Assembly: GCA_051047955.1 (NCBI GenBank)
Contig: JBPGPT010000042.1
Coordinates: forward strand, 62,001 to 115,297
DNA from: Cystobasidiomycetes sp. EMM_F5
Lineage: Eukaryota
Length of the DNA stretch: 53,297 nt
Direction of reading: 5' to 3'
Both the position numbers and the translations under genes were made by a program. The notes beneath the pieces were generated by a model. The model was not told the origin of the DNA, did not search any database, and saw only the letters and a program-made list of their open reading frames with translations. Positions 1 through 53,297 of the stretch are shown in pieces (positions within the stretch are counted from its first letter, which is position 1; every line of letters begins with the position of its first letter).

Positions 1-1669
1 ACTACACTCGCATCCTCTTCCGACAGCGGTCTCAGATATGCCTGAGCGTGTGAGTATGGCACAGTCCGCCTGGCATAGTCCTCTGGCAACCCAACGTGTG
101 GATCATGAGAGAGATATCCTGCCGCATAATCAGACTGGTACCCTTGTCAGTCATATCCCTACTTCTTTGTGTGAACGACTCACCTCCAACGCCTTCTCGA
201 GCTCATGTGTGAGCGCCACATACTTGTCCAGCGCAATCTTCCACTCGTCCCTTCCATGTGCAACATTTGATATTCGAGAAAGATCCTCCCTAAAGTGAAG
301 ATGTCGTCCTGCATTGAATACAGGCTTCCACATCCTAAACAAGTGCGCCTTGACTGCCGACAGGCCTGTAGTCGTCTTGAGTGACGCAACAATCGCCAGG
401 TACTGCCTCGACATTTGCACTAGCGGATAGTATGCGATGTTGGGGCATGCCGTATATCCCGCATCCACGCTATCCAGCATATCTAGCAGCTCGGGAGGTA
501 GAGCAGCGCGATATCTTGCAGCTCCGTCCCGATTGAGCGGTTCAAAAACAGCAGGATTGTACAAGTTACCCTCTGCAGACATGATACCGTCCACACCGGT
601 TCGTTCCAAACAGTCCTTGACGTCAAGATGCGTCAAGATGTTGCCATTCGCAAATACAGGAACAGAGACGGCCTGCTTGACTGCTCGAATCTTTTCCCAA
701 TCAGCTAGACCCGTAAGCTGCCCTTTTTGATCTCGCGTCCGCCCGTGAACAGTAAGAATCTGGGCGCCCGCTCGCTCGAGTATCTTGGCGTATTCCAAGG
801 TCTTGTCGAGCGTGTCGTACACCCGGAACTTGGCAGTAATGGGAACAGATAGGTTGGCGTTCAAATGAGAGACTATTACAAAAGTAATTAGGCTGCATAG
901 ACGTCATCTTGTTTGTTGGACTGCACATACTCATGCTTTCTATCAGGCCCCAGTCTTCCATGAGGAATGCGCCGTATTGACCGCGCTTAGCGATTCCTTG
1001 CGGGCAGCCCTGTCAAGAGACGCACATCAGCCGGCTGAGTCTGTCCGTACATCTGCAATTTGACGCATGCCGGACTTACGAGATTCAGGTCGACAGCATC
1101 CACCAAATCCCCACTCTCCGCTATCCTTCTAGCGGCGGTGAGAAATGTCTCTTTGTTGTTTGCACAAAACTGCGCCGTGACTGGTCTATCGAGCACATGC
1201 TTGCCCTCTTCGCCAGACTCGAAGTCGAATTGTTCGCGTTGATATCGTTCATTTTGGCTGTTACTAAATAGGCCTGCGTGGATCATGGGAGTGTAGGCGT
1301 GGTCTGCGCCGTGTATCCGTGATAGTATACGCCAAGCCTATCGTTCTGACGGTCAGTCCATTGAATGATGGGTATTATATGTTAGCTTGCACACCAGTTC
1401 AGACTGATCCACCATGGGCTACGATAGTGAAAGGATGCGGAAAGCGCAGGAGACACCAGATCAGCTCTCGCTTCATCACTTCACCCTGCTCTGCGACCAT
1501 AAAATCTTGCCCTTACCGCCACTATAAATTTGGGAGAGCCCATGCTCCTGTAGAGATCCCAGCTCGTCAGCTTGGGCTGTCGCTGTCCGTCCGTGGATCC
1601 ATTCTTGAAAAGACTGGCTCCAGTTGTGATGCAGTCCAAGGATGTCATGATTCTCGTAAAGCCATTCAA
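1..1669 (-). CDS. DUS1: tRNA-dihydrouridine synthase (Dus1-like), multi-exon, 3' end runs off the left edge
   Basis: Spliced motifs PKFIVA|PMVDQSEL|AWRILSR..YTPMIHA, QFCAN, VDLNL|GCPQGIAKRGQYGAFLME, TAKFR, LTVHGRTRDQKG..ADW, FANGNI, GIMSAEGNLYNP. Start is ATG 1669 or 1648. Confidence 0.93.
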
Positions 1670-1807
1670 GGGTGTGCAGGGAGAACGACGAGCAGTATTA
1701 CACCGTATCGCTGTACGGAGCAGCAGTGCAGCTTGCAGATTGGCAGGATTGGCGACGAGTCAAGGTGTAATTACAATTGATTGACAGGTCTGATCTGCTC
1801 CAACAAC

Positions 1808-2286
1808 ATGCACAATCCAATATGCCAATGCCCTGCTTCGTTATGGCTCCTCTCCCTCGTACTCGTCCTGTCCTGCTCGCTGACCTCCGTTCGCGGACAG
1901 GGATTGTGAGGGCGAGACTGACCATTTGAAGTGAATGGAGACTGATTGTCGACAATACTCGCATGCCAGCTTTGAGCAATTCTTCGGGCAGCATCAACAG
2001 CAGCAGCAACACCATCCCGGCCCCGCTGAAAGGTGGAGAGGGCACATGGCATCTGTTGATTGCTCCACATACATCTGTCCGGTGTGAGGATATGCAACGA
2101 TCCGTCGGCACGAGGCTCAGAGTTTACTATTCACACGTCGACAGAACTCTGGACTGCGTAAATACACCCGCAGATTGTCCATGTCCCAGCGAGCAAGATG
2201 TGCGATGCGCAATTGGATCGGAACACATATGCATACGAGGGGAAGAGGATTGTAGCCAGGTTGCACAATTCTATCGACAAGTGTAG
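1808..2286 (+). CDS. LCL2: Long chronological lifespan protein 2-like secreted Cys-rich protein (117 aa, 3 exons)
   Basis: Exons 1808-1905, 1970-2083 and 2145-2286 join in frame. Signal peptide, then QGFFEQFFGQHQQQQQ and CSTYICPVTLDCVNTPADCPCP, the Lcl2 signature. Only partly visible in the ORF track. Confidence 0.85.
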
Positions 2287-2426
2287 TAGCAGTTCGAGAC
2301 TGAACCTTGTGTACTCGTTTGCGGGCGTCGTCCTACATGCGGCGCGCGACACCATTTCTGGTTTCGACAAGAATTCAACTGATAACACTGCGTGTCTTCT
2401 TACGCAATGTGCTGCAATACTTCGAG

Positions 2427-3201
2427 GACTACGACCGACCGGCACGGGCGGTTTTGGTCGATCCATCTGACTGTAGTGATCCTTTCCATTCAAGCTTTGA
2501 GACCTTCAGCCACTGCTTCTTGAACGGATCTCAGCGTACCTGCACCTACCATTTCCTGCAGCGAACCGTGTGGATCGATTGCAGATAAGGCTCCTTCAGG
2601 CCAGTCGTCAGGCCCCTGCATGAAGATCCGTCTCCCGGCTGCTTGGCGGATCTTGGTCCGCGAGTGAATCACGGCAGACTCGTACGCAGCTAACAGCGCC
2701 GCCGTAGACAGATGTGCTACTCTATTTCTGTGCAGGCAGCCTCATTACAACGGAAAACGTCAGCAGTGCTACTGACCTTGGGCGATCGTTGATGAAGGCC
2801 ATTTCTGCAAATTTTTGCGCAATAGATACGCCGTATTTGAGACTCGCTTGCCATACGTGAGCCACGATTTCGGATGCATATGTTAATAACTCTAACGTCG
2901 GCCAAGTGTATATGTCGGCGAATTGAAGCAGTACTTCCAGCACTGTGGCGCCTTCCTCCTATTGTACAACAGGCAGGCCGTCGATGTGCTCCATGTTTAC
3001 GCCGTCTGTAGCGACCAGCATGTCTGCCAGAACCGTAGATAGCTTCAAAAGCTGGACTTTTTGCATTCTGAATAGGTGCGGCAGCTCTGCTTCACCAATC
3101 GGAGACTTCTCAGCTGTAATAGCAGTCGACCGCAGTATGATGTCTGCCATCGGGTCGTTGAGATCGTTGTGTGTCTGGATAGCTTCACCGTGTTCAGCCA
3201 T
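2427..3201 (-). pseudogene. Fungal BTB/POZ-like gene interrupted by an in-frame TAG (2959-2961); 3' end uncertain
   Basis: ADIILRST..FRMQKVQLLKLSTVLADML..GLPVVQ*EEGATVLEVLLQF..VWQASLKY resembles basidiomycete BTB proteins. ORFs 2959-3201 and 2722-2943 are in the same frame. A plausible 49-nt GT-AG intron at 2728-2776 restores the frame further on. Confidence 0.6.
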
Positions 3202-3396
3202 GTTGGTGACGCTTTACGAGCTGTGAATCAAACGAAGCCAAGGTGTGGTTGCTGAAATCTGAACGATATCCAGGCCGAGCGCACGGACCCCTTGGAACGG
3301 CTGGAGGGTCTGTGCGGCAGCCAATGCAATGAGCGGCGCACAGGCGAGCCTCGGGAAGTGACATGACTCGCTCCTAATGGTGGACACACTGTCGTG

Positions 3397-4706
3397 TCAC
3401 TGCAATTTTTGTTGCCGGCCTTTCGTAGCGCGAACCAGCACAAACTTCATGTTTCCTTTTGCCCACCATCGCAAAACGCGTGCAAATTGGGTGTACTGAG
3501 CCAGCTTCGACTTGTCGATAGCAGCAGCGAGAGCAGGCTGTGCCGATATACCATCAATGTACGCTGACAGGCCAGGGAATACATGCGGAGAAATATCCTG
3601 AAACACGATGTGCGTATATCCGAGATTTTGCAGCTGGACTTTGTATTCCTCCTGCGTGATCATATTGACGGATGGAGATCCCGACATGTAGTATATAAAT
3701 CGGTGAATGAGCAGCGTGTACCATGCCAGCTGCCTTGTCGGCAACAACAGGTCCGTGGCCGCGAATGTCCCCCCGAATCCGAGAAGGGCATGGGCATTCT
3801 TGAGAAATGCTTCACGAGTGCGAAAGCTGTAAGCGGATCCAGTGACCGGATCAATTCTGGCCGACAGGCAGATCATGCGAGAATGACTCACTGATATATA
3901 CAGTCGAGAGCCAGAACCTTGTCAAATTCCAGTTTTAGATGTGACGCCGCATTCTTTGTCCACGTCACAGCTTCGGCGGTCAGTACATCCATCTGTGTAC
4001 CCATCGGCAGGTCCTCTGCCGCTTGTATCGCAGCCATTGCGTGTCTTCTGTGTGAGTATAGCGAAGTTACACCGAGGACTCTATGCGGCCGGAACTTGCG
4101 AGCCCAGAGGAGCAGCGATTCTCCGCACCCGCACCCGACATCTGACCGACCAAAAGCTGTTAGACTAAGCTAGGACTGACGGAGTTGCGGAACGTGCCTA
4201 ATATATTATCTCCCTGTCTGAGTCCAGCAAATTCCCCAAGCTGGAGAGCTAGACTCTCGCATGCCTGCGGGAATGACTTGGTGTCCTGTCGACGATTTGT
4301 GAACATTGAGCAGCAAGTCTCGTTAGTCGGCACAAAGCCTGCTTCACCTTCCAGTAGCCCATGTTTAGCCAAAGCGTCTTCGGCGGAGATAGATTTAGCA
4401 GCGCATGATCTAGGTCATATACCTCTGTCTTTCGAATAATCTGCGTAATGTGCGTGCAGTGCGGATGTTGTCGACGTGTCATTTCGTCGTTAAAGGATAC
4501 ATTGATAGGTGAAACAGCGCCAAGCGTCAGTCTAGTAAGTTTTCCTTTGGAGTGAATGTTAGTCGCACTGTTAACAACGACGGAAGCCATATCGCTAGAA
4601 GCGGAGCTGCCAGCACTGCGACGATATAGCCGTTTATGCCCTTTTGAAGAGATTGCGAGATGAGGGCTCCGAGGAGTACAAATCCCAAGGCTGTCCGGAC
4701 AGACAT
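3397..4706 (-). CDS. SAM-dependent methyltransferase with N-terminal hydrophobic segment, multi-exon
   Basis: LWLNMGYWK, FPQACESLALQL, motif I DVGCGCGES, FDKVLALDCIY, FRTREAFL. The start ATG 4706 (MSVRTALGFVLLGAL) is inferred. Confidence 0.8.
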
Positions 4707-4878
4707 TAGCAGTGAGGTAGCTCGTCAGTATGGCCGTCCAGGCGTTTCAATTGTTAGGTGCTCGATCAACGTCATTCAAGACCGACACTGGATTGAGAGA
4801 CACCAAGCTTGCCCTGCGACGATATCCAACACCAATATTGTCAACACTGATTGATTTGCCCTTCCCGTCTGAATTACA

Positions 4879-6402
4879 ATGAGCTTCCTGGACAGGCTCA
4901 AGACTGCGGCGACGCAAGCCAGTCAGCAGGCAACAGTGTCGGCCAACAACCTGTCAAAGCAGGTAGCCGGCGGATCTGGACAGCTGACGCGCAGTTTCTC
5001 AATGGAGAAGGAGTGAGTAATTGTTCTCGTTGAATGACTAGCTCGGTTGCCTTCGTTGGCTTATCTGATGTGACATTTATAGATGCGCCAAAGCAGCGGC
5101 GACTCTACAAAGTATACATTGGTAGTGTACGCTTCGAGACACCATGCTCACGTATTGTAATCGACAGGCTTCCTGGCAGACCCCAGCCATCCCCAATCCG
5201 CCCTTAACAGCATCCCTAGGTGAGCAGGATAAGATGTGACAGAACGCCCACAGGGCTGTAAAGACTAATGCTATAATTGAACAACCAGAGAGGTCCTACG
5301 TCGAGCTAAAGGTCTGGCGATATTTACCGTAGTCAAGGTTGGATTCGTATGGAGTGCGCACTGCTTTATTCTCCGAAGTGGCCTACTTTTGGGCTAGAAG
5401 TGATGCACATACTGACAACTTACCTCCACTTCACCATATTAAAACGTCTTCCGTCTGATGCTTTTACAGGCGCGAGGATAGGTTCAGGTATCGTCATAGC
5501 GAGATTACCGGGCGGGGAGTGGTCGGCGCCTTCATGTATCGGCACAGGAGGACTCGGAATAGGCTTTCAAGCGGGTGCCGTGAGTACACTCATTAGACCG
5601 CGCCAGACACGTCAATGTGCTGATCTACTTGGCTCTAATCGCAGGACCTGTCAGAGTATGTTATTGTGCTCAATAGCGAGGAAGCTGTCAAGGCATTTGC
5701 AAAGTGAGTGAGAAGGAGATGGTTGGTATTCTGAGACTGGCTCTGTACAATCTGATACACTTCACCCGTGTTTCCTTACAGGGGCGGCAATTTCACAATT
5801 GGGGGCAGCTTGTCTGCATCGGCGGGTCCGATAGGTGCGAATCCGTATGCATTATAGATGCAGCCGTTTCTAAATAGTGTGTGTGTCTCCCTACATTCCT
5901 CTTCAGGCACTGGCGGCTCCATCACTTCCGCTCTAGTGAATCCTGCCCCAATGTTTTCATATTCCAAGAGCAAGGGTGTGTACATCAGAGCCTTTCATTT
6001 TGATTTCGTGCCCGTCCGCTAAGCTGTCTTTATCCCTACTGTTTCATTTCCACAGGCCTGTATGCGGGGCTGTCGCTCGAAGGGACAGGATTAGTGGAGC
6101 GCAAGGAAACGAATACGGCATTCTACGGCACGGCTGTCCCTGCGATGCATCTGCTAGCGTGAGCCACTAGGTGAAGCTGGATGCGCCAACCTATTACTGA
6201 CTTTTTTTTTACAATAAAAAGTGGACGCGTGCCCCCACCAGCTGCTGCGGAGGCGCTGTACGATGTCATAGAGTCGGCGGAAGCGGGAGACGTGACGGCG
6301 GACACCACGAGTGTGAATAATACATCGCTCAACGCTTCGACTACCACTTCCACTACCGCCAATACTCAACCCCTGTTTGATGCTTCTTCAACGATTACGT
6401 AA
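4879..6402 (+). CDS. Ysc84/Lsb3-family SYLF (actin/lipid-binding) domain protein without SH3, ~10 exons
   Basis: Spliced EVLRRAKGLAIFTVVKVGFVWSARIGSGIVIARLPGGEWSAPS, GFQAGADLSEYVIVLN, GGNFTIGGSLSASAGPIG, FSYSKSKGLYAGLSLEG. Stop at 6400-6402 with no SH3 domain. Confidence 0.9.
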
Positions 6403-6611
6403 TCAAGGATCTGCCACCACATCGCCGATCCAGAGCGATTCAAAAACCATTACATCATAGTCTGTCCTGCGAGAATAGGAGTAACCCTAGCACTTTGCGA
6501 TCATGTTTACTGATTGCGTCGACGGGTTTGGCTTCGCGTCTCTGCTTTGCTTCGTTCGATTCCTGACATCTGATAATCTAACACATCAAATCACTTCATC
6601 TCCACAACACC

Positions 6612-7023
6612 ATGTCTGATTTTGCACCAACCGAAACTACCGTAAGCGCTGATTGGCAAGTCCGACAGCGATAGCTCTATCAGTCTGACAATTCCTATTA
6701 ACCAGTTGCCATCAGGCGTAGACGCAGCAAAGGAGGATAACGCAATTTCCGAAGACACGATCACCAAGGGTGTGTAGCAGTGTTGTCGTGTTGCTCGTTC
6801 TACCTGACTCATAGTCACCCAGGCGACCTCGACCAAATCGACGAGAGCAATATCGTAGAGGGCGAGCGATCCAACAAGGGTGGGGTATCCAACGTAAGCT
6901 ATTCTGAGCCTCAAGCAGCCGAAACCCGCTAATTGCATACTGTCTAAGTACGCCGAGGCTGACCAGAAGGCGGACGAGGCAGTCGAATCCCGAGCTGGAA
7001 TCTCTGTAGACGGCGAGAAGTAG
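6612..7023 (+). CDS. Small acidic protein (79 aa, 4 exons) with a CHZ histone-chaperone-like motif
   Basis: Exons 6612-6641, 6706-6769, 6823-6893 and 6949-7023 give MSDFAPTETTLPSGVDAAKEDNAISEDTITKGDLDQIDESNIVEGERSNKGGVSNYAEADQKADEAVESRAGISVDGEK*. All junctions are GT-AG and in frame. Absent from the ORF track. Confidence 0.65.
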
Positions 7024-7093
7024 ATTCAGAATACTACATGTAGCAATCCAACAATCGAATCATGATGCCGTAAAGGGATTCTTTCGGTTTCAT

Positions 7094-8089
7094 TCATATG
7101 GCCAACGACGATGAGAAGAGCGACTGAAATCTGTCACCCAGTCCAAGCTGATCTAGATACTGACGCAGTGAGCTGAGGTCATTCCTGTTCTTCCTGACAC
7201 CCTTCATTCCCTCTGCGTTCACGTCGTCCGTAATTTCCTTCATATCGCTGAAGCAAGCTTGTCCCAAACTACGCTTCAAATCTGTCTCTCGCAGCTTTTC
7301 GGAAATCTTCTTGTGCGAAGAAGGAATGTCTGCCCAACTGCTCGTCTTGATAAAGGACAGATATGATTCTATAGCATCCACGCTCGCTGCTTCCATGATG
7401 ATGACGCCGGGCTTGCCGGCACATACGACGCCAGTGATGCCGTATGAAGGGGCATAGTTTACGAGGTCTGCACGCTTGGACCGTGTCGATAGCGAGGGGA
7501 GGTGCATCCACACGCGGCTGAAATCATTGCGGCAGCACCATTGTTCAGCCAGCGATAGATCATGCAAGATGATATGCACCGCAACTGACACAAAAGTATC
7601 CGATTGCTGTATATATTGCGTGGAGATCTTGGAAGATGCGTTCGTACCGTGTGTAGTGCATGCTGTGTCGTTGTTGCAATAGGGTCGCAGCTCGTCCATG
7701 ATGAACTGGACTGCGGCCATAATTTGAGCGACGACATCATCACCGTGCTCGGTGTGCAGTTGGACAGCAAACTGCTTCAAAGCCAGGCATACTTTGTCGT
7801 GAATGCGACGGTGCAGCCAGTGTGGTTGCTGCAGATGAATGTCGAGAAATGGTCCATCCGAAGAGTCGACGGGAATGCCGACGTCCAAGGTGAATGAATG
7901 AGAAGGGTCATGCTCGTCTTGGACGTTGAGATTAAGGCGTAGTCCTAAATAGTCGAGCTTTTTCATTGTCGCTCTTCCATCGCAGCCGTCCAGCAACGCC
8001 TCGACATCTTCATTGACGACACACTCGCCAGGCAGGCAGAACAGCGACTGTATCACTCGGACAGCATCCAGTCCGTCATCAAGAGTCAT
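7094..8089 (-). CDS. RWD domain / DUF1115 protein (RWDD2-like)
   Basis: N-terminal RWD-like region, then RVWMHLPSLSTRSKRADLVNYAPSYGITGVVCAGKPGVIIME..IKTSSWADIPSSHKKISE. There is probably one in-frame intron near 7525-7600. Confidence 0.8.
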   Translation of the reverse strand: MTLDDGLDAVRVIQSLFCLPGECVVNEDVEALLDGCDGRATMKKLDYLGLRLNLNVQDEHDPSHSFTLDVGIPVDSSDGPFLDIHLQQPHWLHRRIHDKVCLALKQFAVQLHTEHGDDVVAQIMAAVQFIMDELRPYCNNDTACTTHGTNASSKISTQYIQQSDTFVSVAVHIILHDLSLAEQWCCRNDFSRVWMHLPSLSTRSKRADLVNYAPSYGITGVVCAGKPGVIIMEAASVDAIESYLSFIKTSSWADIPSSHKKISEKLRETDLKRSLGQACFSDMKEITDDVNAEGMKGVRKNRNDLSSLRQYLDQLGLGDRFQSLFSSSLAI

Positions 8090-8296
8090 AGGGTCATGTT
8101 TGCTGAAAGCGCTAATTTGGAGCAACGGAAACGGACAATCTGCGCATGAATCGGGTTGACCGTGTATTTCTGTGACAGTCGACTGATATACTGCCAGGAC
8201 AATGTTTTGGTTCGTTAGTTGTACACGTATTTACAGACAGGTATTGCTCAAGGCGAGAGAAACTGATAATAGACCGAAAGAAGCCGAACGCATCAC

Positions 8297-11200
8297 TCAA
8301 AGGACCTCACTGAGAACCTGATGTGGGAAAAGTACGTCGAATCAGCTGATTGCGTCGACAGTGCAGACCTACTAAGCAACTCACCCTAAACCCTTCCTTG
8401 TACGAGTCCAGTAACGCCTTGACCCTCTGCCTTTCGGAAGTAAGCCCTTCGTCCTCGTACAGCAAGTCGTCAAATAGATTCTCCTTGTACAGGCTCGCAA
8501 CCAGTCGATTCTGTACAGACTCTCGCGAGTGATTGATGAGGAGGTGCATGACTGCCTTCGGCACAAGATCCTGTATCGTTTGTCGGGTAATGCTAAAGTA
8601 GGTGGAAATGAGGGATTGAATGAGATCGATAGCCATCTCGTCCTGGTCCTGGGCGCCAATATATGTCCCATTCGCACTGCTACCCGCCTGATGCCCGCTC
8701 GGTCCAGACAGCGGTAAAGCATCTGCATCCAGATGCCGGTCTAGCGACTTCATATCGTACGCTGCAGCAGCCCCTTCGTGGCCTTTTCTGCCAGCTAATG
8801 GATTGCCCGCAGAGTTATGCGCAGCGGATAGATCAGGCAATGACGATCTTGTCCCACGGCCAGTCTGTAAGCCCGTATCGACAACCATCGATCCTCCTGG
8901 AGAGCCACCAGCACCTCCGAAAAAGTAGTTGAGGAACGAATCCTTCGGTCCGGATGTAGACATGGATTGGGAAGCAGAGTGGTATCCAGCATTCGGGTGG
9001 AGATGCTGAGAAGCAGCTCTGCTAGTGTGGCCGGCAGAGGCGCCGCCGTGCTGCGATGACTGCGCACCGGCGCCATATAACGCATTGTTGGCTGTTGATG
9101 CATTAATTGGTGCTTGCGATACCGATGCTTGACGATCATGCATCGACGTGGATCCAGCTCTCGCCTTGGGATTCCGATCTTTCGGTCCCGCTCTCGAGCT
9201 TGCAGCATTCGCTGGTCGTCCATTGCCAAGCGTGGGGTAGCCACCCTGTTCGCTGCCATCATCTTGATCCGAACTACCCGTCTCTGGCATATCTTCTATA
9301 TGTCCATCATTGCCCAACTTGCGTGCTTCTAGGGCACCCTTGTTCCGCGAAGCGTTTGCGGCTTGCAGACTCCGCTGTCGTGCATATTCGGCTGTACCCG
9401 CTCGGAAGCCCGGATGATTTGTGTTGATGTAGGCCGTCTGGATGCTAATCAAGCTTTGTACATACTCCATTGTCGGACCCAAACGTTCTCGCAGTAACTC
9501 AGAGATGACTTCGATGAGCCGAGCATGTAAGCGGGGATATCTTTGGAGTTCCTGGGATCATGACGCTGCTCAGCTTCTCTTTCATCACTTCAGATGCCCA
9601 GAAGCTTACTCTACTAGTCGCATTGTGGCAGATTTTCATCAATTCCTCATACACGAGTTCGACACATCGCAAGCTCGGCGGTTCGAGCAGCCGGATCTGA
9701 GGTTTGACTAGCAATTCGAAGGCAACTTCTGGTAAAAATAGACTCGGTCGCGGTCCTTTCGAGTTTCTTATTGCCGTTCTGATGTCGCCTGGGGTAAGGT
9801 TCGACATGGGATTGATAGACTCGAGCGCGTGGCCAAAGACGTCGTTGAAGATGTAGTATATCCTCGCTCCGCCACATAGCTCTTTCGTGGACGCTTCTGG
9901 GGAAGTCCCGTCAATGGATGAAACAAAGTCGCGGACGAACTGTGTCATGAGATTCAGGATTAGGGACCCGCGATGCGCCTCGCCGAGGAAGGCAGCGCCT
10001 CCGAAAGCATTTAGCTCTTGTTGCGTCTGGCCCATGAGCGTGTTCAAGCGGGCTTTCATGTCGGGTAGCTTGTCGCGGATATGGCTCATTAAGACCTGTA
10101 GAAGGTGAAGATGGTGTATCTCAGACACGTGATTACCTAGTAACGTTGTTAGCATACTTGGTTAAGGGTCTTGGCGAGGTATTTCGTTCCGCATCTATGT
10201 GCAATATTCCTATAACTTGGGTGAGTCTTGAAGAATTCTGCTTCATCATCTAGCGCTTGATCCATAGGTTTGCTTGCATTTATATCCTGCTGCGAGCGGT
10301 TCACAACGCCGATGAAGCCTAGCTTTAGTGGGTACACTCGGCCGTTGAGGATATCAAGCGCGTTCGTCCCTGCGTCCATGAGATCGAGCTTGGTCAAGAC
10401 ACCAAGTGTTCGCCGACCTTGCGGATCAATCTTTCGTGCCAAGCGAAGTGAGTCGCTGTTTGCCAAATCTACATTCGCAGGTGAGATTGCTAGAATAATG
10501 CTGGTAGCAGTGTGAACATCAGATGTGATGGAAAATTGCCATACTACTGCTCTGGAGTATTGCTCACCAGTTTGGCTTCTCGACATAGTCTCGCACTAAT
10601 CGCTCAATCTGTACTTCGATATTGGTAGGTTGATCGCCGACTGGAACTTTCGTCAATCCCGGCAGATCAACGAGTGTAAGGTTCAGGACTTCGGTCGAGT
10701 ATATTTTGAGGTGGATGGGTTGACGCGAGATGCCCTTTTGTGATCCAGCAATGCGTAGACTAAAATTCGGGCGCTTTAGCATACGAACCTTGCGCAAGCA
10801 TGATGGAAGAACGTACGTCTCGGCCTCGATTTCCTTTCGGATATCGTTAAAGTCGTAGTATCGCTTATTCTGTGTATGCAGGAACTCCCCATACTCTGTT
10901 TTTGGCGGTACTTTGCCAGACTGGGAGGATTGCGAGGACGCATGCGGTCCAGGCGTATTTGGCGGTGCCGAACCTGGTCGGTGTATGCCTTGACCGTGTG
11001 CATAGTTTGGCGATCGAGAGTCGCCATGAGAGGAAGAGCCGGATGTATTGAGGTAAGAAGCGGAAGAGTCGCGGTCATGAGCTGTTGTTGTGCTTTCGGT
11101 CGGTAGTCGGTCGCGGTCGGAGGGAATGTGGACGAGTTGGAGTACTAATGGCCGTCGCGTGACTATTCCTGAGCCTGTGATGCGCAGAAGAATTGCTCAG

Positions 11201-11746
11201 GATCGTCTGCGAGCTTCTTCGAAAGCAGGGACCTACCTCTGGGAAGAAAGTCTCTCCCGACCTGTAATTGAAGTAAACGAAAGCGAGCCGGACGGCAGCG
11301 GGTAGACGAAGATAGAATGAGTAGTCAGTCTGCTGCATTGTCTGGCAAGCCAGAGTTATTCGATGCGATAGCACCGCTCACAATCCTGCGACGGAAACAC
11401 GGCACACATTAGCCATTGCGACACTACACGCCTCGTTCCCGGTCTTCAATACAGACTCACGTCTCGAGGACTGAGCTCTTCCCTGAGCTCTGGCTTCCGA
11501 CGACGACAATCTGATGGAATGCCGGCCAAGATGTCAGAATTGTCAGACTGCAGCGTCTCGAACAATCAAACAGCCTGCCCACCTGCGGCAGGTCGAGCGG
11601 CGACTCTCCAATCTCTGCAAAGATGTCCTGCAGCCGGTTTGTCGTCTGGAGGAATGGATGAAATGAATATCGTTTCAAGGCTCAGCTGTCCGGACGCGCC
11701 CTCTTCGAAAGACTGTCCTGCTCGCCTGGATGAGATCTCTGTCCAT
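8297..11746 (-). CDS. DNM1: Dynamin-related GTPase of mitochondrial fission
   Basis: [78 protein letters not shown], insert B, and GED domain [13 protein letters not shown]. Ends VLSEVL*. Confidence 0.95.
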
Positions 11747-12052
11747 CGTGATGGCTTGTATCGTATATGTTGTGTGCTGGCTGGCTGGATGCTATCCCGT
11801 TTGCTTGACCAGCCTGAGACTGACAGCTCCTTCCTGCTTGGTTCCGTTTCAACTCAGCCTGGAGCGCCAGAGTCTGCGCAGTATTCAGGAATGGCAGCCT
11901 GTGCTCGTCGTCGCAGAAATATGCTCAGTCCGTGTTGGTCTGAGCGGAGGTTCAAGCCAAAGAGTGACATTCAATTGGCGTGCCGGACAATGTCGCAAGC
12001 CTGCAACAAGCCTGGACGCTGATGAATAACTTAAAATACCCTACTTCAACCT

Positions 12053-13905
12053 TTACAACCTCACTAACGACACGCCGAGAATGCCCGGCGTCTTTTGCAG
12101 GTCATCCAGAACGTCACTCGACACATCCCCGCCAACCCCTAAGATCATCAGTGCTTCGTTGTCCTGCCCCGTCGTGCCCGGGTCACTTCCTACGCTCATA
12201 GACTCGAGCTTGGCCTCGAGATCCAGCGAGGCGACTTGCATGTAGACAATGTTGATGCCGTGCCGTCCGAGGACAGTACCGACCCCGCCAATCTTGCCGG
12301 GCTCGTCATAGTTGTGCAGCACAATCATCGTACCCTCGGGATGAAAGTTTGCTGTGAAGCTGTCGAGCTTGGACACGTAGAGCTGATTTGCAGCGACATA
12401 CCCCTCAATGACTCTATTTTCTATGCGGCCAGACGGAGTCTTGTACGACGCGCGCAGAGTCACAAGACTTGCGTACGCTAGATCCTCTTCCGCCGAAGCA
12501 TGGGTCTCGCTGATTAGCAATCCCTTGTCTTTTGCAATCATTGACGCATTGACGATATTGACGTCCCTTCCGCCCGAGTCGGATATACTCGATACCAAAC
12601 CTTTTACTAACGCTGCCAGAAGAGGACGCGTATTCTTGATGTTGGCGAGTTCGCCCTGATATACGAGCTCGAATCTTCTTCCGGCCATAACGCCCGTCCC
12701 ACCACCACCCCTCCTACTGAACAACGCCTGTGTCTGTGTAAACAGTCCTCCCATCTTTTCGACAAGCCGGACAAATGGCTGTAATCTTCTGTATTCTTCG
12801 GGTAGGATCAGCGGGGCATTGACGGCACTGGTGGGGACGCCGCCTCTTAATATCTCTGCAACTTGAGCACATACGTCCAGCGATACATTCTCTTGCGCTT
12901 CTACGGTAGATGCGCCAAGGTGGGGTGTCGCAACTACTTTCGGGTGCGCCGCTAGTTTTGCTGCGACCGAGTTCGCTCTCGGTGGCTCGCTTGTGAAGAC
13001 GTCGATGCCAGCACCAGCAATGAGTCCTTTGTCCAATGCCTGCAGTAGAGCCTCTTCGTTATATACACCTCCCCGGGCGACGTTGAGGACGCGAGCAGTC
13101 TTCTTCATCAATAGAAACTGCGGTCCGCCCAGCAAGTCCAGCGTCGTCGCAAGAAGTGGAGTGTGGATGGTGAGAAAGTCTGCGAGGGGAAGAATATCAT
13201 CGAGGGATGGCACCAACGTAACGCCTGCTTGTTTAGCAATGTCGGGACTCGCATAGGGGTCCAGAGCCATAACCTTCATTCCAAGTCCTATCCCCATCCG
13301 TGCGACTTTGAGCCCTACTTTGCCTAACCCTACTATTCCAAGTATCTTTCCCCCCACTTCTGCGCCGACCAGACTGCTCCGCTCCCATTTCTCTTTTTTG
13401 AGTAAAGCGTCTGCACGACCAACATTTCTTGCGGTAGCTAGGAGCAGTGCAATCGTGTGTTCTACTTATGAGTAAGCCGTCAGCATTACGAGTTGCGTAT
13501 TGAAGAATGTGCGACCCGTGAAAAGGACATACCTGCAGCAGCAGTGATGTTTCCGGACGGCGAGTTTACGACTATGATACCGAGCGAGCTTGCTGCGTTC
13601 ACGTCTATATTGTCGACGCCGACTCCAGCTCTCGCGACGACTTTTAGATTCTTCCCCGCTCTCAGGACTTCGGCACTCACGCGCGTCTCGGAACGCACTA
13701 TGAGGCCTGAGTATTCGGGTATCTCCTTCAGAAGCTGTTCCCCTGACAGCCCAATCTTGACGTCGACGTCGTAGTCTGCCAGCAAGGCTAGCCCGTCACC
13801 CGATATCTTCTCGGGAACCAATATCCTAGGCCTCCCCTTCCCCGTATTTCCGTTGATGCGGGGTCCCGCTGTATTGTAATTGAACGCAGCCATTTCTGAG
13901 TACAC
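12053..13905 (-). CDS. serA: D-3-phosphoglycerate dehydrogenase, type I architecture (catalytic + ASB + ACT), single intron 13462-13532
   Basis: LIVRSETRV, VVARAGVGVDNID, AAAEHTIA, GIVGLGKVG, LNVARGG, TPHLGASTVEAQENV, DVNIVNA (ASB) and NYDEPGKIGGVGTVLGRHGINI (ACT). Start is 13905 or 13893. Confidence 0.93.
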
Positions 13906-14221
13906 GCTGGACTGTGCTCGTGTAGTGTACTCTTAGACGCAACCAAGCGTAGTTGAATGGCCCTCGACTCTGGCTTGGAATGTAAAAGGTGCCTTCTCGT
14001 AGTTTGAAGCAAAGTAAAGTAGCTTCCAACAAGTCCAGATCAAAGTGCGTCTTTCCAGGAGGTTCAGCTTGCAGATATGTATAATTAGTTCTGCGAATGG
14101 CCTGGGTGCGTGCTCGACGGGCAGTTGCAGGAAATGCAAGGCATGATCTTTAATCTTTATCTGATTAGATTAGATCAAAAAACGTCTACTTAGATCAACA
14201 CAACCCATGGAGCAGCGGTAG

Positions 14222-15939
14222 ATGGGCAGCGATGATGCAGCACTGTCATCCACGACAGGCCAGCCATCGTGCAGCCGCAGTCTCCAGCCAGAACGACATC
14301 GAGCACTCGAAATCAGAACAACGGCAGACCGCGGAAGAGGCGTATTCGCAATTGAGGGTATTCCAGCCAATACGGTAGTGGACGAGTCGCCCGTGCTCAT
14401 CGTCTCCAACGACGAGTACACCCGACACTCGCTCAGCAAGTCAATTTTCGAAAGCTACCTATTCACTTGGGATAGAGCAAACGGCCACTATGCATTGGCA
14501 CTGGGGTGAGCAATAGTGCTATCGAGTGGTCCTGACGATGACCTGACCTCCTTTACCGCTCTTCTCAGCCTCGGCAGTCTGTTCAATCATGATACCGTAT
14601 CCCCAAACGTCTCATACGCCCTTGACAAGACAAAGCAGGTCATTCGATATACAACGAAACGACATGTAGACGAAGGAGAAGAACTATGCATATTCTATGG
14701 CCACGGTGTGCATTTCGGCGACAAGGGAGAATTGCTGGTAGAAAAGGATCCGGAAGCTCAGCAGACAGAAGAAGAGGCTATCACTGCATTAGAGTCGGTG
14801 AACATTCACGGTGGTTCTACATCAGTCGCCAATGCCAGCGACAACATGCACGATCCCGTAATCCATCCGGATGATCTGCCGTTTCAAATCGTAACAGGGA
14901 TTCTCAAGCCAGAAGATATGCCGCTCGAGACAGGTCAGTCCGTTAACAATACCATAGAAGTTACCTGATTTTGTATTGCCAGTCGATGCCTATTTCCTCA
15001 ACGTTAGCCCTCGCGAGTCCGGCAGAGTTCTCACCTTTCTCAAGGATCAAAACTTGGCTCAAATCCCACAACTCAGACACTGCAGACGTATTCGGAGTCA
15101 CAAGGGTATGCCGACTTGTGCATGCTGCGTTTACGGCGCTGATGCTAGCTCTACGACCTTTGCAACCCATAGACTCGTCGACGGTCCAAATTTTGCTCTG
15201 CCATTGTGAGACGTATTCGTTAACGGAGATGACAGGTCTACTGCAAGCGCACGTTCCCGGCCTTGGTGAGCCGCAAGTCGCAGCAGTCCCTGCAAATCCT
15301 GCACGCACAGCTTCACAACTTCGCGACTGGAGCAATGCATATTGGCCGGTCTCGCTCATCCCCATAAAGGAGGATGTAATGGCTGCTTCTCGTAACGTAA
15401 GCTGGACGAAAGATAGGCTGAGATGGGTACGATCATGCGCGGAAAGATTGGTCAAGCTATCTGAGCAGGCTCGGGCTGCCCAGCAAGTTCCTGTTGGGTG
15501 TTTCGTTACGGAAAGTTGGGTTGCTGGCCTGCATTCTTCGCAAAATCTGCCAATCGAACTATGTCACGATCTTGACACAAGGAAATCGTCTGGACACCCA
15601 TTAGCGCACTGCGCTCACAATATGATCTCCCAAGTCGCACGGATGGACAAGAGCGGTACGAGGCCAAGTATGCCGACGACCGATGCAAACTATCTGTTGA
15701 CGGGCCTGACGGTCTTCATCACGCATGAACCGTGCCTCTTCTGCTCAATGGCGCTTCTGCACAGCCGAATCGCGTGCTTGATCTATCTGAAGAGCAGTCC
15801 TGGATCGGGTGGATGTGGGACAGAGTACAGCTTGCACGAGCAAAAGGGCACAAACCATCATTTCGAAGTATGGACGCTGAAGGAGGGGATGTGGAGGGAT
15901 CTGACGAGGAGACTAGACGCTTTGCAGGTCGATGCATAA
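14222..15939 (+). CDS. TAD3: Fusion protein: N-terminal SET domain + tRNA-specific adenosine-34 deaminase subunit Tad3
   Basis: Introns 14506-14568, 14934-14982 and 15106-15172 join one frame. SET motifs RGRGVFA, LGSLFNH, ELCIFYG. Tad3 motifs LRHCRRIR, YWPV, HPLAHCA, YLLTGLTVFITHEPCLFCSMALLHSR, NHHFEVW. Confidence 0.88.
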
Positions 15940-15993
15940 ATGTCAGCGTTGTCGTTTCACCAATCTGAGCCGCCAGAGTGTTCTGCCTCGGCC

Positions 15994-17230
15994 ATGGGAG
16001 CTGCAGAGTCCAGGTCACTGACCTCGACGTCGTCGGATGTCAACATTCGCGGCCGTATTGGCTTCCACGTCCTCCGAGTCGCCGATGGGTCGCCCGCTGC
16101 TGTCGCAGGCATCGAGGCCTACTTTGACTACGTCGTGGGCGTGTCTGGTCAGCCGTTCAATGCGGCTACGCATGCTGGTCACGGCGGTGGGAATATCGAA
16201 GAGATGCTCGCGGGCATTGTTGACGACCACGAAGGGCGACAATTGAGCCTCCAAGTCTGGTCGAGCAAGCGGGCGGATCTCAGAGGTGCGATGACTTTTC
16301 ATTGGCGACATTGTGCGCAGGCTGATGTGATTGTGCTCGTTCGCAGACGTGACTGTGGTTCCATCGCGCGCGTGGTCGGCACACGACGAATCAACATCGG
16401 AAATGCAACCATCGCTGCTGGGTCTGTCTCTGCGGCTGTGCAATCCGGACGGGGCTCTCGAAAAGGTGTGGCACGTTCTTGAGATCCTCGAAGGATCACC
16501 CGCAGAGTCTGCTGGTCTGGTGCCCTTTGGCGACTACATCCTAGGCTACGCTAGCGGAGTGCTGCAAAAGGAATCCGACTTTTATGAACTCGTAGCGCAG
16601 TACGAGGATAAGCCTTTACGATTGTTCGTGTACAACTCGGACTTTGACGTGACGCGAGAAGTGGTCATTGTGCCTAATCGAGCTTGGGGTGCACAGAGTG
16701 CGGGAGCTGGGTTGCTAGGCTGTGGGATCGGCTATGGTGTACTCCATCGCATTCCAAGACCTTCCGAGGAGTCCGCCCGACCTTCACCGTCAACAACGCC
16801 GAGGCAAATGCAGCCTGCCCAATTCAATCAGCCATCACAACAGCCTAGCTCTTCACAGGCGCATCCTCAATCGCAACAACAACAAGCTCACGCCTCTTCT
16901 TCTACCTCTGTTCCATCACGTCCATCCGTGACCAGCTCAATCCCACCTAAACGTATGACTGCCTCGGTCGTGCCGGCTACCCCTCCTCGTACTGCATCTC
17001 CCGCAAACAATGTAGGCCGCATAGCCAGTCCTGCAGCGCGCAGTAACAATATAGCAACATCTCCGAGATCAGCCGACCGCTCTGTGGCCAACGGACAAGC
17101 TGCACTCGGGTACGGCAAGGCTCAATCGCACGCGTACGCCCTCAATCCTCCGCCGAGAAGTCCAAGCGCGCAGGGTAAACGAAGTAGCACGGCAGAAGTA
17201 ATTGACGAAGAGGAGGAGGAGCTTACTTGA
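15994..17230 (+). CDS. GRH1: GRASP55/65 Golgi reassembly-stacking protein
   Basis: MGAAES N-terminus, GFHVLRVADGSPA, VWHVLEILEGSPAESAGLVPFGDYI, GLLGCGIGYGVLHRIP, S/P/Q-rich tail. One intron near 16287-16346. Confidence 0.93.
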
Positions 17231-17720
17231 CGTCTTTGATTGGCTTTACAGGGTTTGATTGTTGTTGATACAAAGATCCAGCGAAATCCAGCGAGCGCCT
17301 TTTACGTGACGTGCCTTTAGAGGACATTTGCTGGACGATGAAATCGGACGGTGTCCACTGCTTACTCACTAAGTCACTTACCAGCATGTTTCTCTCGTCA
17401 AATGGAAGCTCGGACGGGTCGGATCCTTCGCGCACGTGACTGTCCCCGCAGAACCGCAAGCCGCAATATATACGGTCGCCAAAAGGAAGAGCAAGAACGG
17501 AGTACCTTCCGGCTACAAGATGTTTGATGTAATCGTGTGACGAAACCTACGCTTCAGACCAGCGGAGAAGGCTGAACTGGCAAAATACAGCTGCAATTTT
17601 GACCGAAGTACCTGATCTAGTTTGCGGCAATGGCGCAACCGGCCGAACGGGAAGTCTGCTTCCCAGCTGTGTTCGTCTGTTACTTCCTCTCTGGTTGCTT
17701 CGCCAGAGGACTTGCGAAAT

Positions 17721-20119
17721 ATGCTCACGTTACTCAGATCTGCCCTACTCGTTTCGGCAATTTCAGTAGCGGCAAATGCCGGTCATTCCCACGAAGCCCG
17801 TCAAGTCGCAAACAGGACAAGCTCGTCTCCTAACTTTGTCTTTATAATCACCGATGACCAGCGAGTCTACAATGCCTACTTTCGTGATTCTCGTGTTGAT
17901 GTAAATTGCTTGCCAGAGATGCGGGAACGGCGACACCGGAGATTATGCCACTGTTAACTTCTTGGTTTAAGACTGGTTCAAACTATTCCAATTTCTACAC
18001 CCCGCTATCGCAATGCTGCCCCAGCCGAGTCGTGAGCACTGACAAGCTATACCTACCTATACTGAAAGCTGACTTTTTCCATGGGATCCAGACCTTCTTG
18101 AGAGGGCAGCAGCCGCACAATCACAATGTACAGCTTTATCGTAAGATTCGCACCTGTTATGATGCTGAGTGCCGCGTATCGATAGATTACAGATGTTTCA
18201 CTGCCATACGGGGGCTGGGAAGTTTTTAATGCGTATGGGTAAATTCATATACATACACAACTCTGAGTGACCCTACAAGCATAACTAAGTGTTTGAATGG
18301 GTGATCAGCTATGGAAACAAGTGGTTGCCGTCGTGGCTACAGGCCGTAGGGTATTCAGTAAATGTTACTCAATACATCGACTTGCCCAAGAGCTCACGAT
18401 CTTCTATCACAGACCTGGTACACTGGCAAGCTGATGAATGGACAAACTACGGCAAACGCGGTCGCCATCCCGACTCAGGGCTTTAACGGTTCTGACATCT
18501 TCCTCGATCCAAGTACCTACAATTATTACAACACGTCTATCACGCATAACAATGAGGCACCTCGTGTCATTGCAAATTATTCAACAGATCTTGCCCGCGA
18601 CTATGCGCTTGGTTATCTAGACACCATCTCTGCGGCCAGACTGAGAGGAGACAGCGCACCGTTCTTCGTTGGGATAGCACCGATAGCACCTCACTTTGTT
18701 TCGGGACCACGAGGCAATGCTTCAAACCCGGACTTCTTCATTACTTATCCTCCTATTCCGGCACCGCGTCACGCCAATCTGTTCAATACATCGACTCTTC
18801 CGCCTAAAAGCAGTTACAATGCCAACGTGTCATCGGGAGCCGGATGGGTCTACGATCTACCGGTCTTCAACGAGACTGTCTCGGCTTATAACCAAGAATG
18901 GTACAGATTGAGATTGCGCGCCTTGCAGGCTGTAGATGAGCTGGTCGACGCTGTTTTTAAGAAGCTGCAAGCGAACAATCTCCTTGATAATACGTAAGTA
19001 ACTCATAAGCATTACTGGAAGAGAGCTGAGCCTGTTCATAGGTATATAATATACACGTGCGGAATACTGCAGTTTGATCATGCTGTCAAGCTAATAGGGG
19101 ACCTTGCAGAGGAGACAATGGATTTTCAATCGGAGAGCATCGACGACCTCCTGGCAAGTGCGCAGTGTACGAGGAAGATACTCGTGTGCCCTTCTTCGTC
19201 AGAGGGCCAGGCGTAGCGACCGGTCAAGTCAGCAATGTTACGCACTCGATGACGGACGCCGGGACAACATTGCTATACCTTGCTGGCGCAGACACCGACC
19301 TCGAGCTTGACGGTAGGATCATGCCCTGGGGCAACAAGGGAGCCAGCAAATCACAGCTTGGATCCGCCAATTTCCACCTCACAGAATACTGGAACTCTCC
19401 TTTGCGTAAGTAGCATTCCATGCAGTACACCTCGATGGCTGACTGTTCGTCTGGCTTTAGTCGAGGGCATATATGGCGGTAGGGTCAAGGTGAAGCGAAG
19501 GCCACGGTGATAGCTGCTGATTGGACCTTCTCTCGCAACAGCTACTTTTCTCAAAGACAAGACCAAGTATCGGTCTTTGCGCGTCATTGAAGAAGGCAAT
19601 AACTATATGTATAGCATTTGGTGTACTGGGCAACGAGAGCTCTACAACATGGCCGTAGATTCATCGCAAATGAACAACCTCCTATCCTCACAATGGTCGC
19701 TAGGGCCGGCGCCGGCCTGGAATGTGTCTGGCTCGTCAGCTCTCGGACTGAGAGTTGCATCTCGTCTGGATGCGGCATTGCTCTTCCAAAAGACATGCAA
19801 GGGTCGGACTTGCCGGACGAACTGGGCGAATCTCTTCCCATACGGCGAGGTGACATCGCTCGCGCAGGCATTGGACACAAAGTACGATTTTTACTTCAAT
19901 TCTCTGCCCAAACTCAACTTCTCCGACTGCACCCTTGGGTATCGAGGTGAGAGTCCCCACAGAGAGTAGAAGCGCAGACAAGAGCTAATCTAACCCCCAG
20001 TGGCTACCGAGCTGCCTCTCTGGTCTACCGATTTGGCTTACTACGCTCCAAAATACGTTGCCAACTCGTCCTACACTCGCCGAGCTCTGCAGGATAATTA
20101 CTTGATATTGGTAGACTGA
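17721..20119 (+). CDS. Secreted arylsulfatase (N-acetylglucosamine-6-sulfatase-like), many introns
   Basis: Signal peptide, PNFVFIITDDQD, formylglycine motif CCPSR, YTGKLMNG, PIAPH, RLRALQAVDELV, GDNGFSIGEHR..GK..YEEDTRVPF, WCTGQRELY. Confidence 0.92.
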
Positions 20120-20568
20120 GTGGCATGTAGTACTAGTAGACGGGGTCACCCAACTTTGGAGCAACTTTGACTGCACGTCAACTTGCAACCAATTCAATAT
20201 TCAACCAATATTATTCATGAGTCGCAACTACTACTACTGAACGTGTCTGCTGCTGTGCTATGTATAGCCATAGCCCTTCCAAATATATGCTCCGACATCC
20301 AATCCCGTCTCGTGAGCCAGGCCGGGCCATAAGAATGTGCCCAATTAGCTATCCGCTCACCTTGTGCTGCCCTCATGCACGTTCTGGATGCCGCCAACTG
20401 ATATTCTGGCAGAGGTCCATTGTTGGCACCAGACTGTGGCAAACATCCCCGAACGTATTTTGCTTCCTTGCAACCTAGCGGAACGAGTGGTTATGGCTTG
20501 CTTGCATGGAAGTCTCTCTACCCTTCTTGACAGATACCCATCTCGCATACTGAAGACCGATACTGACC

Positions 20569-22448
20569 ATGAAGCTGACAATCTCGGCCGCACTCGTACT
20601 GGCTGCCTCGTGCGAAGCTAGCCCCTTCCACAACAAGCGCGCAGCGACGTATGCAGGAGCCACATCTACAGATGTGTATCCCCCGCCTTCCGTGACCATC
20701 AACTCTGCCCTCTTTCCCGATGAAACACAGCTAGGCTACCCGGGCGTAGTGTTGACAGGAGCCGAACCAGCGGCCGTTCAGACTGCCATAGCAGCGCCAG
20801 TCATCTCGCTGCCATTGTCGCCAATTGTAGTGTGAGTTCTGCTGTATGATGGCCTTATAAGCCAAATCTGACTGTATTCCTTCCACATTCAGAGCCAGCC
20901 CCGCCAACTCCACAAACAGCAAGATCAACCCTCTGCAGTACTCCGGAAATATCGGACCCGCGTACTCTGTAAACTCGAGCTTCTACGGCTTATCGAATAC
21001 CTCTGCCCAAACTCCTGCCGGATGCTCAATCACCCAAGTGAACCTGCTCTACCGCCATGGAGCTCGTTACCCCACCACCGGCGCCGGACCATCTACATTT
21101 GCCGCAAAAGTTCACGCCGCCGCTACATCTGGAGGATTCAATGCCACTGGAGCATTGTCCTTCTTGAATAGTTGGCAGTATCTCTTGGGCGCAGAGTATC
21201 TTGTTCCCTTCGGTCGACAGCAGAGCTTCAATCTAGGAGTGGAAAAGAGATATCAATACGGTTACCTTCTGAACAATTTCACTCAACAAGGCATACTCCC
21301 TGTATTCCGTACACAGTCTCAGGATAGAATGGTCAAGACTGCTCTCAATTTCATGGCAGGGTTCTTCGGTACGTCTTCGCAATGCCATCTGTGCTCATTA
21401 CGCTAACGAGCTCCTGGCAGGTATCCCTGAGTACCAAACGCAGGCAGCACTCGAAATAGTCGTAGAGGCGAACGGCTTCAACAATACAGGCGCCCCTTAC
21501 TATACATGCCCAAATTCCAACGTCGCGACCAGAGGGCAAATTGGCGGTATTATCGCTGCAAACTTCTCGGCAATTGCCTTCAGCACGACTGCTCAGCGCC
21601 TTCAAGCACTCGTGACGGGCATCAACATCACTGCTAGCGACATTGTGCCAATGATGCAGCTATGCTCTTACGAATCTCAAGCTCTGGGCTACTCGTCCTT
21701 CTGCAGCTTGTTTACCGAGGAGGATTACCGAAACTACGAGTACCAATACGATCTGTCATTCTACTACAACAATGGATTCGGATCTCCTGTTTCTGCCGCG
21801 CAGGGCAAAGGATACCTCGAAGAAATCCTCGCCCGCCTTCAAATGCAGCCTATAACCGAGTACAACAGTACCACTAATTCTACTCTCGACAATAGCAACG
21901 TCACATTCCCTCTAAATCAAGCAATTTACGCTGACGCGACCCATGAAGTGAGGGATAGGTGTAAAAGTTCAAAGCAAAGGGAACATAGGCTGACTCTTAT
22001 CTAGGTCGTCGTCGCAGACACTCTTGCTGCTTTCAACCTGACGGCTCTGGATGCAACGGGTCCCCTTCCTCTCCTTCAACGACCGTCAAACCAATCTTGG
22101 GTCGCTTCTCAGATTGTACCCTTCTCAACACACTTCGAGATTCAGGTAATGTCGTGCTCCAGTCGCTCACCGTCAAAGCAAATTCGTTTCATCCTGTGAG
22201 TTTACGATCTGCGGCACGATGACGGAGCAAACTGGGACTGAGGCGATCTCTACAGCAACGATGCCGTCTTGCCTATCGACAAGTCATATCAAGGATGCAC
22301 ATCCGACCCAGACGGCCTGTGCTCGTTTGACACGGTCGCGGCTGCACTGCGCCAGCGTGTGAAGGAGATTGATTATCAATACGACTGCTACGGCAATTAC
22401 TCCATCACGCCGGGTGTCGATTACAATGGACGCGCTCCCCGCTCGTGA
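20569..22448 (+). CDS. Secreted histidine acid phosphatase / phytase-like
   Basis: Signal peptide and KR site, catalytic RHGARYP, FRTQSQDRM, LCSYE..FCSLFT, YADATHE (HE in place of HD), IVPFS, NDAV..C..DGLC. Confidence 0.92.
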
Positions 22449-22603
22449 ATGAGAAGGAACGGAGTGGACCTGCGAAGAGTCGTGTGACTAAAAGTATCAT
22501 AGAATGTGGGGAATCCACAATCAATCAGATTTGCCGATTCATACCAGTATCAGCTCTTGTGTAAAGAAAGCAGAGCCGCTAATAGAAGCATAAATGATAT
22601 CAA

Positions 22604-24636
22604 ATGAATACCATGCAAAGTCGTCGTGTTCAAGTATTCTTGACCGCTCGCCAATTCATGCAAAGAAGCGGTCAGCAGCACCGAGGTCGGCCATTCAGGC
22701 GGAGAGGGAGAGGCAGAGGACGCGCAGCAGGAGACGGCGACGATGAAGAGCAAGTCAAGCCCGTCAAGTCTGGCTGGAATAACTTCCACAAACAAGTTGA
22801 AAGCGGGTCCAGACTATCGCATGGTTCCGCGAACACCTGGGAGCATTCCTCCGGCGACGTAGCCTTCAAGGACGCAGTGCTGCCCATGATTCAACGTCGA
22901 ATATCGCGCGAGACTGTCGATAATCAGCTCGTCCAGGCTGCAAAAAGACCTTGGGACGGTCGCGTAAACAAGGTCGCGTCGTTGCAGAAACTAGCAATGC
23001 GAGTACTCGCAGAGAATGCGCATCGTTCAGACGTTCTGGATGGTCTCAGCGAAGGCCTTCTGTCTGGTCGCCTGCTTGGACAGCTCTTCCGGCGACTTCA
23101 GCATGTCTATGCAGGATCCATGCCGTACTTCATGTGGGAACGCCTCGCTCATACTTATGCGGACACTCCCAGGACGCTAAAGACCTACACGGACGTCGTA
23201 TTTGACGATGCGGACACCCTCAGACATCTCCACACCTTCAAAGCTTCCTTCGCCTTCACGCCCTCGTGCGAAATTGTCACGTATCTGAATGTCAGCTGTA
23301 CAGCCTTTACAAAAGCAGACGTGCACAAAGTCAAGCACCTCCTCTCGTCCAGTCTGGTCGCGCTTCGACTGGATCTCCTGCCGGTCATTGACGATGATGC
23401 ATTAGCAGACCTCTCGCGAGACTGTGAAGACGGCCAGGAGTTTGCAAAGCTGCAGATACTGTCCTTGCGCGGCTGTACCAAGGTTACCGACAAAAGTGCG
23501 AGCAGATTCGCCAAATTTCACCGGCTCAAGCTTATAGGTCAGTGAGGCATACGGATGCAGCTAAATTATTTCAACGAGCTTACCGCTTTTTTACCACAGA
23601 TATACGGGGCTCATCCTGCACGTCGGCCACCAAGACCATCCTGCGAGGACGTACGCGGCCCCCTTTCGTGGCAGCTTTCTCAGCTCTACATCGCTCGCTG
23701 TTCGCCAATATGACCCTCGACAAACAGGCGAGACAGCTGGAAGATATATCCCGCGCTCCATTCCCCAAAGCAGATGCCACGCATATACCTGTCCTAGCAG
23801 AGAGCATGTCTCCTGCACTTCACATTACAAAACTCACGCGCCTCGATAATTCGCGTATACGAGATCCGCGGGATGCTAGAAACGATAGCCCGTTCGTCGC
23901 AAATCATCACATCTACGGAAGTGTCTATACTACCATGCCAATAAGCAAGGAGGAGCTGCACAAAGTGGGCGATGAGGCCGCCTCGAAAGGTGAAGCCTTT
24001 CGCACTGGATGCGAGGCCGTCATGCGTGGAGAGTTGGTCATGTCGCAATTGGATCGCGCCTGGCAGCGACCGCTCAAAAATGATAAGGATGATTCGGTCG
24101 ATGTGGAGGTCGAGGAGGTATACGAAGATGACTCTGATCTCGAGCAAACGCCCAGCTGCATCGGCGGGATTGAGGCTGTAAGAAGGGCCACTCCGGAGGA
24201 TAACAGTACGGGTCGTTTCTACAGGACATCCACCGCGCCAGCAATTCCCTCCGTTGCTGCGAGCATACCCGAAAAAGATGATCTCATGTTATTGCGCTTC
24301 TTCGGCTCGATATCTGAAGCCAACGACAAGGCCGGGTTGGATGCTGCGCACAGCGAGCGGATACAACAGGTCGTCGTCAAGCACCTTTTACCCAGCGAAG
24401 GCAGTGCATTAGAAGTTAAGAAGCGCAAATCCGACAAGGTGTCCAATGATTTGTTTAGTGATCTGTTAGTCAAGCCGATTCGCAAAAGGCTGGCAGCGGC
24501 AGCGGATGCGAATGCTATCCAATCGACTCCCGCACTAGCACCTCGACCATCCTCTCAAACATCTGTAGCTAGTATTGTCAGTAATAAAGGTCGTCCATTA
24601 GGCATTGTAAAGAAGAGATTCCAGTCAACAGTGTGA
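22604..24636 (+). CDS. Hypothetical RNI-like leucine-rich-repeat protein, 2 exons
   Basis: Two long ORFs joined by an intron near 23538-23600. VASLQKLAMRVL, LQILSLRGCTKVTDKS..LKLI|DIRGSSC are LRR-like. RG-rich N-terminus. Start is 22604, 22613 or 22658. Confidence 0.65.
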
Positions 24637-24669
24637 TTTGGATGGGCAGTTTGTCGTTGTTGCCAGACA

Positions 24670-25818
24670 TTATGTACAGAATTCGGTGACAAGATCCACA
24701 AACTCTTTCGGCTTCTCGCTGTGCACTGCAGATGTATATGAGTCGCGTATCAGTATGGCAAGACAAGGCTTATGCAAACATTCTCGCACGTACCCCAGTG
24801 ACCAGCACCTTCGATGACTGCCAATTTGCTATGAAGAAATAACTTTTCTGCCGTTGGGATATTCTTGCGATTGATATATTTGCTGTCTCCTCCCTTGATG
24901 AACAAGGTGGGCTTATCACATATGATGCCGTCATCTGGAGAAATGGGAAAGTCGCCAATGTCTGGTATGGATTTTAGGAGAATGTCGAGCGGGATGCGAA
25001 ATTTGAAGGGAGAAGCGCTATCGATTCTTTGCAGGTTGGTCAGGAGGAATTGTCGCACTGACAAGCTCTGAATAGTCTTCAGCGGGCTGGAAAGTACAGA
25101 TTTTTATTTGATATTTACCTCCTCGAAGTCTTGGAGTATGACATCCGCCTCCTTCTTGCTGCTTACATGAGCATTCTCAACCTTGCGCATTCCGTCAATG
25201 TAGCGCGCGAAATCTGCTGATATGGACCCTCGAGCGGGCGACATGTCGACAATAACGAGCTTTTCAACCCGGTCCGGGTCAATCAAGGCGTGCGCCATGG
25301 CGACCTTGCCTCCCCTAAGAGATACATTGTCAGTACATGCAGGTCGCAGCTCCTACACAGTCATAATGTCTCACATGCTATGACCCATCAGAACAACTTG
25401 ATTCAGCCTTTCCCTCTGCAGGAATGCCTGGATATCGCTGGCGTAGTCCCTGTAGGAAGTGTGGACGTTGTGAGGGCTGCTTCCATGGTTCCGGAGGTCC
25501 TTTGAGAGTTAGCGATATTCATCATTGATTCGAGGTTTATCAGCTTGCATCCCGACACACTCGACGACAAATACGACCAACGAGAGCGTAAACGTCCCGG
25601 CCAGTCCGCGACGCTAGGCTACGGGAAAGAGACCGCCAGTTCTGCTTGCTGCCGTACAAGCCATGCAGGATGACCAGCGGGGACGGTGAACTCGCAGAAG
25701 CTGGTGCAGGATGACGGTCATATGAAAGCTCAACGGGGCCAGTGAATGACAGCGACGAGACGGAGCGAAATTGTGTTGGAGACCGACGAGCCAGCGCAAG
25801 CCGCGGTATTCGATTCAT
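24670..25818 (-). CDS. Mitochondrial alpha/beta hydrolase, ABHD11/Imo32-like
   Basis: LVILHGLYGSKQNWRSL, DLRNHG, nucleophile GHSM|GGKVAM, LVIVDMSP, RQFLLTNL, GAGHW|VHSEKP. Arg/Ser-rich presequence. Confidence 0.9.
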
Positions 25819-25926
25819 AGGGTACTGCGTGTGAAAGACAACAACGAAGGAATACCAACCGACACTGCTACATGATGACTGCGACTCTGGCGAGCTGATA
25901 CTAACGACACCTACTTGCAGAGACTA

Positions 25927-28900
25927 CTATGAAAGATCGAAACCTGCGCCAGAGTTTATGCTTGCTTTCAGCTTCTGTCGAAGCATGTCCGGTGAAGAAT
26001 AGCGAGGCAGTTTGAGCAGACTATCGAGCACATCAAGCTTTCAGCAAGGTAAATTGCCAAGATGGACGAGGAGAAGACCTACTTGACGCAAGTACTCGCT
26101 GTTGGCAAGCGAGTTTCGTCGGGACCACCGTTGGCGATAGCGAATCTTGGATTGAGCTGGCCAAAGCCCAATAGCGGAGGTCGTGGACATGAGGTTGCAA
26201 ATTTGACCAGCGCTTTTCTCTCTTCCGGCGAAAACTCGCTCACGACCTTCCAGAAATATTGCACCGTCTCATGGCTTTCGTTGTAATCTTGCGAATAAAC
26301 AGTGTTATGGCGTAAGTCATCGACATCGATACTAGTCTCCGCTCCACCGACGAGAAGACCAAGCTCGATCTGATTAAACATCCGTAACCACTTGGGATCG
26401 ATGAGATCCGAAAGACCGGAGAAGAAGGCAGCACACTGAGGTGCCACCTGTTTGTTCAGGCGGTAGTCCGAAACGCGATAGATGTACGCTATTCGATTTT
26501 CGTTGGTGACTGCCGTCTCTGCGCCGTTGCGGACCAGCTCTATCGTTTTTGACACGCCAAAATCATCGTCATTGACAGTAAAATTGAGGGACATATCCTT
26601 TTCGACGTCGCCAGCGTAGTTCTTGAGGTCTACAAGACCATGATAAAGATCCGGATCAAAGGACGCTAGATCGTCGACTGAAATCCCGTATCAGCAATGT
26701 ACAAGTATAGCCTAATACTTCGCTTACATCCGCTGGATCTGCCAAGCCATTTGGACAGGAAGAATGGCGCAAAAGGCACGTCGACCAGGATGCCCTCATA
26801 CAACGCTTTGCCCATAACGCGTCCAAGAAACGCATACCACTGTAGCTGGAAAGCTGTTATGCAAACGCTCAGCTGTGTCAAATGCAACGCTGCCGATACA
26901 GCTGGGCAGCTTACCTTCCCGCGAATACGACGTTGCAGTCGGATACAGTTCACGATTCGATGTTTCGAGCCACAGCCCTCGATTGATATCGAATGCTTCC
27001 TTAGATAGGCTTCGCACATACTTTGATCTTAGCGTTGTTTTCCGGCATGCAATCAATGTGAAAGGCTTACTCTGTCAAGAATTCCTTAAACAGACCCCCT
27101 CCATCAATACCTGCTTCTTCCTGACCGTACTGATCGATAAACTGTATGGCAAGCCGTTCTTTCAAACGGCTGCCTAGCGGATTAAGCGCAGAGAAACCGT
27201 CGTCCGCTACGTGGCCTCTTCGTATCCGGGCAGCGGACGCTGCGAATGGCCGTCTGTCCAGTATGCCGCTCCGCTGCTTATCGTTGGCGATGAATTGCTG
27301 GAAGATGGATACGCGGATGCCGAACGGAATGACAAATGGGACTGAGAGTGTCACGAACTTTAGTAGGCTGACAACTAGCTCTGTCGATGCGGTGCTTACT
27401 ATTATTCAGTACACCCAGTCTGGGACTTAGCCTGCTCATCACTGCCTTGCTAGGCACGTTCCGGCGATACGTAGCGAGCGGACGAGGCATCTCGTCATCG
27501 CTGTCCACTTCCATTCGCCCACTCCCACTGGCTCCCATATTCGCCATTGCGATATCCGACTCCATAGATTGTTCGTCCAGGATGGTGGTCTCTACAAAGT
27601 TACGAAGCTCTGCTTGAGACACCATGATCCAGTGATTTGGAGGCGTAAAGTTGCGTCGCGAACTGCAATTAAGATACGATGTCAGTCACGTATCCTAAAA
27701 TATCGAGAACGGTGGCAGCTCACTCTCGCACGTAAAGCATCTGTAAGAGGTTGGTAGCCAGTTTTCGTAGTGCCTCGAGCGGAACCTTGGTATTCGCGAC
27801 GTGATTATGCTGGCCGCTCTTATCACGTAGACTATCCGGCTGCCAATATAACGCAAAAGCGACATTTCTGAACAGAGTAGACAGGCCAACAACCTCGTCG
27901 ATAGAGAGCGGATTGCGTGCTCCAATATGCTGAGTCGTTGAACGAGCATTCGCTGACGGAGGCGGAACTGACGATGCGAAAAATTCATCGTCACCAAGGG
28001 TAAGCAGTGTCCTCACGTATAATTCGGCAAGGAGGATGAGATGTGGCCAGTCGTCGACGAACGATATGTTTGACATGGTAGACAGTACGGCCGCCGTAGA
28101 TGACGTCCCGCTCTTGCCTGCCGTAGCTGCTGACAGAGCACGCGAAAGAGGCGAAGAACGGACATAGCCTCTCCATAATTCGCGCAGTAAGCCGCCAGAA
28201 GCTCGTGTAGCGCTCGCAGAAGAATAGACGAGCGTATTGACCATATTCTCCCGCTGAGAGGGCCAGGCGTACAGTAGGGATACGAGGAATGCAGACAGAG
28301 CAGGTCGAGATGATGCGGAATACATGTTCGAGAGAGCAATCAGGGGCGAGAGGAAGGTGTCGCTTGAAATTGTCGATAGCGTATTTGTGACGGCAGGATC
28401 TATCGCCGCAGCCTTGCTACCGAGACTTTCAGAAGTCGATCGTGCATCCTGCATCTCCACATCGTCCGCTCCGTCCAGCGTCAGATCAATGACAGTCTTG
28501 TCACGCGACGGCGTGGTCAGTGCGTCCGCCGGTATAGCATCCGTGCATGCGGACAACGCAGCGAGGAGTGCAATGTAGTCTTTGGCGCTTCTCGGACCTG
28601 GTTGTACGGTTTGCGAATTTGGCGTTTGTACTTTGCTTGTACTGGCTGCTGGCGGAGGTACAACGAGACGAGGTTTGCAGAGTAGTATCAGATTTGATAA
28701 TAGGCTGGCGATGCGCTGTATATTGTCGTTTCGTCTGAGCAAGTCTTGTACGGCACTCGGTATTTCCGTGATGATATCCCAGAATGCCAACTTTGCATTT
28801 GGGCCGATGAGGTTGGCCAGTGCGGAAGTGGGTAGACGAGCGGATGGAGGACTAGATAGCAGTCGAGGTATGGTGAGAATCTCGGTCAAGAAAGGTTGTG

Positions 28901-29709
28901 ATGCAATATCACTCCGCTGATTCAGCAGGCCGATGAATATGGCAACGCATGGAGACAGAGTGATTGCGGGAAGTTTGGTTTGTGAGAGGATGTGCTGGCG
29001 AACGTGTGAATATGCATCATGCGCTAGGAGTGTAGTAGCTATTTGGGTTGCGTATGTTTGTCGCAACGATGCTGGTATATCAAGGGTGGCATATTTGGCT
29101 GGATCGAGTAGTTGCTTGACCAATTCGAGATATAAAAAGTTGGACGGGGATCTGTGGAGTAAGCAAGGCGCTCAGCTGAATGCTTTTAAAGATGGCTTTA
29201 GCAGGTTCTGACATACTTTGGGTCAACTGCCGTATGCCGCAGCAGTATGACGGTCAATCGTCGGATAACCTGGCACCAGCGATAGAGGGAGTCATTCTGC
29301 GGTATGCTAGCGTCCTCGTCTGCGCGATGGAGCACTTGGAATGTATGGAACAGGTCAATGACGGGCTTCCCTGTGGCGACCATCCTCGCCCATTTCGCCA
29401 GTCTTTCATTGTCTGATGTATTGCGTTGCCTGTACACGAATGCGAGCCTCACAGCTGAGCCCAAGAGTAGCTGAGCGTGCTCCAGTTCCTGCGTCGCCGT
29501 CTGGATGGCCTGCTCGAGCAATACATCCAATTCCGACCGTACGGCCTGTCGAAACGCGGCTGCCTCTCTGCGGGACCTGTAGAATGACTGTATACGCCGT
29601 GCGTGAGCGTCCAGACGTCGCTGCTGTTGGCGATACTGCCGTTCTGCCCGAGCTCGTTGGGCGACATTATCCGTCGACGATGACGCGGTTGCGGATATCG
29701 CGGTACTCT

Positions 29710-29743
<34 letters not shown>

Positions 29744-29812
29744 GACTCGTGCACTCCCGCCCAGGTTGATGGCTCGCCGTGACCTCGTCTGCCCTTCAAA
29801 CGAGGTGAGCAT
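25927..29812 (-). CDS. HUL5: HECT-type E3 ubiquitin ligase (Hul5/UBE3C-like, N-terminal IQ motif)
   Basis: [100 protein letters not shown]. Confidence 0.92.
29711..29742. repeat. (CGA)~10 microsatellite encoding poly-Ser in the HECT ligase N-terminus
   Basis: cgacgacgac... run read directly; the minus strand gives (TCG)n = Ser run. Confidence 0.9.
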
Positions 29813-29918
29813 GGTTTGTGAAGATGTTGGCAATAAGCCAACTGAAAGAGATGGAAATTATAATGGACAACTGGAGATTGTAATCTGGACACACTGCACA
29901 TTCGTTCAAGAATCCAAC

Positions 29919-31221
29919 ATGTCGTCGGATTGCAATCCAGTCCTCAGCGACGCATACGCTGTCCTGGCCATTTCCGACCATGTCTCACTAAACACACAGG
30001 GAATACATTCACTCGCACAGCGATTCACCTCCTCCACTTCTACACCCTCCATTCATCTTCCCCAGGCAGACGAGTGGGCACGCAGTCCCCTCCATCCCAC
30101 CCCATCACTCCGAACACCCAAAGAGGTATGCGACTGGGTATTCCTAGTCTCCCTGCTCAACTTTAGCTTCTGGAGCGAGTTGGACGACGAGCACAGGTAT
30201 GCCGTGCGGTGGAGGTGTGGTGTTGATGGGAAAGGTCAAAGTGAGAGTGATCTTATGCATGGGAGGGGCAACTTGAAGGATTGGAAAGGATACTGGGCAC
30301 TACCGGCTGCTGTCAATCGAGCGCTCGAAGATGGCATACCCATCACTAATCCACATTACTGGACATCAGCAACAGAGGATGACATTGCCCACGTATTTCG
30401 GCCTTCCCCAGGTTCATGCGAAGCCATACCGCTACTCTCTGAGCGGGTGCGCATGTTGCGGGAGACTGGGACGATACTGTGTAGAGTAAGTTGTACAGAA
30501 TGCATAAGCTGGAGCAGCGTCTAATGTTGTAATATAGGATTGGTCTGGCAGTTTCTACAATCTACTGCAAAGCAGCGAGCCACGATACGACGCTTTGTCG
30601 ATTGTAAAAATGGTAGTGTCTACTCTTCCAGCTTTTCGTGACGAGTCTATCCATCCAAAGATCGGGCGGGGTGAGGGGTACAAGTGCAGATGTGTGAGAG
30701 ATGAATCGGCTGAATGTACTTTCACCACAGTTCGGCTGTGGAAGCGTGCACAGATCCTGGTCGCTGAGCTATGGGCTGCGTTTGCGTCGGCAGCGGATGT
30801 CGTGTCCTCCGATGGCTTGTCGGTCTATGCACACATCAGCAACATCTCCTCCCTGACCATGTTTGCAGACTAGTGGGTCATGACATTGCACGCTGATATA
30901 TTGGCTGACAATATTATATCCAGTCGCGTCCCTCAGATCCTCCACGACCTCTCCCTCATTACCTACTCTGCCCATCTCCACTCTGTCCTCTCCTCCAAAA
31001 CGCTGCTCGAGAATGGGAGCACGCTGGAGCTGTCTATTCGATGTGCGTCTATCGTGGCCGTCGAGGAGCTGCGACGGGCCATCGTGCAGGCGAGCAGCGA
31101 CAACGCTGCAGAGGTGAATGCCGTTCTCCTCGACTTTTGGCTGTGGAACGAAGCCAAGACGAGGGAACGAGACGGGGCGAGTCGGGTAGAGTGTCATCGT
31201 GTGCGGAGTGTGTGGTACTAG
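29919..31221 (+). CDS. QNG1: Queuosine 5'-phosphate N-glycosylase / queuosine salvage protein (DUF2419)
   Basis: DWVFLVSLLNFSFW, WKGYWALPAAVNRALEDGIPIT, IPLLSER, FRDES, LWKRAQILVAELW, TMFADY|RVPQIL, ELSIR, VLLDFWLW, HRVRSVWY*. Confidence 0.93.
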
Positions 31222-31590
31222 CGATGTCTTTAACAAAAGCTGCCTAATCTACGCGTCCATGTGGGTATTATGTTTACATGCCTTGCCTGTTGCCACGCTT
31301 GCCACTGTCTTGCCCCGAGGAGACCTCTCTTCCATACACCAACAGGAGCTAGAACAACATACGAGTGAGCAGCCATTACAAGTTATAAACAACTCACTAC
31401 ACTGCCGACTGACTTATGAATCCGGAATGTGCGCTTGTTTACAGCCTCGGCGGTGAAGGCTGAGAGACTTGGAAAGAAAGAACGAAAGAATAGAGAGAGA
31501 AAGAAACGGCGTTGGAGGGAGGATACTTGGATATCCAGGATACTCAACAAGTCACTCCAAGACACTCCACCCACTTCAAACCACCTCGAG

Positions 31591-34211
31591 ATGTCGGGCT
31601 CATCGACGCGCCCTTTTCAATCTCAGACCCATCCCAACCCATACGACACAGCCAACAACAGCGGACTCGTCTCGCCGCAGCCAGTGCTGAGGGTGGACAA
31701 CGACCCGTTCACGCCGTCGTCGGGCGCGCAGCAGCATCCACGCTCGTCGGCAGACTTTTACGCAATGGACCGGCAAAACTACGCGTACGACAGCATCGAC
31801 AACCAGCACAATGGCTACGGCGACACGAGCACAGAGTACAATCCACACCACTACAACCCAGCCAATCAGTACCCCCCAGGCTCGCCAGACTTGCACTCGA
31901 CGCACACTGGGGGGCTAAACGACTCTACCGCGTTTTTGAATGCAGACGCCAGGCAGACCAACAACAGTCGCATCTTCAACAACCAGGAAGCCTCCTACTC
32001 CAACGACAAGTTTATAGGCGCAGATGGCCCACCCTCGCACATGCTCCGCAATAAAGGGTACCCTGTAGCAGCGGCAGCAGGTCTGGCAGGCAGCTCTGGC
32101 AAACGAGGCGGTGCGGGTAGAGCAGGCGCTCGTTCAAATCGCAAGCGATGGCTCATCGGTGGTGGTGTCGTCCTGCTCGTCGTGATTGCCGCCGGAGTCG
32201 CAGGAGGGGTCATTGCGTCGCGTAAATCGTCCTCGTCCTCGTCTAGCAACAATGCAGGAATCGCAAGCACCGATGCCGGAAAAGGGTCTGGATCAAACAC
32301 AGTCGCAGCTATCCAAGACTCTGCGCTGCGAGGAGGTAATGGAACGGTAATCACAATGGAAAATGGAACGACTTTTACCTACACGAACAATTTTGGAGGA
32401 TACTGGGTATCGACACCGTTTGACGATTCAGCACGACCAAACTCGTGGACGCCTCCGCTGAACCAGTCGTGGGACTACACCAACAACAAGTAAGCACCCA
32501 TGACCACTCTCACACTCTGTAGACCTCCCCTAAACAACGTCTTTTTTTGGCCACAGAATATGGGGAGTGAATATCGGAGGGTGGCTCGTAACGGAACCTT
32601 TTATCGTGCCAGGCCTATTTGAGCCGTACGAGAATGACTCTTCCCCCGCTATCGACGAGTACACTTTGATGCAAAAGTATGGCGATCAGGCCGTCGCGAG
32701 AATGACGCAGCACTACGAGACGTTTATTGTAGGTCACTCGCATCGTACTACTCCATGAGGACTTACTGACATTTTCTTATTCTCAGACTGAAGAAGACTT
32801 TGCTCAGATTGCTGGAGCAGGTCTGTCATGGGTCCGCATCGGATTCCCATTCTGGGCTGTAGAGACGATTGATGGCGAACCGTTCGTCGAGGGCTTAGCG
32901 TGGAAGTACTTCTTGAAAGCCATCACATGGTGCCGCAAATATGGTATCCGAATCAATCTCGACTTGCACGCTGTACCAGGCTCGCAAAACGGATGGAACC
33001 ACTCTGGTAAATTTGGGGGCATCAATTTCTTGAATGGAACAATGGGCGTCGTCAATGCTCAACGTACGCTCAACTATATCCGCACATTGACGGAATTTAT
33101 CAACCAACCGCAATACAAGAATGTCATACCCATGTTTTCAATCATCAACGAACCCATGGGTGCGACGATTGGTAATTCAACACTCCGAGAGTGGTATATT
33201 GAGGCGTACAAGGTCATCCGAGGCATCACTGGCACAGGTGCTGGAAATGGACCCTTCATTACCATTCACGATGCCTTTGTAGGGCTGCCGGCCTATGCGG
33301 GCTTCATGGCCGGTGCAGACAGAGTAGCGCTCGACCAGCACAACTACCTCGCTTTCGACTTGCCAAACAATGACTCTATCCAATATGATGCAACCAAGCC
33401 ATGCGAATACTGGGCAGCAAATTATAATCGTTCAAATGTCGAATTTGGCCTATCCTTCTCTGGAGAATGGTCACTCGCCATCAATGACTGCGGCTCATAC
33501 ATCAACAACGTTGGCAATGGACCAAGATACGACGGTACCTACATTGCTCCAGGCACGACGACACCGCGCTTCAAGGCGGCCGGAACCTGCGGAACGTGGA
33601 ATGATTGGCGAAACTGGGATCAGACCCGTAAACTTGCATACCAGCAAGTAGCGTACGCCCACATGGACGCCACTCAGAACTGGTTCTTCTGGACATGGAA
33701 GATTGGTAACAGCATCAAGACTGGTCTGCCCGTCAACCCGATGTGGTCGATGAAACTCGGTCTGCAACAGGGCTACTTCCCGAAAGACCCTCGAGGTTAC
33801 TATGGAACATGCAACAGAGTCGTCAACACACCAGGATATAACGTCCTGCCCATGCCTACCGATCTCGCATTCACAGCTTTCCCGTCGCCCTGGATGACGG
33901 GCGGAGCCGGCGCAGGTACGATCGCGGCCACCCAACTAGCACAATATGGTCAATGGCCACCTGTGACGGTCAATGGCGTGCCAACAGCTACGAATTTGCC
34001 AAGATATACAGCGACAGGAAAGCCTATCACTTTGTCGGCATCTACACCCTCGGCATACCCGAGTGCCGCATCAACAACCATTTCACCTGGCAATGGATGG
34101 GCAAATAAGAATGACACAGCAGGTTACTACGCTCCGGCCTCTGCGTGCTCCTACACCCTTCCCTATAGCGGTGTCTACCAACCAGTCCCCACCGCACCTT
34201 GTATTTCATAA
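31591..34211 (+). CDS. GH5 exo-beta-1,3-glucanase, type II membrane-anchored (ExgD-like)
   Basis: Disordered N-terminus, TM helix WLIGGGVVLLVVIAAGVAGGVIA, GVNIGGWLVTEPFI, DLHAVPGSQNGWNHSG, acid/base INEP and nucleophile SGEWS. Confidence 0.93.
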
Positions 34212-34590
34212 ACAATTGGTACCGCATCAGCCGCTCCTCTACGGACACTCCTTCGTCAAGCCGGCGTCTTGCTTGCATTCTCGAATCGCGGGCCTGCACA
34301 GCCTGAAACGGACACTTTTGCTCAGAGTAGTTTCACGCTGTTTGTATTTTGAAGACCATGACAGCCATAACTGTTCTGTTGTTACATTACTTGACGTTCG
34401 TTTTACGTCTATCTAGACCTTGCATCAGTTGCAGTGTGTAATGCATGATACAGTATCTCAGCTCACTACGAACGTCAAATGAAATGAGGTGTTCCTCGCG
34501 ATTGTGCAATGACATTGATTTACGCACATCTACCAAGACATAGTGCTCAAGACCTTCCAGACTAAATGCAACTCGCAATAAAATGTTGTA

Positions 34591-37500
34591 TCACGCTGCT
34601 GTAACTGTCGGCCTACGATGCAGACTCTCCCGCGCGACCTTTAATTTCAGCCTGCTCTGCTTGACCCTATCCCTCTTGGTGACCGGTCTGCGACCTTTCT
34701 GGAGGTAATTGCTGGGTATCAATAATCTCTGCGATGGCATTACATTGACAGATACTGGTGCCATCGATATGCTGCTTTTGTAGATACCAGATCGGACCGA
34801 TTGCTTCTTCGATGGTGGAGAGCTTACTGGGATGCCCCTTTGACTAGCCTCAGGCCGACTTGCCAGTCCGGCTGACGAGGAGGGCCGCGGCAAGGCAGCT
34901 GCAGCCATTGTCTCTGTGCGCCTGCTTTTGGCAGCTAGCAGTCTAGTCAATTTGGTAATAAACCATGGCTTCGTTCTGTTGAAAGTGGTACAATGAGAAA
35001 ATGGGAAGCGTCGTAACAACTCAGAATTCTCTCGGGCATTTACTCGTTAAGTCAGGAACTCACCTGTACGTAATGCCGGGGACAGGGAAGAAGTTCCTAA
35101 AGTATTTGCCAGGGTCTTTGTTTTGTAGCTCTATTGCTTCTTGGAGAGTCCAGCCAGTTTTGGTGCACACAGCTATCTCCTCATCTGACAGCCCCTCAGG
35201 CAGCACGACCCCCTTGTTAAAGACAGACTGCTTTTTATAAATTGACTGCAAGAGTGCTCTGTTGTGCTCGACATCCAGGTTGGTCTTGTACTTTGCAATG
35301 ACAGTCCATGAAGGGACTGCGTGCATCGCCTCTGCATGCCTATGTTGCAATGCAGAATCGCTGTCGGCATGGGAGTCTCGTCGATCGCCAGCGGAAGATG
35401 AGCCATGAGAGTCAAGGCTTCGGAAGTCTACATCCTCCTGGGCATCCAGTACCTCACCATTCAGACAATTAGTCAACCCTATTTCGTATGAGGCTAGCGG
35501 AAGCCTGCTAGCCTTATCGTGAACTATGATAGTGACGGTATGTAGTTCGGAATTTGCCATCAAGTTTAGGCCAAGAGTCCGCCCGGGAAAGGTTGACACG
35601 ATTCTGTTGACCATCTGTTCGAAAATGGCAACGCATAAGGCGAACGCTTGCGAGGATTCTTCGTGACTCCCGCTGATCAATTCGTCGATGTCCTTTAGCG
35701 GCATATACTCAAAGCCAAACATAGTCGAGATGGAGTGATAGGCAATGAATATTCCATCCATATTTCCAATCCGTACTTGCATTGAATACTTGAGAAAGGC
35801 AGACCGCACCAAATCGTACTTTTCGCGTTCGAAGCTCGATAATGAGCCATGGCCTTTCGTTATCCGGTAGTCCGATGCGGATTCATGATTTAATTGATCA
35901 TAGCGGATAGCCACTGTAGCCCTGGTTTTGACGTCGAATGTTTTCTTTCGGAGATGCGGGGACCAACAATCTAGCTGGGATCGCATCACCATCGATGGCG
36001 TCTAACAGTTTCGCAATCAGCGGTTGTGCATTTCTTCATAACATCAAAGCTCGCTCACTGCCGAGTAATGGTAGGCTTCCCGCTTGTCCCGACTTTCTTC
36101 CAGAGATATCGGGTCCGCAGAATCTTTCCTGTACCGCTCGAAATGCGACATTTCGCATGTTAATAGTTTTTCGAACACGTGACCCATGTCAGAAAGAACA
36201 TTCGTTGACTTCATCTCGTTCGGTGTATCTTTGTCCGCATTTATCAAGTAGGTACCGTCACCAGTCAGGACCAGCACGATAGAAACTGGCACTTGAATAC
36301 TTTTGGTAAAACTTCGAGGCTAGACGTACAAACTTGTGAGAAACGTTCGATGGGTTATGCAATGTACATACCATATCGACAAAATGTTCCGTTTGTGTAT
36401 TAAGCAGCTTGCGGCCATTCAGCGCAAAGTAGATCTGAGAGAATGCGCTAGTCAGACTGCATGCGTTGATAACATGGCATACATTAGCTCTCGTGATCCC
36501 CTGCCGCTCATTATGACATGAATGACACGGAAACATACCTCGATGTGCTACCCGCAAACCTCCGCCCAGACGTTTTCAGAAGGGTCGACAGTTCCTCGTC
36601 GTCACTTGGTCTGACGAATCTTGCAAGTTTGGTAAAGTCAAAATCCTCCCTCTTGAGCGGTTTCTGCAGGTACGATGCAAAGTTGAAGTTGCCCGATGTT
36701 GGCCGTTGAAGCCAATGGATGCCAGGATTGTGCAAGGTTTTGTGTAGGTCGTGAGCAAGCTGAGGAATTCGGTCTCTGCGTAGAGTAAACAGTGGGTCTA
36801 TCGCGACAGCCGATGCATAAACTACGAAGGATGAGTCTGGGTTGTCAGACTCCGTCTTTGCTTGTTCATCCACGAGCCGGCGACGGACTTTCGGAAGTGT
36901 GATCTGAGCATTTTCGCTCTGTTGTGACTTGGTATTCGAGTTGTGAAACTGGGATACAGACTGCACTCCAGCTTGTGAACCACTACCCGCTGCTCCGGTG
37001 CCAGCGCGGCGCGAAGCCAATCTGGCTCGGGCTTTCTCGGTTCTAAGTGAGGCCTCTTCGTTCGATAGGACTTTGATACGGATGGGAATATAGCCAGTGT
37101 AACGAGCCGTCATACGAGGCGGCCTCGGCCGATTCGGATCGCGAGTAGCATTAGAGACGTGTCGATTGTGTCTGCCGACCTGTTGACTATCCGCTTGTTG
37201 ACTGTACACTTGTTGGCTGTCGACCTCTTGGTTGTTCAGCGCTTGGCTCTGCACCTCCTGCCTCTCCACCTGTTGGCTGCCGACCTGTGGGTTGTCCGCA
37301 TGTTGGCGGTTGACTTGTTTCCTATTTACTTGTTGGCTGTCCACCGGTTGACTCTCCACCTTTGGACTTTCCATTTTTGGACTCTGCACCTTTTGACTGT
37401 CCACCAGCTGACTTCCCTCCTGCTGACTGTCTACGGGTTTTGTCCTAGACCATGGTGCCTTTGACGACGCATACTGCCATACTTCCTCCGGCATAGAATG

Positions 37501-38325
37501 CCTTTCCATCGATTTCTCCTCTGTACGATTCCCCGGCTGGCCGACATCGGTCGATTTTGTCGACGATGAATTGGGTGAGGAGGGCGTTTCCTGTCTTTGT
37601 GACAGAGTGCTGACCAAACTTCTAAATGACAGTCTCTGTGAGGTAGATTCTGCAGCTGATTCCGACGATAGTGGGGCATTGAGTGTGGCATCCTCTGCGG
37701 TTTCTGCCCCGTTATGCAAGGGACGCTTGTCGACATGAGGTCGTTGACGTCTTCTGCTGGAAAAGCAGCGGTAGTCCAAGTGGCGTGTGAGGAGTTTTAT
37801 CGGGTGAGCTTTCGTGTGAATCAGCTGTAAAGGAGTCATGCCCGTCATATTGGACATCTCTCGCTTTTGCGAGTGTAATATAAATCTAGACGAGCGTCTT
37901 GTTAGAGTCAGCGAGCCTGAAGTTGGCGTAGCCGATGTCTGGAGTGTTGACGTAGGGTATGATGGGTGACCCTGTTCCAGCAAGTCGAGCGAGCTGTAGC
38001 CCGGCCTCATGCTTGATGATACATCGCGCAACTCGGTGAACGATGTCGCATCTCGTCGCTTGAAGTTTCCAGACATTCCCACCGTTTCTTGCGATATTTT
38101 GAAACTGCCTTCAATACGAGCGTCCTGACTTATGGCCAGCCTGGCGCTCCTCCTACTCTTGACGGGGTTTCCATACGTCTCCAATGCCGCCGTCGATGTG
38201 GACGCCCTGCTGTCCACTGCGTAGAATTGGGCATAGGTTGCAGAATTGGACATCGAGGAGGCTGTTGATGCGATGCGCTGGCAGACGAGGCATGGCGTGG
38301 TGCGGACATGGCTGAGCAGCGACAT
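34591..38325 (-). CDS. PET127: Mitochondrial RNA 5'-processing protein Pet127 with long N-terminal extension
   Basis: IPQLAHDLHKTLHNPGIHWLQ, RFVRPSDD, FAGSTS, VLSDMGHVFEKLLT, VMRSQLDC, TFDVKTRA, SFEREKYDLVRSAFLKYSMQVRIGNMDGIFIAYH. Confidence 0.92.
37168..37437 (-). repeat. Degenerate 15-bp coding minisatellite, 18 units, consensus peptide (Q/P)VDSQ
   Basis: PVDSQ QEGSQ LVDSQ KVQSP KMESP KVESQ PVDSQ QVNRK QVNRQ HADNP QVGSQ QVERQ EVQSQ ALNNQ EVDSQ QVYSQ QADSQ QVGRH within PET127. Confidence 0.85.
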
Positions 38326-38476
38326 GCTATGACCAGTATTGTCGCCGTTTGGAGCAAAAGAAACAGGTATTCGAGTAATTTAATGGCATGGCTTGGAGCA
38401 ACTCCAACTTGAACAACCTGCTCGGCCAGTCTGGACGCCGAGTACCTGTTCGTTAATACTCTACAATCCCGCAACC

Positions 38477-40274
38477 ATGGCCGCCGACTTTGAGGATTTC
38501 GGACAGCTCCAGACGGCGTTGGAGTGCCCGATGTTTAGCGAAACAAACGGGAAAGAGATTGGTGAGCTGGGCGATGGAGACGCAGACGATGAAGAGATGT
38601 ACGCTGACTTGTCCCGCCAGGATCCATCAGCGCGTCCATTTACTGGAGCGACACGGGTGAGCCAAACTCGCATTGGAAAGCCCTGCCCATCTACGCGGCC
38701 AAGCAGGAGAGCCATGGCAAAGAGCATCTGTACACTGGATTCGTGGGTGCGTCCACTAATAACCCGCAAGAGTCAAAAAACCCCGTCTCGAAGCATGGGC
38801 TGCTAAGGACATCCCCGCAGTGTAGAATCAACAGCAGGAAGATATATCGCCATAACGCTGACATGGCGCACAAAGAAGGGCATCATCACAAAGGAGTGGA
38901 AGGCGCCGAGGGATATCCTCGCAAACTTTGCCTTTGACGGCAGGGCAATGTCGGCGATGGAGTACAGCATCATCAAGCCCGGCGCAAAGAATCCCCTCCC
39001 GCTCTCTGGACTGTGGTCGACAGATACCGTCAGGTGCCCTCTCAGATGGCGCGAGAGGACAACAAACAGAAACGCCCCCAATCCAGACGATCAACCGGGC
39101 GCATTCCACGCGGATCCCGTCAAAGACTCGCCATCATCGGCACCCCCTCGACCTGCCCTCATGTCGGTCGACGACCTCTCGTCGTTCCGCATCACCATCC
39201 ACGACAAGTTCACCGCCGATAATGCAAGGGACAAGAAGCTGCAGAACTGGAACGCCTTCAACCAAGAAAAGACACGCTACTCTCACGAAGCCTACGCGCA
39301 CAAGACTCTGTCCCATACTTTGGAGTGCGTGTACTGCGGTAGTCTTTGCTTATTCGTGACTGATTCGACGTAACGCGCAGCATCGGGGGACCAGCTGATC
39401 ACAACAAAGTTCTGACTGACGCCCTTCTCAACGGCTCTGGTCCATTCCCAAAGTCGTTGCCCTTTCTCGAGTTTCGCATATACTACAAGTCGCGAAGTGA
39501 GCGGGAGTTTTGCCCTGCTCTGCGAAATTTGCTGACGTACTTATTGTGCCGACAGAGCTGCTGAGGGAGCTGGGATACTTGCCTGGCAGTCGCAACGAGG
39601 TACATACGCAAGTATCACCTCCACGATCTTCCGTACCGCTGGCAGCCATACCCGCGCCACGAGCCGAGTCGGCATCAAACATTCAAGTCAGACCCTCGGA
39701 AAGCAAGCAAGCTAGTACTGTTCCCGCTAAACGGCCAGCAAGCGATACCACAAAGGACAGTGCTTCTCGCACGGCACCTACCAAGGTCAAGCACGAGGAA
39801 GATGCACAATCCCAACACTTTGCGAATAACGTAAATTTCGACAGCAATCTAGACGATCTCCCTCCGCTGGCTGAAAGTAGCGGCCAGACTACCACAACTG
39901 CAGCTGCTACTTCATCTCATGCGGCCGTTTCCTCGCAAGCTAGACCCATTGCTGCCATGCCGAGGACGGCGACGCCTATATCGCAAGACAAGCCGACGAG
40001 CAGTGGACAGAATCCCTCGACTCCAGCCCAAAAATGGCGTGACAATGCAATGTCGTTTCTCGAGGAGATTGATCTGGCAGACGATGAGAATGTGGAAGCG
40101 TTACTCGCTGTGGGCTTCAAGATGAAGCAGAGATGGCTCAAGCTTCTTGCCAGTGCCTCACAGGCAGACCTCAAATGGACTGTGGACGGACTACGTGAGA
40201 GAATGTCACGACTGGAATTCAACACCCTCGTCGACCACATCAAGCAACAGACGGGCGTGACGATCGATGTATGA
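38477..40274 (+). CDS. Hypothetical protein, multi-exon: globular N-terminal part, disordered linker, helical C-terminal domain
   Basis: ATG 38477 divergent from PET127. Open frames 38477-38656, ~38821-39325 and ~39556-40274 are flanked by GT/AG sites. No family recognised. Confidence 0.6.
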
Positions 40275-40466
40275 CATTCCATACGGTATGGCAATCAGGA
40301 CGAATGTCCGGAGATATTTTATGGAGATGGTATAGAAGTACAAAGATAGATCGTGTATGCGGTAAAGAAAAAGTCGTAACTGGTATCAATGCGTATCTAT
40401 TTGTAAATGATGTTGAGTCTGCTTCCTTGGAAAACGTGCATCGTGCAGTCGAAAGGCCCATCAGCG

Positions 40467-41132
40467 TTATTTTTTGCTGAGCTCCAATTGCCCCGGTCGC
40501 TGTTGTCGCATTCTGGCTTCGGCCTCCGTTAATGGTTGCCGATTGGAATCCGCAGCGCCTCGTATGAGCGGAGGGGCAGTGTGGCTAGCACTTGAACTAG
40601 GTTGCTGGCTGCTACGCATTGGAGACCTTTCGAAGAAAGACGGTGTACTCCTTTGGGCCTGATTTACCGGCGGCTGTACGGCTGGCACCTGTTGCTGCGA
40701 GCGGCTGTTTGGGTCAGGCATGGGTGAGGAGGTTGAAGAAGAGCGTCCCTGTTGTGGTGAGACCGGCTGACTCGGTCTCTGACTCCCAGTCTTAGTACTA
40801 GTTCCATAATTAGTTTTTGGTACAGCAGGCGTTACAGGAGTCTGCAGTAGAGTCTGTCGAGCTTGTTTAGGAGATGTGGTAGTAGAGGTTGGTCCCATTG
40901 ACGGAGTACGCGACATTGAAGACGAGGAGACCCTTACTCCTGCAGCTGTCGACTGTCTTGACATCTGCGGGCTCGTTTCGCGTCCTTGACTACCGTAAGG
41001 AATGTTTGACGGCACAGCCGGAGCGGCACTAAACGAAGATCGAGTTGCAGAATTGGAAGCGCTGGAAGAACCACGCGGCCTGTTTTTCAAACCTTTAGAC
41101 GAGGTGTCCAATGCGAGTGGAGGTCTCTGCAT
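40467..41132 (-). CDS. Intronless S/P/Q/T-rich disordered orphan protein (221 aa)
   Basis: ATG-initiated 666-nt ORF with pyrimidine-rich leader. No recognisable domain. Confidence 0.5.
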   Translation of the reverse strand: MQRPPLALDTSSKGLKNRPRGSSSASNSATRSSFSAAPAVPSNIPYGSQGRETSPQMSRQSTAAGVRVSSSSMSRTPSMGPTSTTTSPKQARQTLLQTPVTPAVPKTNYGTSTKTGSQRPSQPVSPQQGRSSSTSSPMPDPNSRSQQQVPAVQPPVNQAQRSTPSFFERSPMRSSQQPSSSASHTAPPLIRGAADSNRQPLTEAEARMRQQRPGQLELSKK

Positions 41133-41926
41133 GCTGATCTACAAGTCGGCCTTTTTCGGCGCAAAGAAAATGGAGAGAGAAGCGGAGTAGATCTTGCTGT
41201 TCTGTGGGAGATGTAGCAGAAGCAAACCAAAAGCAGTTCTGGGCTAGCGCTTTTTGAAGCATTTGCAACGACACTGCCGCATTTGGGAAAGCGATGCGGA
41301 GCTATACGACGAACAGACGTTAAACACCGCTGTTGCTGTGGAAAAAGCTGTAGCTGTGCCTTTGCGTAAGAATGTAATGGCGATGCAATTGAAGCCCTTA
41401 GTAATACACATCAACTCTCGCTGTGTTGCCGAACGTCTCCGTCAAGACCAGTTGCGGGTGTCGCACAGACGGTTATCTGTTGTCACGCCAGAACGGATCT
41501 TCACATGCGGCCAACGTCGATCAGTAGCAGCCGGCTTCTTCATAATCTTATATCGCGAGTGTACATGGCCTTAATTTTCCGCAAGCTCGGACAATCAGTC
41601 TGCAGTAGTGTCAGCCTCCACATTGCGATCGTGGCATTAGCATGCCAAGTTGCAGACACTGCCATTAGCCAGCAACTGGTGGCTTGCGCGAATGCGGATC
41701 CGCAGCCATAAATACGGCTATAGAGCAGCAGGTCGAGTGGTGATGAGCTGTGCTGTTACTTCCGATGGAGTGCTGAGAAGACGGCTGGCAGTTCGCGACA
41801 CTAGCAACTCAGTAGCTCAGTATAAGCTTAACTCTGTGTGCTGGTACATATTTTCTCAAGGCAGATTGCCCTTTTAGCGTTACAATGGACGGGTCATGCA
41901 CGAAAAGAAGATGACTTGTAAGAAGG

Positions 41927-42760
41927 CTACCTGCGACCGCCGGGTGGGGGACGTCTGGATCCGGGGAGTTGACCTACTGGATCTGGAGAGCGGAATCGCT
42001 CCAATGGGTCATTTGGCGCTGCCTGGGGAGCCTGGAACCCTGGACCCCAATTGCGCTCAACCGTTGTGTTGCTCCTGACACCAGGGCGCGCTGTTGCTGA
42101 CCGTTGCGGGAGTTGTGATAGCGAAGGATGTTGCGCGGCGGAGGCGTCGTAATAGCCGCCATGTCTGGGAGGAATCGGACGGTACTGTTCCGGAGCGACG
42201 CTTTGAGTGCCGCTGCGATCGATTGGCGCTAAAGCCTGACCTCTGCGCGCTGAGCTTTGAGATAGCATAGGCACTTGCACTGGTTGATCAGAGCCCGGAA
42301 GGCCAGCGGAGCGGGCTGCTTGCTCAAGCTGGCTGCGTCTCAAAGCCTCTTCTTGCCTTTTCTGTTCTCTTAAGAGAGCAGCTCTTTCATTAATATTCTT
42401 TCTCTTTTCCAGACGAGCTTCCTCTGCTGCTCTCTGGAGTACAGCCGCTTCCTGGCGTGCCCTGATAGTAGCAGGGTCATCGTTCATCCATGCAGTAGCC
42501 TTTTGCTTCGCTCCTGCCAGTGGCCCTGGCCGGTTCGGGCTGTTGTTCCCACTGAGATGCGGGCTAACATCGAAAAGACTCGATTCACCAGCTGATAGAT
42601 CCGATGACTTTCTTGACGGACCCCGCGAGAGTGTTTCCGGAGCGGTTGGTCGTTGGTTGCTTGGTGGCGCGAGATAGTTGGGATTATACGGTTGATTTGG
42701 AGCAGGAGTCGGCGGATACTGGTTGGGTTGTCCAGGAAAAGGCGCCGGCCTTTTAGACAT
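41927..42760 (-). CDS. Intronless P/Q/R-rich orphan protein with central coiled coil (277 aa)
   Basis: 834-nt ORF. Helical segment RARQEAAVLQRAAEEARLEKRKNINERAALLREQKRQEEALRRSQLEQAAR. Confidence 0.55.
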   Translation of the reverse strand: MSKRPAPFPGQPNQYPPTPAPNQPYNPNYLAPPSNQRPTAPETLSRGPSRKSSDLSAGESSLFDVSPHLSGNNSPNRPGPLAGAKQKATAWMNDDPATIRARQEAAVLQRAAEEARLEKRKNINERAALLREQKRQEEALRRSQLEQAARSAGLPGSDQPVQVPMLSQSSARRGQALAPIDRSGTQSVAPEQYRPIPPRHGGYYDASAAQHPSLSQLPQRSATARPGVRSNTTVERNWGPGFQAPQAAPNDPLERFRSPDPVGQLPGSRRPPPGGRR

Positions 42761-43174
42761 TGCAGAGGTGGAGATGTAGCTTGCGGTAAATAGTACTCTA
42801 GATGGTGTTATAGGTAGATGAAGATAGAAAAGAAGAGTAAGCAGACTATTCGATGGCCGGTTTTATCGAAGCTGAGCATCGCCTCCGCGTGAGACGGAGT
42901 ACTCTGAAGATTACGTCGAGCACTGCTCGGCTGTAGGTGAGCTGTGCGTGAGCTGTACGTATGCAGTGCAGTTCGTAGTTGGCGAACGGTAATGGCAGTA
43001 CCCAGTAGATAGCAGGTATGGGCGACACCTCCTGTCTACAGCTATTGCTAGCTGGCATGAATGCCAGAGTGGAACAATTCGTCTGAGGAGATGGTATGTA
43101 CGTCACAGTGGGTTGAGACGCTACGACGCTCGACGTAGGTATGTCACTGATATACCAGCGCTAGAGACGGACGA

Positions 43175-44047
43175 TTACGTAGGTTCATGCTTGCGCTTCT
43201 TGCTTTGCCCGATGTTTGCACTTGCTGTAGCGGTCGCAGCGGGGCTTGGCGCCGTTACGACATTGATTGCCGCAGCTTCTTCCAGTCGTCTCTTCTTTTT
43301 CTTTTTGCGATCCTCGATGGCTGGTTTCGTCGTGAATTGTAGTATACAGTCAGTTGCCTACTACGAGGAAGGTAGGAGCGGGATTGCTCACAATCGGCTC
43401 GCCAGACGCTTGTGTCAAACTGTCGAGAATAGCAAATCAGCAGGCGGACAGACAGACGCGGGGGTATGCATAATTCACATCAGGCAATTCTCCGATTTCC
43501 AATGTAAAGGCATCTCGTAGAGCTTGTGCGTCGAACGGGATGAAGGTGATGTGGTCTAGTGGATCTGGGTCGGCGAGCAAATCTCGCAAATGATGATCTT
43601 TTGCCAGCTTATTTTGGCCTGTCGGTAATCACAGGTCAGCTAGGAAGTGGGTCCTGCGAGTAATTGCGACCAACCCGGAACATCAATGACAATGTGCGAG
43701 TAGTGCTTCCTCACTGCTTTCGCCTTGTTTGGATTATTTCCCTCTGCATCACCGTCAGCACCTTTGCCCAGCTTGCCATTCGTTTCCGGCGGCGCGGGCG
43801 TTGAGCGGGATGCTGTTCCAGCAATTGCAGGATTAAGATACGGTCTCACGTAACGGTCATAGGCTGCTGTGAGCTGGAAAGTGTCGAGGAGGTTATTGTC
43901 TCCGGACAAATGGGATGGAGCGATTCCAGAGATATCGCAGGGGAACCACAGGGCTGTCGACGAGTGCTCATTCAGGACTCCGTTTGTCCCAGCTTGCATA
44001 ACTTTTGTCCCGCTCCCATTCACGTCTGGCTTATCATCGACGTCCAT
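43175..44047 (-). CDS. MED19: Mediator subunit Med19 (Rox3)-like
   Basis: HLSGDNNLLDTFQLTAAYDRYVRP, VRKHYSHIVIDVPG|QNKLAKDHHLRDLL, AFTLEIG, and a Lys-rich C-terminus RKKKKKRR..KKRKHEPT*. Confidence 0.75.
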
Positions 44048-44267
44048 AATTCATTGAACCCTAGCTGGCTACGAGGGTATCATGGGCTCAGTGTGCCAGC
44101 CTGCATGCACGACAGACTCAATCACAACATATTGGCATTTTGGTGCAGAGCCAGCAGTTGCATTGCTCGAACACGACGTTTGAGGCGTCAATCGATAAAT
44201 GCAAGTCATTGCTTGGTTTACGACCATCATACAACATACTGAACACTGATTCTCGTCGCTGTATTCG

Positions 44268-44944
44268 ATGGACTGTGCGCCCATGATATCCTACCGCGAA
44301 ATCCCCATCGCATTCTGACAATTTCCGACGATACCCTCATTGCAGACCTCCCCAAAGCGACTGACGGCTACCTGCCCTACTGGCTGCTCGCGACAGCAGT
44401 CATTGCAGCGCTAAACACCGTCCAGAACTTTACTACCCTCAAGTACTTTCGCGAATTGTACGCAAAAACGACGGGTATGCCCATCCTCCCTCATTTACGT
44501 GTTGTCAAGTTGTGACTCGAATGCACATTTCATCCATCTCCCCAGTCACCAACGTCCAGTCGCGGACCTTTGGTATATGGACTTTGACGGCAGCCTCGAT
44601 TCGCTTAACCGCTGCGTACGACCTGCACAACCCAGCGTAGGTGGCTTGACGACGTACGACAGATTTGTGATTGTGCTCATGACCGCAAGTTCCTCTGTTG
44701 GCAACAGCGTGTACAGGCTGGCGTTTGCGTCCTACATTTTCGCACTCTTCCATTTCGCGTCGGAGAACGTGGTTTTCGGAACAGCTCGCGTCAATCGAGC
44801 CACAATATCCCCGCTGCTTATTGCAAGTGCGTTAGATGGTGCTGGCAGAGATCTGTCGTTAATCTGACGCTATCTGCTGACCGTACTGTCAAAGGTGGGA
44901 CTGCGCTCTGGATGTGGAACCAATGGGATCACTACGTCAAGTAA
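44268..44944 (+). CDS. ERG28: Ergosterol biosynthesis protein 28
   Basis: Spliced MDYLPKATDGYLPYWLL..NTVQNF..LY, VTNVQSRTFGIWTLTAASIRL.AAY, SYIFALFHFASE..VFGTA, SPLLIA, WMWNQWDHYVK*. Confidence 0.9.
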
Positions 44945-45038
44945 TGACCCCTGAAGAGCACGCGCGATATGCCCACCACGGCTTAAGTATTAGCATGGCG
45001 GATGGCGTGGATATACATTGTGAAAATCGCGCGGCAAG

Positions 45039-45428
45039 CTATGATTGGAAAGCTGCCCAGTCGACGATGCTTGTGACGTTGGATATTCTCCCGTCGACAA
45101 AATCATAAAAGACGTGTTCGGAGAATGAGACTTGCTTCTGTCTTGCGCGCATGCCAGCCAGGTCGGCGACAGGGTGACAATTGTCAAAATTGATTATGGC
45201 TGCTATACGGTCGCCGTCTTTCATAACCAGCTTCAAGCTGAAGTGAATATCGGGAATAGCTTTGAAGGCGTCGCTGCATAGAGCAGCGTACTCGTTGCGC
45301 GACAGGCTTCTCTTGTTGTGGGTGACTCGGTTGTGCACAAATAACTCCAAATCGTCACCAGTGAGCTGGGCGCCGCTGGCGTTAATGGTGTCGATGTATG
45401 CTCTGTAGTGCTTCTCCAAGTCTGCCAT
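45039..45428 (-). CDS. SnoaL-like / ester-cyclase NTF2-fold protein, intronless (129 aa)
   Basis: YRAYIDTIN..FVHNRVTHN..Y..FKAIPDIHF..IAA..F..VSFSEHVFYDFVDGRISNVTSIVD pattern. Confidence 0.85.
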   Translation of the reverse strand: MADLEKHYRAYIDTINASGAQLTGDDLELFVHNRVTHNKRSLSRNEYAALCSDAFKAIPDIHFSLKLVMKDGDRIAAIINFDNCHPVADLAGMRARQKQVSFSEHVFYDFVDGRISNVTSIVDWAAFQS

Positions 45429-45526
45429 GGTCTTTATATCTCGCAGCTACTGTCCAAATGGTTGAAAGGAAAGCCGTTTCGTCGTTTGCGCGTTTCATAA
45501 CATCTTGCTTTCCATATGACCGAAAC

Positions 45527-46966
45527 ATGCTCAAAACCAGTACAACATGCAGGATATGCTGCCAAAGCATGCACAACTACAGCCAGACGTCTCGACGGCG
45601 GTTTGCGTCGTCTGTAGCAGATGTGACTGCCCGGGCACTGGTATACAGCAAGAACGGCGAGCCGAATGAGGTCTGATGCAGAAATACTGCGTCTCCCGTA
45701 TACTATTGCTGATGGATGACGCCAGGTCTTGAAAGCCATCACTTACAAACTCCCCAAACCGACAAATGACCAAGTCCGCGTCCGCTTCAAGCTGTCTCCG
45801 CAAAGTCGGCCTCGTAGCTTTCCGGACGTCCTCGTCACTCCCTCTGATAATTTCTTGTTTCCTCAGACCCAGCAGATCTCAATGTCATTCAGGGTGTTTA
45901 TCCGGAACGACCAAAACCGCGCGAGAATCTCTTGCCAGACTCTGAACCACTGTACATTGGAGGTAACGAAGGTTTAGCGGTAGTAGAGCACATACCGGAA
46001 GGAGTGGATGTAGATTATAAGGAAGGCGACTGGGGTTCGTCACATACAATATGCATAAATGCACGCCCTGACAGCCCGTCTATACAGTGATCATGGGCAA
46101 GCCACAGCTAGGTATGCATTCGTGCACTGCGGAACTCGATGCACTCTGAGGGGTTCATGTAGGGACATGGACAAGCCACGCCAACATACCTGCAAATGCC
46201 CTCTTTCCGGTGCCCCGCGATGCGTCATCCTCGCTTACCGATATTCAAGCTGCTACACTCGCCATCAACCCTTGCACAGCTTATCGAATGCTCAAAGACC
46301 CAGTTACAGACTTGCAGCAAGGCGAATGGATCTTACAGAATGGCGCAAATTCTCAAGTCGGATTAGCTGTTATCCAACTAGCGAAGCAATGGGGGTTGAA
46401 AACGATAAACTTTGTTCGCGATAGGTGTGTGCGTAAGAACCCGCCTTACAACCTGCCTGACGGGTGTCGACAGGAACGACATGGCCGGACTGCGGACGAA
46501 CCTCGAGTCCCTCGGTGCTGATCTTGTTTATCCATATTCCGAATTGGAGGACAAATCCTTCAAGAAGCGACTAGCAGAACAAATTTCATCTTCTCCAATC
46601 CGTCTTGCGCTGAATTGCGTCGGAGGTCCAACAACAACAGCCATGGCGAAGTTGCTCGGCAAGGACGCTACGCTCGTGACATACGGCGCAATGAGCAAGC
46701 AGCCACTGTCACTCCCTTCTTCACTCTTCATATTCAAAGGTTTAAACAGCGTGGGGTTCTGGATGACTACCTGGTATGCTAGAGCTAGCAGGGCCGAACG
46801 CACGAAGATGAGCAAACACCTCGTCGAAATGATGGAGCAAGGGAAATTTAAGCAGACGGAGTGCGATATTCTGGATCTGCAGGGAAGCGATACAGAAGTC
46901 GCAAAGAGGGCAAATGATGCAATAGCGCAATCACGCAATAAGAAGCTTGTATTTCGGTTTACATGA
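45527..46966 (+). CDS. ETR1: Mitochondrial enoyl-ACP (trans-2-enoyl-CoA) reductase
   Basis: ALVYSKNGEP, NPADLNVIQGVYP, GGNEG, GTWTSH, AATLAINPCTAYRML, QNGANSQVG.AVIQLA, LALNCVGG, LVTYGAMSKQP, IFKG..GFW. Confidence 0.93.
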
Positions 46967-47113
46967 CTTTCGTGGGAATGACTTAACACTGGAAGGTGTT
47001 GAGCTGTGCAAGCGCTAGTTATGGCTTTTTTCGCAATTTTGAGTTGGCAAAAGATTAGTCTGTACGGTCTTTAGTTTCCGTAGCGAAGACGATGTTCTTG
47101 CAATTTACGCGAC

Positions 47114-47929
47114 CTAATCTTCGTATCGTGAAGGCAGCCTAGTTTGCCTGCCGACGCGCGTTTTGGCGGGAAGCTTCGTCACTTTGCCTTCGTTGACGTG
47201 AGACGATCTTGACGTCACACTTGATGTTCCAACTTGTCGCTTGACGCTGATAGTCTGCGGGTTAGGGCCACCTGTTCGATAGTTCTCGGTACCACCTGAT
47301 CTGCCGCTTTGTGTCGCGGGAGGGTTCACGGATTTCTTCTTCTGCCCGGACGGCTTAGCGGTGACGGGAAGAGGAGCCTGTGTAGTCTGGCTTCCGGAGG
47401 TATCTTGGAGAAGTGCCGAACTTGAGATACCGCTCGGAGTAGCGCGATGCACAGGAGCTCTCGTAGCGGGTACTGATGGCGGAGGAATGCTGCGTCCAGC
47501 CCCAGAAGGCTGAGACGCAGCGTGGGAACCAGTAGGAGGATGGCCCATTAATTCGTAGACTCGGTACATTACCGCTTCAGTTGAAGTAGGACGCGGTATT
47601 GTTGTGCCCCTGGAGCCCTCAGACGCGGACGGACGACGCCGTCGAGTGGTGTTGCTTGTGTTTTGCGCTGCTTGAAAATTGGTAGGCTGCGCATATCCGA
47701 GACTAGATCTTGACGTAGGACTTGCGGTTCCAGCGGTAAGGGGCAGCGACGCTTTTGACTGGGTTGACTGGGTAGGTACGGTGAGATGTTGCTGCTGCTG
47801 AGGAAAGGGGTTTGGTGAGTGAGGTCCATCGAAAGGATTATCTTCGTTATATAAGGGTGCGTTGTTTTGGGCCCTTTTCTGAGGCCGTTGCAAAGTGCCG
47901 CTGCTGGAACGACGTTGTCGCTGTGACAT
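47114..47929 (-). CDS. Intronless disordered basic orphan protein, tandem family member 1 (271 aa)
   Basis: 816-nt ORF. FDGPHS near the N-terminus; C-terminus TRVGRQTRLPSRYED*. Confidence 0.6.
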   Translation of the reverse strand: MSQRQRRSSSGTLQRPQKRAQNNAPLYNEDNPFDGPHSPNPFPQQQQHLTVPTQSTQSKASLPLTAGTASPTSRSSLGYAQPTNFQAAQNTSNTTRRRRPSASEGSRGTTIPRPTSTEAVMYRVYELMGHPPTGSHAASQPSGAGRSIPPPSVPATRAPVHRATPSGISSSALLQDTSGSQTTQAPLPVTAKPSGQKKKSVNPPATQSGRSGGTENYRTGGPNPQTISVKRQVGTSSVTSRSSHVNEGKVTKLPAKTRVGRQTRLPSRYED

Positions 47930-48402
47930 GCTTGCGAGTAACGGCAGAAATGGATGAGGACAATCGCAATTGCGCGTGAGTGGGAAGGATGCGATTGCTG
48001 CAACTTGCTGAAGAAAAAGTCACTCTATGCGTGCGCTTACCATTTATATTCCACCGTAACACTGCCTCGGTATGCGAAAGCCAATCGTCACCACACAGAC
48101 AGCATTGCTCAGCTGTGCTTATGCAGTACATCGTGTCGGACAGCAATGGCAGTGCGGGAGGCAGTACTTATGGGTAAGTATACACATCCAGCGCCGCACA
48201 GCCTATACTGTAGCCAGTGCGGTTGGGTAAACTCAACTGAGTCAGTTTTCTCAAAGTAAACTGTACTCTTCATGCATCAGGAATGAGGTTGGACAATTAC
48301 GCTGCATTGCGCTCGTGAGAAGAAGATTTGATACAGGAGAATGATACAAACGCTCATATGTAACAATTTTGGTCATGGACGCAGGGATATGCACCTTTGT
48401 AT

Positions 48403-49113
48403 TCAGCGTGAGACAGTATCGTTACGGTTGGACGTGCCCGTCGTTTGAGGAACATCGTTGAAGCCATATCGTAGGGTTTGTTTTCTGATCCTGGTAGGAT
48501 GGTCTCGCTTTGGCTCACTCGCCTTCTTCACACGACCAACTTTGACTTGATTCAGAGATGTTGGCTGTGTTTGCCTGGTCCCAGTTGTCTGGCGACCGCT
48601 TCCGGCCTTTCTTAGCGGTGATGGTTTAGTCAGTGTCATGTTTGCTACAGGAGCCGTGAACCTTGTCGCTATTGGGCTGAGATTACCGGATTGCGTAGAA
48701 GATGGGTGGCGTTCATCGGGAGAGTCAGACCGCCTCTTACTTAAAGCCATAACAGCTAGAGGCTTTCCCATCTGAGCTTGAGTCGGCGTGGTGGGAACCG
48801 GAACGTTGAGGGGAAACGAGCGGCTGAGAGTTGGTCGAGACGGCGCTGTGGTCGGAGTTACAGCTGTTTGAGGGGTAGAAACTCGGGCAGGAGTGGAAGC
48901 AGATGTTGGCACGGATCGTTGAAGTCCAGCGGTAGAGTTCAGCGACATGGATGTCGCAGAGTTGGTGGGAACAACGACCGGCTGCTGAGAAGGAGGGGAA
49001 CCCTCACGCGAATAAGGTCCATCATAGATGTCACCTCTACGAGAAGCATTACTGGCACGTGGTGTCTTTCGTGAGGCTGTTGGAGTGCCCCTGCCAGTCG
49101 GTCGTCGTGGCAT
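48403..49113 (-). CDS. Intronless disordered basic orphan protein, tandem family member 2 (236 aa)
   Basis: 711-nt ORF. YDGPYS near the N-terminus; HPTRIRKQTLRYGF near the C-terminus. Confidence 0.6.
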   Translation of the reverse strand: MPRRPTGRGTPTASRKTPRASNASRRGDIYDGPYSREGSPPSQQPVVVPTNSATSMSLNSTAGLQRSVPTSASTPARVSTPQTAVTPTTAPSRPTLSRSFPLNVPVPTTPTQAQMGKPLAVMALSKRRSDSPDERHPSSTQSGNLSPIATRFTAPVANMTLTKPSPLRKAGSGRQTTGTRQTQPTSLNQVKVGRVKKASEPKRDHPTRIRKQTLRYGFNDVPQTTGTSNRNDTVSR

Positions 49114-49157
49114 GATGGTGGGTTATAGTCACGGTATGTCTACTGAGAGTCGGCGGC

Positions 49158-49205
49158 AAGTATTAGGTGGGGGTCAGAGGAAAGTATTAGGTGGGGGTCA
49201 GAGGA
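49158..49205. repeat. Perfect 24-bp tandem duplication (AAGTATTAGGTGGGGGTCAGAGGA)x2
   Basis: Units 49158-49181 and 49182-49205 are identical, 45-92 nt upstream of the 49113 ATG. Confidence 0.92.
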
Positions 49206-49580
49206 CAGAGGAGCTTGGATTGAGCGGGACCAAGAGAGAGGTGAGCCGGACTGCAACGCGATTAGAAAAGGCGCACGAGCATATATCTGTTCCCAGTCAG
49301 CTTGTTAGCCCAGTTGACAGTGATTTGGCAATGGCGGTGCTGTGAGGGAGCCATGTCCTGCTTGACCATCGAGCAAATGCGGCATATCCTGAAGGCCCAC
49401 TGGCATCCGTTCGAGCATGCTGGCACTTTGATGTCCGCGAGCATTCAATATTGACATCTTGGTTGGCAGATGCGCAACTGGAAACGACGTCTGCCTCGAC
49501 GCTGACCATCTCATTTATTTCGCAAGCTAATATGTACGCTTTTATTCCTTTACACTCTTCACACCACCTTCAATGAAGTA

Positions 49581-50123
49581 TCATACATATCCGTACCGCT
49601 TGACCGGTTTCTTCGTTCGAGTACAAGTCCGTCGCATCTGCGTGTCCGGCGGTGGAGCTGATGCACTTCTCGCGTGTGGTTGCGAAGCGGCAGAAACGGA
49701 TGAGGACCGACGTCCCCGAGTCGGATGGGATGGTCCGCTGGTACTGGCTTCCAATGCAACGGGAGGCGCATGCCACGGGTATTTGGCCAATTTACGATTT
49801 ACATCGTTAACCCAAGCTGCGACAGGGTCTGCATGCTCTTGCGGCTGCGACCCTGAAGGTTCTTGCCCTGGTAATGTCAGACCGCGAGGGGCTTGAGATT
49901 GCGATACTCTTCGTGCCATCCGCTCGTCAAGCCTCAGTGGGCGCAATAGAGGCGGGAAACGATCTTCGGAAGCGCCACTAACAATGGACGTGTTGCTTTC
50001 ATAACTTTCATGGCTGCTTGGTGGAGTGACACTGTACTGTCGTGCAACAGTCTCCAGGCGCGGAAGGGTCGTTGAAGAACGCGGGCGTTTGGCAAGTCGC
50101 GCTTGCGCAGGATTCTGACTCAT
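49581..50123 (-). CDS. Intronless disordered basic orphan protein, tandem family member 3
   Basis: First ATG at 50123 (MSQNPAQ). C-terminus RRTCTRTKKPVKRYGYV*. Confidence 0.55.
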   Translation of the reverse strand: MSQNPAQARLAKRPRSSTTLPRLETVARQYSVTPPSSHESYESNTSIVSGASEDRFPPLLRPLRLDERMARRVSQSQAPRGLTLPGQEPSGSQPQEHADPVAAWVNDVNRKLAKYPWHAPPVALEASTSGPSHPTRGRRSSSVSAASQPHARSASAPPPDTQMRRTCTRTKKPVKRYGYV

Positions 50124-50595
50124 TTGGATTGACGAACGCGCGCTGTTGGAGTTTAGGGAATGCTGAGAATTCACTAAGAAACAGCGAAAGCGCCGTCCTT
50201 TTCACTTGAGCATGGCACTGCCTCGCTGTGACAAACTGGACTGACACGCTCAGTTAGCATCGCTTAGCTATGCTCGCGCTGTGTATCGTGTCTCACAGTC
50301 ATGGCAGTGCAAGAATGGACCGCATGCAGCCGAGTTAGTCAATCTGTAACAAACTTGCTGTCAGCCAAGTACTGCGTGGCCTCCAGGGGGACTCGGGAAT
50401 TATAGATGTCAACCCTGAACTTGAAAGGTCGACAGACATTGTTTCGACAGGTTTTAGGAATGAGATGACAAGTCTTGAAGGCACTTCAACGGTGAATAGC
50501 TCATATTACAACATGTGGTCGTTTCGACTGTTACGGTTTTTCCAAGATATTTCGAGCGAATGAGCATCTCCATACTCCATTACAACAGCGTCACA

Positions 50596-51186
50596 TTAAG
50601 CACGAGGAGCACGACGTTGTCGCTCATTAGTATTGCCAGAACTACTCTGTGCATTTTGGGCCCCTCTGCTTGGACTGCCACTTCTCAACGCAAGGTTTGA
50701 AGTGGATCGAGAGGAAGCTGGAGCAGAGTCACTACGCGCCAACTGCCTACCGCTATACGCAAAGAAGCGGTCGTCTAGGTCTGACTGTCGGCCGACCCAA
50801 TTCGGCGCAGATTGTCCAGACGAACTGGAAGAACGAGGTTCCCGAGATGCGCTGGAGGAACGATTCGTACCATACTGGTATCGTTCATCCTCATCAGGAG
50901 ATGAGTTCTCCGGCGAGCGATTGCGCGTACGCCCGCGAAGGCCATCAGGAAAGCGTGCTCCAGGGCCGAGACTGGGGCGCATTGGAAGAGTCGTCGTAAC
51001 CGGGAAATGGTTCCGACCATTTGGATTGCGCTCCTGACTACCATCTGACGAAGCGGAGTGTGCATGTGATTGCGGTTGGTCGTCAGCAGGCGGCCATCGG
51101 CGATACAGATAGCGTCGCCAGTTACGAAGACGCTGCCGCTCCCGCTCTTCGTCGGTTATGTTTACGGGAATGGTAGTGTTAGACAT
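50596..51186 (-). CDS. Intronless R/S-rich orphan protein
   Basis: ATG 51186 (MSNTTIPVNITDEERERQRLRNWRRYLYRRWPP), with TATTTAAA about 55 nt upstream. Confidence 0.55.
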   Translation of the reverse strand: MSNTTIPVNITDEERERQRLRNWRRYLYRRWPPADDQPQSHAHSASSDGSQERNPNGRNHFPVTTTLPMRPSLGPGARFPDGLRGRTRNRSPENSSPDEDERYQYGTNRSSSASREPRSSSSSGQSAPNWVGRQSDLDDRFFAYSGRQLARSDSAPASSRSTSNLALRSGSPSRGAQNAQSSSGNTNERQRRAPRA

Positions 51187-51240
51187 TGTTGTCCTTTGGC
51201 ACTGTGGCAAGCGAATTGGCCAACCGTGAATTGAGGAGCG

Positions 51241-51248
51241 TTTAAATA
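51241..51248 (-). promoter_or_regulatory. Putative TATA element (TATTTAAA)
   Basis: Minus-strand TATTTAAA ~55 nt upstream of ATG 51186. The same octamer has near-identical spacing upstream of the SRPBCC gene. Confidence 0.45.
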
Positions 51249-51764
51249 GTCCACTGAGCATAGCTTTATGCACAGCATTCCAACGAAGAGTACTGCGCTT
51301 ACGTGTGATAGCGTTCACACCGCAACAACAACAGGCGCTGCCTAGCTGTGCTGGGGTGGAGCAGGTTGACTGTAGTCACAGAAGGGATCCGTTCAGTGCG
51401 AGAATGCTCACAAGGCTCGGAAATTTGCTTGCGAGTTCGTGTCAGTGCCAGTCATCAGTATCAGAGTAATAGCATCAGATTCGTTAGCATTAGCTCGGCA
51501 CGAGTCAGCTAGATAGGACATTACGACCGCTTCAAGTTATTGCACGACAACTTGTAGCGATCCCGTGTGTCCGCCATGTCTGTCAGATCTACTTGTAAAT
51601 CACCACCAACAACCATTAGCGGACTGCTCTCGAAAGCCGGTTGATTTAAGACAGGCCAGGTATTAATCAGACAAGTCTCGCACAGCGCATGGAACAGTTA
51701 CATGTGGCATCACTGCCAAATCGATCCGTTCAAGGATTCAGAGTATTATGATGCAGCACAGCCA

Positions 51765-52371
51765 TCAGTGCACTGCTGCACTCTGACTCTGAGCTGCTGC
51801 CCATTTCTTCTCTGCTGCTGCCTTGAGGTCCTCATTCACCTTTTTCCATCCAACATTGGAAGCGCCCTTTGAGCCAATGGCGCTCATAATCATCGACACT
51901 GCGCCCTTCATATCCTCGTGCTGACTGAATATAGTCTTGTTGGGATCATCTGGCGCAGGGTTCCAGTAGTAGTGGTGTGCTGCACCTCCCAGAAGGGGAA
52001 ACGAGTTTGCCCAGCAAAAGTGGGTGGGAGTGTTTGTCTGCGAGGAGTAAGAGGTAGGTGAGTGCTGTGTTCATAAGATGTAAGATACAGACTGGCCTAC
52101 ATCGCATTTACTCTTAAAGGACATGCTTGGCATGGTGCACTTTACGGCATCCCCCTTTACGAGCTCCATGCCGGTCGTCTTTCCCGGTGCTTCTACGACG
52201 ATGGCCTTCCAGAAGGAGCCGTCGTGCCATGTGTGCAGGTTGGGAAAGTCGAGAAACTGGTGCATACCAGAGTCAGTTATAGATTAGAGTCGCCACCATT
52301 TCATCCCGACTGACCGTCTCTCGGACAATGTGAGGGGGTGCGTTGATGAGTATTTCCGAATCAATCTTCAT
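51765..52371 (-). CDS. SRPBCC / Polyketide_cyc2 (Bet v1-like) protein, 3 exons
   Basis: Spliced MKIDSEILINAPPHIVRET|FLDFPNLHTWH..KSKCD|TNTPTHFCWANSFPLLGGAAHHYYW..KTIFSQHEDMKG..GWKKVNEDLKAAAEK. Confidence 0.8.
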
Positions 52372-52421
52372 GGTGCTGTTGGATGGGATGGGAAGAAGGC
52401 AGGAGCAGCAGTGTGCTTGCC

Positions 52422-52429
52422 TTTAAATA
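52422..52429 (-). promoter_or_regulatory. Putative TATA element (TATTTAAA)
   Basis: About 50 nt upstream of ATG 52371, followed by a CT-rich leader. Confidence 0.5.
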
Positions 52430-52872
52430 CCTGACTAATCCATCAGTGATCGGCCCTATGTACCGATGACGCCGTTATCTTATCCCCCTTCGGCACGACA
52501 TGGCCAGCACCGCATGCAGCGAGCGGACAGGCACGCAGCTAGCGGGCGGATGGATCACCGAGTGGATACCATTGCGCGCACTTTGCGAGCGGGATGACGG
52601 GGAACTCGCTCGGGTGTTGTCGAGTCCGTCTTCAGATTCAAAGCGGAGACGGCCAAGACGGGCTACTGATGTATCGTCAAGACTGCCTGATGGCTGATGG
52701 ATGGCGATAGTATGATGGTGTTAGTATATGTCAAGACTTCCAAGACCCACCCTCACATACCCGCACCAGCTAAGGAATTACAGCCTGATGTTGGGAGCTA
52801 CGGCTGCATGACAGTTGATGATGCGACGAGGATAGCTTGAATAGTCCAACTCGCGGGGCGTGTATTCAGCCT

Positions 52873-53297
52873 TCATCTATAATTGCTTGTCAGTCCCATC
52901 AGCGTCAGTGTCAGTATCATATAACCATCAGCCTCGTCTTTGTTGGCACTTGCATAGCCCTCGACCGCACCAACTGAGGGATACTGAAAGATGGGCGCAC
53001 TCCTCTCGATACCACTCCTCGGAGGCGCTGGGAGCATGCTGGCCGGTCGGTGCCCAGTCGCGCTGGATGCAAAGCCACGTCGAGGCTGATGTTTGATATC
53101 TGATATCTGATGACCAGGCGCCGGGCTGAGCTGCGTCGGCGGGCTGCTCGGAGCGTGCACTGGACGTGCTGCGACTGCCTTTTGCAAGTCGTGCAACTGC
53201 AACTCGTCCGTAGCGACTCGCCTGGGCTTCTCCGTGATTCTGCTGCTAAACAGCATGCTCTCGTGGATCATGCTCTCGGATTTCGCCGTAAAGAGGC
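52873..53297 (-). CDS. 3' part of an unidentified gene entering from the right edge
   Basis: The frame is open to the window edge with Pro/Ser-rich composition. The true 3' end could be altered by splicing. Confidence 0.4.
   Translation of the reverse strand, partial: LFTAKSESMIHESMLFSSRITEKPRRVATDELQLHDLQKAVAARPVHAPSSPPTQLSPAPGHQISDIKHQPRRGFASSATGHRPASMLPAPPRSGIERSAPIFQYPSVGAVEGYASANKDEADGYMILTLTLMGLTSNYR

What the first reader, a model, noticed from the sequence alone, without database searches (positions are those of the whole stretch)
14222..15939. SET lysine-methyltransferase domain fused in frame to the tRNA editing subunit Tad3
Seen in sequence: the ORF track shows separate fragments, but three canonical GT-AG introns (14506-14568, 14934-14982, 15106-15172) join them into one frame. 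A minimal SET domain (RGRGVFA, LGSLFNH, ELCIFYG; S. pombe Set7/viral vSET-like size, catalytic motifs intact) runs through an acidic linker (..PEDMPLET|VDAYFLNV..) into a full Tad3 (N-terminal domain plus pseudo-catalytic HCA/PCxxC zinc site). Established knowledge: yeast and human Tad3/ADAT3 have no SET domain; Tad2-Tad3 makes wobble inosine and also underlies sexual-stage mRNA A-to-I editing in Sordariomycetes. Inference: an essential RNA-editing complex physically carries a protein methyltransferase, which could couple lysine methylation (of Tad2, translation factors or histones) to I34 formation. I recall similar architectures in automated basidiomycete annotations, so it may be lineage-wide, but I know of no functional study.
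Basis: partly seen in the sequence, partly recalled or inferred. Interest (0 to 1): 0.8.

Follow-up and report, generated by a model that had tools for sequence, protein, structure and literature searches.

The report
Set7-type methyltransferase fused to Tad3
This fungal gene joins a small protein-methylating enzyme to the helper subunit of the enzyme that edits transfer RNAs, a pairing first described in basidiomycete fungi in 2011 whose purpose nobody has yet tested.

Summary
Four exons (14222-14505, 14569-14933, 14983-15105, 15173-15939), joined over three GT..AG introns, give one 512-codon frame with no stop.

The N-terminal third is a minimal SET domain. It is a close relative of S. pombe Set7 (PDB 5h6z): the two window exons match collinear halves of that chain, and the family profile scores E 1.5e-51.

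A 57-residue acidic linker leads into a complete Tad3/ADAT3. The glutamate of the catalytic H-x-E motif is replaced (the motif reads H-C-A), and the PCxxC zinc site is kept.

Exon 2 encodes both the SET C-terminal half and the first conserved segment of the Tad3 N-domain. The link therefore does not rest on splicing alone.

The architecture is already in print: Iyer et al. 2011 (PMC3239186) describe basidiomycete Tad3 fused to an N-terminal SET. I found it in 38 database proteins and upstream of Tad3 in 8 of 13 metagenome loci. The SET NH and Tyr residues are invariant (38 of 38), and dN/dS is about 0.1.

No RNA evidence could be obtained. An internal ATG (14846) could also give a stand-alone Tad3. 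The methylation target is unknown.

Verdict: real, and a new member of a known kind. Interest is moderate to low.

The parts
14222..14505 (+). Exon 1: start codon, a 25-residue leader and the N-terminal half of the SET domain (GxG motif RGRGVFA at 14330-14350).
   Evidence: splice model. (Pfam SET profile 1-43). (5h6z_A residues 13-78, E 1e-11). M1 is the only in-frame Met upstream of the SET domain.
14506..14568 (+). Intron 1: 63 nt, GTGAGC..CTCAG, interrupting the SET domain inside ALALG|LGSLFNH.
   Evidence: The Set7 match is collinear across it. Relatives L001, L002, L005, L006, L007 and L010 have a 53-73 nt GT..AG intron within two codons of this site. The closest relatives P0245 and P0247 have none.
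14569..14933 (+). Exon 2: the SET C-terminal half (NH motif 14570-14590, ELCIFYG with the catalytic Tyr 14681-14701), the acidic linker (aa 140-195, about 14702-14869), and the first conserved segment of the Tad3 N-domain (DDLPFQIV..PEDMPLET, 14870-14932).
   Evidence: The family profile aligns ADAT3 from its residue 20-23 starting at the LPF motif. The frame was open in only 380 of 20000 shuffles.
14846..14848 (+). Internal in-frame ATG (Met188), 10 codons upstream of the Tad3 N-domain start. It is a possible start for a stand-alone Tad3 isoform.
   Evidence: It is not conserved: 16 of 38 fused relatives have no Met between the SET Tyr and the Tad3 N-domain start.
14934..14982 (+). Intron 2: 49 nt, GTCAGT..GCCAG, phase 1. 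It is the junction between the SET-bearing exon and the rest of Tad3.
   Evidence: The same site and phase are found in L001, L002 and L007. Metagenome ORF calls of the closest relatives begin exactly here. Its GC is 0.39 against 0.52 for the exons.
14983..15105 (+). Exon 3: Tad3 N-terminal domain (VDAYFLNV ... LRHCRRIR).
   Evidence: alignment with relatives, HLKRVR motif. (ADAT3 N-domain).
15106..15172 (+). Intron 3: 67 nt, GTATGC..CATAG. It is specific to this lineage.
   Evidence: Removing it restores a gap-free alignment with relatives that have no intron here. The database ORF call P0013 reads through it out of frame.
15173..15939 (+). Exon 4: the rest of the Tad3 N-domain and the pseudo-catalytic deaminase domain (Pfam match about 15427-15789), ending in the TAA stop at 15937-15939. 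HCAHN at 15607-15621 has Ala where the catalytic Glu would be. HEPCLFC at 15724-15744 is the zinc site.
   Evidence: PF00383, E 6.2e-8. (ADAT3 9hmm_B, E 1.4e-18). (coordinates).
14207..14221 (+). Four-codon upstream ORF (ATG GAG CAG CGG TAG) in the same frame, ending directly against the main ATG.
   Evidence: Read. No test of function was made.

Best explanation
The locus is one gene for a 512-residue protein built from three parts. The first is an N-terminal minimal SET lysine methyltransferase, closely related to and probably orthologous with S. pombe Set7. The second is an acidic linker of about 57 residues that is probably disordered. The third is a complete Tad3/ADAT3.

It is a member of the SET-Tad3 fusion family of Basidiomycota described in 2011.

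Shown:
- the open spliced frame
- the identity of both domains
- intact SET catalytic motifs
- loss of the deaminase catalytic Glu
- conservation of the fusion in relatives
- purifying selection on the SET part in three pairs of relatives (not measured on the window gene itself)

Inferred:
- The Tad3 part pairs with the catalytic Tad2 and presents tRNA for A34-to-I34 deamination, as in yeast and mammals.
- The SET part is an active SAM-dependent lysine methyltransferase held on a flexible tether next to the tRNA-binding N-domain.
- It most likely methylates a protein lysine within reach of the complex, such as Tad2, Tad3 itself or a bound factor. Alternatively it keeps the histone H3K37 activity reported for Set7.

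The target has not been shown.
For: Gene model:
- The frame is 512 codons with no stop, and the three introns are GT..AG.
- Intron 2 sits at the same site and in the same phase in L001, L002 and L007.
- Every junction gives a gap-free alignment with relatives.

Physical link:
- Exon 2 alone carries the SET NH and Tyr motifs and also the LPF..PED segment where ADAT3 homology begins.
- The frame between them was open in only 380 of 20000 shuffles.

Domain identity:
- Against Set7 (5h6z_A), the window exons score E 1e-11 and 5e-7, and the profile of 38 fused proteins scores 1.5e-51. The next SET hit, vSET, scores 1.2e-16.
- ADAT3 scores 3.8e-48 and yeast Tad3 scores 2e-40 against the same profile.
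- An AF2 model of the fused relative P0001 matches Set7 at Z 17.4, rmsd 1.6 A over 117 residues, and yeast ADAT2/3 at Z 20.2.
- In that model the linker has pLDDT below 50 and pTM is 0.51.

Conservation:
- 12 of 12 long homologues carry SET.
- 23 of the 55 representatives scanned carry SET.
- Named members come from Microbotryomycetes, Atractiella, Tremellomycetes and Agaricomycetes.
- SET lies upstream of Tad3 on the same strand in 8 of 13 metagenome loci.
- NH and Tyr are each invariant in 38 of 38 fused proteins.
- dN/dS for the SET part is 0.10, 0.076 and 0.086 in three pairs, no higher than the Tad3 part at 0.10, 0.085 and 0.21.
- 16 of 38 fused proteins have no Met from which a separate Tad3 could start.

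Prior description: PMC3239186 (passages read).
Against: - There is no transcript or protein evidence for this gene. No RNA run was listed.
- Met188 (14846), 10 codons before the Tad3 N-domain, could start a stand-alone Tad3.
- The SET ORF pieces of the two closest relatives, P0245 and P0247, end at the point where stand-alone Set7 proteins end. Their presumed Tad3 pieces start with Met at the intron-2 site. Those relatives could therefore be split, or could have an extra intron. Their DNA could not be fetched.
- SET-only gene models exist in several Agaricomycetes.
- SET-less Tad3 models exist in rusts, Wallemia, Phaffia, Mixia and Sparassis.
- L011 shows 578 nt of open frame upstream of Tad3 with no SET.
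- The exon-1 Pfam score (21.4 bits) is just under the gathering cut-off when that exon is scored alone.
- Methyltransferase activity, Tad2 binding and the target are all untested.
Confidence: 0.82

Rival explanations
1. The locus gives two products. Besides the fusion, or instead of it, an internal promoter or start at Met188 (14846) yields a stand-alone Tad3 of about 325 residues. Retention of intron 2 could yield a SET-only protein ending 11 codons into the intron. The essential tRNA editing would then not depend on the SET-bearing form.
For: - Met188 lies 10 codons before the Tad3 N-domain, and its ATG has an A at position -3.
- Reading through intron 2 hits a stop after 11 codons.
- The closest relatives' ORF pieces P0245 and P0247 stop where stand-alone Set7 ends, and P0015 and P0019 start with Met at the intron-2 site.
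- SET-only models are annotated in Serendipita, Exidia, Auricularia and others.
- In Fusarium, TAD2 and TAD3 use alternative promoters and alternative starts (PMC11087585 passages).
Against: - The Met is not conserved: 16 of 38 fused proteins have none in the linker. The L002 model has no Met from the SET NH motif until deep inside the deaminase domain.
- The frame is kept open across the linker (380 of 20000 shuffles), and the linker shows dN/dS 0.15 in L007/L010.
- Several so-called Tad3-only models (Galerina, Hymenopellis, Tulasnella) start inside the SET domain, so they are truncated fusion models.
Confidence: 0.2
2. The SET domain is not an enzyme here. It serves as a structural, dimerising or docking module for the deaminase complex, or it is a neutral passenger kept only because separating the two parts would need a new promoter and start codon.
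For: - No activity data exist for any fused member.
- The catalytic Tyr looks replaced in the Galerina model.
- GRG is seen in only 26 of 38 alignment rows. Seven of the other rows are gaps from truncated models.
Against: - NH and Tyr are each invariant in 38 of 38 fused proteins, and ELxIxY is invariant too.
- The SET dN/dS of 0.08-0.10 is as low as that of Tad3.
- The SET domain in the AF2 model of the fused relative P0001 superposes on the Set7 crystal structure at rmsd 1.6 A.
- A passenger would not keep its catalytic residues across three subphyla-level lineages.
Confidence: 0.12
3. The SET part does not methylate a protein. It acts on an amine-bearing modified nucleoside at or near the tRNA wobble position. 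This is the alternative offered by Iyer et al. 2011.
For: The idea is stated in PMC3239186. The tether places the SET next to the tRNA-binding N-domain.
Against: - Its nearest solved relative, Set7, is titled a histone H3K37 methyltransferase. I saw only the title, in reference lists.
- No such base is known.
Confidence: 0.04

Closest known systems
SET-Tad3 fusion of basidiomycete fungi (Iyer, Zhang, Rogozin, Aravind 2011, NAR 39:9473, PMC3239186; their example is Cryptococcus CNBC2910)
   Same: The architecture is the same: an N-terminal SET, a linker, then a full pseudo-catalytic Tad3 in one reading frame. The conserved motifs are the same, and intron 2 sits at the same site as in Microbotryomycete relatives.
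   Different: It is only a divergent member. Identity to the nearest named fused protein (Microbotryum saponariae, P0001) is 47% over the Tad3 part. It has a short leader and a short linker, an intron 3 of its own, and lacks the RGE|HP intron of the relatives. Its lineage is unresolved among Pucciniomycotina-like sequences.
S. pombe Set7, PDB 5h6z/5ww0 (Shen et al. 2019, Structure 27:631; title seen only in reference lists)
   Same: Both are minimal SET domains with no pre-SET or post-SET cysteine clusters, and both carry the GxG, NH and ELCIxYG motifs. The window exons match at E 1e-11 and 5e-7, the family profile matches at 1.5e-51, and the model of a fused relative matches at Z 17.4, rmsd 1.6 A, 47% identity.
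   Different: Set7 is a stand-alone protein, as are its relatives in Mucoromycota and a chytrid. Here the same module continues into Tad3. Whether the H3K37 specificity is kept is unknown.
Tad3/ADAT3 of yeast and mammals (PDB 7bv5, 7nz7, 9hmm)
   Same: Both have the N-terminal tRNA-binding domain plus a deaminase fold with the catalytic Glu replaced and the PCxxC zinc site kept. The profile match covers ADAT3 from residue 20-23 to its end.
   Different: Those proteins start about 20-28 residues before the first conserved segment and have no SET domain.
Chlorella virus vSET (PBCV-1 A612L, PDB 1n3j)
   Same: It is a minimal SET domain of similar size, and it is the second-best SET match (E 1.2e-16).
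   Different: It is much more distant than Set7, it is viral, and it is a stand-alone H3K27 enzyme according to its PDB title.
Fusarium FgTad2-FgTad3-Ame1 machinery (PMC11087585)
   Same: An accessory protein sits at the Tad3 N-terminal domain and changes what the deaminase does. A modified lysine in the N-domain/deaminase linker also matters. This is a functional analogy only.
   Different: Ame1 is a separate DUF726 protein, not a SET domain and not fused. The modification reported there is acetylation.

Membership tests
SET-domain lysine methyltransferase, Set7-type minimal SET | SET fold recognised by Pfam PF00856 | tested here: met
   Exon 1 covers profile positions 1-43 (E 3.5e-4, 21.4 bits). 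Exon 2 covers positions 63-105 (E 2.2e-5, 25.3 bits; cut-off 22.4). The two halves are collinear. The whole spliced domain could not be handed to the tool. Fused relatives score 40-63 bits.
SET-domain lysine methyltransferase, Set7-type minimal SET | Catalytic and SAM-binding motifs: GxG, NH, and ELxFxY with the catalytic Tyr | tested here: met
   RGRGVFA, LGSLFNH and ELCIFYG are present. NH and Tyr are each invariant in 38 of 38 fused relatives. The assignment of functions to these motifs is from established knowledge of SET domains, not from a call.
SET-domain lysine methyltransferase, Set7-type minimal SET | Closest to S. pombe Set7 rather than to other SET subfamilies | tested here: met
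   5h6z_A is the only PDB hit for each window exon. With the family profile, Set7 scores 1.5e-51 against 1.2e-16 for vSET and no better than 4e-4 for MLL, EZH2 and SMYD. Z 17.4 against 14.2 for the next SET.
SET-domain lysine methyltransferase, Set7-type minimal SET | Methyl transfer to a protein lysine | not testable with these tools
   This needs a biochemical assay.
Tad3/ADAT3, the non-catalytic subunit of the tRNA A34 deaminase | Cytidine-deaminase fold with the PCxxC zinc site | tested here: met
   PF00383 at E 6.2e-8. HEPCLFC at aa 442-448. ADAT3 chains at E about 1e-18.
Tad3/ADAT3, the non-catalytic subunit of the tRNA A34 deaminase | Catalytic Glu of the H-x-E motif replaced | tested here: met
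   The window reads H-C-A at aa 403-405. Iyer et al. 2011 and PMC11087585 both state that Tad3 lacks this Glu.
Tad3/ADAT3, the non-catalytic subunit of the tRNA A34 deaminase | ADAT3-type N-terminal domain upstream of the deaminase domain | tested here: met
   The family profile aligns to ADAT3 from residue 20-23 and to yeast Tad3 from residue 28. The window segments LPFQIV..PEDMPLET, VDAYFLNV and LRHCRRIR align with that region. Window exon 4 on its own aligns from ADAT3 residue 109.
Tad3/ADAT3, the non-catalytic subunit of the tRNA A34 deaminase | Heterodimer with Tad2, and the only Tad3 copy in the genome | not testable with these tools
   No whole genome is held for this window. No Tad2 gene was found among the 30 long ORFs of the window that were scanned.
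Basidiomycete SET-Tad3 fusion (Iyer et al. 2011) | SET and Tad3 in one reading frame, with SET at the N-terminus | tested here: met
   A spliced frame of 512 codons. Exon 2 carries both the SET C-terminal half and the start of the Tad3 N-domain.
Basidiomycete SET-Tad3 fusion (Iyer et al. 2011) | Expressed as one mRNA and one polypeptide | not tested
Basidiomycete SET-Tad3 fusion (Iyer et al. 2011) | Host is a basidiomycete | tested here: inconclusive
   The best named hits are Microbotryomycetes, at 41-47% identity. In a Tad3 tree the window sits unresolved among Pucciniomycotina-like rows. The organism was not identified.

The most novel reading that the evidence does not exclude
The fusion may be a 'Rosetta stone' for a functional partnership that also exists where the two genes are separate. 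Under this reading, Set7-type methyltransferases are regulators of the Tad2-Tad3 deaminase, methylating a lysine of Tad2, of Tad3 or of a factor bound at the Tad3 N-domain. The gametogenesis role reported for stand-alone S. pombe Set7 would then work at least partly through tRNA or mRNA inosine formation rather than only through histone H3K37. This would parallel the sexual-stage retargeting of Tad2-Tad3 by Ame1 in Sordariomycetes.
Probability: 0.15. Interest if true: 0.7.

Novelty: new member of a known kind. Interest (0 to 1): 0.35.

Why it matters
Tad2-Tad3 makes wobble inosine, a modification that shapes decoding in eukaryotes. In some ascomycetes the same enzyme is retargeted to mRNA during sex by a protein that docks on the Tad3 N-domain (PMC11087585). 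A catalytically intact methyltransferase held permanently at that N-domain throughout a major fungal phylum suggests a regulatory layer that has not been studied.

- The SET part appears to be the counterpart of S. pombe Set7: that is its nearest solved relative by a wide margin, though no reciprocal search or SET phylogeny was run.
- It is under selection as strong as that on Tad3.
- Stand-alone Set7 exists outside Basidiomycota.

Together these make a Set7-ADAT link testable in model yeasts. As a genome-scan finding, however, it is an expected member of a described architecture.

Tried and rejected
- RNA evidence: the look-up of sequencing runs for 14000-16200 listed no RNA holder (none was listed, which is not the same as none existing).
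- Whole genome: none is held. A second Tad3 copy, a stand-alone Set7 and a Tad2 gene could not be looked for.
- Domain docking: complex prediction with the SET part (residues 70-200) against the Tad3 part (255-590) of relative P0001 gave no verdict (score 0.00, mark 0.34; the alignment was not used and the controls were not run). This is evidence neither for nor against binding.
- Database ORF P0013 (317 aa): this is the collection's own call for the window. It starts out of frame in exon 3 and reads through intron 3, so it was rejected as evidence for an unfused Tad3.
- First splice-modelling script: it had a frame-anchor bug and its models were discarded.
- Corrected splice-modelling script: it gave clean models for L001, L002 and L007. 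Its intron-2 calls for L005 and L006 (250-270 nt, cutting into the SET end or the linker) are unreliable. I used those two loci only for SET and Tad3 dN/dS.
- L007 tblastn HSP: it appeared to span SET to Tad3 in one frame, but it crosses two in-frame stops that lie inside introns. It is not a single exon.
- Uninformative loci: L003, L004 and L012 are cut inside Tad3. L013 starts about 40 codons before the N-domain. L011 has 578 nt of open frame upstream with no SET.
- DNA of the closest relatives: the contigs of P0015/P0247 and P0019/P0245 could not be reached.
- Literature: three searches for a functional study of the fusion and word searches inside four papers found only the 2011 note.
- Set7 paper: the 2019 paper is not held.
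- Earlier findings of this scan: none.
- Tree: P0048's last 300 residues are not Tad3, because that model carries an extra C-terminal DUF2834. Its long branch in the tree should be ignored.
Full report
**1. The observation**

- Exons 14222-14505, 14569-14933, 14983-15105 and 15173-15939 sum to 1539 nt, which is 512 codons and a TAA stop, with no internal stop.
- The three introns are 63, 49 and 67 nt long and have GT..AG ends.
- Without splicing, the frame stops one codon into intron 1 and eleven codons into intron 2. Intron 3 shifts the frame.

**2. What the parts are**

*SET domain.*
- Pfam finds the SET domain split cleanly between exon 1 (profile 1-43) and exon 2 (profile 63-105). It finds a cytidine/dCMP deaminase domain in exon 4.
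- Against solved structures, exon 1 hits only S. pombe Set7 (5h6z_A, residues 13-78, E 1e-11). Exon 2 hits only the same chain (residues 80-140, E 5e-7). The two matches are collinear across intron 1.

*Tad3 part.*
- Exon 4 hits mouse and human ADAT3 at E about 1e-18.
- A profile of 38 fused homologues matches Set7 at 1.5e-51, ADAT3 at 3.8e-48 and yeast Tad3 at 2e-40. The next SET match is Chlorella virus vSET at 1.2e-16.
- ADAT3 homology starts at ADAT3 residue 20-23, at the conserved 'LPF ... PED' segment.
- In the window that segment (DDLPFQIV ... PEDMPLET, 14870-14932) lies in exon 2, upstream of intron 2. It is in the same exon as the SET NH and Tyr motifs.
- The physical link between the two domains therefore does not depend on any predicted splice. 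It is 78 contiguous open codons, and these stayed open in only 380 of 20000 shuffles.
- The deaminase motif reads H-C-A where active enzymes have H-A-E, and the PCxxC site is present. This is the Tad3 signature.

*Structure.*
- An AlphaFold2 model was made of the nearest named fused relative, Microbotryum saponariae P0001, using the 38-sequence alignment.
- It gives a confident SET domain (pLDDT 84-96), a linker below pLDDT 50, a confident Tad3, and pTM 0.51.
- The model matches the Set7 crystal structure at Z 17.4, rmsd 1.6 A over 117 residues. It matches yeast ADAT2/3 at Z 20.2 (rmsd 9.0 A over 285 residues).
- The window's own spliced protein was not submitted to the folding tool, so this structure is by proxy.

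**3. Relatives**

*Database proteins.*
- Using exon 4 as query, all 12 homologues longer than 446 residues carry SET.
- Among the 150 best cluster representatives of a full HMMER scan (2439 hits at E up to 1e-3), I scanned the 55 that are at least 370 residues long. One 2893-residue protein was left out and the 94 shorter ones were not scanned. Of those 55, 23 carry SET.
- Named members come from Microbotryum, Sporobolomyces, Rhodosporidiobolus, Pseudohyphozyma, Atractiella, Tremella, Cryptococcus, Cryptotrichosporon, Suillus and Hymenopellis. One is already named 'Set and Cytidine deaminase-like domain containing protein'.

*Metagenome loci.* Thirteen loci encoding relatives were fetched.
- In eight of them (L001, L002, L005, L006, L007, L008, L009, L010), SET lies directly upstream on the same strand.
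- Three are cut inside Tad3.
- L013 begins too close to the gene to tell.
- L011 has 578 nt of open upstream frame without SET.
- Clean GT..AG models for L001, L002 and L007 place an intron at the same site and phase as window intron 2.
- In L010 the corresponding stretch is open in frame, so one 490-codon ORF runs from the SET NH motif into Tad3.
- By the Tad3 tree these loci are Microbotryomycetes. They add DNA-level evidence but not a new lineage.

*Selection and internal starts.*
- Across the 38 fused proteins, the NH pair and the catalytic Tyr are invariant.
- dN/dS of the SET part is 0.10, 0.076 and 0.086 in three pairs. The Tad3 part gives 0.10, 0.085 and 0.21.
- Sixteen of the 38 have no Met between the SET Tyr and the Tad3 N-domain. 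In those proteins a separately initiated full Tad3 is not possible from an AUG.

**4. What speaks against a simple fusion**

- No RNA data could be found.
- Met188 (14846-14848), ten codons before the Tad3 N-domain, is a natural place for a stand-alone Tad3 to start.
- The closest relatives of the window (about 50% identity, metagenome ORF calls) are seen only as pieces.
  - Tad3 pieces start exactly at the intron-2 site. Two of them, P0015 and P0019, start with a Met there.
  - SET pieces P0247 and P0245 lie on contigs of the same lengths as those Tad3 pieces. They end at the motif where the stand-alone Set7 of Lichtheimia and the SET-only models of Serendipita end.
  - Either an extra intron starts there or those organisms have adjacent, unfused genes. 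I could not fetch their DNA.
- SET-only gene models are annotated in several Agaricomycetes.
- Tad3 models without SET exist in Melampsora, Cronartium, Wallemia, Phaffia, Mixia and Sparassis.
- Three other apparent Tad3-only models (Galerina, Hymenopellis, Tulasnella) begin inside the SET domain. They are truncated fusion models.

**5. How it most likely works**

*Shown.*
- One open frame joins an intact Set7-type SET domain to a complete pseudo-catalytic Tad3.
- The linker is acidic (11 acidic and 2 basic residues of 57). The corresponding segment of the relative's model is predicted to be disordered.

*Inferred from the families.*
- Tad3 pairs with catalytic Tad2, and its N-domain binds tRNA for A34-to-I34 deamination.
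- The SET part is an active SAM-dependent lysine methyltransferase.
- The tether keeps it within reach of the Tad3 N-domain, of Tad2 and of bound factors.

*Target.* My preferred reading is that the target is a protein of, or at, the deaminase complex. The main alternative is retained histone H3K37 activity, as the title of the 2019 Set7 paper states. I saw that paper only in reference lists, and it is not held.

*Functional parallel.* In Fusarium, Ame1 docks on the Tad3 N-domain to redirect Tad2-Tad3 to mRNA, and a modified lysine between the N-domain and the deaminase domain matters for sexual development (passages of PMC11087585).

*Docking test.* A test of the SET part against the Tad3 part gave no verdict.

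**6. Comparison with what is known, and novelty**

- The architecture was published in 2011. Iyer et al. [quoted passage not shown] They propose methylation of editing proteins or synthesis of an unknown base.
- Three literature searches and word searches in a fungal SET survey, two Cryptococcus SET papers and the Fusarium editing paper found no functional study and no other mention.
- The window gene is therefore a new, divergent member of a known kind.
  - Set7 is the nearest solved relative of the SET part, by a wide margin over other SET families.
  - Stand-alone Set7 relatives exist in Mucoromycota and a chytrid. This points to a fusion at or near the base of Basidiomycota.
  - The SET part is under purifying selection.
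  - The internal-start analysis shows no conserved start for a separate Tad3.

**7. Surroundings**

- The window is an ordinary fungal chromosome stretch with GC 0.52.
- Its genes include Dus, Prp3, dynamin, phosphoglycerate dehydrogenase (divergent from this gene, with about 290-325 bp between the two starts), GRASP (its likely ATG is 54 nt after the Tad3 stop), a HECT ligase, a queuosine-salvage protein and Pet127.
- No Tad2 gene was seen among the ORFs scanned.

**8. Verdict**

- The architecture has been in print since 2011.
- Interest is 0.35.

Noticed in passing
window 14207-14224: A four-codon upstream ORF (ATG GAG CAG CGG TAG) sits in the same frame as the main ORF and ends directly against its ATG. 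The main ATG has a T at position -3. This may affect translation of the fusion gene.
   Followed up: no
window 15937-15996: The downstream GRASP55/65-family gene is packed very close. An ATG follows the Tad3 stop immediately (15940), and the likely myristoylation-type start (MGAAES, ATG at 15994) is only 54 nt after the stop. The Tad3 3' UTR must therefore overlap the GRASP 5' region.
   Followed up: partly
window 12056-13932 (- strand): A D-3-phosphoglycerate dehydrogenase gene (2-Hacid_dh, PGDH_inter and ACT domains) is transcribed divergently from the SET-Tad3 gene. The shared upstream region of roughly 290-325 bp has a lower GC content (0.45).
   Followed up: partly
window 29607-30521 (+) and 154-903 (-): Two other genes for tRNA-modification functions lie in the same 53-kb window: a queuosine-salvage protein (Q_salvage, E 4e-31) and a dihydrouridine synthase (Dus, E 7e-37). 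This is probably coincidence.
   Followed up: no
P0029 (Mixia osmundae, 423 aa): This annotated Tad3 has about 85 residues before the LPF motif. They include a Set7-tail-like W..L motif but no recognisable SET domain. It may be a degenerate or mis-modelled SET remnant.
   Followed up: no
P0041 (Galerina marginata, 421 aa): The model starts inside the SET domain and reads ELCISDG where the relatives have ELCIFYG, so the catalytic Tyr appears to be replaced. This could be a splice-model error or a real inactivation.
   Followed up: no
P0079, P0154, P0093: Other N-terminal partners appear on Tad3-like deaminase domains in the database: SRAP peptidase, an adenosine/AMP deaminase domain, and WD40 repeats. 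These may be merged gene models or further fusions.
   Followed up: no
P0230: A Set7-like 180-residue protein is filed under the liverwort Calypogeia fissa, on a 66-Mb scaffold. It could be a plant Set7 homologue or fungal sequence inside a plant assembly.
   Followed up: no
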